Source of the DNA: a virus
Lineage: Duplodnaviria; Caudoviricetes
Virus record (IMG/VR): IMGVR_UViG_3300007553_000105
Coordinates: 31,773-95,772 of that record
DNA: 64,000 nucleotides
Reading direction: 5' to 3' (one strand)
The translations under genes were made by a program, and so were the position numbers. Under the pieces are notes generated by a model, which saw only the letters and a program-made list of their open reading frames with translations, had not been told where the DNA came from and made no database searches. This document shows positions 1-64,000 of the stretch, piece by piece; the stretch's first letter is position 1, and every line of letters starts with the position of its first letter.

Positions 1-283
1 TTGTTAATAGAAAAGCACCGTGGCATATTCCGACCACTGGCTTATTTAATAATAACATTTCTGTAGCCATACGTGTTTCAGTAATACGCCTAATATTAGG
101 ATCATTGCCACCAGTTAACACCAAAGCATCTATCTTGTTTGCAAGTTGTTTGAAGTCCTGATCTATTCTATTAGGAATAGGTATTATTTCTTGGTCTTTA
201 AAATAATGATACCAGGCTTGATCTGTTGAATCGTAAGCCTGGCCATTGTGATATATTACTCGTTGCGATAGTCCAACAATCAT
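1..283 (-). CDS. Class I glutamine amidotransferase-like / peptidase C26 family protein (gamma-glutamyl-CDP-amidate hydrolase-like), partial, runs off the left edge
   Basis: Not in the ORF track. My translation from ATG at 283 (ATGA overlap with the upstream stop): MIVGLSQRVIYHNGQAYDSTDQAWYHYF...IDALVLTGGND...NKPVVGICHGAFLLT. LTGGND and the GICHG nucleophile elbow are typical of C26/GATase1. Confidence 0.8.
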   Translation of the reverse strand, partial: MIVGLSQRVIYHNGQAYDSTDQAWYHYFKDQEIIPIPNRIDQDFKQLANKIDALVLTGGNDPNIRRITETRMATEMLLLNKPVVGICHGAFLLT

Positions 284-963
284 TTAGCTTTACGCCACAC
301 AAAATATATGCGGTTTAAATCTTTGCGAATTGCAAGTAGTTCACAGTTTAATTGTTTAGCCATGTTACTAATAAAAACAGGGTCCCAATCATAAAAATTA
401 ATCCATTGACTTTCAGGAGCAGTATGCTGTTGCCCAGGGTTTACACGGAAATAAAGCACGCCGCCATCTTTTACAAGGTTTACTGCGGCAGTAAGTTCTT
501 TAATAATTTTGTCACTGCTACCGAAGTTAATGCTACCCAAACAAATTGCTACATCATATTTGATATCTGTTACTTGGTATTCTAATACAGTAGCTTTTAC
601 GTCTGCACGATGATTATAAGGATCAATGCCAATTAAATTTTGTATCTTGCCTTTAAACTCATTGTATCCACATCCAATATCAATTACTGCCGTCGGATCC
701 ATTGCGTTAACTTCGTCAATAATAGCGAGTCCGCTATACTTGTATTTTTTTGTTTCAGGTTGCCATACTTTACTGAAGTATTTTGTTAAAACTTCATTGT
801 CAATAATATCTGCTAGTTCTGATATACTAACCACTGGTGAGATATTATCTAATTCAATATCAAATACGCCGTTTACTACCTGGCATAGTGATAGCCTATC
901 AGATTCAAGGCTAGGATTTCGTTTTAGAATACGATCTAATTCGTTTAAAATTTTTAGGTTCAT
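280..963 (-). CDS. Class I SAM-dependent methyltransferase
   Basis: VIDIGCG motif I, IGIDP motif II, YDVAICLGSINF, LVKDGGVLYF. Confidence 0.8.
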   Translation of the reverse strand: MNLKILNELDRILKRNPSLESDRLSLCQVVNGVFDIELDNISPVVSISELADIIDNEVLTKYFSKVWQPETKKYKYSGLAIIDEVNAMDPTAVIDIGCGYNEFKGKIQNLIGIDPYNHRADVKATVLEYQVTDIKYDVAICLGSINFGSSDKIIKELTAAVNLVKDGGVLYFRVNPGQQHTAPESQWINFYDWDPVFISNMAKQLNCELLAIRKDLNRIYFVWRKAK

Positions 964-964
964 G

Positions 965-1162
965 TTATGTCCATGTTAGTTTGAATAATAAAACAGCTTC
1001 GTCAGAAGGTAGTTGCAATACCATGCCTTCCAATATACTGCCGGGAAAATTAGTTGTCCATTCGTGAAGTTCTGTATAATGTTCTGCCCAGTAATGATAG
1101 TCACTCAGTATAACACACCGTGCTTTACCATACTGAGTGACTACATACCGTTCTTTAATCAT
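965..1162 (-). CDS. Small hypothetical phage protein
   Basis: 65-aa ORF tightly packed in the operon, ending in a FKLTWT-type terminus common in small phage proteins. Confidence 0.6.
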   Translation of the reverse strand: MIKERYVVTQYGKARCVILSDYHYWAEHYTELHEWTTNFPGSILEGMVLQLPSDEAVLLFKLTWT

Positions 1163-1271
1163 AGATAAATGGGTCTTGGTCTTTTAGTTTTTTTAGTTTT
1201 TCAGCTAACCGCTTCTTATACTTGTAATTGGCGATCCATTGCTTAATTAGTTTCACTGGATTAAGTGTCAT
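1155..1271 (-). CDS. Small basic protein (38 aa, ends KDQDPFIYD)
   Basis: Below the ORF-track cutoff. MTLNPVKLIKQWIANYKYKKRLAEKLKKLKDQDPFIYD fills the gap exactly and overlaps both neighbours. Confidence 0.65.
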   Translation of the reverse strand: MTLNPVKLIKQWIANYKYKKRLAEKLKKLKDQDPFIYD

Positions 1272-2796
1272 CTCGTGTTAATACCTTTACGTTATATTTC
1301 CGCGTCCAACGTTCAGCGTCATCCTCATCATCCACCATAGGTTCGCCTTTAATGTTTAACGAAGTATTTAGTAACATTGGACATCCTGTTTGCGCATACC
1401 AGCGTTCCAGCAATTCGTATAATCCAGGATGCTGTTCGCGTGTTACAGTTTGCACACGGCTTGTACCGTCCAAGTGCGTAATTGCAGGATATAAGTCAGG
1501 ACGTTTACATGTCCCAATAAACTGCATGTATGGGCTATGGTTGCAACCCGCTGGCATGTCAAAATAGTCATGCACGTGTTCAGCCATAATTACTGGAGCA
1601 AAAGGTCTAAACTCTTGTCTACGCTTCACAGTGTTAACAAGGTCTTTCATTTCCTGTCCTCTTGGGTCCGCTAACAAACTCCTATTACCCAGCGCACGTG
1701 GGCCGTACTCAGCTCTTCCATTTGCTACCCCAACCATTCCTACTGTACTTAGTTCTTGCAGTGTTGCGTTTACAGGATAAGATCCTTTAATTTCATATCC
1801 CAAATATGGAGTAGTAAATGGAACGAATTCTCTATTCCAATCCAACACACACCCTACTGCGCTACCAGCATCGCCAGGATTAGGCATGATCCATACATTA
1901 TCAAAATACTTATATGCAAGACCATTGGCAACGCAATTTAGCGCACATCCGCCCATGATTACAATATTTTCGTCACCTACAATCTCTTTGGTTTTCATTA
2001 CTAGGTAGTCAAATACCATTTCATAAACAGCTTGTGTACTTGCCGCAATGTCTGCATAATCTTGTATTGTGTTTAGTTCTGGTGCCCACCATAAACAGCC
2101 GCGATGCAAGTTTTGCTTAAAGCGAATGTTTGGTGTCCCGTCAAATGGTTCAAAGAAATCGTCAAATATTTTTTGTTTATATTTCTCAGGATCACCCACC
2201 GCGGCCCATCCCATAAGAATATATTCTTCTTCATTGGGCTTTAAGCCAATGCGCTGTGTCATTGCGCTGTACCATAACCCAACACTGTGCGGATAGCTCT
2301 GACTAAACAGCTTGCGCATTTTTTTATCTTTACCGTGCCAGATAGTAAGCGTTTCAAACTCACCTATACTATCAATTACAAGTATGGCGGCATCGCGGAA
2401 AGGACTTGTATAAAACCCCGCGGCGGCATGGCTGGCGTGGTGGCGGTGATTATGAAACATTGTTTGATTTTCACGATAATCGTCCATTAATAGCATACTA
2501 TCACAAGCATCAATACCAAATTCGCTCATTGTGGTCACTGGACTGGGTTTTGTCAATGCCAGCTTATATTGTCCACTTGTTAACTGACGCAACCGTTTTA
2601 ACCACTGTGTTTCATACCAGTGTACTGTATCAGGAAATCCAAATTCCAGTGCTTGATTAATTAGCTTCTGATTCAGGTGTTTGTCGTTCTTAACCCCACT
2701 ACTACGTTCACTGTGTGCAGCAAATTTAATTTCTTTATCTACGAATACTGCTATCGCAGCATCATGACTATTGGCTGTAATTCCCCATTGTATCAT
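1261..2796 (-). CDS. Carbamoyltransferase (CmcH/NodU/TobZ family)
   Basis: HDAAIA, HHASHAAAGF, VIDSIGE, EYILMG, GGCALNCVAN, GDAGSAVG, EYGPRALGNRSLLADP, RPFAP, DGTSRVQTV, LLNTSLN. Start set at the ATGA overlap (2796). Confidence 0.93.
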   Translation of the reverse strand: MIQWGITANSHDAAIAVFVDKEIKFAAHSERSSGVKNDKHLNQKLINQALEFGFPDTVHWYETQWLKRLRQLTSGQYKLALTKPSPVTTMSEFGIDACDSMLLMDDYRENQTMFHNHRHHASHAAAGFYTSPFRDAAILVIDSIGEFETLTIWHGKDKKMRKLFSQSYPHSVGLWYSAMTQRIGLKPNEEEYILMGWAAVGDPEKYKQKIFDDFFEPFDGTPNIRFKQNLHRGCLWWAPELNTIQDYADIAASTQAVYEMVFDYLVMKTKEIVGDENIVIMGGCALNCVANGLAYKYFDNVWIMPNPGDAGSAVGCVLDWNREFVPFTTPYLGYEIKGSYPVNATLQELSTVGMVGVANGRAEYGPRALGNRSLLADPRGQEMKDLVNTVKRRQEFRPFAPVIMAEHVHDYFDMPAGCNHSPYMQFIGTCKRPDLYPAITHLDGTSRVQTVTREQHPGLYELLERWYAQTGCPMLLNTSLNIKGEPMVDDEDDAERWTRKYNVKVLTRDDT

Positions 2797-3254
2797 TGTT
2801 TTTTTATCCAAGTTAAGTTATTGTTATTAGCGTTGTCACCGCACACCCCAAATATTTCACCGCTGGGAATAGCGGGCGTAGGATGTCCTAATAAGTCCAA
2901 CCATATAGCCCTATGATGCACTGGATGTACTCCAGGGTAACACCACATAAATCCCATGTTGGTTAATGTCATCTTATCGTTTTCGTGCCAGAAACAATGG
3001 ACACCGCCGTTGAGTAGCACTTGCATTGTTTCAATTGTTTTAGCATGGCAGAAGACATAAGGGCGTCCTATAAATTCCCAGTCAACTTGTTCTTGTGGTT
3101 CATCATGTCCAAAGTATAACGCACCATTATACATTTGTAAATCACATTCCACGCCATAGCCTCCATTATAGGCTTCCTTTAGGTAATCTAGCCTATTCTC
3201 ATAATCACGTTCAACTCCATAGTAGTTGCCGCGATGGGCGATAAAGATTGCCAT
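2793..3254 (-). CDS. GDPD / PLC-like phosphodiesterase-fold protein
   Basis: IAHRGN...EN...GVECDL...GHD...HAK motif series. Confidence 0.7.
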   Translation of the reverse strand: MAIFIAHRGNYYGVERDYENRLDYLKEAYNGGYGVECDLQMYNGALYFGHDEPQEQVDWEFIGRPYVFCHAKTIETMQVLLNGGVHCFWHENDKMTLTNMGFMWCYPGVHPVHHRAIWLDLLGHPTPAIPSGEIFGVCGDNANNNNLTWIKKQ

Positions 3255-3278
3255 TTAACACCTTTAATTATATACGCA

Positions 3279-3297
3279 TATATTTATTATAAATATA
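3279..3297. promoter_or_regulatory. Bidirectional T4-type late promoter (TATAAATA on +, AATAAATA on -) forming an inverted repeat
   Basis: TATATTTAT-T-ATAAATATA between divergent genes; TATAAATA is the T4 gp55 late promoter consensus. Confidence 0.6.
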
Positions 3298-3313
3298 ACA
3301 CAGGATATTCTAT

Positions 3314-4348
3314 ATGCCAACATTTAAATTTTACACCAATCCATCTGATAAAGCAAACAAATATGAAATAACAGCGAATTTAATTGGTCGCGATTGGGAT
3401 TTTTCAGACGGAGAACAGAGTAAGGAATTCAGCACACTGTATCGTAAATATTTATTAGGGCTTATATCTTCTCCAGAAGAAAAGTACTACAAATTTTTAA
3501 AGTCCACAATAGATAATTTTGAACTACTAAAAACATTTACTGCTGATACATCACCCCACCCATCTATTGCTAATAGAAACTGCGATACTTTTTTTGATAA
3601 TACCGTTGGGATAGTTAATAGAGGTAAAAAGAAAACAATTATTGCACTAGGTGGCGGTAGTTGGTACAAGACATTATATAACTATGACGGATTAGATCAC
3701 GTTGCTAGTTGGCTGTTTGATGAACGCGATTCCGTTAACTATAACGTGATTAGTTTTAGAGAGCAAATAGAACGCTGTTATTACAATCCAGTATTATATG
3801 ATAGCTGTTATTATAACGGTTGCCATGAACAATTGACAACCCCACAGGCCATGGCTGCTTTTATTAAGCAACTGTTTCCAGACAATGAATATTATATATT
3901 TGGAGACTGTAAATTGGGGCACGCCACTGCATTACTTGCATATTATCTAGGAGCGAGTAAAATTTTTGTCAGTAGTGGCATCACTACAATGGAAATTGCT
4001 ACACTGGACACATTCTTAAACAAAAACAATGACGGGGACTATCATTTAAACGATTATCAGAGTCTAGGCGCATTCGAAGTATTATTGCGGGCAACTTATT
4101 TCTCAGACAATATCCCCTCACATTTAATGACCACACAGAATATTATAAATCTAATGCCCAATAGTAAATTTATGTTTTACAATCATGAGCATGATATTCC
4201 AGAATTCAATGAACAATCAAAAATGGTCTCTTTGGCTTCAAACGTCAATATACATTATACTGACAATCAAAAATATTCTATTAATAATCATCACATCGTA
4301 AATTATTTACGAAAGCATAATATTGTTTTTGATTTCTTTAACGAATAG
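3314..4348 (+). CDS. Hypothetical protein, possibly a degenerate alpha/beta-hydrolase fold
   Basis: 344-aa AT-rich ORF opposite to the operon; YIFGDCKLGHATALLAYYLG resembles a nucleophile-elbow strand-helix; CAGGA RBS. Confidence 0.6.
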   Translation: MPTFKFYTNPSDKANKYEITANLIGRDWDFSDGEQSKEFSTLYRKYLLGLISSPEEKYYKFLKSTIDNFELLKTFTADTSPHPSIANRNCDTFFDNTVGIVNRGKKKTIIALGGGSWYKTLYNYDGLDHVASWLFDERDSVNYNVISFREQIERCYYNPVLYDSCYYNGCHEQLTTPQAMAAFIKQLFPDNEYYIFGDCKLGHATALLAYYLGASKIFVSSGITTMEIATLDTFLNKNNDGDYHLNDYQSLGAFEVLLRATYFSDNIPSHLMTTQNIINLMPNSKFMFYNHEHDIPEFNEQSKMVSLASNVNIHYTDNQKYSINNHHIVNYLRKHNIVFDFFNE

Positions 4349-5042
4349 AATCTAGATAGGACAAGTAATCTACAGGAGTTCCTATTGCAGTATACTTGTT
4401 AACCATAGACAATTTAACAGGGTGGTCATTCTGGATGGCATGGTTATATAATGGCGCCAAATAAAATTCACCATTGGTTAGTAGATTATTGTTAGCATAA
4501 AAATTATAAGCGTCCATAAATAAATCTCCAGATTTCCAATGATACAACCCTGTGTTTCTATATTTGCTTATTGGCTGCTTCTCAGCAATGCCATATACTT
4601 TAAAGTCTTTGTCGACACTGCTATAGCTACTTTTTAAATCCCATTGCCGTTCTTCAGCTAGTACTACGCTTGCGTGTCGGGTGCTTGCTAGAAAATAGTC
4701 TTTGTTGTAGTCCAAAATAAAGTCACAGTCAATAGTCATCCATTCTTCACTGCGATATTCACTGTTGGCAATCACATACGCTGCACTTGTTGCTGCACCA
4801 TTAGTATAATAATCTATGCTGTGTATTGTACCATCAACATACTGTGCTGGGTTGTATTGTTCAATGTGACTCTGCTGAAAGAGGAAATGATAACGTATCT
4901 TATCATTTTTATCAAAGTTTAAACTATCAAGTGCAGCAACAAACATTGGCTTACCAGCCACATCCAAAAAGGGTTTGGGAATATCTGAAAATTCTTTAAA
5001 ACGACTTCCTTGTCCAGCGCATAACTGCAACACATTAATCAT
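4338..5042 (-). CDS. Sugar-phosphate nucleotidyltransferase (NTP_transferase family)
   Basis: LCAGQGSRF...PKPFLDVAGKPM, TIDCD, AEKQPIS, TGLYHW, GEFYLAPLYN, IGTP. Start at the ATGA overlap (5042). Confidence 0.85.
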   Translation of the reverse strand: MINVLQLCAGQGSRFKEFSDIPKPFLDVAGKPMFVAALDSLNFDKNDKIRYHFLFQQSHIEQYNPAQYVDGTIHSIDYYTNGAATSAAYVIANSEYRSEEWMTIDCDFILDYNKDYFLASTRHASVVLAEERQWDLKSSYSSVDKDFKVYGIAEKQPISKYRNTGLYHWKSGDLFMDAYNFYANNNLLTNGEFYLAPLYNHAIQNDHPVKLSMVNKYTAIGTPVDYLSYLDSIR

Positions 5043-5380
5043 TCTATATCTCTCCATTCACCTACCATTATTTTGTCATTTGGCAAGCTAGGCGTTTTAA
5101 CGCACATTACATATGCTTCTTCAAGAACCTCTGCATCCACTACTTCATACGCATCAAATACAAATATGTCTCCAGCCACCATAATGTTACCATTGATTCG
5201 CATTTTTCCACTTACCATAACATTGTACTCTATAGCAGTTAATTGAAAATGTGGTGCTATATATTCGCCTGGCAGGTGATGCATTAGTGCAACTTCAAAT
5301 TGATCTGTTTTGAAAAGTGCTGGTTCAAAATCACCAATGATCCAACCGCGTTTGTAATTTTTTATATGATCTATTTTCAT
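5039..5380 (-). CDS. Cupin-fold protein
   Basis: GWIIGDFEP, PHFQ...EYNVMVSG...GDIFVF...VKTPSLPNDK. Confidence 0.7.
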   Translation of the reverse strand: MKIDHIKNYKRGWIIGDFEPALFKTDQFEVALMHHLPGEYIAPHFQLTAIEYNVMVSGKMRINGNIMVAGDIFVFDAYEVVDAEVLEEAYVMCVKTPSLPNDKIMVGEWRDIE

Positions 5381-5961
5381 AATTTGTATATCTTTTTAAT
5401 AGTATCTTCTACATCAAAAACTTCTATTACACTTGCCCCTGTTGCACGAGCACATTGAATTCCCACCGGGCTGTCTTCAAATATAGCAGTAGTAGCTGGC
5501 GCACTGCCTGTATGTCGCATACAATCAACAAATGTAGTTGTATCTGGTTTTGCTGGATAATCTGTGGCAGTGTTTACTTTGGTAAAAAATTTAGCAATTT
5601 GCATAATCTCTAAACTACGTTCAATAAATGCGCTTGTGGCATTTGTGGCCAAACAGATTTTATAACCCTTTTTATACAGATACTCTATTGCATCGTACAA
5701 ATCTTTTCTAAACGAAATATATTCAGGAATATGTTGTTGAGTATGGGCTTGTTTAGCTTCATTTACTTTGTCAGGATTTAAATTAGCACCGTGAGCATTA
5801 AGTATTCGTATCTTTTCACGAGTAGGTCTGCCTTCAATATCTTCATCATCAAAATTTAGATCTGGAGCATATTTTTTAACCGCTGCACGGAAACCGTCCT
5901 GATGTAATTTCTTACAATCTGCTAGAGTTCCATCAAAATCGAATATTACAGTTTTTATCAT
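5377..5961 (-). CDS. HAD-family phosphatase
   Basis: IFDFDGTLAD (motif I), ATN (II), KPD (III), FEDSPVG (IV). Confidence 0.9.
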   Translation of the reverse strand: MIKTVIFDFDGTLADCKKLHQDGFRAAVKKYAPDLNFDDEDIEGRPTREKIRILNAHGANLNPDKVNEAKQAHTQQHIPEYISFRKDLYDAIEYLYKKGYKICLATNATSAFIERSLEIMQIAKFFTKVNTATDYPAKPDTTTFVDCMRHTGSAPATTAIFEDSPVGIQCARATGASVIEVFDVEDTIKKIYKL

Positions 5962-5966
5962 ATCAG

Positions 5967-5982
5967 TATTTATTAATAAATA
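5967..5982. promoter_or_regulatory. Palindromic bidirectional late promoter TATTTATTAATAAATA
   Basis: Perfect 16-bp palindrome giving AATAAATA on both strands between divergent genes. Confidence 0.6.
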
Positions 5983-6000
5983 TTATATAGGAGATCATGC

Positions 6001-7227
6001 ATGAAAGTAGCAGTTGTATTACGTGGGCAGCCTAGGAATTCAAAAATCGTAGCTGATCTATTTGACAAATTTGTAAGGCAAAATTGTCCTGATATTGAAT
6101 TCACCACATTTATACATACTTCCAGACGTATAAGCATATTACAAGATGAATCAAAAAAAACTGTAATGCTAAACAAGCGATTCAATGGCGAAGATTTACC
6201 TCTTGATGAAGTTATAGAATCCATACTACCATGGCGGTCTGTTAGATACCATATAGATGAGGAACAAAAATTTTTTCATGACTGTAAACTTATATTAAAT
6301 GAGTTAGGTAATGACTATCTCATTCATAATTGGTGGGAGTGGATTAATACTAAAAACGGATTGGATATTGACGACTACAAATTGTTTACTTCCTCAGACT
6401 TGATTATTCCTCGCCTTAGTGATTTTAGAGGTACATATCATTGGAAAAATTACTTCAACAGTGCAGTTGAAGACAAATATGAATATAAAGGAAACAACTA
6501 TAATATTTCTGATATACCTGCAATGCAGAGAATAATAAGTTTTCATTATATAATGAGACAGTATTATAGTTTTTTACAGTCATACAATGTATTAAAGGAT
6601 GAGATGAATAATAATCCGTCTTATAAACCTGATTTAATATGGTTTACTAGATTGGATACAGTGCATACTTCATTTCTTGGATCGTTGTCAGAAGCATTAG
6701 AACTTATACGCAATAATTTACGATTTTGCATGAATAATGAGAAATTTAGACAAATTGGACCTGAAACTTGTGGAATAATAACAACTAATAGGATAGTAAT
6801 AGACCGCGGCAGGCCATGGATTGAGGACGTAAATTTATTTTCAGATGTAGAATCAATGGAGATATTAATGGGTAACCGTACTCCAGAAGATATTATTATT
6901 TCTGCTTTTAAACATAATAAATTTCAGCTGCTGAATTGCATAGGCTCCGGTCCTGGAATACAACATACATTATGGTCACCTATTTTAAATAAATCTATTT
7001 TTATACAAAATCCATCCCATAGTCCTGGTATAAGAACTAGTGTTTTTAGAGAAACATACCATCTAAAAATGGAAGGACTAAATGAACTAGATAATAGCAG
7101 AGAATCTATGGATAAGTTTTTTGATTATGATAATGGCTGGGTATACCCTAGTGATTTATATGAGCGTGGACCCACTATAGATGAAATTATTTCAGAATAT
7201 CGAAGACTTAATGGCGATGATAATTAA
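6001..7227 (+). CDS. Hypothetical protein with a MKVAVVLRGQPR N-terminus (putative glycan-modifying / GT-like)
   Basis: N-terminal GQPR motif plus YKPDLIWFTRLD, a pattern seen in polysaccharide-locus proteins; AGGAG RBS; AT-rich. Confidence 0.55.
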   Translation: MKVAVVLRGQPRNSKIVADLFDKFVRQNCPDIEFTTFIHTSRRISILQDESKKTVMLNKRFNGEDLPLDEVIESILPWRSVRYHIDEEQKFFHDCKLILNELGNDYLIHNWWEWINTKNGLDIDDYKLFTSSDLIIPRLSDFRGTYHWKNYFNSAVEDKYEYKGNNYNISDIPAMQRIISFHYIMRQYYSFLQSYNVLKDEMNNNPSYKPDLIWFTRLDTVHTSFLGSLSEALELIRNNLRFCMNNEKFRQIGPETCGIITTNRIVIDRGRPWIEDVNLFSDVESMEILMGNRTPEDIIISAFKHNKFQLLNCIGSGPGIQHTLWSPILNKSIFIQNPSHSPGIRTSVFRETYHLKMEGLNELDNSRESMDKFFDYDNGWVYPSDLYERGPTIDEIISEYRRLNGDDN

Positions 7228-7229
7228 CT

Positions 7230-7994
7230 TTACTTTCTGCTTGTCCACATAATTATAGCCTGTTTGCTGTTAACGCTGTGATTAAAAAAGTTATCGCTAC
7301 AGTGATACTTGTATCTGTCAGCCGCAAAGCAACTGCCCTTTTTCCATTTAAATGTTGAATCAACAGTCAAATAATGAAATGGTTCTTCGCTTGTAATAGG
7401 AGCGAAGTCACGTTCATATATTTCTCTACTGACACACATGTCTTCGTTTCTAGGAATGTTGTTTTGTGTAGCCCACTGAACCGGATCTTTAACGCCACTA
7501 CGCTCTTTAAAAACATATGTTGTACTGTCATAATCATCCAGTGGAACAATAAGTGTCCAGGCTGGGTGTGGGGCAATTTTCATATTGGACTGTTCTGCAT
7601 CATTGTGCAGCCCATACGGAAAGTGGCTATCTAACAAATGTATATGACTAGCATAAATTCCGTTACCAAATGTTTTTTCTAATTTTGGTTGTATAATATC
7701 TACTAAATGGGACCATTTAGGATCATCATAAAAATTACTAAAAATCATATAATTAGCAGTTAGGTGCTCTTCAGGATCCTGATCATAATGAAATTTTGCA
7801 AGAGGTGCCATTGCTGTATCTCGCACTTTGAAAGAATCTTCACTATACCCGGCGTCTTTAAATATTTTTAGTTCATCATCGTTCAACCAGTTGTCAATTG
7901 TTAAACTATCAAATTGTGTGTCTTTATAATAATCAGATTCAATATATGTACTCTTATATTCGTCTTCAGACATACGTTCATCAATTCCGCTCAT
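7230..7994 (-). CDS. Putative 2OG-Fe(II) oxygenase-like (DSBH) protein
   Basis: HxD (GLHND), WTLIVPL, distal His (KYHCSDN) after WKKGSCFAAD. Confidence 0.55.
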   Translation of the reverse strand: MSGIDERMSEDEYKSTYIESDYYKDTQFDSLTIDNWLNDDELKIFKDAGYSEDSFKVRDTAMAPLAKFHYDQDPEEHLTANYMIFSNFYDDPKWSHLVDIIQPKLEKTFGNGIYASHIHLLDSHFPYGLHNDAEQSNMKIAPHPAWTLIVPLDDYDSTTYVFKERSGVKDPVQWATQNNIPRNEDMCVSREIYERDFAPITSEEPFHYLTVDSTFKWKKGSCFAADRYKYHCSDNFFNHSVNSKQAIIMWTSRK

Positions 7995-10053
7995 TCACTT
8001 CTCCAAAAAAACTTATATCGCAATTTATGTTATATTCTTCCCAATCAAAGCTCATGTCTTCTCTAACAATTTCATGATACTTCACCGCCGGATCTTCACG
8101 TGCTGTTTTGTGTTCGAATTTATGCTTTAAATATAATTCCATTTTTCCATGTTCATCAACACTGCATTCGAATTTACTGTAATAATGACTACCAATAAAT
8201 CCACCAAACTCAGCCAAGTCTTGTTCTGGATCAGTGGTCATTGAAAATTTAAATGGTCCATATACCTGGTACATTATCCACGGAATAACCAGATATTCAT
8301 TTGCTAACCCTGACTTAAGAAATTCAATATTATTGTTCTCTGCTGGTTTAAAATAATCTAGGTTTTTATTTTGCTGCTGGGCAACATAGTTTGTTGCTGG
8401 GGCATCAGACAATTTTTCAAACGTATAAAAGTCTGTTATGTTTTTTCTGTTTTGTCCGTTAAATAAAGTAGCGCCAGCATAATCCTGGCTTAAACGCAAC
8501 CATATATTCATAAATTTTAATCTTATAAATCTGTGTATGATTGTATTTTTATAATCTTTTGTAAACCAATTACTCATAAAAGTATTGTCCCAGGGTTTTT
8601 CTTTCCACTGCATATCATACTTTTGCCAGTTTAAATTTAAATCACTAAACGCTGCATCTCCACATGTCATACCAGGACTAATAGCATAGATCCATTTACG
8701 AGTATTGTGTAGTACGTGTAAACTATGCATCCATTCCTGTGGGCCTTCTGTAGGGAAGCCAACTACCCAGTTGACATGACTGCTTACGCCTGCTACGTGT
8801 GCATCACGCAAATTGTCTTCAATTTCCCATACCTTGATATTTTTCTTCATGTCAGTCAGCACTTTTTCACTACCGCTCTCAACACCAAAGCTAAGACTTA
8901 TGCACCCACTGTCTGCAATGCTTTTAAACAGGCTAGCATCCATTCGACCGTCACAACGAGCATAGCTGTTCCATCGAATATCAAGCTCGCTTTCAACTAA
9001 TTCTTCTACTAAATTTTTAAACTCTTTAAAGTTGCCGTTAGCTAAACTGTCAACAAACCAAAATCTATTAATACCATATTTGTTGACTTGGTATTTCATT
9101 TCGTCAAGTACGCGATTACTTTCTCTCCATCTGTATCTCCAGAAGTGTGTTTCTGCACAAAACGTACATTTAGCAACACAGCCCCTAGATGTTTCGATAC
9201 TTACGCCGTCACTGTGTTGATAAAGATTTAGATCAAAATCATCATAATCAGGAAATGGCAGCTGGTTTAAATCTAAACTACTTTTTAGTCCACCCAAATA
9301 TGTTACGTCATCGGACTTTGGCATTACGTTGTAATTTTCTAAAAGGGTGAGCAACTCTTGCTCGCCTTCACCACGTATTACGTAATCAATCAAGCCACGT
9401 GGTAGTCCGTGCGTATTGTGTACCAGATCATCAAACCAAGTATTAAACGCTTCAGGCCCACCAACAATGATAACCTTTTCAGGAGACAGTTGTTTTATTC
9501 TTTCTATCATATAAAGTGTTGGCAACAAGTTAGTCAGGTAAAGACTGAAACCGATAAAGTTAGTTTCGTCAGCTAGAATCTTTTGAATGTAGTCATCCAA
9601 CATGGGCTTTAAGATAGGATGCACTTCTTCACGATATACTGGCTGTTCCCATTTAAAGTAATTCTGACTATCCCAATAATCCACATCGTAAGTATCTTTA
9701 AGATAGTGATATGCTGCTACATTGATGTCATGATTGTGTACTGTGTACCCGTAGTGTTTTAGAAGACCAGTCAATCTAGCCAAGTTATAGGGCGGAAAAA
9801 TAACGCCCCATGCTGGTGCCATAACAAAACTTACACTTTCATTTGAAAGTAAACTTCTCTTAAATTCACTCCAATACTCGTAGCCGCGAGTGTTGCGAGA
9901 TTCTTTTTGCTCACTCCAATAGCTGACTGTTTTAGGACGTACTGATAAATCTCCAAGATGACTGTTGGCGTGGTTAAGACGTTTGCGGTCCTGCTCGATA
10001 ATGTGCAGTATTACCTGATCACGATCTTCGCTCTTTAGTTCATTTTCTTCCAT
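7981..10053 (-). CDS. Cobalamin (B12)-binding radical SAM protein (class B methyltransferase-like)
   Basis: B12-binding region (PPYNLARL, IGFSLY, IIVGGP, IRGEGE), ETSRGCVAKCTFC (CxxxCxxC), FGVESGS, VVGFPTE. Confidence 0.9.
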   Translation of the reverse strand: MEENELKSEDRDQVILHIIEQDRKRLNHANSHLGDLSVRPKTVSYWSEQKESRNTRGYEYWSEFKRSLLSNESVSFVMAPAWGVIFPPYNLARLTGLLKHYGYTVHNHDINVAAYHYLKDTYDVDYWDSQNYFKWEQPVYREEVHPILKPMLDDYIQKILADETNFIGFSLYLTNLLPTLYMIERIKQLSPEKVIIVGGPEAFNTWFDDLVHNTHGLPRGLIDYVIRGEGEQELLTLLENYNVMPKSDDVTYLGGLKSSLDLNQLPFPDYDDFDLNLYQHSDGVSIETSRGCVAKCTFCAETHFWRYRWRESNRVLDEMKYQVNKYGINRFWFVDSLANGNFKEFKNLVEELVESELDIRWNSYARCDGRMDASLFKSIADSGCISLSFGVESGSEKVLTDMKKNIKVWEIEDNLRDAHVAGVSSHVNWVVGFPTEGPQEWMHSLHVLHNTRKWIYAISPGMTCGDAAFSDLNLNWQKYDMQWKEKPWDNTFMSNWFTKDYKNTIIHRFIRLKFMNIWLRLSQDYAGATLFNGQNRKNITDFYTFEKLSDAPATNYVAQQQNKNLDYFKPAENNNIEFLKSGLANEYLVIPWIMYQVYGPFKFSMTTDPEQDLAEFGGFIGSHYYSKFECSVDEHGKMELYLKHKFEHKTAREDPAVKYHEIVREDMSFDWEEYNINCDISFFGEVNERN

Positions 10054-11264
10054 TCGTCTACCAGTTCTTTTAATCTAGTATGCACTAGTGTTATACTTTG
10101 CTTTCTGAGCACGTCATATGCCTCTGTTCTCTTCGCGAATTTTTTACGTTTTGTAAAGTTATCATTGCCTTCATGTTGCCCAAGTCGTTGTATTACGGCA
10201 TTAATACGGAACGTTTCTCGTTTATCATGTTCTATATCAGCTGATACCGCCATCAATTCTTCCATTATGGAAATTCTATCAGCATATGGAAGTATATCAA
10301 TTGTCATGTCACTTGGAGAGTCCACGAAGTTAAATATTAAGTTGTTGTGTGATCCGTTATCTTTCCAATACTGTACAATATTCGGAATATCATATGCGTT
10401 GTAGGCTTGCACTGTTGCTAGTAGATGAGTTCTGATACCCATGTCTAGATATTGCTGGTAAGCCGCATCGATTTTATCCCATTCTGCACCATATCTGATA
10501 TAGTCATTGGTGTATCCTACTCCGTCAATACTAAATTGAATATCTACGTCTCTAAAACTTTTAAGCCACTTCAATACTTTGCCTTGCATACGTGAGCCAT
10601 TAGTAGTTATGTCCAAATGCAAGTGTGTTTGATTATTTTCAACACACCAACGCAATAGCTTTATAACACCTGGCATAAAAAATGGTTCACCTCCAGCAAT
10701 TTTTAATATTTTTAAGTGTGGAACCCATTCAATGATATCATTGAATGTCTTATCATCTTCAATCCAATCAGTAACATCAAACCATGACTCACCAGTAACT
10801 TCTGAAAGATACGGATTGTCGCGATGTTCATCAGCTATAGTACTACTTACACCAACAAAGCACATACGACATCCAAAGTTACAAAAACGGCCCGGCCTCC
10901 AATCAACCCACGTTGGAGTACCGTAGTTGTTTCCATTTTCTACATCTATATCCCAGTCTTCAGGAGGATTGAACCATCTGTTATGTGCAGTTCTGTCACT
11001 ACCGCCGCCGTGTTCTTCAATATGATAACACGCTTTGCATTGCTCTACTTTTTTACCAGCTAACATGTCTTTACGTATTTGTTGATATGATTCACTTTTC
11101 CATAAATCTCGCATACTTACAGAAGTAATATCATCACTTAGTGGCGTTTTCCAGTCAGCTACACAGCATAGTTTAGCGTGTCCGTCTGTACCCACATGCA
11201 TGTGGTTAAATGGCATAATGCAAAAAGCATCATTTTCTTTTACCTGTGTTTTCCAATTTGACAT
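10035..11264 (-). CDS. Radical SAM protein with N-terminal twitch/SPASM-like domain
   Basis: FCIMPF...GHAKLCC...CKACY, then CNFGCRMC, AGGEPF, TTNGS, FSIDG, YIRYG. Confidence 0.88.
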   Translation of the reverse strand: MSNWKTQVKENDAFCIMPFNHMHVGTDGHAKLCCVADWKTPLSDDITSVSMRDLWKSESYQQIRKDMLAGKKVEQCKACYHIEEHGGGSDRTAHNRWFNPPEDWDIDVENGNNYGTPTWVDWRPGRFCNFGCRMCFVGVSSTIADEHRDNPYLSEVTGESWFDVTDWIEDDKTFNDIIEWVPHLKILKIAGGEPFFMPGVIKLLRWCVENNQTHLHLDITTNGSRMQGKVLKWLKSFRDVDIQFSIDGVGYTNDYIRYGAEWDKIDAAYQQYLDMGIRTHLLATVQAYNAYDIPNIVQYWKDNGSHNNLIFNFVDSPSDMTIDILPYADRISIMEELMAVSADIEHDKRETFRINAVIQRLGQHEGNDNFTKRKKFAKRTEAYDVLRKQSITLVHTRLKELVDEWKKMN

Positions 11265-12891
11265 TTTTTGCTCGCTTTTTTAAATCTGTATAGTATGTAA
11301 GTATGTCTGCAATTCCTTTAAGACTTGTTCTCCAATCCTCTTTTCTTATTTTGTCAAGAGCATCTTGACGTTTAAAGAAATTTTGAAATTCAGCTTCATC
11401 TGGTTCTTTTTCATTCATATGTACTATGATACTTTCTAGAGTTTTTTCTGTATGTCTGCACCATTCTATATCTTTAGACCAACGCTTATACATATCATCA
11501 ATGAAAGTTTTATATAGATTTTCTACAATCACTTTGACTTCGTTTGGAAGATTTTGTATATTATAAAATTTAGGCCAGTAAAGATTATGCACAACTACAT
11601 TAGTGTTAATTCTAGCATACTTTTGTTCTTTTAGCCACCAGATAAGATCCAACACATGTATTACATTCATTATACTAAGTGTCATAGTAAACGATGTAGT
11701 GGTATTTGCAAGCCTAGGGTCTTTGTCCATCTTATTAAGATTGCGTTCTACTGTTTTCCATTTACCTGGAAATCTGATATGCTCAAAGTGTTCATAGATG
11801 CCGTCGATACTCATACCAATATGCACCTCTTTAAACTGACTCCATTTTTTAAATACATCGTCAGGAATTCCTGCCATATTAGTATTGTATTCTAGAATAA
11901 TTTTATCAGCTACGCCCTGGTCAATCATATATTCCAGCAATTCTCTATGCTTTAGATTAACAGTGGGTTCTCCGCCAGTAAAATAAAATCTCTCAATAGT
12001 ATCGATATTGTTTTTGATCTGATCCCATAGCTTGCTGTTTTCAACCCAGTCAAAAACATCCTTGACTATTAATTTTTTATTTTCTTGCTCAATAACAGCA
12101 ACAGTGCCATCTTTTATTTTAAATGTATCACCTAACCCTAGATCAATATGGTCACTGTACCACTGATCACTGTCAGTGGGTCCACATGATCTGCATTTAA
12201 TATTACATTTGTTTCCAAAGCGAAGATCCCAGTATTTTATAGGAAAGTCTGAATTTTTAATTGTGCCATCTGGTTTTGTTTTTTTAACAATGTCTGATAT
12301 ATCAGAATTAAAAATAGCGTTATGTTGCTTACGCTTACTTTCAATACCATTATGCTCCTCGTCCCAGCATAATTTACAAACGTCAGGACGGTTTCCAGCC
12401 AGCATCTCGGAACGCAAATATTTCCAATTGGCAGCATTTCTATTTTTAGAAATGTCATCGTTAAAATTAAGCGGAGCGCCGTTGCTTTTTTTAATTTCAC
12501 CATATGGCATGGTGTCATCATTATAGATCATCTGACAACATGCTCTAATACTTCCGTTAGCATTAGTGGCAGCATGTACCCACGGTAGAACACAAAAGCT
12601 ATCTTTGAATTTAGGATTTGATTTTATTCTCCAAGAATCTCTAGCTGTTTGAATATCATCCATGGTTATATCAAGTCTACGCATAACGATATCATATACA
12701 TCTTGATCTGCATTTTCAGAAAAAGCACATGCTTCTACCACTGGCTCATCAGTATCATGCTCTGCGACTATTATCAAGTTTTCCTTAGGACACTCTGGAT
12801 GTGACACCATTTCAATTCTTTCCTGCATAGTTCTAAAAATTGCAGGATCAAGCGCGAAAAAACTTTCACTGCTTTCTATTTTTTTATCCAT
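11230..12891 (-). CDS. Radical SAM protein with N-terminal twitch/SPASM-like domain
   Basis: FCVLPW...GSIRACC...CKLCW, then CNIKCRSC, FTGGEP, YNTN, MSIDG, HIRFPG; paralogue of 10035..11264 with an extra ~90-aa N-terminus. Confidence 0.88.
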   Translation of the reverse strand: MDKKIESSESFFALDPAIFRTMQERIEMVSHPECPKENLIIVAEHDTDEPVVEACAFSENADQDVYDIVMRRLDITMDDIQTARDSWRIKSNPKFKDSFCVLPWVHAATNANGSIRACCQMIYNDDTMPYGEIKKSNGAPLNFNDDISKNRNAANWKYLRSEMLAGNRPDVCKLCWDEEHNGIESKRKQHNAIFNSDISDIVKKTKPDGTIKNSDFPIKYWDLRFGNKCNIKCRSCGPTDSDQWYSDHIDLGLGDTFKIKDGTVAVIEQENKKLIVKDVFDWVENSKLWDQIKNNIDTIERFYFTGGEPTVNLKHRELLEYMIDQGVADKIILEYNTNMAGIPDDVFKKWSQFKEVHIGMSIDGIYEHFEHIRFPGKWKTVERNLNKMDKDPRLANTTTSFTMTLSIMNVIHVLDLIWWLKEQKYARINTNVVVHNLYWPKFYNIQNLPNEVKVIVENLYKTFIDDMYKRWSKDIEWCRHTEKTLESIIVHMNEKEPDEAEFQNFFKRQDALDKIRKEDWRTSLKGIADILTYYTDLKKRAKNVKLENTGKRK

Positions 12892-13717
12892 TTAAATTAC
12901 CGTTCATAATCAGTAGATTGTTATTTGCAATCCATTCATTTATTTGCTCACTAGCACTAGCTGTGTCAAACAAAGGTAGTATCTCTTTTATATTATTACA
13001 GAAATTTTCTGCCCTGTCAATAAGAGAATCGATATTCACGGTGATATAATCGTCAAATATTTGCGAAAGATACGTGGGAAGAACATTACTTTGATATGAT
13101 ATCGATTCGGCTTGAATTATTTCGTATGTTTTAATATCATCGCAGTGTTCATAGTTATTTATATTGCCATTTTCTGATAAAAATGTATTTGCGGTCAGTA
13201 GCTCATGTAACCAAACCCATTCATACTGATGTGCCCAATTTATTAAAATATCAGCGTTAGTCTTTGAACACTTATTATTAACCTTTGTCATTATGAATTC
13301 ATAATCAACTGAAGATGATTGTATTTTGTGTGCAAGTTTTTTAAATGTTAGCCTTGCGAAATAATCAAACTCTTTTTTAACTGTTAGATGTATAACCTTC
13401 ATATTAGGAAAGTATTTCCAATAGTATTTGGCAAAGAATAGACTTGGATGATCTCTGAAAATATATCTGCCATCTCCGCATAGTTCTGAATTTTTAATCC
13501 AGGTATCCGGATCTTCTACGTTACCCCAATTGGCTGAGTAATCCAATAGTGTTTCATAATGTGTTTGATTTCGTTCTGTATTTAAAAAGGACCTGCCTTT
13601 TACCATGTCGCTAGTATTATATGCGATGGTCTTGGTTAAAAATTCACCGCCGGTGCCACTACTGTAAAGAATTAATACAGGAAACGATTCATTGATTTTT
13701 AAAGTATTCAATTTCAT
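12884..13717 (-). CDS. Hypothetical protein (possible P-loop / sulfotransferase-like N-terminus)
   Basis: VLILYSSGTGGEFL N-terminal strand-loop-helix; overlaps both neighbours. Confidence 0.5.
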   Translation of the reverse strand: MKLNTLKINESFPVLILYSSGTGGEFLTKTIAYNTSDMVKGRSFLNTERNQTHYETLLDYSANWGNVEDPDTWIKNSELCGDGRYIFRDHPSLFFAKYYWKYFPNMKVIHLTVKKEFDYFARLTFKKLAHKIQSSSVDYEFIMTKVNNKCSKTNADILINWAHQYEWVWLHELLTANTFLSENGNINNYEHCDDIKTYEIIQAESISYQSNVLPTYLSQIFDDYITVNIDSLIDRAENFCNNIKEILPLFDTASASEQINEWIANNNLLIMNGNLNG

Positions 13718-15071
13718 TTTCGGTATATCCCACTAATTTAGAACTATCAGAGATGTCTCTAATAGGAACCAAACTCATCATGCCTTTCATTCTTCCATTT
13801 GCACCTGGCAAATGTAACATGTCCAAATCTAAAATTCGTTGTTTTAATTTTAACGCACGATCTAAGAATCCAGGTGGCACCATTAATTTTATTTCAAGCC
13901 AGTGATCGTCATCATGTTCATTATAATGATCCATTATAATTTTGCAATTTTCAATAAATCTATCTTCATTGCCGCGGTATAGATCCATGCTGGCAAAGTG
14001 TGCGCTCATATTAATACTGTTTACATACTGTGCAGCTTCCTGCCAAAACTTATTACTGCGGCTTCCATTTGTGGTCACCAATACCCATTGATTGCGCTTC
14101 TTAAGATGTTTAAGTATTTCTATAAAGTCAGGATGCATAGTGGGTTCGCCACCACCGAAATTCCATCTGATAGAATTTCCATATGACCAGTGATCAATAA
14201 TCATATCAATAGACGTAATTATAGATTCTTTTGTAGGGAATTTTTCTGTGTTACTGTGTACTGCTGGCCAACAGTAATCACAGTTGTAGTTACATCTTCT
14301 TCCCAGATCCCATAGGACCTGATATGGAATAGGGAAATTCATTTCCACGCCAACTATGTCATTGGACTCAATTGTGTCACGATAGTTTTCTGTACGCACA
14401 GTACCATCACTACCATGTAGCGTAACATCTAATAAAGACATATACTTTGTTTCAGACACTTTACTTAAAATTACATCAGCACCGCAGCCACAACTATTAA
14501 ACGGGCATATCAAGTAATCGTCAGGTATATCAAACCCCTCACGTATATTTCCCATCAGACCCCAAGTCTTGGCTGTATCTGCCAATGTACTTTCCCATTT
14601 CCATGCACTGGAATTAATATCCAACCCTTCGGGTTTAGTCATATTTTTACCAAGGTTAGAAAAGAATCTCTCTTCAGCTTGTTTAAGGGCGGCCTGTAGT
14701 TTTATATGCTGTTCACATGTTTCCCAGCCTTGCTTTGGCAATGGCCAACTACCCTCTGTATTTTCGTTGTACCAGTTAATGTGGGGATATGGGCCAAAGA
14801 TTCTTTCTCTTTCTATTCTCCATTCCTCTACAACTTTATCATAGTGAGCAGTACTATTTCTATTGGCACTAGCACAGTTTGCCGCCCATATATTTCCATC
14901 ATAATCAATGTAAAGCCCACGCACACCTGCGCTGCATTTCCAACCCTTCCATTGATTATATCCGCGGGCGATTGACTCGTCAACACTTACTCGTGTATAG
15001 ACACCATCACTATTGTAAATGCGCAACTGCTTATTGTCTAGTGGAACATTTGGATTGCTAATTATTGCCAT
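13689..15071 (-). CDS. Radical SAM protein with N-terminal auxiliary-cluster (SPASM/twitch-like) domain
   Basis: WKGWKCSAG...IDYDGNIWAANC...CPFNSCGCGAD, then CNYNCDYC, GGGEPT, TTNGSR. Confidence 0.87.
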   Translation of the reverse strand: MAIISNPNVPLDNKQLRIYNSDGVYTRVSVDESIARGYNQWKGWKCSAGVRGLYIDYDGNIWAANCASANRNSTAHYDKVVEEWRIERERIFGPYPHINWYNENTEGSWPLPKQGWETCEQHIKLQAALKQAEERFFSNLGKNMTKPEGLDINSSAWKWESTLADTAKTWGLMGNIREGFDIPDDYLICPFNSCGCGADVILSKVSETKYMSLLDVTLHGSDGTVRTENYRDTIESNDIVGVEMNFPIPYQVLWDLGRRCNYNCDYCWPAVHSNTEKFPTKESIITSIDMIIDHWSYGNSIRWNFGGGEPTMHPDFIEILKHLKKRNQWVLVTTNGSRSNKFWQEAAQYVNSINMSAHFASMDLYRGNEDRFIENCKIIMDHYNEHDDDHWLEIKLMVPPGFLDRALKLKQRILDLDMLHLPGANGRMKGMMSLVPIRDISDSSKLVGYTENEIEYFKNQ

Positions 15072-16002
15072 GGGTATTCTTTTCTAAATGTGATATTATG
15101 ATGTCAGCAAGTATACGGTGTTCTTCTGGTCCCAAGTGTCCTAAACGATTACCAGGCCATAAATGCGGGTCACCATATAATCCTTGGCATATCCACTTTT
15201 TAAAAGAAGTTGGTTGTTTGGTATTTGTGGTGTCGAACAGTTCAATTCTTTCAAATTTAATTATATCATGATTATTAACATAATCATCAAATAATTTTAA
15301 ATTATTTCCTAGATTGACTTGTAATGTATATTCAGGGGTATTAAAATCACCATAAAAGTCAGGTTTAAATAGTTTTTCAGTTGGCCATTCGAGGTATTTG
15401 TTGATGAGATGTAATACTTCTTCATCACAATCGAAATGGAAATTTACAGGTATTGCCCCTTTACTTTTTATTATTGCATTGGCAGAGTGGAATATCTGTA
15501 AAAAATCTATTGCACGATATACTCTTTTTCCGTAGTATCTCTCATATGAATCAGATATGCTAATTACGGTTTCGTCAGTATGATTATCGATAAACTGATG
15601 CGAACTATTTTGTTTTTCTACTTTAGCAAAAAAATGATTATATATTTCAGTAAATTTTGAATGCGTCTCTTGCATTGCAAGAACTTTTAACGCATGATAT
15701 GAATTAAACACATCTGAATGTATGGTGTCTGAATCTGATATTGCAATATAATTGTCGCGATCAAAATATGTCCAAGACAATAAACATAAATCACCAGGTT
15801 GTACATGTTCAATCACATTCAACAACATTTGCTTGTTGCTTCCTCCTGATCGGGCTGACATAGATACTGTCTTACCATAATGGGCAGCCACCAAATTTCC
15901 AAACGACAGTTCTATACTTTTCTTGGTCCAACCAATAGACGGGCCTTCTATCTCTGCCCCTGTTGCATGACTGCATCCAAAACTTACAATTCTGTTAAAC
16001 AT
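15058..16002 (-). CDS. SGNH/GDSL hydrolase-like protein
   Basis: VSFGCSHATG (block I), SGGSN (block II), C-terminal GHLGPEEHRILAD (block V). Confidence 0.65.
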   Translation of the reverse strand: MFNRIVSFGCSHATGAEIEGPSIGWTKKSIELSFGNLVAAHYGKTVSMSARSGGSNKQMLLNVIEHVQPGDLCLLSWTYFDRDNYIAISDSDTIHSDVFNSYHALKVLAMQETHSKFTEIYNHFFAKVEKQNSSHQFIDNHTDETVISISDSYERYYGKRVYRAIDFLQIFHSANAIIKSKGAIPVNFHFDCDEEVLHLINKYLEWPTEKLFKPDFYGDFNTPEYTLQVNLGNNLKLFDDYVNNHDIIKFERIELFDTTNTKQPTSFKKWICQGLYGDPHLWPGNRLGHLGPEEHRILADIIISHLEKNTHGNN

Positions 16003-16621
16003 CTCTACTTATAATCATCCTTATTACACCAAAGTAAGGGTCACGATTTACGGTGGCGTTAAAAACATGCTCTACATCTTCTGCTAGATTTCGGTTTTTA
16101 AACATATATCCTCGTTCATATTTAAGATATCTTTCTATTTCTTCTCTAGTAGATTCCTTTTGCCCATGCCAAAAATATTTGACATCTCCAACGTCTTTCC
16201 AATCTTCAGCAGTGCGTAGTCCGTCCAGAGATTGATTTTCATTTAATGTCACGTACAATGTCTTGCATTTTTTAAGCGCGATTCTAATATTGTTTTTGAT
16301 ATCATTCCAGTGCATACTGTTAATTGCAACACCATATTCAAATTCTGGAATACCTTCCCATACACTACATGGCCAGTCCTCAAACACTGCGCCGCGATAG
16401 TCAGCTTCAAAACTGTTGTCATATCCGTATATTTCTTTATGTGGAAATACAACTTTTAAATTATTGTCTCCGCATCCGATATCAAGTATAGGAGTATTAA
16501 TTGATTCTATGTAATCATATAAGGTGTCAATCATACAGTATGGAGTAAAATCTATACGCCTTGCTGTCAAGTTTGTTATTCTAACATAAAACTTCCAGGT
16601 ATCAGAGTACGTTTGAATCAT
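15995..16621 (-). CDS. Class I SAM-dependent methyltransferase-like protein
   Basis: ILDIGCGDN, IYGYD, VAINSMHW. Confidence 0.72.
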   Translation of the reverse strand: MIQTYSDTWKFYVRITNLTARRIDFTPYCMIDTLYDYIESINTPILDIGCGDNNLKVVFPHKEIYGYDNSFEADYRGAVFEDWPCSVWEGIPEFEYGVAINSMHWNDIKNNIRIALKKCKTLYVTLNENQSLDGLRTAEDWKDVGDVKYFWHGQKESTREEIERYLKYERGYMFKNRNLAEDVEHVFNATVNRDPYFGVIRMIISRDV

Positions 16622-17663
16622 GCACCACCCCGTTAGTTACACATACTTCGTTTTCATTGTCTTCATCATCAATGATTTCATATCTGTTTTCAGGTAACAC
16701 TTTTTTACACATGATATCAAAGTTACAGTGACAAAAACTTTTGTTACAACGTATGGGGGCAACAGGAAATTTTACTTGTTCTGGATATTGAATATAACCA
16801 ACATGCCCACCTACACGGCACCAACCTCTCCACACTGAGCCATCGAAATCAACAATAATCTGTTCTACTCCTGCCCAACAATCCCAGCCCTTCCAGTTGT
16901 TCATGTTGTTAGAAATAAACCTGTGTGCGCTGCTATTTTGCTTTAGATTGTTCACTGTGTCATGCATGTCCATACTGCCACGATATAAAACAAACTGCTT
17001 ATCGTGTTCAATTTTAGAACCAAACATGTTGAATTGTTCGTCGAATATACGATTCTGTTCCGCAGTATATTCATATTTTACTTCACCGAAATCCACTACT
17101 AGTGGCTGAAATGCTAGGCTGATGTTTTTGACCTTAGTCAGTCTTTCCGCCAGTTCAACTCCTTTATCAAACAATTCAATATCAGTATGTCCCATGATGT
17201 TCACATGTGTTCTACATTCCGCAACCATTATTTCAACAATTTTAATAAAGTGTTCAACTTCAGCATGTTCTGGATGAAAACTCAAACATACATGATCGAA
17301 ATTATGCTTATTTGATTCCCACCAGCGCACACTACGACTTCCGTTACTGATGAAGCCAATGTCATGCCCTTTACTTTTGATGTATGCAGCGCATTTAACA
17401 AAGTCTTTCCAAAGTGTAACTTCGCCACCAGTAAATTCATAATATACTTTGCGTGGAGCATAATGATCTGATACAGCGTCAATGAATCCTTTGACGATTT
17501 CAAAATCATTCCATCCATAGCTGCCATCATTCAAAATACTTGGGCAATAACTGCAACTATAGTTACACATATTGCCTAGATTCCAATTTACCACCACCCA
17601 ATCTTTTGCTGATTCATGATGATGATCTAATATATTATAAAAATTTTGTGGGCCTAGTGGCAT
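16602..17663 (-). CDS. Radical SAM protein with C-terminal SPASM/twitch-like domain
   Basis: CNYSCSYC, FTGGEVT, SNGSR, then WKGWDCWAG...DFDGSVWRGWC...CNKSFCHCNFD. Confidence 0.88.
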   Translation of the reverse strand: MPLGPQNFYNILDHHHESAKDWVVVNWNLGNMCNYSCSYCPSILNDGSYGWNDFEIVKGFIDAVSDHYAPRKVYYEFTGGEVTLWKDFVKCAAYIKSKGHDIGFISNGSRSVRWWESNKHNFDHVCLSFHPEHAEVEHFIKIVEIMVAECRTHVNIMGHTDIELFDKGVELAERLTKVKNISLAFQPLVVDFGEVKYEYTAEQNRIFDEQFNMFGSKIEHDKQFVLYRGSMDMHDTVNNLKQNSSAHRFISNNMNNWKGWDCWAGVEQIIVDFDGSVWRGWCRVGGHVGYIQYPEQVKFPVAPIRCNKSFCHCNFDIMCKKVLPENRYEIIDDEDNENEVCVTNGVVHDSNVL

Positions 17664-17675
17664 AAGTTAATCCTT

Positions 17676-18563
17676 TTACACCGCCATTGGTGCTTTAATA
17701 CTGTCCATCGGGGTATACCCAATTAACTTGTAATCGCTAGTACGTGTATTTAATAGTTCTTCCAGGCTGCTGAAAGCTGGCATTAGCAAAAATGGTCGTT
17801 CATGTGGTTCACGTTGCAACTGTTGTTCAACTGCATCCCAGTGGTTATTATAGATATGCGCATCGCCAATTGTGTGTACAAACTCACCAACTTGCAATCC
17901 TGATAAGTGTGCTAGCATATGTGTTAATAGTGCATAGCTAGCGATATTAAATGGTACTCCCAAGAACAGGTCTGCACTACGCTGATATAGTTGACAAGAT
18001 AGCTTGCCATTTATAACTCTAAACTGTGCCATAGTATGACATGGTGGAAGTGTCATAAGACCAATCTGGTTAGGCTCCCATGCGCTAAGAATGAGGCGCC
18101 TACTGTCTGGATTGGTCTTAATTTCATTAATAAGCCAACTGATCTGATCTGTGCCACCACTGTCTGCATCTCTGGCCCAATTGCTGCTACCAAAATGACG
18201 CCACTGCCAGCCATAAACTGGGCCAAGTTCTTTTACAGTGTCAGTGTTGGTATATCCTAGTGCAGCCCCTTGTGCATCAGCATTTGCAGTCCAGATAGTC
18301 TGTTTGCCAATTAGTTCGCTGCGATCTTTTTCAAATGTAATTTCAGCAAGCCTGCGTTCATCTGTGGAACCTTCCAAAAACCACAACAGTTCTCCCACTA
18401 CTGCACGCCATGCCAGGCGTTTAGTAGTAACTGCTGGAAATCCTTTTTCCAAATTGAATCTCATCTGATAACCAAACACACTGCGTGTACCTACACCAGT
18501 GCGATCAGTGACATCCTCACCAAAGTCTCTAATATAGCGCAATGCGCCCAAGTATTGTAGCAT
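17676..18563 (-). CDS. thyA: Thymidylate synthase
   Basis: DRTGVGT, ELLWF, LGPVYGWQWR, DSRR, LPPCH, YQRSADLFLGVPFNIASY, GDAHIY. Confidence 0.97.
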   Translation of the reverse strand: MLQYLGALRYIRDFGEDVTDRTGVGTRSVFGYQMRFNLEKGFPAVTTKRLAWRAVVGELLWFLEGSTDERRLAEITFEKDRSELIGKQTIWTANADAQGAALGYTNTDTVKELGPVYGWQWRHFGSSNWARDADSGGTDQISWLINEIKTNPDSRRLILSAWEPNQIGLMTLPPCHTMAQFRVINGKLSCQLYQRSADLFLGVPFNIASYALLTHMLAHLSGLQVGEFVHTIGDAHIYNNHWDAVEQQLQREPHERPFLLMPAFSSLEELLNTRTSDYKLIGYTPMDSIKAPMAV

Positions 18564-19039
18564 TAAACTCTAATCCATCTTTCAATATTGACACCGTCTT
18601 CAGTATATGACTCAGCTTTTTTGTATGCTAGTTCAAAAACAGCGGCGGGCAAGTATGTATCACAATCATACACACCATCAATGCGACTAATTAAAAACTC
18701 ATCAATAACATCAAAGCATTCATTGACCAGTTTTGCTCCGCCAATGATATAACGATCTTTATAAGGTTTTAACTCTGGCAGTGCAGCTTTGAATTCATCT
18801 AACGTAAACACACGATCAGGTTGATTGCCTTCAATTGATCTGTTAGTGATTACTACGTTCATACGATTTCCCAATGGACGCATTGGCAAACTTTCCCATG
18901 TATTACGTCCCATGATAATCATTTGTCGTTCTGTTAAACGTTTGAACCAACACAAGTCTGCACTGTTATGCGGCCATGGTAGCCCGCCGTCTTTACCAAT
19001 TCCCCAATTGTCATCACATGCTAGTATTGCTTTAATCAT
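18563..19039 (-). CDS. folA: Dihydrofolate reductase
   Basis: GIGKDGGLPWP, IMGRNTWESLP, RPLGNR, IIGGA, CDTY. Confidence 0.95.
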   Translation of the reverse strand: MIKAILACDDNWGIGKDGGLPWPHNSADLCWFKRLTERQMIIMGRNTWESLPMRPLGNRMNVVITNRSIEGNQPDRVFTLDEFKAALPELKPYKDRYIIGGAKLVNECFDVIDEFLISRIDGVYDCDTYLPAAVFELAYKKAESYTEDGVNIERWIRV

Positions 19040-19220
19040 TAATGATCTTTCTCATTACATCGGTTGCAGTAGTTCTAAAAAATCTTGGAGCAATACTGTG
19101 AATAATCAATACTGGTACCAATAATTGTATTTTTAATGCGATTTTAAGAGCGTACATCATATGTTGCGTACCAGTCATATCTACTTCATCTAAATGCTCT
19201 TTACATTTTTTACTAAACAT
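19032..19220 (-). CDS. Small membrane-associated hypothetical protein (DUF6356-like)
   Basis: EHL..V.MT..QH...A followed by a hydrophobic segment and HSIAP.FF...AT. Confidence 0.55.
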   Translation of the reverse strand: MFSKKCKEHLDEVDMTGTQHMMYALKIALKIQLLVPVLIIHSIAPRFFRTTATDVMRKIIND

Positions 19221-19225
19221 GATAG

Positions 19226-20212
19226 TTAGGCTTCCAAATGCATTTCTACTTGGTCCTCGCGAACCGTTGGAGCCATGCGGCTAGGATTTACATATACTGC
19301 TTTAAAGAACTCACTACCCTCACGGCCTAGATCAGCTAGTGGCATTTTAAGATCACGGCGGATATCTACTCCTAGATCAATGGTTGAGTCTAATAGGTCC
19401 TGATAATTCCACCGCATACCTGTACGCTGACATAGTTGATCACCACCCTCGAACATTGGGAATACTTTTGTATTAAAGAATTCATTAAGCCATTTAAAGT
19501 CACGGACGTTCTTCCAATCCCATTCTTCGCGTCTCACGTTTGTCATATGGCAACCAAGTCTAGCACCATAAACTGCCCATAGTCCATTGGTTACATCTTC
19601 ACCAACACTCATCCATGTTAGCAGTCGCTTCAAGTTCTTACCGTGTACGTTCTTCATAAGGTTATTGGGGTCAACAACATCGCCATCAACCAATCCCATC
19701 TTAACACCCTCACGAAAGCCAGCACGCCATGCTTGTAGTGGGCTACCATTGTTCATTACATTTGAGTAAACGTTGTTCATTTGAACATAGTTGATGTTCC
19801 AGCAAAAGTCGACTTGCGCTCGTGGGTCAGTAGTTGGTGCATTTTCATGTGTACGCATATTCATAACAACACTCTTGGGCCAGCATTTAATGCCGCCGTT
19901 GCCGTATACTAAGTTATTGATATGGTTTTTACCTGCCCAACTAATAACGTCAATACCACTGATCTTACTCATATCAATTTCTACGTTAAAGAAGTCAGCA
20001 TGAACAATGTTGTCAGCATCTACTGTAATAAAGCGATCAGTTTCAGCTAACTCTGCCGCTGCTTTGTGTGCTGCATCACTGCCATATACGCCATGGCTGC
20101 GTTTGGCCCAGGGGCATTTCTCTAGTAGATCTGCGTAGTTCTCATCAGCGTTGGGCTCATCGTAGCTGATGAATACAATATCAAATTCATTGATGCTTGT
20201 CATGTTAGCCAT
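19226..20212 (-). CDS. GT-A fold glycosyltransferase-like protein
   Basis: DIVFISYDEPNA, HGVYG..AAHKAAA, ITVDAD (DxD), LVYGNGG, AWRAGFREGVK. Confidence 0.65.
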   Translation of the reverse strand: MANMTSINEFDIVFISYDEPNADENYADLLEKCPWAKRSHGVYGSDAAHKAAAELAETDRFITVDADNIVHADFFNVEIDMSKISGIDVISWAGKNHINNLVYGNGGIKCWPKSVVMNMRTHENAPTTDPRAQVDFCWNINYVQMNNVYSNVMNNGSPLQAWRAGFREGVKMGLVDGDVVDPNNLMKNVHGKNLKRLLTWMSVGEDVTNGLWAVYGARLGCHMTNVRREEWDWKNVRDFKWLNEFFNTKVFPMFEGGDQLCQRTGMRWNYQDLLDSTIDLGVDIRRDLKMPLADLGREGSEFFKAVYVNPSRMAPTVREDQVEMHLEA

Positions 20213-21194
20213 TGTTGTCTCCTAAGTAATTGACTGACAAATATTTGTTCTTATATAATATTAGTGGATCACGTGGCATACGAAATGGTATGTCTACGGT
20301 CAATGTGTTGTTTATTTTGAACTCATCGATGTTTACTGCGAACCCACCTACTAGCTCATCTATATTACTATTGAATACTAAAAATTGCAATGTTTTTTTA
20401 GATTCAAAAATATAATCCTGATCTTCCAATACCTCACTGACAATTTTTATACTTTTGCCATATGGCAACATATATAGATGTGCAGGAGACTTGTTTGTTT
20501 TTTCCACTGTTTGAAAAATATTACTTTTACCCAGTGTGTATGCAGTGGTAACTCTTGTGTCACTGATTTCCAGGCTATATTTTCTAAAAATGGGTCTCGT
20601 AAAGATACTTATGTTATTCCAATCAGCGTATCTCGCAACTTCATCTAGGTGTATTAAAACGCTGCGTTTCTTAAATAACAACATTGGATCTATTTCAGCA
20701 ATTGCAATAAGATAGTCAGGGTCGTTTAAGCGAGTAAAATATAGATTAAGTACTGCATCTTCTGTACGTGATACAGTTTCAATGTCCATTAAGTTCATAG
20801 TTTGCTTAATATTACTTAAATTTACTTTTACTTCAAGGATATTGGTATCTTTATAAATGTTTAAACTAATATCGCTTTTAATTGGATCAGTACCACGAAT
20901 TTGAAATAGTTGACTGCTCAGATTACGCAATACTAGATTACTTGTTCGCTTTTCGATTGACCATTCTTCATTTTCAATATCCCAGATCATGCCACAATTT
21001 TTTAGCGAGAGTTTTCCGCCCAAAACTTCGCTACACAATTCATTCTCTGTTGATATTACTTTAATTACTGCGTCATGACTATCAGCCAACTCACGTGGAG
21101 TTATTCTAATAATTCGACCAGTTTCAGAATTAAACTTTATCCACCAATTTGGCTTTAAGTCCGAGTTCTCTAAAATAGTTTCGGTGTCCGTCAT
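20205..21194 (-). CDS. Hypothetical phage protein
   Basis: Long ORF in the operon; likely start MTDTE (21194); internal LYFT...DPDYL motif. Confidence 0.6.
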   Translation of the reverse strand: MTDTETILENSDLKPNWWIKFNSETGRIIRITPRELADSHDAVIKVISTENELCSEVLGGKLSLKNCGMIWDIENEEWSIEKRTSNLVLRNLSSQLFQIRGTDPIKSDISLNIYKDTNILEVKVNLSNIKQTMNLMDIETVSRTEDAVLNLYFTRLNDPDYLIAIAEIDPMLLFKKRSVLIHLDEVARYADWNNISIFTRPIFRKYSLEISDTRVTTAYTLGKSNIFQTVEKTNKSPAHLYMLPYGKSIKIVSEVLEDQDYIFESKKTLQFLVFNSNIDELVGGFAVNIDEFKINNTLTVDIPFRMPRDPLILYKNKYLSVNYLGDNNG

Positions 21195-22011
21195 ATATTT
21201 CTGCTGTGTTAAATCCTGGGTCTGCATAATGCAGAATGCCATCAATTGCAAAGTTTTGAATTTTTAACTTCGCACCATTACTTATCCATGTGTTTAGATG
21301 CTCTGTCCAACCACGCTCAACTTTTGTAGCATTGCGATATCGTGTTGTCATCTCACGCATATCAATATTTTTAAATACATTATGATATGTTACAACATCA
21401 AGTTGTATTCCTAAATGCCACACAATAACACTGTGCATTAGGTCAGTGTCGTATCGTTCTGGAATAAAACGTGCTTCTATTGCTTTACTAAAGGCATCTC
21501 GCCAATTACGTGCATAAGGATCCATTAGTTTAAAATATGCTAAACTGAATTCTGATTTGTTAAAAAAGAAAATGTTTGAATATACATGCTTAAAATCGTG
21601 TGTCACGTATACGCTCGTTGGGTCAGTGTATCTACCGATAATCTCATCACGGAATGTCATACTGCGCTGTGGAATAGCAAAGTCATGGTGCGCAATTAGG
21701 TATTCCCAAAGACTGCTCTGATCCTCTTTAATAATAGAATAGCAATCCACTGCTATTGTATTTTCATAAGGTGTTGCCCAATATAGTTGCCAGTCATTTG
21801 CACGTAGATTTTCCTCCGTTGCGAAAGGAAGTTCAACAATCATGTCAAACGGTTCTTCGTAATCACTGATCACACTGATCAGGCTAGGCGTAACCATAGT
21901 TACACTTGCATCTTTGTTTTTAATTTTGATACTGTAGGCACATAGTGACGCTGCACGTTGTTGTTCTTCTGTGCTAGCAAGTATCACATAACCAGTATTA
22001 GATTCCATCAT
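21130..22011 (-). CDS. Nucleotide-diphospho-sugar transferase-like protein (GT-A)
   Basis: GYVILA...AYSIK...ATPYENTIAVDC...ILHY; paralogue of the next gene. Confidence 0.6.
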   Translation of the reverse strand: MMESNTGYVILASTEEQQRAASLCAYSIKIKNKDASVTMVTPSLISVISDYEEPFDMIVELPFATEENLRANDWQLYWATPYENTIAVDCYSIIKEDQSSLWEYLIAHHDFAIPQRSMTFRDEIIGRYTDPTSVYVTHDFKHVYSNIFFFNKSEFSLAYFKLMDPYARNWRDAFSKAIEARFIPERYDTDLMHSVIVWHLGIQLDVVTYHNVFKNIDMREMTTRYRNATKVERGWTEHLNTWISNGAKLKIQNFAIDGILHYADPGFNTAEIYDGHRNYFRELGLKAKLVDKV

Positions 22012-22882
22012 TTAGCTCTTTAATTTTTGGGATCATACGATCCAGCGCACGTTTGTTCATAACGTGTACATCATATTTGTCGTGTCTTACTAGTATATTT
22101 TTCCAGTTCTCACGTGTATCATGTGCTAAACATGCCCAGTCAGTTACGCTATTAATTCCTACAATGTCGTCTTTTTGTCCAAGGTTCTGCATAACTGCAT
22201 TACCAAAATTACTAACAGTATCACCAGCGTTCATGCCATCAAGAATATGTGCAGCAATACTCACACAGTAGTCTGTACGGAATAACCCTAGTGGGAAATT
22301 ATAGAGGAATTGATAATAGTTGTAGTTGTCTGCCACATGTGCCCAGGTATCAAAAAACAGTTTGCTTTCTGGACTCTTATCAAAATAGATAACAGTGCTC
22401 CACCACATTTTAACGCCACCGTCAAACAGCCAGCGTTCGTTGTTATGTGGTAAATCGTTACGTATACTAACTGCACGATCAAACATAGCAACGCCAGTGT
22501 AAGCATCGTATGCATGATTGAGGAAATCTGTTTTTACAATATAGTCAATGTCTAACAACAATGTCTTGTCGTATGGACTGTATTCAAAAACTTTGTGCTT
22601 GTTGCTGTTACTAAACTGTGCGCGAAACTCTGTCCATGGACTATCATTATGCACCCGTATGTTGCGTTTCATTTCATCGTCAGTGATTACTACATCATCA
22701 ATGACACGCTTAATGTATGCCATATCATTGGATTGTTGAATCCAACTCCAGGTACTTTCATCAGTAATCAAGCATACTTGTTTATTTAGAAACTTTTTTG
22801 TATACGCAGCCGCGATAACTGCAAATTTACCATAGTCAATTTGATCATTGTTATATGCAAAAAAGCAAATGCCTTCAGTCAT
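21998..22882 (-). CDS. Nucleotide-diphospho-sugar transferase-like protein (GT-A)
   Basis: GICFFAYNN, VCLITD, YSPYDKTLLLDID (DxD), WSTVIYF, FRTDY, VHVMNK. Confidence 0.65.
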   Translation of the reverse strand: MTEGICFFAYNNDQIDYGKFAVIAAAYTKKFLNKQVCLITDESTWSWIQQSNDMAYIKRVIDDVVITDDEMKRNIRVHNDSPWTEFRAQFSNSNKHKVFEYSPYDKTLLLDIDYIVKTDFLNHAYDAYTGVAMFDRAVSIRNDLPHNNERWLFDGGVKMWWSTVIYFDKSPESKLFFDTWAHVADNYNYYQFLYNFPLGLFRTDYCVSIAAHILDGMNAGDTVSNFGNAVMQNLGQKDDIVGINSVTDWACLAHDTRENWKNILVRHDKYDVHVMNKRALDRMIPKIKELNDGI

Positions 22883-23229
22883 TCCCAATCCATGATCTTC
22901 TTAATATTACGTGCTTTTTTCAGCTTCTCGTATTCAGCTTCAAATTCAGTAGTAGCACTAGTGTATGCTGATAGCAGTATATCTAGAAACTCTTCTAAAT
23001 TTCCCACACGTACTGGGGCTTCTTTTGTATCGATTAGTATGGCTGATTTTTGTCCTAGATCAATGAGTGCTTTGACAAATGAGATAGTTATTGCATCTGC
23101 TGCAAATACCCCGCCATTCTTATGTACTAATTGTAGCTGATATACGCGGTTTTTGATATTTCGTTTTTGGTTATTGATTGTAAGTGAATAGTTAGAAAAC
23201 TCAAGTGCTTTCTGTAGACGATCGTCCAT
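22879..23229 (-). CDS. Conserved hypothetical phage protein
   Basis: 116-aa ORF with AGGAG RBS and its own promoter; first gene of the leftward enzyme operon. Confidence 0.7.
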   Translation of the reverse strand: MDDRLQKALEFSNYSLTINNQKRNIKNRVYQLQLVHKNGGVFAADAITISFVKALIDLGQKSAILIDTKEAPVRVGNLEEFLDILLSAYTSATTEFEAEYEKLKKARNIKKIMDWE

Positions 23230-23260
23230 AAATATCTCCTATATAGATATATGTGATTTT

Positions 23261-23289
23261 ATTTTACTATTATGACCAGTATTTGTCAA
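23261..23289 (-). promoter_or_regulatory. Sigma70-type promoter
   Basis: Minus strand TTGACA (23289-23284), 17-nt spacer, TAAAAT (23266-23261), upstream of the AGGAG-ATG at 23229. Confidence 0.7.
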
Positions 23290-24361
23290 TACTTAAATTT
23301 GGTGTTTCTCGTTCTCTGAACTGATATGAGTACAACTCAGTTTTAAATTTTGCTCCCAATGACGAATCAAGTATAGAGTCGGGAGGTGTATCAATGGGCA
23401 GTAAATATCCTGCACTCATAGTTATATCCATATTAATAGGAATGCCATCTGGATCTGTTAGTGTTACATTAAAGTATACTTCAAACTCACCGCTTGGTAG
23501 TTCGTCTGCTTCGACACTAATATACACCCGTCTTGAACTATATGCACCACCGTAAGCGCCACCGTAAACACCGCCATATTCTCCGCCGTAATCGCCACCA
23601 TGATCACTAAAGATATACACTGTTTCAGGGTCACCTAATGTACCCGTGATGTATACCCCTCCCATCCATATACCAGTCCAACCGCCTGCTGCCGTAACAT
23701 TCATTGCTCCTACCATGGTAGTTCCCATGTTGTTAAAAACACGTGTCCAGTTATCATTTCCTAAACAGTTTAGATCAAATACGATTCTACCACCGCTGTT
23801 GAAAAAGTATCTTGCCTGTTGATATGAACTAAATGTTGCTTTTACTGTCGCGCTTGTCTGCGTTGTCCATTCTACATTTTCTGTGTAGGGTAACCCAACT
23901 CCGTCATCTAATACAAGTTCACTACCGTATACTGAATCAACATACAGGCTAAGTGAATTTAGATAATTAATAGCAACCTCAATTTTTTCTTTATATGTTT
24001 CATAAAGAACAATGCTACCAGCAGCATATTTTGTTAAGCTAGTAAGATTAAAATTAGTGCTGTCTACGTGAAACAGGCCAGCATTTATTTGATTAATTAA
24101 TCTATTGGTATGTGAAACTTCTATTTTATTCGCAGCAGGATGCCCCCATGCTTCCACGCCTCGAACTATTGGCTCTACTGGGTGTTGTCCCCAGCCAGTG
24201 GCGTGTAAGTTTATATTATCTGCACTCTGGTCTGCAATTAATTCATCAAATGTTAAACCTGGATTATCGTCCGCCCAATGGGTATGATAGAGTGCGACCA
24301 GTTCATTGAACTGTTCTGCTTCTATTTCATTACCTCTTGCAATCGGAAACTTGGGCGCCAT
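23270..24361 (-). CDS. Virion structural protein (tail/baseplate associated)
   Basis: TF.S...ARYFFNSGGRI motif typical of jumbo-phage tail proteins; directly follows the fibre-like gene; carries a (GGxY)5 repeat. Confidence 0.6.
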   Translation of the reverse strand: MAPKFPIARGNEIEAEQFNELVALYHTHWADDNPGLTFDELIADQSADNINLHATGWGQHPVEPIVRGVEAWGHPAANKIEVSHTNRLINQINAGLFHVDSTNFNLTSLTKYAAGSIVLYETYKEKIEVAINYLNSLSLYVDSVYGSELVLDDGVGLPYTENVEWTTQTSATVKATFSSYQQARYFFNSGGRIVFDLNCLGNDNWTRVFNNMGTTMVGAMNVTAAGGWTGIWMGGVYITGTLGDPETVYIFSDHGGDYGGEYGGVYGGAYGGAYSSRRVYISVEADELPSGEFEVYFNVTLTDPDGIPINMDITMSAGYLLPIDTPPDSILDSSLGAKFKTELYSYQFRERETPNLSIDKYWS

Positions 24362-24364
24362 TGG

Positions 24365-25306
24365 TTACTTTACCCCAACTGCTACTTCTACCAAACCGAT
24401 ACCTTCTGTTGTCTTGTCTTCTAGAGCACGGCCAACAATGCGATACCAATCCATATACTCTTGCATTTCGTAATCTGTTGGAGCTCTGGCCACACCAGGC
24501 TCTTCGCTTGACAATAAACGTTGACCTTTCTTTACCTGTCCTATAACTTTTACAGGAACGCGGCCTTCTAGTGCAACTGCTACACGAGTGCCGCCTAAAT
24601 TACTATTCATTAAATACGCAGGATCTGTTGATACTACACCAAATACATCTGGGCAAAATGCAGTTGTTGTCTGTGTTACTTCTGCTTCGCCACCAATTTT
24701 TAATACTGTGCCAGGCTCATACTCTGTATCACTGCTATAATATTCTGCAAGGTCAGCGTACTGTGCGCTTGTTGCAGTACCGTGAAATTTGCAACCGTCC
24801 GCAACTGTAATACCTGCACCAATATTGTTAAATTGTGGGTGTACTGTGTCATCTGCGTGAACTTCAAATTCTTCTGAACTAACAACTGCGATGATATTTC
24901 CTTCATCAAATACAAGCGTTACAGTATGATTTACATTTCCAATATCTTTAACAACTGCTGGCGCAACTGTTTCTAATCGTAGACCTCTCCATTTGCCGCG
25001 AGGATAGTTAATTGGGTCTGATACTGTATCCCCGTCGAAATAATAGAATTCACCGTCGTTGATAATGCCATCGCCATCTTTATCAACTTTTTTAAACCAT
25101 AGCTGCCCCGGTACTGCTTTTGACTCAGCTGGCGGCACTTCACTGGCGAAGTTTTCCAGCAGGTGCAATAGATTCTCTGCCATTGCTTCACCATACCCGT
25201 ACCAGTTTTTACCTACTAGCGTAATATGTGTATCTTTGTTAAGCGTACCGTCATGAACTAAAATGCTTGGTTTTGAGGAATCAAAATAATCTACTCTGTA
25301 TGCCAT
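24365..25306 (-). CDS. Tail fibre / baseplate protein with a C-terminal chaperone-like (peptidase G2/IMC-type) domain
   Basis: LVGKNWYGYGE...ENLLHLLENFA...PGQLWF N-terminal module; TATSAQYADLAEYY...GVVSTDPAYLMN...ALEGRVPVKV C-terminal module. Confidence 0.7.
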   Translation of the reverse strand: MAYRVDYFDSSKPSILVHDGTLNKDTHITLVGKNWYGYGEAMAENLLHLLENFASEVPPAESKAVPGQLWFKKVDKDGDGIINDGEFYYFDGDTVSDPINYPRGKWRGLRLETVAPAVVKDIGNVNHTVTLVFDEGNIIAVVSSEEFEVHADDTVHPQFNNIGAGITVADGCKFHGTATSAQYADLAEYYSSDTEYEPGTVLKIGGEAEVTQTTTAFCPDVFGVVSTDPAYLMNSNLGGTRVAVALEGRVPVKVIGQVKKGQRLLSSEEPGVARAPTDYEMQEYMDWYRIVGRALEDKTTEGIGLVEVAVGVK

Positions 25307-25307
25307 A

Positions 25308-25895
25308 TTATGAGCCCACCTTAATTCTTAACGTATAAACTACTTGTAGTTTTCTATTTGCAGATTTTTGAATTGGGTGGAAAATAATATGTGTTAGCGT
25401 TGATCCCAATTCATTAATTAATCCAATTTCGTCAAAAACAAAGTCAGTTTTAGTTGTTGCGGTATCTATATCATCTTGTCCTTCTGGCTCTCCATAGGAA
25501 AGTGTTGAAGTAACAACTATGTCAGTATAATTTTGTAACGCTGAATGGTATATAGACATAGAGTTATTAACATCAGTGGTTGATGTAATAGATTTTACAT
25601 ATGTTTGATTATATAAGGTACCTGCTGCATCTGTGACATTGGGCGTTTTATACGTTATTAGCCCCACAGAATCAATAGTTGTGCCGCCATTACCATATGC
25701 CATTTCAGTAATAAAATGAGACAACCCAGTTATAGGGTCTGTCTGATTTGTTAACAAATGTGCAATGGCGAGTGACATGTTTTCGTAGTTAATAGCGTTG
25801 TGTTTATCCAAAAGGATTTCACCACTGTCCACGTCTTTGATTAACACGTGTCCATCTACGTTAATAAATGATTTATCATTAAAATTGTTTTTCAT
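25308..25895 (-). CDS. Baseplate/tail structural protein
   Basis: GHVLIKD...DKHNAI...FDEIGL...THIIFHPIQKS..R...VYTLRI; located in the baseplate block. Confidence 0.65.
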   Translation of the reverse strand: MKNNFNDKSFINVDGHVLIKDVDSGEILLDKHNAINYENMSLAIAHLLTNQTDPITGLSHFITEMAYGNGGTTIDSVGLITYKTPNVTDAAGTLYNQTYVKSITSTTDVNNSMSIYHSALQNYTDIVVTSTLSYGEPEGQDDIDTATTKTDFVFDEIGLINELGSTLTHIIFHPIQKSANRKLQVVYTLRIKVGS

Positions 25896-25917
25896 TTTCC
25901 AAAAATCTCCGCTAATG

Positions 25918-25924
25918 TATTTAG
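25918..25924 (-). promoter_or_regulatory. Late promoter CTAAATA
   Basis: TAAATA core upstream of the GGAG RBS of 25308..25895. Confidence 0.5.
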
Positions 25925-25967
25925 CTAAAAATAATACGCTATGTTAATCCTGCTATGGGAGTTCGCC

Positions 25968-28900
25968 TTATAAAAGCACACCCTGGCCTGTCTGCTGTAA
26001 TCTCTTTGATTCAGTGTCATCACCGTCTAATATACTTTCTCCTGAAAGCAAATCGTATCCATAATATGAATTATATGCAGCATCTTTGTAGAACGTGTCC
26101 TTGCTAAACGGCGTAGAATCAGTAATACTCAAATCTGTTACATCAATAATCTGTGTTCCTGCAGGGTGCTTCTTTGGCAATGTGTTGCCAACACCCCTTG
26201 TTACTCCATACAGAACGCCATTAGAATTTTGACTGTACTGTATTAATTCGCCATTTACGTATGCAAAGCCACCCAATGCTTTAAACGGGGCAGCGTCATC
26301 AACGATGATATTTTCATCACTGCTGGATATGTCAGCAGCAATAATTGCCTTGTTAGTATCCACTAGAGAATATGCCGCCACATTTCCTAGATTGTTAAGC
26401 ATATAAACGTATGTTTTAGATGTTGCACCATATCCCCCAGCGTCGGTTGTTATTACTTTCAATGACAACTGTTCAATAATATCTACACCAATAGTCGTGT
26501 TTCTATATTCTCCAACTGTTTCATTCCAATTCTGAGGCTCGTTAAACCCTTGTCCAATAAACACATCATCTACTGTTGCGGTGAAGTCCCCACCGAATAC
26601 TTCGTCTACATCAGGCCCATCTGAAAATGCAGAAGTATATGTGTCGCCATTGATAGTTATATTGTCATCAATAGTGCTAAAATCTATTATAACAGACTTT
26701 TGAACATTGTCAATCTCTTCAAAAGTAATTGGTAGAATTTCCTGAGCTAGATTTCTATCAAAAATAGTTCTAACTTTTGTATGGAATGGCTTTACAGTAT
26801 TAATGTAATCCGCTACTTCGTCAATGTGTGACGATTTGTACTTTTGAATCATCGTGTTATTATTGTGTATTAAGGCAGTGTCAATGTCTAATTTAATATA
26901 TGTTGTTTTATAGAACCAATCAACTTGATTGTGTGTACTTGCAACATAACGAACCATACCAAAGAATAACTTGTTAAAGTTATTAATAAAGTTATTAATA
27001 AACAAGTCTTCTCTACATGCTTTAATTATGTAACCCATATATATGCCAGGATCAAAGTCCCAAATGCCTTCCCATCTTGAATTATCCCAACCGTAAATAC
27101 TATTTTTAAGATATACTAGGTCATTGAATTGAATCGTAGCATTTTCTTTTTCTACTAATTCCCATTCAGAAGTATTAGCATTCCATTGATAAATCTCATC
27201 TTGTGAAAGTCCGTTTGGTGCGTATGGCTTGTTTAAGCGAACAAGCGTATGTACAGACGTATCAACTAAATTTAGTTCACCTGTAGAGCCTACTATCTTA
27301 CTAGGAACAGCATCAGGAATTCTGTTTGGCGAAACATATGTAGCCCATTCCCATGTATTATTCATATTGAATCCAGGGTGCAATGACCAAACAACGTCTG
27401 AAGGATCTACACTATTATCTACACTGGTACATACATACATTTTGCCTGTGTTGTTATCAACAAATGTATCACCAACGTGTGGGTCAGCTATATTATCCTC
27501 AGGATTACCTGAACCAAAAACTGTAGCAGGAGTAGTTATATAGAATGTTTGTGAAAGTATTCTATCCCATCTACCTCTAAAATCCTGCACTAGGTTTTGG
27601 TTTATCAATAGTCTATTGATGATACTAATTGCCTCGCGGCGGGCGTCCCACACATCTTTAAACCAAGCCTGTGCAAAAATAATATTTTCTGTAGTTATTC
27701 TTCTATTATCTCCGTAACGATTGTACTCATGAATATCAAAATCTGGGATAGGATATCCTGTAGTACGCTGTGTACCTATTAAGTTATCTTCTAGGCCAAT
27801 GTACCAGTAGTCAGGTATCAGATCAGTTTCTTCAGAAATAGCTAGCCAGCTAGAATGTGATGTTTTTTCAGGTCGCATAGTTATTTGCAATACACTTGCG
27901 GTATCATTGACAAACAGTGATGCATTAGCCATAATCAAAACTGTTGCACTAATTGGGGCAAACCATACTAACCCGTTTGCAGCTGGATCAGCAATAATAC
28001 TAGCAATGTCAGATACAGTTAAGCGTCTATTTTCAGAATTTATTGTGGTTTTATTCTTTACCCAGAAATAGTATACTGATTCATATGCTGATATGTTGTC
28101 GTTCCATTCATCTTCTTGTGTATAGTAGTATAGATATTCATCAGTCGTTGATACGTAAACTCTATACACTTCACCAGATGCAGTTACGCCAAATTGGTCT
28201 GCACTGCGTTTAACCTCAGATTCCCATTCATCTGGAGGAACACTACTCTTGGTCCATTCGTAAATATCTATAGAAGACCCGGGGAATTGTTTGCCCCAGA
28301 CATTCATACGATATTCGTAATTACCTTGATCATAGTCATAATATTTGACTTTGCTAATATCCCACCAAACTTTTCCTACTTGATCTTCGCCCCATGCGCC
28401 GCGCTGGTTAGTTGTATAATTATCATCATTTGACATATTATAAATTGCCAAGTCAACAACTGAGCGATGATTAATTTCTCTATCAGCAACTCCAGGAATT
28501 ACACCTCTAATAGGATCAAATAACTCAAATTCTCCCATAGTATATGATCTATCTGCGTCATATATAAGGACACTTTCAACTTGATTATCTTTAATTCTTT
28601 CAAAGTTACTGTATACTAAATCAAACGTTGTTGATGTGCTATTCTTCCAGACTAGATTACACTCTGCACCAAATTCATCGTGTGTTATCCAGGCGTAAGT
28701 ACCTGGCTTCCAGTCATAATATGGAACCATATAACTACTTGATATTAAGTCTTCGTAATTATTAAATCTTGATGAACGTAATATCATAATACTTTCGCAT
28801 TTGCCTGATTTTTCTATAAATCTATCTATATAGAATGATGATGGATCAGTTGGGTTTGCATTTGTTACCATATGAATACCATCAATGTTTGGCCGTGTAG

Positions 28901-31900
28901 TTGAATTCAATATCATTACATAATCACCAATTGCCATTGGATATGCTCTAGTATCACCAGTGTTGCTTTTTAGCGAAATTTTTGCATCATTACCGTCATC
29001 AGTTTCATTGCCTGCTTCAATTTCACCCCACATACGGAATGAATGTGTCTGCAACACGTTCCAACCAAAATATTTTGACGTAATAGTATTAGTTCTAGAT
29101 TTTATCAATCCACTATCATTAGCTAACCAAATGTTGAACAACGCATCATCTTCTGTGTTAATAAGAGTCCAATCGCTTTCGTCAAATACGTTATCTGTTA
29201 GTCCAAAGTCAGCGTAATAAACTCCCGTTGGAATCGTTGCTTGATCATTGAATTCTCTGTCTCCTAGATTGATTTCTGCGTTTGCGGATGAAATAGTTAT
29301 TCTGCCAGATATTAGTGATGCTACAACTCCTGGTATATCCTTAGCATTTATAAAGGCAACTGCTTCAGCTGCTGAACAAGACACATTAACAATGCCCGGT
29401 GTTCCAACAATTGTTGATCCTGGTAGTCCAAGTTGTGTTCTTGCTGTACCTGCAATTTCCAATGTTTCTAATGATGCCCAGCTGGTCTTTGCAAACTTCG
29501 TAATTTCAATTTCATTACTTGTAGTTTTAGTAAACAGATACCCACTTGTATTATAAAGAGCAATTTGTGAAAGAACATAGTCTATATCCATATCAACATC
29601 TACTAATATAATAGAAGTAGTTGGCAAATATACACTAGCCGTTATACCAAATTCACTGTTTCCGCTTGCATCGTTAACGGTAAAGGTATCATTGACTGTT
29701 TCTGCGCTCATAACAATATGCACTCGTGTACCAGCATCAATCGCCGTTACGCCTGCCACACTGCTATTGATAGCAAACTTTAACTGAGCTGAATCCATGG
29801 AATAAGTTGGAACAGTTCCTGCAAAGTTAACAGTTATTTCCTCGCCGCCAACAAATACTGGATCAAGGAATATTATGTTTTGCCCAACAACCATCCAGTC
29901 AGCAGGAGTGGTGTAAACAGTTGAGTCTACTGTTACTGAAGTTATATTGTTTGTTGACAAACTAGTTGTCAGTGTGTATGTTTGCTGTGCAGCGACCCCT
30001 GTTAAATTCTCAGATGATGTGCCTGTAACAGGAGTAGCAAATGTTTGTAGATCAACTATTGTTGTTGTTGAAGTCCCACTTACAAAAGTAGTAAAGCTAA
30101 GTGTCTTTCCAGTCACATCACTACTTGATGGGTTTACTTCAGTAACAGCATATGGATTGCCGTCATTTACTGCGTCTGGATCTATAATAGTCTGTTCTAC
30201 TTTTCTTTCCAGGTTTATTTCTATTTCGTCAACAATCAAGTTAGCAGGAGACAGTACTACTGGGTTAGCTGAACCAGTAACTACGATATCTGGATATGAA
30301 TATGATTGTTTATCAAACCATATCTTTACGCCGTCAATTTCAGCTGACGGAGTATCTGGATCGTCAATTTCGTTACGATGCTTAAACAGTACATCAGTAA
30401 CGATTTCACTACTAGTAAATTCTAGAGGAAGAATTTCACTTAAAAATGTAATATTTTTATTTGCACGCCACAGATCGCCTTGGCGTCTTACTACGTCTCC
30501 TAGACGATACGGGCGTCTTGAATTCCATGTATCATAGTTTGCATAAACCGCGTTTGAATCAAAAACATTTTCAAGTTCATCAACAGTTAATGCTGCATAA
30601 CGAGTGTCGCCTTCCTGTAGATTTCCTGCAACTGGCAATGAAAGCACGACTTCGTCCATTGGCTTCATTTGAAATTGTATATCTGTTTCTTTGTTTACGT
30701 AAACAATGTTATTACTTGACAGATCAATCAGTGATGGATCTTGCTTGACCATTGAACTATTAATTTCAAGTTCAGTGGCATGTTCTCTGATCGTGTCACC
30801 GTAGTGGCTGTGTTTAAACATCCATTCCTCATAAACGTCTACTGTACTACGCCCGTCGTTGACAAGATTTGTTCTGCCAATTTTTTCAACAATAGCATTT
30901 GTGCCTTTGTTTCTAATTACACCTTGATAGAATTTTGATACTACATTGGCAGGTAGGCCAAGTTTAAGTACCCAGTCACGTGTAATATTGCCTAAAGTCA
31001 GGTTTTCTGCAATAGTGTGATCTTTATTGAACTTAACAACATTGAAGTCATAGAAATCCATGACATCAGAAATTGCAGTGTCGTAGTTTTGAATAATGGT
31101 GTTGTTACTAACAAGATAGCCTGGTACTGTCTTAGTTCCGTCCCAATCTCTTGTTCTCTCCCCTGTTATTCTAAGTCTACCATGTCTTTGATTTTTTACG
31201 TCATCAAAAATTACATCACCAAATTGTGTGGCATTATTAAACAAAATACCATGTTCAAACGATACCACTGCTGATGCAACACATACAATATTTCTAGCTA
31301 TAGGGGTTGTTACTGCCCCTTGCTCTTGATATTCCTTATACTGTGTTGAAGTGGATGATTGGTAGTTGTATGTGATATAACTTTCGCTATCTTCTTGAAC
31401 AGAGATAGGGTAAAGTCTAGGATGTATTTGTATTTCAGTTGATGATCTAGTAATACATAGATCGCTGTGATCAATTGTAACTACGTTACCAACTTCATCA
31501 TATGCAAGAATTTCGTTAACACCGCCGGGCATACTTCCGTATTCCAGTACTACGCCAAATTCTGGATTGAAAATTACGCTTGTACCAATTTCTACAGTAT
31601 ACTCCGTATCTATGTCAGCAAGAACTGCCCAGTTAGCAAAATCAAGTGCTTTGGCATCTTTTGTAGTTGCAAAGGTATATCCTGCTGTTTCCAAGTACTG
31701 GTAGTATCCAATTATAAAATTATATACATCCTGTGTTCTTGCAAGTATTGATCCAAACTGTAATTTTGAAATATTATCAGTGAATGTATTATATTTTTTA
31801 ATTGTCTGGCCGTTTACTAGCGTAATAGTACTGAATGATTTTGTAGTGTCAACCGTGTAATATTTAAATTCCTGTTTTGATGGACTCACTCCTGAAATAA

Positions 31901-34900
31901 GGTATCCGCTGTCTTTCTTAGTAATGTAAATTTCAGATGCTACAATTAGATCAGACGGCGCACTCTTATTAAGAATTAAACTTCTGTCTATTTCTGTTAT
32001 GGTAAACTTGCCAGATAGTCCACTTTCTGTTTCAGCTGAAATCAGGTTTGCTTTAGTGAATCCGCCAATTGGTTGATATAGTGATGTGCTTATATTTTTA
32101 TAAGTGACTGGTATATCAACGCTGAACCCATTTCTTTTCGCATAGTTTTCTTGAAGCTGATTTATGCCACCAACCCAAAAATTATCAGGGCCCATACTTA
32201 TTTTTAGTTCTACTGTGGGATACGAGTCAGAAACAAATCCCTCAGGATATTCAAGAATATATACCGGGGTCGCAAAGTATCCGTACCCGCGATTGGTCAA
32301 GTTGACACTTACCACAGTGCCTGTTTCATCTAGTTCAAGAGTCGCCGTAGCAACAATGTCATTTGTACTTCCGATAAATTTTATAGCTGTTCCTGCTGGA
32401 ATTCCAGAGTCTGATCGTTGTATCAATATCTTTTTAATCGATAGTCCACTGTGTTGATTATGGTATTTCATATCCACATGTGATATGAGTTTGTATGAAT
32501 CATAATGCAGCATTAAATCAGAATATGCTGATCTACTGAAAGTATTTGTTTGGAAAAAATCAGTCCATGCTTTAGTTGGATTTAATTTAATAACTGCATC
32601 AAGCAGTGCAGCTTGTCCAGATGTAGAAATTCTCCAAATGTATTCATCGTTGCCCCAATCGCCGAATTCGAATCTATTCATTTTATCTTCTTCAGCTGGG
32701 GTTCCTAGTACAAGCTCTGGGGACTTTATCTCGCCAAATTCATCAACTGGGCAGAAATTATCCCAATCCCAGTAATATCTAGCATAAAACAAATCTTGTG
32801 TTACAACATCACCTGGCTTGCTTACTATACCGTACTTTAGAGCATTTATCAAACTGCTTCTTTTTGTTACGTCAATCCAGCTGTAATGGTCTTCCCACCA
32901 GTCTGGCATTGTAGTAAACCCGAGCATATGCCATGGATATTTGTCTGGACGGTGGGTGCCAAATAGAGTAGTAAATGCGCCCGCCCAGTGTCCTGGCAAC
33001 CGTGTATTTAGATGCCCTGCATGTGTTAATACAACATTACCATAGTACCAATCTTCAGGGTTATCTATGTCACGAGTGTTCTCGTCCAGTGTTCCTTTTT
33101 GTTTTTTCCAAAGATTATAATATTGAATTAGATAGTCGTCCAATACAGTTCTACCATACCAGGTTCCACGATGCTGGCTAGGAACGTATTTTGTAGGACT
33201 GTTATAACCTCTATTAAGTTGTTTTTTGTATCCTGCATATATTCTGTTTTCAATGTCAAAAATAACGGCGGCTACAGCATCAAATTTCGGACTTGAAATC
33301 TTGAATAGATCAGCATCATCTTTTATTGCATATTCACTACCGTCGTGACATATAATTTTACCTTTATATATTATTGGGCTATGCATAAACGACAATCCCA
33401 ACTTTGACATACTGGCAGGTACGCCGCTGTGTTCATCCATATTATGATGATAGATTTTAACAATAATATTTCTACCATTTGTGAATTGATTGAATGATAC
33501 GCTACTGTGTATTTTAATGCCATTACCAACGATGGTATAATCTGACAATTCTAATAATTTTACTTCTACTGGAATGTTGTCTAAGTCTCTATTGTGAGAA
33601 ACATAAACATAAACATGGTCAGATATAAATGTGTCGCTATTAAAATAGACAGTGTCATTGATTGTATAAACAGTGTCAGGGTCTTCATTATAGGTATGAT
33701 TCTTAGAATGAGACGCATGTGCATATAACATATTTGAGTTTGAATGTAGATCTATAGATTGATAGATATTGCTAACTTTTTCAATAACTTTAATAGTCAA
33801 TTGGTCTACATTTTCAAAAGATTCAGACTTATAAATGCGCTTTGTTTCATTAATAAGTCTATTTTTAAACGAATCCCATTCATTTGCTTGTTCATAGATT
33901 GCTCTTGACACATTCATTGCATCATTAGAATATGAGAAATCATTCATTATGCTGACATCTTCATGCATGAAGATTTCGCCACCATAAGACTTGATGTTTG
34001 GAATCAGCTGGTAATTATTATTACCAGAACTATTTCCTTCAAAGTTTGGCATTGATTCAATAATTGATTTCCAATGCGGAAGTGTATCACTTAGTGTGAA
34101 AGTAGACACCGGGGTGTTAACCGCATTATGAGTATGCACCTCTGGAACGTGTATATTTTCTGAGATTTCGTTGACTGAGTTACTATAATATTTCAGATCA
34201 ATAATATTTCCCGTTGCCTTAGGAAGTGAACTTTCAGGTATTGTTATACTTGTTCCATCTATAGTATATTGATCTTTTGATAAATGTTGTCCGTTAACAT
34301 AAAGTTCATGATAAAAGTGATCATCTGATTGCACTACTGCAATTATTCCGCGGTTATTAACATCAGTGGTCCCGTAGTAGAAAAAATATCCAGGACTAAC
34401 GCCGACGTTAACCCTTATATATGGTCCATCACGTACTACTGTAATAGGATGACCAATTGCTGTTTCAATATCTTCACCTGTTTCACCGCACCAGAATTTC
34501 AATTCCTGCGCTGGGGTTAAATCATGGAATACATATTCTTCTCCGTTACTTAAAATAATTTCTGGACACTGTATTCTTGCTCTATTATAAGTACCCTCGA
34601 CTAATATTTCACTTGCTGTCACTCTTTCATTTAATAGGAATATTAAATATTCTTTATTAACAGCCCAGTTTAGTTTCCCTGCTGGTAAAACAGTTTCTAC
34701 CTTATCTGCAATAACTTGTAAGTGTGTTTTTGCACCCAGTGGATATGCAGTTGGAATATAATTAGTGTATGATGATCTTCCTTTATTAAAGAAATAATAA
34801 CCGCTTACTTCTTTTTCAATATTACTATTGTCTAATAGATAATGATATTTTTCAACATTAAGATTGTTGACAAATTCATATTCTGTTTTAATTACTAAGT

Positions 34901-36479
34901 CTTTGTAGGATAATGGGAAGCCTAATTCTTTATCGTTAATTCCTGTTCCAACTTTATAAGAAAATATTTTGCTGCCAGTAAAATCACTGCCTGGTAGAGT
35001 ATCAAGCCAAACGTTATTATTTGTTTTCAATCTAAACAGTGGATGTGTATTTGCACTACGCTTGCCCTGTGCATTTTTTAGTTGTCCAGCCTCCGTGTAA
35101 TAATCAGTCTGTGAATATACTGAGTCATTAAAGTTAGTAATTGCAGTGAATGAAGAATTTGAATCTGAAAGACTGTGCAGTAATTCAAGATTACCTGACT
35201 TCTTGATTAAATAAATGTTAAAATCACCATTATATGATTCTAGATCAAATACAACAATTCTGTTGACCGGTATAGTGTTACCATTGATTTCAACGTGTGT
35301 TGGTTCTAAACCATCATAAATTACAGTAGTATATGCAAGTGTACCTGCTTCAGCTGACCCAGAATCTGGATATTGATCAATACCTAAAACATAGTCAACA
35401 TATCCTTTATAATTTGCATATGCGTCACTTGATTCAGCAACATCTGTTACTACTGCATGATGCATCTTTGTCATATAAGGATCAAATTCAATAATAGGAC
35501 GTTTTGCTTGTTTCTCGTTAGCAAGCAATTCCAAAATATTGTAGCCTGTGGTATCAATCACAGTTTCATTGTCAATATTGAAAACATATCTTACAGTGTT
35601 TTTATGAATCCAGTGGTTTGCTCTTGACCATCCAGTTGACGCAGGGTCTGATTTATCAATAACAAGATAGTCTTTGACTTCTAGTTCTTTAAATTCTCCA
35701 GATACTTTTGCTTTGTGCTTTACAATATCAGTGTATGGATTGATTGTTAATTCATATGTTTCTGATGTATCAACAACAGTGATAGTTTCTTCAATTAACT
35801 TGAACTGAATCCCTAAACCAACGCCCGTAACAAGGTAGATTTTTTCTATTATATCAGGGTGATATCTAGATCCAGAGAACCTAATACGCATACCATTCTG
35901 TAAAGATATTTCTCCATGGTTGGTTTCAATTGTTGCATTTAATCTATTTGTCAAATTTGAAACTAAATTTATATCTGAAACATCTGAATTATCAATGATG
36001 TTTACCACTGGCAAATCAGGAACCCAATAATAGCTTCCGTAGTTAACAAGTTTGTCAATATTAATTGGTGGGGCAAAAACATACGCTTGTGTACTGTATG
36101 CTGCGTTGTATGAATAACTATCAAAATTAAACTTAATGCTATTGGCAATATCATCAACTGATATTACATCCACAATTTCACCGGCGCTATTTCTTGAAAA
36201 AATAGCAGGCTCTAAATTGTTTTCACTACCAGTGTTAATATAAATGTCATTAGGATCCTGCATGTCTTTGCCAGTGGTTCCGCCAACAAAACCCTCAATT
36301 GTTTCTAATGATCCTTTAGATATCATTCTATCTAATGTTGAATCTAACCATTTTTTATTAACTGGAGTTCTAAAGACTTTGGGAATAAAATCTGAAGATT
36401 TTACTGCAACACTTGGTCTTTTTCCAGCACGTGTTTTATTTTCTGGTCTCTCTGGATTATTTGATTTAAAATCATTCAT
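25968..36479 (-). CDS. Giant baseplate wedge-like structural protein (3503 aa)
   Basis: Follows gp6; PINIDKLVNYGSYYWVP near the N-terminus and YINTVKPFHTKVR near the C-terminus; beta-rich. Confidence 0.75.
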   Translation of the reverse strand: MNDFKSNNPERPENKTRAGKRPSVAVKSSDFIPKVFRTPVNKKWLDSTLDRMISKGSLETIEGFVGGTTGKDMQDPNDIYINTGSENNLEPAIFSRNSAGEIVDVISVDDIANSIKFNFDSYSYNAAYSTQAYVFAPPINIDKLVNYGSYYWVPDLPVVNIIDNSDVSDINLVSNLTNRLNATIETNHGEISLQNGMRIRFSGSRYHPDIIEKIYLVTGVGLGIQFKLIEETITVVDTSETYELTINPYTDIVKHKAKVSGEFKELEVKDYLVIDKSDPASTGWSRANHWIHKNTVRYVFNIDNETVIDTTGYNILELLANEKQAKRPIIEFDPYMTKMHHAVVTDVAESSDAYANYKGYVDYVLGIDQYPDSGSAEAGTLAYTTVIYDGLEPTHVEINGNTIPVNRIVVFDLESYNGDFNIYLIKKSGNLELLHSLSDSNSSFTAITNFNDSVYSQTDYYTEAGQLKNAQGKRSANTHPLFRLKTNNNVWLDTLPGSDFTGSKIFSYKVGTGINDKELGFPLSYKDLVIKTEYEFVNNLNVEKYHYLLDNSNIEKEVSGYYFFNKGRSSYTNYIPTAYPLGAKTHLQVIADKVETVLPAGKLNWAVNKEYLIFLLNERVTASEILVEGTYNRARIQCPEIILSNGEEYVFHDLTPAQELKFWCGETGEDIETAIGHPITVVRDGPYIRVNVGVSPGYFFYYGTTDVNNRGIIAVVQSDDHFYHELYVNGQHLSKDQYTIDGTSITIPESSLPKATGNIIDLKYYSNSVNEISENIHVPEVHTHNAVNTPVSTFTLSDTLPHWKSIIESMPNFEGNSSGNNNYQLIPNIKSYGGEIFMHEDVSIMNDFSYSNDAMNVSRAIYEQANEWDSFKNRLINETKRIYKSESFENVDQLTIKVIEKVSNIYQSIDLHSNSNMLYAHASHSKNHTYNEDPDTVYTINDTVYFNSDTFISDHVYVYVSHNRDLDNIPVEVKLLELSDYTIVGNGIKIHSSVSFNQFTNGRNIIVKIYHHNMDEHSGVPASMSKLGLSFMHSPIIYKGKIICHDGSEYAIKDDADLFKISSPKFDAVAAVIFDIENRIYAGYKKQLNRGYNSPTKYVPSQHRGTWYGRTVLDDYLIQYYNLWKKQKGTLDENTRDIDNPEDWYYGNVVLTHAGHLNTRLPGHWAGAFTTLFGTHRPDKYPWHMLGFTTMPDWWEDHYSWIDVTKRSSLINALKYGIVSKPGDVVTQDLFYARYYWDWDNFCPVDEFGEIKSPELVLGTPAEEDKMNRFEFGDWGNDEYIWRISTSGQAALLDAVIKLNPTKAWTDFFQTNTFSRSAYSDLMLHYDSYKLISHVDMKYHNQHSGLSIKKILIQRSDSGIPAGTAIKFIGSTNDIVATATLELDETGTVVSVNLTNRGYGYFATPVYILEYPEGFVSDSYPTVELKISMGPDNFWVGGINQLQENYAKRNGFSVDIPVTYKNISTSLYQPIGGFTKANLISAETESGLSGKFTITEIDRSLILNKSAPSDLIVASEIYITKKDSGYLISGVSPSKQEFKYYTVDTTKSFSTITLVNGQTIKKYNTFTDNISKLQFGSILARTQDVYNFIIGYYQYLETAGYTFATTKDAKALDFANWAVLADIDTEYTVEIGTSVIFNPEFGVVLEYGSMPGGVNEILAYDEVGNVVTIDHSDLCITRSSTEIQIHPRLYPISVQEDSESYITYNYQSSTSTQYKEYQEQGAVTTPIARNIVCVASAVVSFEHGILFNNATQFGDVIFDDVKNQRHGRLRITGERTRDWDGTKTVPGYLVSNNTIIQNYDTAISDVMDFYDFNVVKFNKDHTIAENLTLGNITRDWVLKLGLPANVVSKFYQGVIRNKGTNAIVEKIGRTNLVNDGRSTVDVYEEWMFKHSHYGDTIREHATELEINSSMVKQDPSLIDLSSNNIVYVNKETDIQFQMKPMDEVVLSLPVAGNLQEGDTRYAALTVDELENVFDSNAVYANYDTWNSRRPYRLGDVVRRQGDLWRANKNITFLSEILPLEFTSSEIVTDVLFKHRNEIDDPDTPSAEIDGVKIWFDKQSYSYPDIVVTGSANPVVLSPANLIVDEIEINLERKVEQTIIDPDAVNDGNPYAVTEVNPSSSDVTGKTLSFTTFVSGTSTTTIVDLQTFATPVTGTSSENLTGVAAQQTYTLTTSLSTNNITSVTVDSTVYTTPADWMVVGQNIIFLDPVFVGGEEITVNFAGTVPTYSMDSAQLKFAINSSVAGVTAIDAGTRVHIVMSAETVNDTFTVNDASGNSEFGITASVYLPTTSIILVDVDMDIDYVLSQIALYNTSGYLFTKTTSNEIEITKFAKTSWASLETLEIAGTARTQLGLPGSTIVGTPGIVNVSCSAAEAVAFINAKDIPGVVASLISGRITISSANAEINLGDREFNDQATIPTGVYYADFGLTDNVFDESDWTLINTEDDALFNIWLANDSGLIKSRTNTITSKYFGWNVLQTHSFRMWGEIEAGNETDDGNDAKISLKSNTGDTRAYPMAIGDYVMILNSTTRPNIDGIHMVTNANPTDPSSFYIDRFIEKSGKCESIMILRSSRFNNYEDLISSSYMVPYYDWKPGTYAWITHDEFGAECNLVWKNSTSTTFDLVYSNFERIKDNQVESVLIYDADRSYTMGEFELFDPIRGVIPGVADREINHRSVVDLAIYNMSNDDNYTTNQRGAWGEDQVGKVWWDISKVKYYDYDQGNYEYRMNVWGKQFPGSSIDIYEWTKSSVPPDEWESEVKRSADQFGVTASGEVYRVYVSTTDEYLYYYTQEDEWNDNISAYESVYYFWVKNKTTINSENRRLTVSDIASIIADPAANGLVWFAPISATVLIMANASLFVNDTASVLQITMRPEKTSHSSWLAISEETDLIPDYWYIGLEDNLIGTQRTTGYPIPDFDIHEYNRYGDNRRITTENIIFAQAWFKDVWDARREAISIINRLLINQNLVQDFRGRWDRILSQTFYITTPATVFGSGNPEDNIADPHVGDTFVDNNTGKMYVCTSVDNSVDPSDVVWSLHPGFNMNNTWEWATYVSPNRIPDAVPSKIVGSTGELNLVDTSVHTLVRLNKPYAPNGLSQDEIYQWNANTSEWELVEKENATIQFNDLVYLKNSIYGWDNSRWEGIWDFDPGIYMGYIIKACREDLFINNFINNFNKLFFGMVRYVASTHNQVDWFYKTTYIKLDIDTALIHNNNTMIQKYKSSHIDEVADYINTVKPFHTKVRTIFDRNLAQEILPITFEEIDNVQKSVIIDFSTIDDNITINGDTYTSAFSDGPDVDEVFGGDFTATVDDVFIGQGFNEPQNWNETVGEYRNTTIGVDIIEQLSLKVITTDAGGYGATSKTYVYMLNNLGNVAAYSLVDTNKAIIAADISSSDENIIVDDAAPFKALGGFAYVNGELIQYSQNSNGVLYGVTRGVGNTLPKKHPAGTQIIDVTDLSITDSTPFSKDTFYKDAAYNSYYGYDLLSGESILDGDDTESKRLQQTGQGVLL

Positions 36480-36484
36480 CTTTA

Positions 36485-39400
36485 TTATCCTATTGCCTTA
36501 ATATTTTCTTTTGTAATTGTTTCAATAATCTCAATATCTGATATTGAAACATCTGGTATGAACATTTCATCAGTCATTGGTGTTATCTGGAATAGTGTAC
36601 CAAATACACTGTCTTCGTTTTCAGGCACAATAACAAAACTACTAATAATGCCTGAAAGTTTTTTATGTACGTATGCTGCTAGTTCTGTAAAATAGAAAGT
36701 TTCACCAAAATCCCAATATTTTGAATCAAAGAATTCATATATTGCGTTTACTGTCAAACTCTTAATATCATTATCAGTATATATAGTACCGGCGATCTTT
36801 ACAATTTTAAACACTGCTCTTAAATCATAAGTTGCTTTGTTGCCAAATAATACTTTATATTTTACTGGTCTGAATATAAGTGTATCACTAAGTGACTTCT
36901 TGGAAGTAGCAGAATAGAATTGTTGATTTAAAGTATCAAGCGTAGGCGGCAGAGGCGCAAGTGTATTGTCACTGTTACTGCTCTTAAGCCAATTTGTGAA
37001 CTCTGTGTGATATGAATTTGTCAATGTGAATACATCAATGATATTTGTAAGACTTGGATCTATTAGCTCATTAATTGTTGGAACATGTGTCCACTCAAAT
37101 CTCATATTACTTATAGATTCCTCGCCACCGGTTATATCATCAAATGCATCTGGATTATCAGGTCTACTGTCTATATCGTCATCCACCAATGTAATAAGTG
37201 CAGAATGACTGTAGAAAACTCCATTAGGATCGTATTGATATCCACTAACGTAGAACTTGTTGGTCATATTTCCATTTTCAAATACATCTATGGTATCTTT
37301 GATTTTCTTTTTAGAATAGCCGTCCAGTTTATATTCTTCAGAAGTGTTAGAGAACACGATCTGATCAGAATAAACTGCATATCTAACTTGTCTGTAAATT
37401 ACATCATATGAAAATCTAGTAGTGTCTGCTGCACTACCTGTATGCTTTACGTATATTACCCAATCGTTAGAATCAAAGAAACTAGGCTGAGTCTCGGAGT
37501 ATACAGGGGCGTTATCAACTAACCAGTTGCCTGATTCATAATCATAAGTTAATGCAAAGTCTTCTCTTTCATCAATTGCTGAAATGATATTGTTTTTTTC
37601 TGTAACTGTGAATTGTCTAGAAAATGCAGGATATATAATGTCTATTGTGGCACCATTTGGTACTTTACTATCAATAGCGATGGCACCAAGCCCCTCCACT
37701 GTAAATCCAGATGGCTCGTCTATTTGGTTATCAATTCCCAATCCATTTGCAAAAATGCTTGATATTTTAGCCCAATATACATTTGAATCTTTAGTAAATT
37801 TTACCATTGCTCCGGGCTGGATATATTTTGTGTATTTCACAGGATCATTATTTCCAGATATTTCGGCGGCGGCGTTTGTGAAATATCCAGTAACTGAATC
37901 ATTTGTATTCCAAGTGTATCCCGTAAAAACAAAACTGTCTTTTAACTCTATAAATCTTGGTTTGAATTTTTGGTAATACAAATTAACAACTTCTTTATCT
38001 GACAGCACAGGCTTGATATAATTTTCATATATACTAAAACTTGATAGCTGCTGTGCTTCTGATTTAGAATTTATGTCACCTCTATAAATGTTTCCGTCGG
38101 TCGCAAAAAGTCTAACACTAGCATATTCTCCAGTTGGATCATTAAAAGTAATGTGTCTGCTATGACCGCTGTGAGTTCTGTTGATGCTTTTGATCTTCCT
38201 AATCTGTGTGCTTTGTGAAATTAGATAATTGTTATAATCATCAGCAGTAATCATACGATCCTGTGCTGCGTAGATTCTAGGAGCATTTTGTTTAATGTCA
38301 TCTAGAGATTCAGAAATAGCTGCGTTAGTTACACCAACTTTAAGTTGTATACCTAATGTAAGTGTATATGTGTTGCCGTCAATACCAGTGTAATTTATAT
38401 TGATTCGCTTTGATCCAACGTCATCAGGTCTTAAACTGTAGCTTGCGTTTTCGCCAGTGCGGTACCAGACGCGGATAATATCTTTTGGCAAATTACCAAA
38501 AGATTCATCACTAAACATGATGCTAACTTGATTATTTTCTCTGGTTTTTACTGCGAAAATATCACGAACTATACCTGGAATATTGTTGTATACTTCATTA
38601 AATCCCCACACATTATCTACTTTTGTCCATGTTTTTAAAACAGATCCACTTTCTGAAATAGTTTGCACCCATACATCGTCTTGGTTAATATTGCTCACAT
38701 CTATATCTAATGTCATACCACTGATAGGTTTGTCAATGATAAAATCTTTAAATCCTAACGAACCCTGTTTGAATGCAATAAAGAATCCAGAAGTATTACT
38801 CATAATACCAGTGCCGTCATTCTTATACATGATATTAAATGCTTTAGCAGGATTTGGGTTGCTTTCAAATATTTGTTTTTTTACTCTATCATACTCTACG
38901 CCTATCGAATTGAATGGACGTTTAGTTCCTTGCACAACGCCGCTAAATTCAAAAACAATCTGATTTGCGGTATTGTTGAAACTGTAGAATTGTACGTTGG
39001 ATCCAAGAATAGTTGCCTCTGACCTTGGATTACCAAATTGGTTACTTTGCATGAATGCTGCGTTTATAACACTGATAAAATTATCCAAGTTACTGTAATT
39101 GTTTCCTACTTCATAACGAATTTCTTTACCAGCAAGAGTTTTACCGTCACTACCAATAATATCTTCGTTTGTTTTTACGCTGATAACTTTTAGTTCACCA
39201 CTAGCTGGCACATTGCGTCGTGGTTGATAACCTAAAAATTCTGCTAGCTTGAAAACAGCATCTTGTCTAGTTGCAGTACTTAGGAAGTTGTTACGTGAGT
39301 TTAGATCCAATCTAAAAGCTAGGTTATGTCCGAACTGAGCTACTACGTCAAGTAGTGCTACAAAGTCACTGGATTCTACCCAGTCGTTGAAACTTTCAGG

Positions 39401-39544
39401 ATAGTTGTCTCTGATGTATTCTACCATTGACTGGCGAATAGTATCAAAATCAAATGCCTTGAAGTTTGCGTTTAAGTAAGAATCATATACAGCCATATAA
39501 TCTTCTGCTGCAAATAGTCTTGTCTGTCTAACTTTTTGTGCCAT
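36485..39544 (-). CDS. gp6: Baseplate wedge subunit, T4 gp6-like
   Basis: FDFDTIRQSM..Y, ALLDVVA, NNFLSTA..R..V..LA..LGY.P, ESLDDIK.NAP..YAAQDRMITADDY. Confidence 0.85.
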   Translation of the reverse strand: MAQKVRQTRLFAAEDYMAVYDSYLNANFKAFDFDTIRQSMVEYIRDNYPESFNDWVESSDFVALLDVVAQFGHNLAFRLDLNSRNNFLSTATRQDAVFKLAEFLGYQPRRNVPASGELKVISVKTNEDIIGSDGKTLAGKEIRYEVGNNYSNLDNFISVINAAFMQSNQFGNPRSEATILGSNVQFYSFNNTANQIVFEFSGVVQGTKRPFNSIGVEYDRVKKQIFESNPNPAKAFNIMYKNDGTGIMSNTSGFFIAFKQGSLGFKDFIIDKPISGMTLDIDVSNINQDDVWVQTISESGSVLKTWTKVDNVWGFNEVYNNIPGIVRDIFAVKTRENNQVSIMFSDESFGNLPKDIIRVWYRTGENASYSLRPDDVGSKRININYTGIDGNTYTLTLGIQLKVGVTNAAISESLDDIKQNAPRIYAAQDRMITADDYNNYLISQSTQIRKIKSINRTHSGHSRHITFNDPTGEYASVRLFATDGNIYRGDINSKSEAQQLSSFSIYENYIKPVLSDKEVVNLYYQKFKPRFIELKDSFVFTGYTWNTNDSVTGYFTNAAAEISGNNDPVKYTKYIQPGAMVKFTKDSNVYWAKISSIFANGLGIDNQIDEPSGFTVEGLGAIAIDSKVPNGATIDIIYPAFSRQFTVTEKNNIISAIDEREDFALTYDYESGNWLVDNAPVYSETQPSFFDSNDWVIYVKHTGSAADTTRFSYDVIYRQVRYAVYSDQIVFSNTSEEYKLDGYSKKKIKDTIDVFENGNMTNKFYVSGYQYDPNGVFYSHSALITLVDDDIDSRPDNPDAFDDITGGEESISNMRFEWTHVPTINELIDPSLTNIIDVFTLTNSYHTEFTNWLKSSNSDNTLAPLPPTLDTLNQQFYSATSKKSLSDTLIFRPVKYKVLFGNKATYDLRAVFKIVKIAGTIYTDNDIKSLTVNAIYEFFDSKYWDFGETFYFTELAAYVHKKLSGIISSFVIVPENEDSVFGTLFQITPMTDEMFIPDVSISDIEIIETITKENIKAIG

Positions 39545-39548
39545 TATG

Positions 39549-39929
39549 TTATTCCACTAATGTTGCTGATTCGCGGTCGAATTTAAGAGCAAGCACGGCG
39601 GTTTGGCCTAACGGAATATATTCTAATTCAACGTTAACTGTAATAGTGTGTGCATCTTCTACTATGTCAAGCTCTTGACTTAGCAAGTTCCACCTAGGAT
39701 CATAGGAAACAACTCGTTCAACATCTTGTTGAATAAGTGAGGTTGTTGCGTCATCGATTGGCTGGAAAAGGTAGTATGGAATATAACTTCCAAAATCAGG
39801 TAGCGTCCACTTTTCTCCAGGTGTGATAGAGAAATGATTTCGTAGATCTGACAATGCCAGATCTATGTCTGTTAATGTTACACTTGTACAAGTGGTTCCT
39901 GTGTTTGATATGCCTATAATTTCCGCCAT
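39549..39929 (-). CDS. gp25: Baseplate wedge subunit, gp25-like
   Basis: LTDIDL...DLRNHF...PGEK...PDFGS...LFQP...YDPR. Start reassigned to MAEIIG (39929). Confidence 0.85.
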   Translation of the reverse strand: MAEIIGISNTGTTCTSVTLTDIDLALSDLRNHFSITPGEKWTLPDFGSYIPYYLFQPIDDATTSLIQQDVERVVSYDPRWNLLSQELDIVEDAHTITVNVELEYIPLGQTAVLALKFDRESATLVE

Positions 39930-39934
39930 AATAA

Positions 39935-39941
39935 TATTTAT
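39935..39941 (-). promoter_or_regulatory. Late promoter ATAAATA, 5 nt before the gp25 ATG
   Basis: Minus strand CATAAATA-TTATT-ATG. Confidence 0.6.
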
Positions 39942-39962
39942 GCGGAAATTAACTGCTAAGAT

Positions 39963-39988
39963 AATACCCAGTGTCTCCACTGGGTATT
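39963..39988 (-). terminator. Intrinsic terminator-like hairpin after the HNH gene (possibly bidirectional)
   Basis: Perfect 11-bp stem AATACCCAGTG/CACTGGGTATT with a GAGA (GNRA) loop on the minus strand and A/T-rich flanks. Confidence 0.7.
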
Positions 39989-39989
39989 T

Positions 39990-40547
39990 TTAATTTGACA
40001 TTCCGTTATGACGTTCGTCTATTATCAGGTGCTCTTCTGGCCACTGAATATAGTATTGCCAAACTGGATCTGGAATAATAACATCGAATTTCTTTGCGTT
40101 ACTATTCATTTCGTGCCAGCTTGGACGGAAGGGAGTACGCAATGGTTTAACAAGCGACTTACCTTTTTTACTATTACACGGCATACATGCACTAACAGTG
40201 TTCATCCAAGTAGTACGTCCGCCCAATGCACGTGGTATCACATGGTCAATTGTTAAGTCACCTGAGTTAAATCTTTTACCACAATACTGACATTGGTTAC
40301 TGTCTCGCAAATACAAGTTTTTGCGTGTGAATTTGGCAGTCATTGGAGATTTCTGATAATCGGTCATTATGACAACGCTGGGCATTTGCATTTCAAACCG
40401 TGCAGCATGTAGTACATGATCGTAACTGTGAAGTATTTTTACCTTATCTTGGAAATAAGACTTTACTGCATTCTGCCAGCTAATGGTGCTCAGGGGTAAT
40501 AGACTTAGTGGTTGTGCATCTGCATTTAATAATAACACCCTGGCCAT
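39990..40547 (-). CDS. HNH endonuclease (McrA-like)
   Basis: VLLLNAD, LRDSNQCQYCG, TIDHVIPRALGG, ACMPCNSKKG. Confidence 0.9.
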   Translation of the reverse strand: MARVLLLNADAQPLSLLPLSTISWQNAVKSYFQDKVKILHSYDHVLHAARFEMQMPSVVIMTDYQKSPMTAKFTRKNLYLRDSNQCQYCGKRFNSGDLTIDHVIPRALGGRTTWMNTVSACMPCNSKKGKSLVKPLRTPFRPSWHEMNSNAKKFDVIIPDPVWQYYIQWPEEHLIIDERHNGMSN

Positions 40548-40557
40548 TTCATTTTCC

Positions 40558-41292
40558 TTAACTTGTCCGTTTCTCTTGATCTACTATCTGCCGTTTTCGT
40601 GCCTGTGTTAATCCTGATAAGAATCGTCGCGTCTCTACGTAATATATGTATTCAGCTTGTTGCTTTGCGATTGAATCTTTGATTCTATTTGGATAATTTC
40701 CTCTGATTAACTGTAGTCCACGTTCCTTTAATAAACTTCTGTCGGTGTATCTTCCATAATTCCCAAGCATCATTATCTTTGCTTCTGCTTGTGTTCTCAT
40801 GCGATCAGCACCATTGTAAATAAATGCTGTTGCGATATAATCCCACTTGCGTTCTTTAATGTAGTCTCTGAGATCATATTTACATATGTCTGTTCCTACA
40901 TATTCAAATCTTCCCGTAAAGTAATGAAGGCTTACCATAGCATCATACTGTGATTGCGTCATACTGTCAAGTGGAAACAAACTCTTAAATCGTCTTTCTT
41001 TGTTTTTAAAATCTTCCAACCAATAGCTATATGACCGTGTTTCAGTTAGACCTGCACCGTCGTTACCTTTTGTTGTATTATAACCAATACGCTTAACTCC
41101 GTCAGCATCAGTATACTGGTAGGGTATCCACTTATACTGTCGTAACGCAAAATTAAGTAGAAGTGGGCTTGCTTCTAATGTTCGAAATTCTTTTAACTCA
41201 TTAACGGCTGTTTCATCAGTCACAGGATATATGCTAAAGTCCTTTAGCATATCTGCGGTAACGGTTGTGGGTCTAACTACGTAATTTGGCAT
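40558..41292 (-). CDS. Lysozyme-like (GH24 fold) baseplate-associated protein
   Basis: Y.D.DG...IGYN and MTQSQYDAMVSL.Y..G; follows the gp5-like gene with a TAATG overlap. Confidence 0.6.
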   Translation of the reverse strand: MPNYVVRPTTVTADMLKDFSIYPVTDETAVNELKEFRTLEASPLLLNFALRQYKWIPYQYTDADGVKRIGYNTTKGNDGAGLTETRSYSYWLEDFKNKERRFKSLFPLDSMTQSQYDAMVSLHYFTGRFEYVGTDICKYDLRDYIKERKWDYIATAFIYNGADRMRTQAEAKIMMLGNYGRYTDRSLLKERGLQLIRGNYPNRIKDSIAKQQAEYIYYVETRRFLSGLTQARKRQIVDQEKRTS

Positions 41293-42479
41293 TATACTGC
41301 TTTCCCTGATCCTGTTGTAAATGATTCCTGTACACCTGGTACACCGTTCCATGGATGGCGTTCTGGTACACGACTTGCAGCACTTTGTGAAACGCCGCTG
41401 TTTTCTACTAGGCCATTTGGCGTTGGCTTTTCAGCAGCATCAGCACTAGCGCCACTGTTTGAGTTAACTGTTGGCGCTGTCATTTTAATAGCACTAGTTG
41501 CTTTTAAACTTAGTGAAGCATCACTTTGTACGTTAGCAACTCCAACTGAATTCATGTGCAGAGGACCATCAGTTGCAGCACGTATGCCGTCACCACCCGC
41601 CTGAATGTTAATGCCTTGGTCTGCTTGCATATTGATATTGCCTTGCGCATGGAAATTAATATCCTGTGCTGATGCAACACTAAAGCTATTCTCACTATAA
41701 ATGTCAATGCAGCCAGCTGCGTTCATTTCAATATGTGTGCTACCGCCTTGGTTAGTAATAAAAATAATACCAGTACTGTCGTCAATAAGTATTTGTCCAC
41801 CACCAGGTGTGCGTATACGAATGTTCTGACTACCACTGCCATCAGCTGCGCCGTCATCCATTGTTAGTACTGCGCCGCCGGCAGTTGTGATGCCCATTAC
41901 TTTACTTGGACTTTCACGTCTAGCACTACTCATGCTGTGACCACGTACATAATCACCTTCAAGACCTTGTTCTGTCAACTGTGCTGCACGTGCGCTATCA
42001 GCTGGCTTTGTTTGTGGATCAGTGTCGTGTGGGTTTTGTTCAGCTACTGGCCCTAATTCACCGTCCTTGTTTTCACCACTTGCATTGCCGCCCATATTAT
42101 GATTAGTTGGGGCAGAAATTAGCCCTCCCATCAATACACCCTGCGGCATACTAGGGCTAAACTGTACAACTACGTTTGTGCCAGGCGCAGGTGGCTGTGG
42201 CCACATACCAAAACTTGATGTTGATGATCCAGCATCTTCGACGTCTTGTGATGTATTTTTTTGACCTGTCTGTCCTCCCATTGGGGTCACCAAAAGAATA
42301 GTATGCTCAGTAGGAGCAGAATCAAGTGAGCCCAATTCACCTATTCTAACAGTTATGCGTCCTGTATTGTTTACATCTTCATTGTTAACAACTGTAGCAG
42401 TATACATGCCGTTTAAAACATTTGTACTTGGTGCAACTCCACGGGGCGTTGGTGTTACGTTACCTGTTCTTGTTGCCAT
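41292..42479 (-). CDS. Baseplate central spike, gp5/VgrG-like
   Basis: OB-fold N-terminus (ATVVNNED...GRITVRI, FGMWPQPP.PGT.V.V), MDDG, IRIRTPGG, beta-helix repeats, RVPERHPW. Confidence 0.8.
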   Translation of the reverse strand: MATRTGNVTPTPRGVAPSTNVLNGMYTATVVNNEDVNNTGRITVRIGELGSLDSAPTEHTILLVTPMGGQTGQKNTSQDVEDAGSSTSSFGMWPQPPAPGTNVVVQFSPSMPQGVLMGGLISAPTNHNMGGNASGENKDGELGPVAEQNPHDTDPQTKPADSARAAQLTEQGLEGDYVRGHSMSSARRESPSKVMGITTAGGAVLTMDDGAADGSGSQNIRIRTPGGGQILIDDSTGIIFITNQGGSTHIEMNAAGCIDIYSENSFSVASAQDINFHAQGNINMQADQGINIQAGGDGIRAATDGPLHMNSVGVANVQSDASLSLKATSAIKMTAPTVNSNSGASADAAEKPTPNGLVENSGVSQSAASRVPERHPWNGVPGVQESFTTGSGKAV

Positions 42480-44257
42480 TATCTAAATCCCATCAATCTA
42501 TTTTTTACTATCTCTGTAGTCAACTGTGTTTCTTTATTGCTTGTCAAAACCTGTGTAAATTTTCCATTTTGAAATCTTGAAACGATCCTTGAAACTCTGT
42601 ATACTCCGCTAGTAGCTATGTCCAATCTTCCACGATGTTGTCCAATTGTAGCTGCAACTGATTCATGTGGTAGATAATTTAAAAATATGATAAGGCTGTC
42701 TTGGGTAGCACCGAGTCTACTATTAGTAATAGATGGCTGCCCGCCGTCGACTGTTCCAGGTAATCCCATCCAAAAAGGATCACCTTTGATTGTCATATCA
42801 AAAGTCATAAAAGTACTGTTCAACAATGCTTGGTTTTCAGATTCTTCTTGCAACCTAGCAGCATCAGTAGACCCCGTCGTTTCAGATACACGCTGTCGTG
42901 TCGAACTTGCGCCTGTGTAATCGTAAACTGGTGCTATTGTTCCTACCAGTGGGCGCAATACTGAATTTCCCAAAAATCCTGCTAATGCTGCAAATGGGTT
43001 TTCTGTAGATGTCGTTTGTGGCTGAAAGTCTTGGCTAGCGTCAGTGTAACCCTCGCCACGTGACGGTTTCAGTGCATTAAAATAATTCAAATCATATGAT
43101 AGATCAACATTTAATATTTCAGTATTCATACTAGTGAACAAGTAATCATATCTTTTTTTAATCATTTCAGACATGTTACTTAGAAGTATATTTTGTCGTA
43201 TAGGGTCCTGCCTAAACGCTGTCTCGGCCGCTGGATTGGTATCTGGTAAAACTTCAAATGATCTAAATAATATAACGGTGTATACTAATATTTCTTTTCT
43301 TTGATTTGTATTAGAATCCGTGCGGTCGTCTTCATATTGAATATCCAAGTTAACTCGTACATATGGGAGCGGGTCAGTTGGTCTACCTTCTGCTTGTACT
43401 GCATCAAACATTTCTTGATATCCAACAGATTCCTTGGTCAATGTTTCTTTAATAAAATTTGCTACGTTAGCATTGGGACCAATAGTAAACGCTTTTTCAA
43501 GATTTGACGTATTGGCCGTTCCATCTGAGTTCTCCGACACCCCACGCAATAGTGTTGGTAAAAGGCTTGTCATAGAAGAGTCTATTACAATCCTGTGTAT
43601 TTTTTGAGGGTCTGCCTGTTGTGAAGCTTCAGTGACACGTATGTTTCTTTCGTGTTGATTCAACGTACTTTCTAAATTACTTAGAAAATTGCCAACAGTT
43701 CTAGCACTAAAATTTATATCAGTTGTTGTTATTGCACGTTCTACTGCAACTCTGTTGTTTAGGTTTCCAGTTATATGATAACGAGCCCCTTCTGGACCAA
43801 CTGTTGCAGTCAGACCGGTCAGTCTAAATGGGTAGAAAAATTTTCCAGGATAGGTGGCCGGCGCACTTGATCCTGATGTTCTTCCTTTAAATTCCAAACG
43901 TAATACAAATAATATATTTTGCATCGAACTTGCATTCAGAGTATTACTGTAACGTAAAAGACGGTCTGCTAACTCAAACCCCAGTGGTTCTGTTAAGTCA
44001 AAATCAATAATGCTTGTTTGTACTGCGGTTGCCGCATCATTACTGACTAGCATACTATTAAGCACCACATTGTCAATTAGATATGAAGTAGTAACACCTG
44101 ACTTTGCTATAAGTATGGCTTTTCTGGTAGCTAGTGCGCCTTGATCGTTGGTTAGATACGTCATTGGGCTGTCAGACACTTCTGCCGTGACAGCATATAA
44201 TGCAAAATTGTATGTAGGACTGTCCACACCGGACATCCAGTTATCTAAAGTTGTCAT
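42479..44257 (-). CDS. Baseplate hub protein (gp27-like position)
   Basis: EPLGF, KRYDYLFT..NTEIL, IKGDPFW, SGVYRV..I.S.F.NGKFTQ.L; immediately upstream of the spike gene. Confidence 0.65.
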   Translation of the reverse strand: MTTLDNWMSGVDSPTYNFALYAVTAEVSDSPMTYLTNDQGALATRKAILIAKSGVTTSYLIDNVVLNSMLVSNDAATAVQTSIIDFDLTEPLGFELADRLLRYSNTLNASSMQNILFVLRLEFKGRTSGSSAPATYPGKFFYPFRLTGLTATVGPEGARYHITGNLNNRVAVERAITTTDINFSARTVGNFLSNLESTLNQHERNIRVTEASQQADPQKIHRIVIDSSMTSLLPTLLRGVSENSDGTANTSNLEKAFTIGPNANVANFIKETLTKESVGYQEMFDAVQAEGRPTDPLPYVRVNLDIQYEDDRTDSNTNQRKEILVYTVILFRSFEVLPDTNPAAETAFRQDPIRQNILLSNMSEMIKKRYDYLFTSMNTEILNVDLSYDLNYFNALKPSRGEGYTDASQDFQPQTTSTENPFAALAGFLGNSVLRPLVGTIAPVYDYTGASSTRQRVSETTGSTDAARLQEESENQALLNSTFMTFDMTIKGDPFWMGLPGTVDGGQPSITNSRLGATQDSLIIFLNYLPHESVAATIGQHRGRLDIATSGVYRVSRIVSRFQNGKFTQVLTSNKETQLTTEIVKNRLMGFR

Positions 44258-44544
44258 TATCCAAACCTTGTCGGTACTGTTATCTTCATACCACCTACAA
44301 AATCAATAATTGGATCTATAAGTGTATCAGGATTAAACTCTGCAAATACCCACCATAGTTTTGAATTTCCGTACAAGTTGTAGGCGAGTAAGTCAGGTCT
44401 ATTATTAAATTTGTTTTCTATTATAATATTTGTTGTCTCAAAATCAGATGTATTAATAATTGGAGAAGTGTATATGTCCAAGTATTTGTTATTGACAATG
44501 GGTGTAATTCGATAATTACTGTCTGGTCTATATTCAGTTGCCAT
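44257..44544 (-). CDS. Baseplate wedge protein, gp53/LysM-like
   Basis: RPDLLAYNLYGNSKLWWVFAEFN...DP..DF..G..I.VP. Confidence 0.8.
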   Translation of the reverse strand: MATEYRPDSNYRITPIVNNKYLDIYTSPIINTSDFETTNIIIENKFNNRPDLLAYNLYGNSKLWWVFAEFNPDTLIDPIIDFVGGMKITVPTRFG

Positions 44545-45143
44545 TAAATCCAACCTTTCAAGTTATAACCGCTTTTATACCCATCTGCGCTGAATGATGT
44601 TCTAACTTTAGTAGGGGTATATTGCGGTGTCAATTCTAAACTGACAATAAAGATACTAGGAATGGTAGACTTACCGCCAGGTACAGCTAGCGTGACGTAA
44701 TCACTGTCTTCTGGCAGTGTATAACTAAAGTTCTTTATAATGACAGGAACATTATTTGCATGTAGAGTACCATACGCACTAAACACTAGCACACTTGGAG
44801 GTACCCCTGGATTAGATGTACGAGTACCAAACTCTGGCTTAGTAGCAGCTTTGAAGAAGTGTAGCGCCGCTGCACTGTATTTTGCCTCTGCTTCTGTTTG
44901 TGCAGTAAATGTACCAGTTAAACTGATGGTAGGGTTGTTTGTACTTATAAAGTAGTTTTGTTGATATACACTGTGCGTCATATCATACGTACCGTAGTTA
45001 ACACTATGCCCAATTTGTATAGTTGGTGTATAAGGAAATATAACCCCCTGTTGACTTCGCAGTGGTGCCAAGATACCACCAAAGCCAGAAAATCCCGGCG
45101 CAAGTAATCTTACTTTTTGGCTACTTTCTACGCCACTACTCAT
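44544..45143 (-). CDS. Tail tube initiator / baseplate protein (gp48/gp54-like)
   Basis: GVIFPYTPTI, FTAQ...EA, HFFK, PP.VL.FSAYG, VPVII..F...LP...DY. Confidence 0.65.
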   Translation of the reverse strand: MSSGVESSQKVRLLAPGFSGFGGILAPLRSQQGVIFPYTPTIQIGHSVNYGTYDMTHSVYQQNYFISTNNPTISLTGTFTAQTEAEAKYSAAALHFFKAATKPEFGTRTSNPGVPPSVLVFSAYGTLHANNVPVIIKNFSYTLPEDSDYVTLAVPGGKSTIPSIFIVSLELTPQYTPTKVRTSFSADGYKSGYNLKGWI

Positions 45144-45751
45144 TGTTTCAATCTACCTTCAATAAAGTTAAAAATCTCTTGGTCGAACTTGCCAAAAAAC
45201 TGTTGGAAAACTTGCGCTTTCTTTTTTGGATCTGCATCACTAGCCATTGTGTTGCGGAAGTCTGTTGCGCTCATGCCTCCTGCTTCAACTGGCATTTTTA
45301 CAAAGTATACGCGATTTTCATCAGCAGCTTGTAATTCATCTGCTGCGTCAGGCAAAGGAGCAAGTGCGCCGCCGCTCATCAAACGATCGTCATCTTTTTC
45401 ACTAAACGCTAACACAACCGCAGTTTCATTTGGCTTGCGTCCTGCTAGTTCTACACTTGGGCGATATGGACTAGTGTTTAGGATATGATTTACTGGAATG
45501 CCAAACATCTTACTAATGATTGCTTTCTTCTCATCAAAACTAAAAGGATTCTTACTATAGTCGCCTGCTAGATGTTGTTTTTGCGCATCCTTGCTAAAAG
45601 TTGTAGCTATAAATACATTGTCAGCGCCAAAGCGCGACACCAGCTTTTTGTACAACGAAAAGTGTCCTTGGTGCATAGGCTGGAATCGTCCACCGTAAAA
45701 TACGGTGACGTTGTTAGTTTTACTTTCAGTTATAAGGTCATGATAGCGCAT
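45140..45751 (-). CDS. Cytidylyltransferase-like (HxGH nucleotidyltransferase) protein
   Basis: YGGRFQPMHQGH, NPFSFDEK, SATDFR. Confidence 0.8.
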   Translation of the reverse strand: MRYHDLITESKTNNVTVFYGGRFQPMHQGHFSLYKKLVSRFGADNVFIATTFSKDAQKQHLAGDYSKNPFSFDEKKAIISKMFGIPVNHILNTSPYRPSVELAGRKPNETAVVLAFSEKDDDRLMSGGALAPLPDAADELQAADENRVYFVKMPVEAGGMSATDFRNTMASDADPKKKAQVFQQFFGKFDQEIFNFIEGRLKQ

Positions 45752-45771
45752 CTGAGTTCTCCTGTATATTG

Positions 45772-45778
45772 TATTTAG
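45772..45778 (-). promoter_or_regulatory. Late promoter CTAAATA for the baseplate operon
   Basis: CTAAATA upstream of the AGGAG RBS and ATG at 45751. Confidence 0.55.
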
Positions 45779-45794
45779 TCTTAAAAAATACCGG

Positions 45795-45823
45795 TTGACT
45801 TATGCGTGTGCCAATGTTATATT
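45795..45823 (+). promoter_or_regulatory. Sigma70-type promoter with extended -10
   Basis: TTGACT, 17-nt spacer ending in TGT, TATATT; upstream of the AGGAG-ATG at 45850. Confidence 0.7.
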
Positions 45824-45849
45824 GAAAGTTATTAGGAGAACCATAATTT

Positions 45850-46689
45850 ATGGCAAGATCAACTACACACTACCTTTCCAATAAAGAACTATTAAAAGAA
45901 ATACATAAAAGTAAAATGAGCTACTGTTGGGTTAAAGATGAGAAATACTATAACTATGATTACATCATTGTATCAACAGATGAAATTACTCCTGAATTGA
46001 TGCAGCTTGCAAAAGAGAATCGTGCCGCAAGATTGCAAAAACTTGCTTATGATGCTGGAGTAATAGCATGGGAAAAGGGATTGTCAGGTAAAAAGACAAA
46101 GCCACGTTCAGCTGACTATGCGGGGGATGTAGAATCTATTGCTGATACTGATGTTGTTTTTAGACTTATGACATTTCAACATATCCCAGAAGAAAAACGC
46201 AAGACTAATCCAAAAACTGAAGCTGATAACTATTCCAAATGCAATTTTCCTCCATACAAACACATCGCAGTTGTCGACGGTGAACTAACAGAAGTTGCAC
46301 GTAGTCATTGGCAGGGTGGGTTGGACAACGGTCACTTTAGCGTTGAACATGGTAAAACAAACAACCGGTTAGCAAGCATGTATATCAAGTTATGCGAACG
46401 CTACAGTATGCGCGGCAACTGGCGTGGATACACATACGTAGATGAAATGCGTGGACAAGCACTACTACAACTAACACAAATTGGGTTGCAGTTTAATGAA
46501 GCTAAGAGTCAGAACCCATTTGCGTATTACACTGCGGCAATCAATAACAGCTTTACACGTGTTCTTAACTTAGAGAAGCGTGGACAAAACATTAGAGACG
46601 ACCTGTTAGAACAAGCAGGTTTAGACCCAAGTTCAACCAGACTGTTTAGTGCAGAATGGGAAGCAATGCAACGAGATAATCTAGAGTAA
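45850..46689 (+). CDS. gp55: Late-transcription sigma factor, T4 gp55-like
   Basis: HYLSNKELL, NWRGYTYVDEM, QFNEAKSQNPFAYYT...NSF; directly upstream of gp47-gp46. Confidence 0.8.
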   Translation: MARSTTHYLSNKELLKEIHKSKMSYCWVKDEKYYNYDYIIVSTDEITPELMQLAKENRAARLQKLAYDAGVIAWEKGLSGKKTKPRSADYAGDVESIADTDVVFRLMTFQHIPEEKRKTNPKTEADNYSKCNFPPYKHIAVVDGELTEVARSHWQGGLDNGHFSVEHGKTNNRLASMYIKLCERYSMRGNWRGYTYVDEMRGQALLQLTQIGLQFNEAKSQNPFAYYTAAINNSFTRVLNLEKRGQNIRDDLLEQAGLDPSSTRLFSAEWEAMQRDNLE

Positions 46690-46701
46690 GAGCAGTAATA
46701 C

Positions 46702-47727
46702 ATGATGTTTGATGAAGCGGTGTTGTTCACCGATATCCACTTTGGTATGAAAAATAATAGTCGTCAACATAACGACGATTGTGAAAACTTTATAACATGG
46801 ATGATTGAAGAATCACACAAGCGTGGCATTCGCAAGTGTTTCTTCTTAGGTGACTGGCACCACAACCGTGCTAGCATTAACGTTAGTACACTAAACTACA
46901 CTACCAGTAATCTACAGAGATTAAATGACGAGTTTGACGAAGTCATAATGATTACTGGCAACCACGACTTATATTACAGAGAGAAACGTGAGATTCACAG
47001 TATTCCAATGGTGGATCGCTATAAGAATATTCGTATGATCAATGATGGGATCTACGAAGAAGATGGCGTTGCCTTTGTTCCTTGGCTAGTGGAAGATGAA
47101 TGGAAAAGACTAAAAGAACTAAAATCGAAGTTTATTTTCGGCCATTTTGAACTTCCTAATTTTTACATGAACGCAATGGTTCAGATGCCAGACCATGGAC
47201 ATGGTTTGAAAGCTGAAGACATGCATCGCGCGGAAAAAGTGTTTTCAGGACACTTCCATAAGCGTCAGGAACGAGGCAACGTCATCTATATGGGTAATGC
47301 TTTCCCGCACAACTTTAGTGATGCGTGGGATGATGAGCGTGGATTGGTTTTTCTAAAGTGGGACGGTACGGTAGAATACAAAACTTGGCACGGTGCCCCA
47401 AAATATCGCAGCATTGCACTCAGCAAACTTATTGACAATCCTGACGAAATATTGTCTAATAACACTTATTGCCGCATTAGTTTAGATGTTCCTATCAGCT
47501 ATGAAGAAGCTAACTTTATCAAGGAAACATTTGCAAAGCAGTACGATCTTCGTGAGATTGCACTAATGCCTAGCAAGAAGGATGACTTGTCACAGGAATG
47601 GCAAGGCAGTGGAGATATTGAGATTGAGAACGTTGACAGTATTGTGCTAACGCAACTTAAAGCTATTGAAAGCACAACTATTCGCAACAGTTTACTAATT
47701 GATATCTATAATGGACTAAACAAATAA
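46702..47727 (+). CDS. gp47: Recombination endonuclease subunit, Mre11/SbcD-like
   Basis: TDIHFG, LGDW, GNHD, GHFE, SGHFH metallophosphoesterase motifs. Confidence 0.93.
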   Translation: MMFDEAVLFTDIHFGMKNNSRQHNDDCENFITWMIEESHKRGIRKCFFLGDWHHNRASINVSTLNYTTSNLQRLNDEFDEVIMITGNHDLYYREKREIHSIPMVDRYKNIRMINDGIYEEDGVAFVPWLVEDEWKRLKELKSKFIFGHFELPNFYMNAMVQMPDHGHGLKAEDMHRAEKVFSGHFHKRQERGNVIYMGNAFPHNFSDAWDDERGLVFLKWDGTVEYKTWHGAPKYRSIALSKLIDNPDEILSNNTYCRISLDVPISYEEANFIKETFAKQYDLREIALMPSKKDDLSQEWQGSGDIEIENVDSIVLTQLKAIESTTIRNSLLIDIYNGLNK

Positions 47728-49502
47728 TGCTTAAAGTTAAAAATATTACTGTGAAGAACTTTATGAGTGTTGGTAACGTAACACAGGCTGTGCAGTTTGA
47801 TAATGCTGGACTTACACTTGTGTTGGGTAACAACATGGACTTGGGCGGCGACGGTTCACGTAATGGTACTGGTAAAACAACTATCATCAACGCATTGAGC
47901 TTCGCACTTTACGGTAACGCACTATACAACATTAAAAAAGATAACCTTGTAAACAAGACAAACAACAAGCAAATGCTTGTAACTTGTGAGTTTCAAAAGG
48001 ATGGCGTCAACTATCGTATTGAACGTGGACGCAAGCCCAACGTGTTCAAGTTTATTGTTGATGATATTGATAATACAGCCGATGGCACTGATGAAATGCA
48101 GGGCGAGGGTAGGCTAAGTCAGGAAGCTATTGAACGTGTGCTGGGTATGAGTCACACCATGTTCAAGCATATTCTAGCACTTAACACATACACTGAACCA
48201 TTCTTGAGTATGCGGGCTAACGAGCAACGAGAACTTATTGAGCAGCTACTTGGTATTACACAACTTAGTGAAAAGGCTGATATTCTTAAAGAACTCGTTA
48301 GAAATACTAAAGACGCCGTTCAGGAAGAAACATATAAGATTCGTGCTATTGAAGAAGCAAACGAACGTATTGGCGGTACTATTAAAGACTTGGAACGCCG
48401 TCAACGTGTTTGGGTTTCTAACAAAGAAAAAGCTATTGTTGATTTGGGTATTGAACTACTAGCACTGGAACATATTGATGTTGATGCTGAATTAAAAGCA
48501 CATGCTGCGTATGATGTTTGGCAGGATCGCAAAACACAGTACGATACACTTACGAGTGAAATTGCAAAACTTACTACTGCTAAAGAGCGTGAAACAAAAC
48601 GTCTACTTAAGGCAGAAGAAGATTTGTCAGCAGCACTTGAGCATAAATGTTATGCGTGTGGACAAGAGTTACATGATGAAGCGCATGATAAAATCGTTGC
48701 AACAAAAACTGAACTCGTTGCAGAATCACGTGGAATCGTTGCAGAAATAGAGGAATCGTTACATGATTATATTTCCGGACTTGATCTCATTGGTGATATT
48801 GGGCCTGCTCCAAGACTCCACTACAACACTGTACAAGAAGCATACGAGCACCAAAGCAAACTAAGTAAAATTAAAACAGATATTGAACGCAAGGAAGCTG
48901 AAGCTGATCCATATGAGGAACAAATTCAGATTATGCGTGATACTGGATTGCAGGAAGTTGATTGGAACGAAGTTAACCGTTTGGACGATTTAAAAGAACA
49001 TCAGGAATTCCTGCTTAAACTGTTAACAAGTAAAGACAGCTTTATACGCAAAAAGATTATTGAACAAAACTTGAGCTTCCTAAACAGTCGCTTGGAATAC
49101 TATATTACTAAACTTGGACTTCCACATGAAGTTCAATTCCAAAGCGACCTAAGCGTAAGCATTACACAGCTTGGACAAGACTTGGACTTTGATAACCTTA
49201 GTCGTGGTGAACGCAACCGTCTGATCCTAGGACTTAGCTGGGCTTTCCGTGATGTATTTGAAAGCATGAACCATCCTGTTAACTTGATGTGTATTGACGA
49301 ACTAGTTGACAGCGGCATGGATACGGTTGGTGTTGAAAGTGCGCTGGGCGTTCTCAAGAAATTGGAGCGTGACCGCAGCAAGAGTATCCTGCTCATTAGT
49401 CACCGTGACGAACTTGTTGGGCGTGTAAATAATGTATTACAAGTTACAAAAGAAAACGGCTTTACGACATTTAATACAGAGATTGAGGTTATTGATGCAT
49501 GA
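47727..49502 (+). CDS. gp46: Recombination ATPase subunit, Rad50/SbcC-like
   Basis: KNFMSVG, Walker A NGTGKTT, zinc hook CYACGQ, LSRGE signature, IDE Walker B, ISH. Confidence 0.95.
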   Translation: MLKVKNITVKNFMSVGNVTQAVQFDNAGLTLVLGNNMDLGGDGSRNGTGKTTIINALSFALYGNALYNIKKDNLVNKTNNKQMLVTCEFQKDGVNYRIERGRKPNVFKFIVDDIDNTADGTDEMQGEGRLSQEAIERVLGMSHTMFKHILALNTYTEPFLSMRANEQRELIEQLLGITQLSEKADILKELVRNTKDAVQEETYKIRAIEEANERIGGTIKDLERRQRVWVSNKEKAIVDLGIELLALEHIDVDAELKAHAAYDVWQDRKTQYDTLTSEIAKLTTAKERETKRLLKAEEDLSAALEHKCYACGQELHDEAHDKIVATKTELVAESRGIVAEIEESLHDYISGLDLIGDIGPAPRLHYNTVQEAYEHQSKLSKIKTDIERKEAEADPYEEQIQIMRDTGLQEVDWNEVNRLDDLKEHQEFLLKLLTSKDSFIRKKIIEQNLSFLNSRLEYYITKLGLPHEVQFQSDLSVSITQLGQDLDFDNLSRGERNRLILGLSWAFRDVFESMNHPVNLMCIDELVDSGMDTVGVESALGVLKKLERDRSKSILLISHRDELVGRVNNVLQVTKENGFTTFNTEIEVIDA

Positions 49503-49511
49503 CCTCAATCT

Positions 49512-50399
49512 TTAAAAAAACAAATGCTTATTATCATTATAAATTAAATTATTTCTTTCACTATACAACAAAATTTCATTTCTCAAATTGGCCTCTTCTT
49601 TATTCCACAACTCTTCTTTTTCAAAACAAGCAAAAAACTCTTTCCATACTCCCCAATCAATATTTTTAAATAGATCTTCCCAATAGAAAACATTTTTTAT
49701 ATATTTTAAATGATTAGGACTTTTAGTATACCATTTATAATTTTCAAATACCTGCTGTTTTCCTTTTGATATTCTAAACATGTCTTCTGCTGTTAGCGTT
49801 GGATCTGAATGAATATGCTTTATAGTACACAGCGTAAGTATTTGTTCCATTGAGTCAACTTCACGTGGTTCGATTGCTACTATTTCATAATTAGGAATAT
49901 GAACATCGAATTCCGCCAAGTAATATGGATCATGAAAATTACACACATATGGTTTACTATCAATAAAGCTAAAATCTAATTTCGATAACAACTCATTATG
50001 TATTTTTAATTTGAGATCAAAATCAATTTCCTTAGCTGACGCATCCCTATCAACAAAATTATAAGAATTAATAAAAAAATCAAAGTAAAAAGCAAATAGA
50101 CCCATTTTAGAAATTATAGAGATATCTTTAGATATAGAAGCATACTCAGCATTGAATATTTTTTTATATTCTATCATTGTACTCATATTATCTTTCAAAA
50201 ATTGTTCAGTTAACAATCTATGTTGTGAGTTGTTTTTAACTTCAGATATACAGTATAAGTTAGCAAAAAATTCATTATGAGGCAAAATTCTAAAATTATC
50301 TCTATAATTGTAATAAAGCAAGTAAAAAAGAAAGTTCCTACCCACCCCAGGAGATGCTATAAGATCTTTTCTAAAATGCTTGAACGGATGTAATATCAT
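49512..50399 (-). CDS. Hypothetical AT-rich protein (possible sulfotransferase-like P-loop)
   Basis: Antisense to its neighbours; likely start MILHPF (50399), 5 nt after TAAATA; IASPGVGRNFL N-terminal loop. Confidence 0.55.
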   Translation of the reverse strand: MILHPFKHFRKDLIASPGVGRNFLFYLLYYNYRDNFRILPHNEFFANLYCISEVKNNSQHRLLTEQFLKDNMSTMIEYKKIFNAEYASISKDISIISKMGLFAFYFDFFINSYNFVDRDASAKEIDFDLKLKIHNELLSKLDFSFIDSKPYVCNFHDPYYLAEFDVHIPNYEIVAIEPREVDSMEQILTLCTIKHIHSDPTLTAEDMFRISKGKQQVFENYKWYTKSPNHLKYIKNVFYWEDLFKNIDWGVWKEFFACFEKEELWNKEEANLRNEILLYSERNNLIYNDNKHLFF

Positions 50400-50433
50400 A
50401 AAGGTATTTAATAAAAGAAGATAATTATATAAT

Positions 50434-50676
50434 ATGAACAAACAAGAAGATGATGTTGACATTGATATTAATGATGCTATACTGATAAAAGGTATAGGAT
50501 ATTCTTATGCTTCAATATCATACGATAAAGGCGATAAGATAACGTCTGTTCGTCGTATTGAAAATAAAGAGCTATGGGACATACCCGTGGACTTATACTC
50601 AACGAAAGTAAAAAATTTGTTGGCAGTAGATATACTGCAACAACTTAAAAAAATAATATATGACAAGCAAGAGTAA
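50434..50676 (+). CDS. Hypothetical protein
   Basis: 80-aa ORF overlapping the resolvase start. Confidence 0.5.
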   Translation: MNKQEDDVDIDINDAILIKGIGYSYASISYDKGDKITSVRRIENKELWDIPVDLYSTKVKNLLAVDILQQLKKIIYDKQE

Positions 50677-51193
50677 AAACAAAGGCAAAGGATTTGAACG
50701 TGATGTTTGCAAAATCCTAGGCAAAATATACGGTGACAATTTTGAACGTGTTCCACATAGTGGAGCGTTTGTCGGCGGCGTCAATGCTGCACGTAAGAGT
50801 ACACTTACGGAAAATCAAATCAAGGCATTTAAAGGGGACATCATTCCACCTGATCACTGGAAGCACTTCAACTGTGAGTGTAAAAATTATAAGGATTTCC
50901 CCTTCCATCATTTACTACAAAATAAATCAATTCCATTACTTGAATCCTGGCTTGAACAAACACTAGACGCACACGACAACAGAGATATTGATCTACTTTT
51001 TATGAAGTTTGATCGCAAAGGCATATATTTGGCATTTCCAAAAAGACACAAAACCAAATTCTACTTAGACAGGCACATTACATATCAAAGCGAAAATCAT
51101 GGCCACTGGACAATTACATTCTGGGAAGACTTTAAGTCTGTATCAGTTAACACGCAAGCTATAGAAACAATGGCTATTAAAGGCACCGATTAA
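50660..51193 (+). CDS. Holliday junction resolvase (PD-(D/E)xK, Hjc-like)
   Basis: SKNKGKGFER, RVPHSGA, GDII, ECKNY, W.EQ. Confidence 0.8.
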   Translation: MTSKSKNKGKGFERDVCKILGKIYGDNFERVPHSGAFVGGVNAARKSTLTENQIKAFKGDIIPPDHWKHFNCECKNYKDFPFHHLLQNKSIPLLESWLEQTLDAHDNRDIDLLFMKFDRKGIYLAFPKRHKTKFYLDRHITYQSENHGHWTITFWEDFKSVSVNTQAIETMAIKGTD

Positions 51194-51228
51194 CCCCCCC
51201 CAATACTATTAAAGGCTACTACAAACTA

Positions 51229-51618
51229 GACATAAGGTTGGCACGCCAGTAATCAGTGCCGCGAATCCGTTCTGATGTGAGACGGTATGCAAATGGTTTA
51301 TCTAGTTAACCGCTTCAACAGACTATCCCTGGTGACGTCAGGGACGCCTTAAGCACACTGCTTCTGTTGTCGTAATGGTTTTTAAAAGATCAAGCTCTAT
51401 TGACACTAATATCTTGAGGGTAACTGGATATGCTGATACCATGGCATCCGGTGGTCCTGCGCTGTTTAGACGCATCGTAATAGGAGGTACAGCTCAACCG
51501 CCTCTCCCTGTAGTAAGGTTATGTTATGGTAATGTGGGCGTTTGCGAGGCATGGGAAATTTTCCTAACTTACAAATTTCATTCACACTTTGGCCTGTATC
51601 GGGCTTAGTGTGAATGAA
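51229..51618 (+). ncRNA. Candidate large structured non-coding RNA (family not recognised)
   Basis: GC-richer intergenic segment with many helices: GACATAA/TTATGTT closing stem, GCAC/GTGC, CCGT/ACGG, CAACAGA/TCTGTTG enclosing TCCCTG/CAGGGA and AGCA/TGCT, TCAAG/CTTGA, CTGGAT..GC/GCATCCGG, TGCG/CGCA, GAGGT/GCCTC, GGTTG/CAACC pseudoknot, and a 12-bp TTCATTCACACT/AGTGTGAATGAA hairpin. Several G-U pairs favour the + strand. Confidence 0.6.
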
Positions 51619-51702
51619 TACTCAGCGGGAAGAATATAATATAAGATTAAAGTATTATAACGTTAGATATGATATATGATCAGTATTAAAGATTTATAAA
51701 CA

Positions 51703-51766
51703 TTCAACAAATTAATCGAAGATTAATGAAGTTGAAATTGCTCGAAGAGCAATTGATACGATTAAT
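51703..51766. repeat. Tandem inverted repeats with C-GAA-G triloops
   Basis: ATTAATC-GAA-GATTAAT (51711-51727) and AATTGCTC-GAA-GAGCAATT (51736-51754); TTCAAC/GTTGAA extends the first. Confidence 0.75.
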
Positions 51767-51803
51767 AAATATCTTTAGCATAATATTACTTTTGGTGATA
51801 ATT

Positions 51804-52283
51804 ATGACTGATAGAAAGATAATCCCAATGACATTTGAAGAGTTTTGTCAGGCCTTCCTAAAATGGTCTGAAGAAATTATCGAAGCAAAAAAATTCGATG
51901 GTTTTCCTATATGTCCATATGCTAGACATGCACGATTGAACAATCTGGTACAGTTTATAGATGCACGTGAGAATGTTTCAGATCTAAACAAATTTGATAA
52001 AGAAAAATATGAAATAGGAGTTGCTTGGCTAGGTGATAATAATGAATCACTTGTTACTACTGAAAAATACTGTGAATACCTTTCAGAACTACACCCAGGA
52101 CTATTATATTTTACAAGTACCCCGCAGAGTGGTTATTTTGCAAAAAATTTCACCAATTGTGTCTTTATACAGCTTAAAGATGATATTTTAGAAAAACGAG
52201 GACAACTGCATAACACAAAATATTATGAGAGTTGGCCAGCTGAATATTATAAAGCTATCACAGGACAAGACAAATTATCTTGA
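51804..52283 (+). CDS. Hypothetical protein (DUF1415-like CPYA motif)
   Basis: W...II.......PICPYAR; likely start MTDRK at 51804, downstream of TAAATA (51766-51771). Confidence 0.6.
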   Translation: MTDRKIIPMTFEEFCQAFLKWSEEIIEAKKFDGFPICPYARHARLNNLVQFIDARENVSDLNKFDKEKYEIGVAWLGDNNESLVTTEKYCEYLSELHPGLLYFTSTPQSGYFAKNFTNCVFIQLKDDILEKRGQLHNTKYYESWPAEYYKAITGQDKLS

Positions 52284-52520
52284 TTTGCGTGATTTCTGCA
52301 TAGCTAAACTACGTTCCTCATTACGTTTATTGATTGTTTCAATAAGTATACGTATTGCGGGGACTGGCATAGTCATCACATCTTGATAGCTTATAGCGCC
52401 CCCACTATGTAGTATTAGATCTGTATATGATGTTTCAGTAGCATCATGATCTTTGTTATAACGCTCTATTATTTTTTCAATAGCCTGCGGCTGACTAGTG
52501 GAGATCAGCCTACGAAAAAA
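52275..52520 (-). CDS. -1 frame extension of the gp26-like gene (gp51-like / tail-chaperone GT-type domain)
   Basis: Open 81-codon frame FFRRLISTSQPQAIEKIIERYNKDHDATETSYTDLILHSGGAISYQDVMTMPVPAIRILIETINKRNEERSLAMQKSRKSR with no upstream ATG; entered via A AAT TTT TTC. Confidence 0.65.
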   Translation of the reverse strand, partial: FFRRLISTSQPQAIEKIIERYNKDHDATETSYTDLILHSGGAISYQDVMTMPVPAIRILIETINKRNEERSLAMQKSRKSR

Positions 52521-52523
52521 TTT
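52489..52523 (-). other. Programmed -1 ribosomal frameshift signal
   Basis: A-AAU-UUU (overlapping U-UUU-UUC) slippery site, 6-nt spacer, then hairpin GGCUGAU-CUCCACUA-GUCAGCC containing the 0-frame UGA. Confidence 0.65.
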
Positions 52524-53335
52524 GCAATATCTAAATCAACATCAGTTGACCAGCCATGTCCGCAATGTTGACATGTGGCTTTAAAATTTGTATCAATCGC
52601 TGGTTCTGAAAGTTTTTCAACTAGAGCTTTAATCTGTTCGTAATCAGATTTTGTGATTGATTGTAACCATTCACCAATTGTCTCTGCATCAGAAACAGTT
52701 TCTCCCGCAGCAGGAGTAACTGATGTAATAGAATTTGCTACTAGTTTAATTGTTAGTTCTGCCAATTCCACAAAAGTGCGGCCAAATATCTCGCCCCTCT
52801 GATCTTCTTCAATATCAGCTGAAATTAAACTTTCAATCATTTTCTTTTGTTTTATTTGTTGAATTTGCAACAGTGTTCTGTCTTTAAGATTATATGGCTT
52901 TACATCTACCTTAAAACCTTTTTCAAGAACAACGTGATCATCTATTTTAATTTGCCTTGCTGATGCAAGTATCCTATTAGCATCAACTGCTAACATGTTC
53001 ATTTCAGTACACGCTGGACATTTGATGTCAACATTTAAATCTTTGCCATACGTTGCTTGTCTGATAGCTAGCAGAATAACCAATAAGTCATTTACTGGGA
53101 CAGATTCAGGATTCATAATATCAGGGCAACAGCTACGAATAATAGCAGTAGTTGCTTCACCGTTGAACAAGGCGTCTGGCGTCTTTGTAATCAATTCATC
53201 TCTAGCAGTCATAGCATATACTGCCAAGTCGCCATCCACACTTAATTTTGGTTTAGGGTCATAATACTTTCCGCCACTTGGTAGAGTGACGTATAGTGAA
53301 GGCTTTCTATAAGCCTGAATTAGTGGGTTAGACAT
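52505..53335 (-). CDS. Baseplate hub assembly / tail assembly chaperone, T4 gp26-like
   Basis: NPL..YRKP.LYVTLPSGG.YY, MTARDE...KTPDALFNG, D...ILLAIR.ATYG, two CxxC motifs, C-terminal NFF; GGAG RBS before MSNPL. Confidence 0.8.
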   Translation of the reverse strand: MSNPLIQAYRKPSLYVTLPSGGKYYDPKPKLSVDGDLAVYAMTARDELITKTPDALFNGEATTAIIRSCCPDIMNPESVPVNDLLVILLAIRQATYGKDLNVDIKCPACTEMNMLAVDANRILASARQIKIDDHVVLEKGFKVDVKPYNLKDRTLLQIQQIKQKKMIESLISADIEEDQRGEIFGRTFVELAELTIKLVANSITSVTPAAGETVSDAETIGEWLQSITKSDYEQIKALVEKLSEPAIDTNFKATCQHCGHGWSTDVDLDIANFFVG

Positions 53336-53350
53336 AGGGGTTTTCTCCAA

Positions 53351-53387
53351 ATAAATACTATAAGTATTTGCATTATAATATATTTAT
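53351..53387. promoter_or_regulatory. Face-to-face late promoters: ATAAATA (+, 53351-53357) and ATAAATA (-, 53387-53381)
   Basis: TAAATA cores in the 74-nt gap between the gp26-like gene and tape-measure gene 1. Confidence 0.55.
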
Positions 53388-53409
53388 GCCATTATATAGG
53401 TAGTTAATT

Positions 53410-55962
53410 TTGAACATTGAGAAAGAATTAAAACGTATTCATCAACAATACAAGTGGGCTAGCGAGCAGACTTTGGAAAAAGCCATGCGAACAGTTGGTA
53501 TGAATACTGCTCAAGTTAAAAAAGCTATCGATTCAATGCAAAGACAGGGTGATAACGCTCAAGATTTGCTGAAATTGATTAAAAATGAAAAATCAACAAT
53601 TGATAAATTAACTTCAAATGTAAAGAGTATAAATGAAGTTATAAAAACCAAAATATATGAGAGTGATGTAAATCCTATTAAGGCAACTGCTGAATTAGTA
53701 GAAATGGCCGCCGGCGGCATCGCTAATTTCGGTAGTTCTAGTAATACAGCAATGGGCGCAGTACCATCTACATTGCAGCGTTTAGGAGGAGTAACTACTG
53801 GAGTCGCAGGTGTTACCGCCGCTACTGCTGGTGTATTAGCTATATACGGTGAAATTTTTAGTGAACAGGAAAAAGTTCTTCGCGCAGGTATTGACATGGG
53901 CGTTTCAATGGATCCTGACAAATATACAGAAATGGCAGATACATTTGCTAATCTAGGCCAATCAATAAATGAAATATTTGCTGGTTACAGACGACAGATG
54001 CCTATGTTAGCAAATCTTCCTGGTACAGCAGGCGACAACTTAATCAAGTTTGCTAATTTCGCCAATGTTATAAAAAGTGATAATGCATTTCCTGATTTTG
54101 GTTATACGGCTAGGCAAGTTATGAGAAGGCTAGTGGACGAAGCAGAGATTGTCAGACGATACGGTGGACTAGCAGATATCAATAGTCAGTCTGAACGTGT
54201 ATTGTACGATAGATTTATTAAAAGTTCTGTTACAGCTACTACTATGGCTGATCTTCTTGGTGTTAAACGTGATGATCTATTAGAAAGAAGACAAGAGGCC
54301 GCACAAGACATAGACTTTACAGTAGCAGTGAGATTTGCGCAATCTGATATAGTTGAAAGATTTGGACAGATCGCTTATGATAATATAATTGATTTTCAAA
54401 CAAACGTAAACACTGTCTTTGGTACTATTTTTGATGGTAAGTTTGCTAATGAAACAACAAGTCTAATGACACGTGCTATAACTGACCAAAATTTTGGCGA
54501 CGTGATGGCAAACATGAGTCCTGAATTAAATCAAATTTTAAATTTGATGGGAAACAATGTTAAAGAACAATACGTAGCAATGATTCAATCAGCAGTTCGT
54601 GGAAATTTAAGTGGAGTTGACGCTGACTTAGCTATACAAGGATTCATACAATCAGTTGCACAATCTACCCCTATAGAATCTATAGGTAACATATCTGATC
54701 CCATAATACAGGAAGTTATGGAAATGCAAGCACAGGCACGTATTGCTCCTGAGGCATATTTAAATGCTACGAGATCATCACTTGAACAACATCGCAACAA
54801 CGTTGCAGCATATACAGAATCAGCTGACGGTATTGTAGATGGCATGGATAGTATACGTAGAGCGTTTTTACAGATATCAAGAATCGCGGCCCCAGGGTTT
54901 AGTACTACTGGCACAATTGTTGGCGGATTTGGCGACACTATATTATGGTTGACAGATGTTATTGGGCTAGTATTGGGTCCATTGGTTAATTATGATCCAA
55001 TAACTGATGATGAAGGCACAACAGGTACACCAATAGCACCACCTAGACCTAGATGGTGGCAAAATAATGGATTTATATCAACTAGTCCTAGACACCCGCA
55101 GCGAGTTTGGGACAGTCAGTATGGTGAATACTTTGAATCAGATGGTACACTTCGAGCAGGCGCTGACCCTTACGCCGCCGCTGCCGCTGTAGCACTTGGT
55201 CCAACGGGCGCAATGAGCGCAACGTTAACTGGTGTCGCTACTGATCCAGGCGCAGGCGGGACATTAAAAAATGGTAGATTGACTCCTGGAGAATTACAAG
55301 CAGTCACAGGAGGCGGTAGACTTCGCGTAGGAGCGGCTGATGCGTTTAATAGAATGGTTGCTGCCGCCGCGGCAGATGGTGTTACCATACAGGCAAGTTC
55401 AACGTACAGAGACTATGAACGCCAACTACACCTCTGGAATACATCAACTAGACCGCTTTCTGAAAGACGTAGATGGGTAGCATATCCAGGCGGATCAAAC
55501 CACGGATGGGGTCTTGCATTTGATGAAGGTACAATATATAGACAGCATGAAGCAGCCCCACAATATCAGTGGCTTCGCCAGCATGGCATGGAATATGGTT
55601 TCTATCAACGCATGGCACATGAAACTTGGCACTGGGAATATACCGGTGTACCTGGCACAACTGATGTTACTACTGCTGACCCAGATGCTTCAGCTATTCC
55701 GACCGCCACTGCACCCGCAACAGTGCCAGAGCCAACAGTTGAAACATTTACTGAACCACCGGTCACACCTGCCGTTCCTCCAGTAATCCCCGCTAGAGAT
55801 GATGGCGCAGTACAACCAAGCACTACTGATGCTACAGTTGATCCTGTGGTTGAAGAATTACTTGAAGAAGAATTAGAGTCAGCATCAGTCGTTGAAAGAG
55901 CATGGGCATCTATTAGATCATTTTTCGATGATGAAGCAACGAATGAAAGGGCCGGTCAATAA
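53410..55962 (+). CDS. Tape measure-like protein 1 with a C-terminal M15 (VanY-like) peptidase domain
   Basis: Long helical Ala/Gly-rich body; AFNRM...ADGV...SSTYRDYERQ...AYPGGSNHGWGLAFD...WL..HG..YGF...ETWHWEY; TTG start. Confidence 0.8.
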   Translation: MNIEKELKRIHQQYKWASEQTLEKAMRTVGMNTAQVKKAIDSMQRQGDNAQDLLKLIKNEKSTIDKLTSNVKSINEVIKTKIYESDVNPIKATAELVEMAAGGIANFGSSSNTAMGAVPSTLQRLGGVTTGVAGVTAATAGVLAIYGEIFSEQEKVLRAGIDMGVSMDPDKYTEMADTFANLGQSINEIFAGYRRQMPMLANLPGTAGDNLIKFANFANVIKSDNAFPDFGYTARQVMRRLVDEAEIVRRYGGLADINSQSERVLYDRFIKSSVTATTMADLLGVKRDDLLERRQEAAQDIDFTVAVRFAQSDIVERFGQIAYDNIIDFQTNVNTVFGTIFDGKFANETTSLMTRAITDQNFGDVMANMSPELNQILNLMGNNVKEQYVAMIQSAVRGNLSGVDADLAIQGFIQSVAQSTPIESIGNISDPIIQEVMEMQAQARIAPEAYLNATRSSLEQHRNNVAAYTESADGIVDGMDSIRRAFLQISRIAAPGFSTTGTIVGGFGDTILWLTDVIGLVLGPLVNYDPITDDEGTTGTPIAPPRPRWWQNNGFISTSPRHPQRVWDSQYGEYFESDGTLRAGADPYAAAAAVALGPTGAMSATLTGVATDPGAGGTLKNGRLTPGELQAVTGGGRLRVGAADAFNRMVAAAAADGVTIQASSTYRDYERQLHLWNTSTRPLSERRRWVAYPGGSNHGWGLAFDEGTIYRQHEAAPQYQWLRQHGMEYGFYQRMAHETWHWEYTGVPGTTDVTTADPDASAIPTATAPATVPEPTVETFTEPPVTPAVPPVIPARDDGAVQPSTTDATVDPVVEELLEEELESASVVERAWASIRSFFDDEATNERAGQ

Positions 55963-58682
55963 TGGTATCCCCTATTGAAAATGCAGTACTTACACTCGAT
56001 GCTTCATATCCATGGGCAAGAGAAGCTACACTTGACAAGGTATTTGCACATGCAGTTAAAGCTAATTTATTGATAAATCAAGCCATTGTTCAAATGGGTA
56101 AGGGCAATGACATTACTGATGATATTGTTAACGCATTTAACAAGGAACGTAACAGTGCGTTGACAGGTATATTAAAAAAATCGTCTGATGCATTTTTAAA
56201 AAGTATTGGAGGTATAGGCAGAGATACAAATCCTCTTTCTACAGTCGCCAACATTGCTGAAGATTTTGCTTGGGCATTACAGGAATCATCTAGTGATTTA
56301 GCTAGAAATAGATTCATTAGAACACTTGCTCCTAATGTTTCTAGAGCAACTGTTGTTGTTGGTGCTGCAATTGCAGGTACTTTTACAGTAGAACGCATGA
56401 TAGCAGAGTATGCAAGTGAACAAGAAAAATCATTGAGAGCAATGATAGGACTTGGCATTGTTGCTAGTGATTTAGAATTATACACGGACTTTAGAGAGTC
56501 AGCGGCGAAATTAAGTATGAGCCTTGGTGTCATGGTTGAAACACTACAGGAATACAATATGACGCTGGCGAGATTAAGTGGAAATACTGTTGACGGTTAT
56601 ACCCAATTTTTAGATTTTGCCAACAATGTAGATAACGGATCAGCAGGAATAGCAGACTTTGGATATAGCGGACAACAACTTGCTAGAAGATTAGCTGAAG
56701 AAGCACGTATATTAACAAGATCAGGACAGATAGATAGTCTTAATAATAATGCCAGATCGAAGATAGCAGATAGTTTTCAACGTGTAACAGCGTTTGCTAT
56801 TGGTATGGCAAACGCCACTGGTATTGAGAGAGACAAACTATTAGAAGCACGTGCTACTGCTCTTAACGAAACATCTCACATTTTATCTATCAATAAATTT
56901 GCAAGTCTATTGATAAACGACCAAAATGGAAATGCTGTGAGACGTAGTGAAATGGCATATGGTGAACTTGCACAAGTGGGCGAAATGCTAGGCCCTGATA
57001 TGGCAAAGATGTTACTGCAATGGGTTGACAGAACACAATATGACATCGATGTTAACACTACTGCTATAGATAACATTGAACAGACGTTATATGACACCTT
57101 ATCATTCTTAGGCCCTGACGCTGTGGGAATATTTGCTAGCATTGTTGAAAAAACAGCATTTGGACATTATGAAAATCCTGGTGAGTTGTCTTATGATTTT
57201 CAGCAATCATTATTATATCTCAGGGAATCACGCCCAGATTTCAGAGTAACATTTAATGAAACAACATTAGCATCTGGGCACGTAAGAGATATGGCGTGGC
57301 TCGCCGCAGAAGAATTTATGAGTGCATCTCAATCACAATTAAACTTTACGCCTGAACTAGTTGCTAAGGAAACAACTACAGCAGGCGCAGCTATACAAGG
57401 AATTGATGATGCACGTGAAGCAATGTTGCGTGTTTACACTATACTAGCACCTAACTTTGAAACAACAGGTAGCATGGCCAGTACGTTTGGTGATAAATTA
57501 TCTTCATTACAGGATATCTGGAGTGATATATTTGATGTATCAGAAATAACTGTGACTACGAGGCAGGATCGTGCTGAAAGAGCGAGACAGGATCGTATAG
57601 CAGCACAGTCATTTTTGCAAGGTAAAACTGATTTATCATATGATGAAGCAGTACGATTGACACAATCAATGTATGAACAGACTGGCGTTACCGGAAGTGG
57701 GTTTACGCCCGGAGTTGCAGGGATAGTTTCAACATCATCCGGCGCCTCCGGAGGTGGGTATGCGCCTATTAGTGTTAATTCAAACCAACCATGGGCACAA
57801 GATAGAGAATTTTTAGCAGAAGTAGACAGAATATCACAGCGTTTTGGGTTCAATCCAAATGCGCTGTTGGGACTTATGGCTTCTGAAAGTGGAATTAATC
57901 CGCAAGCTAGAAATCCAAATGGAGGAGCCACAGGGTTAATACAGTTTATGCCTGCAACTGCACGAGGCTTAGGTACAACTACAGATGCTTTAATTCAAAT
58001 GAACCGTGCGCAGCAAATGGTTTGGGTTGAAAAATATTTTGAACAATACGCAAGCGGTTTAGCCGGCGCAAGTGCAGGAAAGCTATATGCATATGTATTC
58101 TTACCTGGCAGAGCAAGAAGAGATGTGTTAACAAGTCGAGGTGAAAACTACTATAATCAAAACGTTGGCTTAGATATGAACCGCGATGGTGCAATAACTA
58201 TTTCTGATCTAGATGTGAGAATTGCGGAACATGCAAGACAGCGAGGAATTGATTTATCCTCGCCAACTATACCAGTAGCAGAAGTTAATCCCACGGCGCC
58301 TGTTGAAGGAGACGGCGCCATTCCGCCAACAGATAGGGAAATTCCAGGACCTGTCGACAGAACAGATGCACCTGCACTCCCAAGTACTGCTGAAACACCC
58401 ACGACAGCCACACCAACAGTACCAACAGTACCAAGTATCCCTTCCACTGCTGATCCTGTAATGGATGATGATATTGCTGTGACACCCATCACACCTACGA
58501 TTCCAGCGGTAACTCCTGCCGCTGATAATGTACCAGAAGTTAGAATAAATACAGATGAGAATGATCTTGAAGAAGAAACTGTTAGAGAATTAAGAGACGT
58601 AGATGCTGAAATACTTGAAGCATCACGTAGATTAACAGATACGGCAGGTACTGACGAATTGGTAGAAAGAACAATTAGATAA
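55962..58682 (+). CDS. Tape measure-like protein 2 with a C-terminal lytic transglycosylase (SLT) domain
   Basis: Helical body paralogous to protein 1; LMASESG...GATGLIQFMPATA; Y.QN.GLDMNRDG.IT. Confidence 0.82.
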   Translation: MVSPIENAVLTLDASYPWAREATLDKVFAHAVKANLLINQAIVQMGKGNDITDDIVNAFNKERNSALTGILKKSSDAFLKSIGGIGRDTNPLSTVANIAEDFAWALQESSSDLARNRFIRTLAPNVSRATVVVGAAIAGTFTVERMIAEYASEQEKSLRAMIGLGIVASDLELYTDFRESAAKLSMSLGVMVETLQEYNMTLARLSGNTVDGYTQFLDFANNVDNGSAGIADFGYSGQQLARRLAEEARILTRSGQIDSLNNNARSKIADSFQRVTAFAIGMANATGIERDKLLEARATALNETSHILSINKFASLLINDQNGNAVRRSEMAYGELAQVGEMLGPDMAKMLLQWVDRTQYDIDVNTTAIDNIEQTLYDTLSFLGPDAVGIFASIVEKTAFGHYENPGELSYDFQQSLLYLRESRPDFRVTFNETTLASGHVRDMAWLAAEEFMSASQSQLNFTPELVAKETTTAGAAIQGIDDAREAMLRVYTILAPNFETTGSMASTFGDKLSSLQDIWSDIFDVSEITVTTRQDRAERARQDRIAAQSFLQGKTDLSYDEAVRLTQSMYEQTGVTGSGFTPGVAGIVSTSSGASGGGYAPISVNSNQPWAQDREFLAEVDRISQRFGFNPNALLGLMASESGINPQARNPNGGATGLIQFMPATARGLGTTTDALIQMNRAQQMVWVEKYFEQYASGLAGASAGKLYAYVFLPGRARRDVLTSRGENYYNQNVGLDMNRDGAITISDLDVRIAEHARQRGIDLSSPTIPVAEVNPTAPVEGDGAIPPTDREIPGPVDRTDAPALPSTAETPTTATPTVPTVPSIPSTADPVMDDDIAVTPITPTIPAVTPAADNVPEVRINTDENDLEEETVRELRDVDAEILEASRRLTDTAGTDELVERTIR

Positions 58683-61208
58683 ATGGCATCAGACACTAAT
58701 AATATTATTCTGCCAACTGGTGAAACGATTGCTATACCAGCATGGGCTAGTGAAACTGCACTTCAAGCATTAGTTGCGCAGATGCAGCTCAGTAATGATA
58801 TTGATAAAAAATTAATTGAAGTTGTAAAAGGCAACGCTGTTGATACTACAAGTATAAGTCAATCTGTCAGAGACGCTTTTAAGAAATTAAGAGAGCGCCG
58901 AGAAAAAGATGCGGATGAAGAAAATAAAAGAACCCAACAAATAACGAAAACACTTGCAAAAAGCACATCAGACATTGTTGGAAAATTTAGTAACACTGAA
59001 ACACCTCTTAGTAACTTAGTTGATGCAGCAAAGACAGCAAGTGCTGGATTTGGAAAAACTTTAACTGGATTAAAAGATTCCAGAGGAGCGTTTGGCGCTC
59101 TAGGTAAAACACTAAGCAATTGGGCTCCTGGTGTAGAAGCATTGGGCGATGCCGCGTTTGGTTGGTTAGGTTTCAATGCTGCAAAGATTGAACAATTCGC
59201 TAAAGCACAAGAAGCAATGATAAACGCTGGTGTGGTATTCAATCAAGGTGCAGCTACATATGAAGATTTATATACTACGGCCAGAGAAGGCGGTATTACA
59301 TACACACAACTAGCTAGTATTGCGGGTGAATATGGGCAAACACTACAACTGTTTGGCGGCGGCGTTTCTAGAGGTACACAGATCTTTACTGAAATGTTCA
59401 GAGATGTAAACAGAGCCGCTAATGATTTCGGCGACTTTGGCATGAGTAACGAACAAATGGCGAAAGCGTTTGCTGACTATATATCAGTAGCACGTAGCAC
59501 AGGCGAAGTCAACAGAAATACAAACAATGCGCAGGTAAAACTACAGAATGGATTCAGAGACTTAATGCTAGAAACTGGTGCATTGGCTAGTTTAACCGGT
59601 AAAAGTCGTGATGAATTGCTACAAGCACGTGCCGCTGCACTTAGTGCCCCGCAAGTTTCAGCTGCACTTCGTAGAATGGAAGAAACGTACGGTGAAGATA
59701 ATAGATTCAGTGAAGGTGCCAGAGCAGTATTAACACAGTTAGCATATGGACAAGACCAGCTTGGCAGCTTAGGAACAATATTATCAAATGCAATTGGTTC
59801 TGAATTAGCAACAACTGCTGATCATATTGAAGACTTTGATGTGCGTGATGCACTGATTGGTATGGGTGGCGAAGCGACTACTATGATGCAAGCACTGCAA
59901 TCAGCAGGATCTCCAGTATTAGATCAAATTAACGACGCTATTAGAACTGGCCAAGTTGCTGGCGGTGACATAAACAAATTTATTTTAGAAGCAGTTAGGG
60001 CCGCAGGTCAAAATACTGCAATCATGGCACAGGGTGCGGGAGATGCATTAAGCCCAATTAATCAAGCATTGATTGAATTAAGAACAGCTAGTACGTTACT
60101 TGACACTGACATGGGAAATTATTTAGACATGTCAGAACAACAAACTGTCGCCGCACTTGAGCAATATAAGCGAGATATAGAAGAAGCAGGTGAAACTACT
60201 GAAGGATTTAATGATGCAACTATGGCAGTTCTTGCAGCACAGGATGCTTTAACTGTTCCATTAGATTTTGCAGGTGATGCAGCAGATTCTCTTGGTAGAG
60301 CAATGTTAGCAGGCGTTGAAGCGTTTGAAGATCTAATAAACCCAAGAAGAGAAGAACCAATTGCTGAATCAGTCACACAGTCTGAATTTACTGCCGCAGC
60401 AAATTCTAGACTAGCAGCCACACCACCGACAATGGGGGGTGATCCTGCATGGGACCGCGCAATGTCTGAAGTAGATCGCCCATCGGATTTTGATAGAGCG
60501 TCACTTGAAGACATAGGTATTAATATTTCTGATTTAACTCCTAAAGAACATCCCAATTATCCTGGATCAGGAATGATGGTATATGATTTGAATGGATATC
60601 CTGATTCTTTATGGCCGGGCAACCGTCGATATATGTTTGCTGATGGATATACCCCTGGTAGATATTCAGGTGGTAGTGTGTCCGCAAATATGCCATATGT
60701 CGTTGGTGAAAATCGACCAGGTGGTTTAGGTGAATTATTTGTTCCTGATCAATCAGGTTTTATTTTATCACATGAACGTACATCAGAAATGATACAACAG
60801 CGTATTAATTCAGTACTTGGATTAGCAAATGCATTTAACACACTTCAAGGATCAATACCAAACATAGAACAGACAGCAATGCAATTATCTAATTTAACTG
60901 CTGGTTTAGGTAATATGATAAACTTTGGTGGGAATGATACTAGTTCTGTTTCGAATAATATCAATGCATCTATAGCACCAATAAGTATATCTGAAGAACC
61001 AGTTGGTGTTCGTAATGAAAGACCGAGACAAATTAATACAACTACGCCAGCTGAAACAGAAAATGAACGTAATTCAGCAGGTAGTGAATCTATAAATGAT
61101 CAAATAAAACAAATAACAGAAATAAAACGTAGAAATCTTGCAATTATGCAACATCTTGAAGACATAATGAAGCGTTATAGTCGTAGATCTGATCCACTGC
61201 GAGCATAA
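58683..61208 (+). CDS. Tape measure-like protein 3
   Basis: Helical body paralogous to proteins 1 and 2; GRYSGGSV....PYVVGE......ELFVP..SG.I motif typical of tape-measure C-termini. Confidence 0.78.
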   Translation: MASDTNNIILPTGETIAIPAWASETALQALVAQMQLSNDIDKKLIEVVKGNAVDTTSISQSVRDAFKKLRERREKDADEENKRTQQITKTLAKSTSDIVGKFSNTETPLSNLVDAAKTASAGFGKTLTGLKDSRGAFGALGKTLSNWAPGVEALGDAAFGWLGFNAAKIEQFAKAQEAMINAGVVFNQGAATYEDLYTTAREGGITYTQLASIAGEYGQTLQLFGGGVSRGTQIFTEMFRDVNRAANDFGDFGMSNEQMAKAFADYISVARSTGEVNRNTNNAQVKLQNGFRDLMLETGALASLTGKSRDELLQARAAALSAPQVSAALRRMEETYGEDNRFSEGARAVLTQLAYGQDQLGSLGTILSNAIGSELATTADHIEDFDVRDALIGMGGEATTMMQALQSAGSPVLDQINDAIRTGQVAGGDINKFILEAVRAAGQNTAIMAQGAGDALSPINQALIELRTASTLLDTDMGNYLDMSEQQTVAALEQYKRDIEEAGETTEGFNDATMAVLAAQDALTVPLDFAGDAADSLGRAMLAGVEAFEDLINPRREEPIAESVTQSEFTAAANSRLAATPPTMGGDPAWDRAMSEVDRPSDFDRASLEDIGINISDLTPKEHPNYPGSGMMVYDLNGYPDSLWPGNRRYMFADGYTPGRYSGGSVSANMPYVVGENRPGGLGELFVPDQSGFILSHERTSEMIQQRINSVLGLANAFNTLQGSIPNIEQTAMQLSNLTAGLGNMINFGGNDTSSVSNNINASIAPISISEEPVGVRNERPRQINTTTPAETENERNSAGSESINDQIKQITEIKRRNLAIMQHLEDIMKRYSRRSDPLRA

Positions 61209-61218
61209 TTATTTTTTG

Positions 61219-61225
61219 CTAAATA
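61219..61225 (+). promoter_or_regulatory. Late promoter CTAAATA for the portal gene
   Basis: TAAATA core 25 nt upstream of the portal ATG. Confidence 0.55.
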
Positions 61226-61250
61226 CACTATAATTAAAGGTATACCCCTG

Positions 61251-62924
61251 ATGAGCTGGAAAAAGCATTTTACAAAATACGAGCCTAGTAATGGGATTCG
61301 TGCCAAAGCAAATAGATGGCAAAGTTGGTTGCCTGAGGTTTACTCAGGACAGCCCAATCGTGTTGAGCGTTATACACAGTATGACCAAATGGATATGGAT
61401 AGTGAAATTAATGCTGCATTAGACACTATTGCTGAATTTTCTACACAAACAAATCCAGACACCCGCCTACCTTTTGAAATACATTATAAAGATGATGCAA
61501 CAGAAAGCGAAGTAAATGCTATCTCAACAGCATTAAATCAGTGGTGTAATATCAATGATTGGGAACGCAGAATGTTTGGGGTATTTCGAGCAGCAATCAA
61601 ATACGGAGACCAGTTGTTTATTCGTGATCCAGAAACATATAAACTTATCTGGGTTGATCCATCAGATGTAAGCAAAGCCATTGTCAATGAAAGCAAAGGC
61701 AAAGATATTGATCAGTATATGATGAAAAATATTAACCTAAATCTGACAGATTTGGTTACTACTGATACCAAAAAGCTGAACAACATGGCTGGTGCTGGTT
61801 CAACATCATTTACAACAGCAATGTCAGCACAATCAGGTGTTTATCAGGGCGGGTATAGTTCAAATAATACTGAGTATGCAGTTGATGCGTCACACGTTGT
61901 TCATATTGCTCTAACTGACGGGATGAGTGCTAATTGGCCATTTGGCAATAGTATCTTAGACAGCATTTTTAAAGTATACAAGCAAAAGGAACTACTGGAA
62001 GATAGTATTATTATCTATCGTGTTCAACGTGCGCCAGAGCGCCGTGTGTTCTACATTGACGTTGGTAACATGCCAGCACACAAAGCAATGGGTTTTGTTG
62101 AGCGTGTTAAGAACGAAGTACACCAGACACGTATTCCAAATAAAACAGGCGGTGGCACAAATATTATTGATGCAGCATACAACCCATTAAGTATTATGGA
62201 AGACTATTTCTTCGCTCAAACCGCAGAAGGGCGTGGTAGTAAAGTTGAAGTGTTGCCAGGCGGCGACAACTTGGGTGAGATTGACGACCTAAAGTATTTC
62301 AACAACAAACTAATGCGTGGTTTACGTATTCCAAGTAGCTATCTACCAACAGGTCCAGAGGATGGTACGGCAACATATCAAGACGGTAAAGTAGGAACGG
62401 CACTTATTCAGGAATTCCGTTTCAGTAAATATTGTGAGCGACTACAGTTAGTTCTACAGCCAAGTTTAGATAAAGAATTTAAACGTTTCCTTAAACACAA
62501 AGGTATTGAAATTCCAAGTAGTCTTTTTGACTTACACTTTACTGAGCCACAGAGCTTTAGTCAGTACCGTGAGATTGAAATTGAAGCAGCACGTGCCAGT
62601 GTATTTGGTAGCCTTGAAGGTGTTGGTTACCTAAGTCGTAGATTCCTATTCAGCAAGTACTTGGGCTTGAATGAAGATGAGATCAAAGAAAACGAGCGTC
62701 TATGGAAAGAAGAAAATGGCGATCACGATGGATCAGATGGTTTTGATGCCAAGGGAGAACTAGGTGGTCTAGGTGTCCGCGCTGGAGATGTTGAGGGATT
62801 TGAACCAACAGAACTTGATACTGGCGAGGAAGGCGGCGATGATCTTGGGGGCGACCTAGATATTGAAGCAGGTGGTGAATCACCACTTGGTGGCACCGCA
62901 GGGGGTACAGATAATGAGATTTAA
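61251..62924 (+). CDS. gp20: Portal vertex protein, T4 gp20-like
   Basis: YDQMD.DSEINAALD, LLEDSIIIYRVQRAPERRVFYIDVGNMP, EDYFF, GSKVEVLPGG.NLGEIDDL.YF, LRIPSSYL. Confidence 0.95.
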   Translation: MSWKKHFTKYEPSNGIRAKANRWQSWLPEVYSGQPNRVERYTQYDQMDMDSEINAALDTIAEFSTQTNPDTRLPFEIHYKDDATESEVNAISTALNQWCNINDWERRMFGVFRAAIKYGDQLFIRDPETYKLIWVDPSDVSKAIVNESKGKDIDQYMMKNINLNLTDLVTTDTKKLNNMAGAGSTSFTTAMSAQSGVYQGGYSSNNTEYAVDASHVVHIALTDGMSANWPFGNSILDSIFKVYKQKELLEDSIIIYRVQRAPERRVFYIDVGNMPAHKAMGFVERVKNEVHQTRIPNKTGGGTNIIDAAYNPLSIMEDYFFAQTAEGRGSKVEVLPGGDNLGEIDDLKYFNNKLMRGLRIPSSYLPTGPEDGTATYQDGKVGTALIQEFRFSKYCERLQLVLQPSLDKEFKRFLKHKGIEIPSSLFDLHFTEPQSFSQYREIEIEAARASVFGSLEGVGYLSRRFLFSKYLGLNEDEIKENERLWKEENGDHDGSDGFDAKGELGGLGVRAGDVEGFEPTELDTGEEGGDDLGGDLDIEAGGESPLGGTAGGTDNEI

Positions 62925-63117
62925 AGAAGTAGATAACGGAACACGCAAAGCAGAAGATGATGAGTATGGCACTTGGAAAATTGATGATACTCGACGTCCT
63001 AGACTAACACTAAAGCATATTAATAAAATGCGTAATAGTCGTGAAATGAAACGTGCTGAACATCAAAAAGAAGTAGAGCAATTTAAGGATATGTATAGTC
63101 CTGGAGATACTGAATAA
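62914..63117 (+). CDS. Small conserved head-region protein
   Basis: MRFKE...DTRRPRLTLKHINKMR...MY, overlapping the portal stop. Confidence 0.7.
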   Translation: MRFKEVDNGTRKAEDDEYGTWKIDDTRRPRLTLKHINKMRNSREMKRAEHQKEVEQFKDMYSPGDTE

Positions 63118-63160
63118 AACGCTTATTTTATGAATAAAATCTAAGACTATAATCAAAATC

Positions 63161-63174
63161 GCGGTTTTAACCGC
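63161..63174. terminator. Short hairpin between head genes (possible terminator or processing site)
   Basis: GCGGTT-TT-AACCGC with AAAT/ATTT flanks. Confidence 0.35.
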
Positions 63175-63203
63175 ATTTCGCTATGGTCTTAACCAAAGCG
63201 TCT

Positions 63204-63209
63204 TAAATA
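63204..63209 (+). promoter_or_regulatory. Late promoter TAAATA
   Basis: Upstream of the AAGGAG RBS and ATG at 63253. Confidence 0.5.
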
Positions 63210-63252
63210 ATAATGTTATAACCCACACCTATATAGAAAAGGAGATTTAACA

Positions 63253-64000
63253 ATGAGAGCTCAAGATCGTTATACAAAGATCATTGAAAGCCTAGTGAAC
63301 GGTGATTCAGCATCAGCTGAAGATCTACTACATGAGGCTTTTGTTGAAAAAGCTCGCGAGATCTGGAGTGATCTTGTTGAGCAAGATGAAATCGTTGAAG
63401 ATGACATCGCAGAAGAAGAATTAGAAGAAGCATTTGGCGATGAAGAATCAGATGACTTCCTAAACGACATTGAAACAGCAGACGAAGAAATCGAAGCTGA
63501 AGAAGCATTCGGTGAAGCTGAAGATGAAGATGAAGGCGAACTAGACGCAGACATGGAACTAGCAGCAGATGACGGTTTCGACGCAGAAGGCGACGACAGC
63601 GGTGACATCGGTGATGCTATCACAAGTGTTGAAGATGCGCTAGCTGACCTAAAAGCAGAATTCGCAAAGCTAATGGGCGACGACATGTCAGATGATGAAG
63701 ATGGCATGGACGACGATATGTCTGGTGACATGGACGACATGGACGACATGGACATGGGCGATGACGAAGAAGATGAAGAAGTTGAAGAAGAATTTACTTT
63801 TGAAGCTGACGAAGAAGAACTAGAAGAAGAAGCTGAAGAACTAGAAGAATCAGCTGAACTTAAAAAAGTAGGTAAAGACAGAGCAATCCATCCGGTTGAA
63901 ATGCCAGCAGGCGATGACGGCAAAGCATCACCAGTTAAAGGTAAACCAGCAATGGGCGGTTCACTACTAAACACAGGACATGCTAAAGAAGCAGGTCGTC
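63253..64000 (+). CDS. Highly acidic prohead core/scaffold-like protein, partial
   Basis: Not in the ORF track (no stop in the window). MRAQDRYTKIIESLVNGDSASAEDLLHEAFVEKAREIWSDLVEQDE..., very D/E-rich, strong AAGGAG RBS, just downstream of portal. Confidence 0.75.
   Translation, partial: MRAQDRYTKIIESLVNGDSASAEDLLHEAFVEKAREIWSDLVEQDEIVEDDIAEEELEEAFGDEESDDFLNDIETADEEIEAEEAFGEAEDEDEGELDADMELAADDGFDAEGDDSGDIGDAITSVEDALADLKAEFAKLMGDDMSDDEDGMDDDMSGDMDDMDDMDMGDDEEDEEVEEEFTFEADEEELEEEAEELEESAELKKVGKDRAIHPVEMPAGDDGKASPVKGKPAMGGSLLNTGHAKEAGR

Follow-up and report, generated by a model that had tools for sequence, protein, structure and literature searches.

What is encoded in the long non-coding gap behind the Holliday-junction resolvase gene of a giant marine phage, and what could it be for? 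The window, which is the whole 64,000-nucleotide stretch analysed here, comes from a 95.8-kb virus record that is 27% complete, and its nearest cultured kin by neighbouring proteins are PA5oct, Phosso and RaK2-like jumbo myophages. On the near side of the gap come genes for a late sigma factor, gp47 and gp46, then a pair of AT-rich inserted ORFs and a PD-(D/E)XK resolvase; beyond the gap lie a 185-aa ORF and the convergent gp26 baseplate hub. The ORF-free interval of 532 nt (51194-51725) is indeed the largest in the window, the next largest being 281 nt. Its GC content of 0.44-0.46 exceeds that of the immediate flanks (0.27-0.38), as the sequence-only reading had it, but is no higher than that of gp46. 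The RNA described below and its setting are as follows.

50456..50483, plus strand: Sigma70-like promoter, 11/12 with an extended -10, a consensus match only
50660..51193, plus strand: PD-(D/E)XK Holliday-junction resolvase, the slot being taken in relatives by a SegE-type GIY-YIG nuclease or endonuclease VII
51222..51633, plus strand: whole structured non-coding RNA, ~410 nt, from conservation and GNRA strand bias, with the 3' end inferred from a PA5oct paralog
52505..53350, minus strand: T4 gp26-like baseplate hub, a conserved convergent neighbour

The predicted promoter is a possible source of a transcript carrying the resolvase gene and the RNA. The two AT-rich ORFs, 49512-50462 (minus strand, 316 aa) and 50434-50676 (plus strand, 80 aa), are inserted between gp46 and the resolvase gene and are both absent from the contig of a related strain. 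The 316-aa protein has no match in Pfam or PHROG, and its nearest named Atlas clusters are sulfotransferase-like (0.89-0.91), which is a lead only. The 185-aa ORF (51726-52283) has homologs of 146-163 aa and a weak phrog_10325 match, and its start probably lies further downstream than called. A 203-aa ORF (45140-45751, minus strand) adjoining the late sigma factor has a cytidylyltransferase-like motif, and the syntenic gene of Atu_ph07 is annotated as a cytidyltransferase.

The gap encodes a large pseudoknotted non-coding RNA of ~410 nt. Pattern and protein scans have identified 301 distinct homologous elements, and the gap is kept in all 22 close relatives having sequence there. A core alignment of 57 homologs is 87.9% paired, with double changes in 15 of the 19 pairs; none of 500 shuffles does as well, and slid controls reach 33-52%. 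The complementary segments listed in the sequence-only reading are all present, and helices had been said to tile the gap almost fully. The folding energy lies within chance (z of -1.60, and of -1.08 for 51222-51635), so that the helix list by itself is no evidence; the sole energy-significant part is the 3' hairpin (z of -6.9). GNRA tetraloops in the element body of 134 homologs number 76 on the plus strand against 9 on the minus strand, a bias that points to an RNA read from the plus strand. The element that had been placed at 51229-51618 is real but extends to about 51633, and covariation among homologs bears out the prediction of a large phage non-coding RNA with pseudoknots. A 77-aa ORF (51375-51608) within the RNA is rejected as a gene, being interrupted by stops in the relatives L003, L004 and L006. 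Part of the window is found in ten metatranscriptomic RNA runs. In four of these, contigs span the RNA, the resolvase gene and gp46 at similar depth, and one contig ends at 51587; such contigs record presence in RNA libraries only, with DNA carry-over possible and strand, ends and level unreadable.

The structure consists of the following parts.

51222..51372, plus strand: 5' domain, a Polynucleobacter-1 homolog by type-A alignment with RF01718 members
51240-60, 51267-85 and 51295-311, plus strand: hairpins of the 5' domain
51224-30/51301-07, plus strand: 5' pseudoknot, 89% paired with 8 double changes in 9 relatives, and wide covariation
51316-69, plus strand: three-way junction
51390-417 and 51424-52 (block 51390..51452), plus strand: core hairpins P6 and P7, from covariation
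51437-42/51526-31, plus strand: pseudoknot b between the P7 loop and a downstream strand, 93% paired with 67 double changes in 23 type-A RNAs
51461..51531, plus strand: universal core, with which a covariance model recovers bacterial and enterophage copies
51461-65/51494-98, plus strand: pseudoknot a, 94.9% paired
51472-75/51521-24, plus strand: helix P8, from covariation
51483-505 and 51507-18, plus strand: loop-bearing hairpin and small hairpin
51577..51618, plus strand: terminal long hairpin, with no U-tract 3' of it and no terminator called

Three pseudoknots covary, namely the 5' knot, a and b, and none of them is the long-range knot that had been proposed between 51236-40 and 51495-99. 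That pairing shows no double changes: 9 close relatives have it 98% paired but without any variation, and among 23 type-A RNAs the figure is 68%. The covarying partner of the 51495-99 loop is the local strand 51461-65, and type E RNAs retain the 5' strand of the proposed long-range knot with a loop that is unable to pair with it. In the window's subgroup, in which knot a has a C-A mismatch, the long-range knot may be an alternative pairing. Of the rest of the proposed topology, part is borne out and part is not. The stem of the three-way junction (51316-22/51363-69) is paired in 63 of 63 cases with 12 double changes, the 51390-94/51413-17 helix is 92% paired with 50 double changes, and the loop-bearing hairpin (51483-88/51500-05) and the 3' hairpin are supported by homologs. 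The closing stem (51229-35/51519-25) is 79% and 70% paired and overlaps two better-supported helices, and the TGCG/CGCA hairpin, just 51-58% paired, clashes with better-supported helices. These helix-by-helix counts leave out four minor helices and the P6-loop rows.

The RNA had been called unrecognised and unlike tRNA or tmRNA. ARAGORN and Rfam detect no tRNA or tmRNA in the gap, and RNase P, group I/II introns, small ribozymes, ROOL, GOLLD and OLE are without an Rfam model match. The window RNA has no Rfam match at the gathering threshold nor at an E value of 10, the cut-off of 37 bits for RF01718 not being reached, but alignment with RF01718-positive relatives identifies its 5' third as a divergent Polynucleobacter-1. 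Relatives with the same 5' domain, located behind the same resolvase, score 86.9 (L081), 63 (L065) and 92.1 (L369) bits against RF01718, and the window RNA has the RF01718 traits of three 5' hairpins followed by a three-way junction with conserved ACUAYCC and GGAYG strands. Polynucleobacter-1 is an orphan motif of which no example was found in purified phages (Weinberg et al. 2010, PMC2864571), whereas the core described here is present in cultured phages; this 2010 paper is the only literature found on the RNA family. The 5' architecture is shared, but the model is a 141-base fragment covering about the first third of the RNA, and the 3' core, the repeat pair U1/U2 described below and the many subtypes without the 5' domain are uncatalogued. 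The flanks in the published RF01718 alignment already hold the 3' core, the hairpin and the twin boxes. Subtypes B, C and D exchange the 5' domain and E exchanges the middle, and all keep the 3' module. The gene upstream of the window RNA encodes the PD-(D/E)XK resolvase, the published motif lies downstream of a GOS11034/PSSM2_218-like gene, and 204 relatives have a SegE GIY-YIG gene, which would correspond to GOS11034. By sequence comparison, the window RNA is a divergent, extended full-length variant of the orphan motif and not a member by score.

The repeat pair of the 3' module and the DNA that follows it are placed as listed here.

51533..51559, plus strand: U1, first copy of a ~25-nt degenerate direct repeat, with its box at 51553-57
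51608..51633, plus strand: U2, second repeat copy, with its box at 51627-31
51634..51790, plus strand: 79% AT tract with C-GAA-G triloop hairpins at 51711-27 and 51738-52, a candidate unwinding element and single-stranded DNA loading signal

The first codons of the 185-aa ORF overlap the triloop hairpins. The strongest non-pairing covariation is between two sites flanking the terminal hairpin that are linked by identity, and these are the 3' boxes of U1 and U2. The 7-nt box differs between phages and matches within each copy, with at least 49 different boxes among relatives. Full-length alignments of types D and E reveal no same-strand partner covarying with the box, which counts for the RNA-primed origin proposed below. 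In anchored alignments of 152 distinct U1/U2 pairs, a G of U1 faces an A of U2 372 times against 57 times in reverse, the ratios being 3.8, 8.1 and 22.8 against 2.4, 2.1 and 3.2 for composition-matched shuffles. Isolated mismatches counted in distinct contexts also favour this direction for G/A (24 vs 4, p = 2e-4) and are 5 vs 0 for T/C, opposing the AT bias of U2. U1 shows no excess of local folding, and its pairing with the complement of U2 amounts to -19 to -22 kcal/mol against -14 to -15 kcal/mol for the reverse combination, being the better one in 12 of 15 hand-checked copies. Mismatches in this direction are what one would expect if U1 paired with the strand complementary to U2, namely the template. 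Copying of the repeat in the manner of a telomerase or DRT, which would give the opposite wobble direction, is rejected, and at 25 nt the repeat is unlikely to be a DGR template/variable pair.

What naturally complements U2 is the template at the transcript end, so the module can be read as an RNA-primed origin, for which the mismatch direction and the pairing energies both count. We tentatively propose, at somewhat less than an even chance, that the RNA is the transcribed part, or preprimer, of a self-contained replication-origin module resembling that of ColE1 RNA II. The analysis establishes the structure, the repeat rule and the anatomy and copy number of the module, and one transcript is published; a hybrid, its processing and a role in replication are what we infer, as follows. 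RNA polymerase would stop near the second box, and the knotted core and the terminal hairpin would bring U1 beside the template strand of U2. U1 would then pair with the template, tolerating G-T and U-G wobbles upstream and pairing exactly at the 7-nt box, and would leave a hybrid that persists. This hybrid may be trimmed to a primer, either by RNase H or by the structure-specific nuclease encoded next to the RNA. DNA synthesis would proceed from the primer into the AT-rich tract, and the displaced strand may fold into hairpins that load helicase and primase. Downstream of U2, GNA triloops number 93 against 21 GNRA tetraloops in the 134 homologs, and GNA triloops are very stable in single-stranded DNA; RNA-type loops upstream and single-stranded-DNA-type loops downstream of U2 count for such an origin. 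Other findings count against it. The raw T/C counts are without asymmetry (171 vs 190, confounded by a fixed 3-nt shift), and non-cognate U1/U2 pairs retain part of the G/A excess, indicating that shared ancestry inflates it. With an RNA 3' end that matches the template from the start, the model gives no reason for a second copy, and just 2 of 5 genomes have a phage RNase HI.

The distribution of boxes within genomes bears on who reads them. Boxes placed by hand differ between copies within one genome in G001 and PA5oct, and such copy-specific boxes count for an RNA-primed origin; in 121Q and GAP32, with boxes also placed by hand, copy-specific matches lie outside the shared box. All paralogs of 121Q, of GAP32 and of RaK2 share one genome-specific box, and orthologous copies differ between phages, which counts against an origin and fits a protein reader acting in trans. 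It has to be considered, doubtful as we find it, that the boxes are tandem sites for a phage protein, such as a dimer, and that the RNA is a trans-acting ribonucleoprotein scaffold or decoy, and a decoy in bacterial islands. Box positions are strictly identical, with wobble intermediates rare there, in agreement with a protein site and again to the detriment of an origin. However, the variety of boxes among relatives and even within one genome is hard to reconcile with a single protein reader, directional mismatches are unpredicted by a protein site, the abundance in PA5oct is low, and no protein partner common to phages and islands was found.

The link between the aquatic elements and cultured phages was made via synteny: blastn of the aquatic subtypes against cultured phages and plasmids gives no match, and profile HMMs fail to detect the enterophage copies. 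In GAP32 and 121Q, the slot holds endonuclease VII and an 800-nt gap containing the element. The enterophage copies have the same loop motif and compensatory changes in knot a, knot b and P8. An 82-position covariance model picks up 6 of 11 enterophage loci where the core is predicted, though its scores are weak (best E 0.012). When aquatic sequences alone are used to build a covariance model, its top-ranked matches are a bacterial copy and three enterophage copies, all where predicted and again weakly scored. The PA5oct copies were assigned to the family by eye, from the same hairpin and knot a. No element is seen in the RaK2 gap at the resolvase slot, none is recognised in Phosso, SCTP-2, Atu_ph07 and XacN1, and all 13 matches of a GTDB pattern scan are without profile support. 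In Sinorhizobium phage Phosso, the resolvase and RNase HI genes are separated by 1 kb of GC-rich sequence dense in hairpins (L117:2986-4001), which has no model match and is possibly another large RNA. Xanthomonas phage XacN1 has a GC-rich structured gap near gp26 (L564:9841-10526), also with no model match. In the PA5oct and enterophage records, several annotated small hypothetical proteins overlap the RNA (L119:3142-3954 and similar gaps) and are probably not genes.

Genomes carry 1-5 co-oriented copies, which lie on the same strand and are spread along the genome in 121Q (4), GAP32 (5) and PA5oct (3), and two aquatic genomes have a second, different subtype among accessory genes. The gene neighbours vary, so the element is not a gene-specific regulator, and co-oriented, genome-spread copies with varied neighbours count for an origin. 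GC and TA skew in two complete genomes give no support for one, the GC skew tracking the coding strand with no switch at the element. One PA5oct copy corresponds to ncRNA004, a non-coding RNA seen by RNA-seq at 0.02-0.08% of phage reads (Lood et al., PMC7318152, Table 1). Its annotated end, 246734, is the last base of box 2, and a rare transcript ending there counts for an origin.

The same transcript end would suit a cis-acting transcription device, in which U1 would pull the nascent 3' end out of the polymerase hybrid, ending or pausing transcription without a U-tract and shielding the convergent baseplate operon. The polymerase hybrid is 8-9 bp, about the length of the box; the main copy closes its operon at the convergence point; and the device relies on the same pairing of U1 with the template. 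We nevertheless consider it unlikely, because a knotted RNA of 400-800 nt far exceeds the needs of termination, some copies have their own promoter (by consensus matches) and no upstream gene in the unit, and the conserved downstream hairpins of single-stranded-DNA type are left over. Antitermination was also tried and fits the main copy poorly, convergent genes following it.

Among 262 elements with sufficient upstream DNA, a sample biased by the queries used, the upstream gene encodes a SegE-type GIY-YIG nuclease in 204, the PD-(D/E)XK resolvase in 45, both in 1 and neither in 12. In the gp46-gp26 slot (L119, L534, L565, L566, L567), PD-(D/E)XK, SegE GIY-YIG and endonuclease VII interchange although their folds are unrelated, which suggests that the small GIY-YIG protein is a structure-specific resolvase. 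A nuclease gene before 250 of the 262 elements, together with a compact knotted core and invariant loop bases, invites the idea that the RNA is catalytic or serves as a guide. As a ribozyme it might dock U1 and U2 one after the other and so cut out the hairpin or close it into a circle; as a guide it might direct the nuclease encoded next to it or the island recombinase. Covariation of the P6 loop with the 5' anchor in U1 as well as in U2 suggests alternate docking. However, the nuclease comes in three folds that are not related to one another, and other copies lack it as a neighbour. For the ribozyme suggestion of the sequence-only reading, nothing was found in favour: no known ribozyme model matches, and contigs of four RNA runs contain no joint skipping from U1 to U2. 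We consider a catalytic or guide role decidedly unlikely.

The module also occurs outside phages. A complete copy, flanked by DUF6641 and a small tyrosine recombinase, lies in an integrative island at tRNA-Met in a Burkholderiaceae genome of 1.95 Mb. Such varied settings show the module to be free-standing, and its completeness in an island where no Rep or primase is recognised counts for an RNA-primed origin. A search of five phages, run without a positive control, turned up neither DUF6641 nor the island recombinase. The island of G099 (L598:10544-17661), at tRNA-Met, carries an integrase, DUF6641, the RNA, a 198-aa tyrosine recombinase and a small AAA ATPase, and could be a satellite of these phages.

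The earlier guess at a structured primer or R-loop RNA is therefore the best-ranked reading, on the directional repeat, the multi-copy module and the single-stranded-DNA-type hairpins, and it stays inference. A bolder form of it, to which we give rather little credence, is that a widespread class of pseudoknotted RNA sets the origins of RaK2/PA5oct-like jumbo phages by re-annealing a wobble-degenerate internal copy of its own 3' end to the template, that origin specificity resides in a fast-changing 7-nt RNA-DNA box and not in an initiator protein, and that bacterial islands borrow the phage replisome. No paper was found on how replication starts in these 290-380 kb phages. A motif orphan since 2010 is now described at full length, placed in phages and given a mechanism that can be tested, and an uncultured aquatic family is linked to cultured jumbo phages of E. 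coli, Cronobacter, Klebsiella and Pseudomonas. Should the primer model prove wrong, what is left is still a large RNA, common among these phages, whose matched repeats call for an explanation.

Among known systems, T4 has several origins, such as ori(uvsY) and ori(34), each consisting of a promoter and a downstream unwinding element primed by an R-loop; T4 origin transcripts have no known need of a conserved knotted fold or a twin repeat. ROOL and GOLLD are likewise large, multi-pseudoknot, phage-borne and functionally orphan (10.1101/2024.12.08.627333), and the loop-loop contacts of the ornate window RNA could be intermolecular as in an abundant RNA-only structure of their kind. Unlike them, the window RNA has no Rfam match, sits outside tRNA islands, is apparently not abundant and is tied to a downstream DNA element. 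The low PA5oct abundance, metatranscriptome contigs that cover the RNA with its neighbours and not alone, and a repeat and downstream DNA hairpins not accounted for make such a structure highly improbable. ColE1 RNA II is a long folded transcript that forms a persistent hybrid and is made into a primer by RNase H, the displaced strand loading helicase with no Rep protein (PMC5043065). The logic proposed for the RNA-primed origin is alike, the likeness being one of predicted mechanism and not of homology, as no plasmid match and no Rfam match was found. The window element differs from RNA II in its pseudoknotted core, in its 25-nt wobble repeat with a variable box, and in being phage-borne and multi-copy. 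If the proposal is true, the ColE1 principle would reach as far as giant phages, with an origin defined by RNA.
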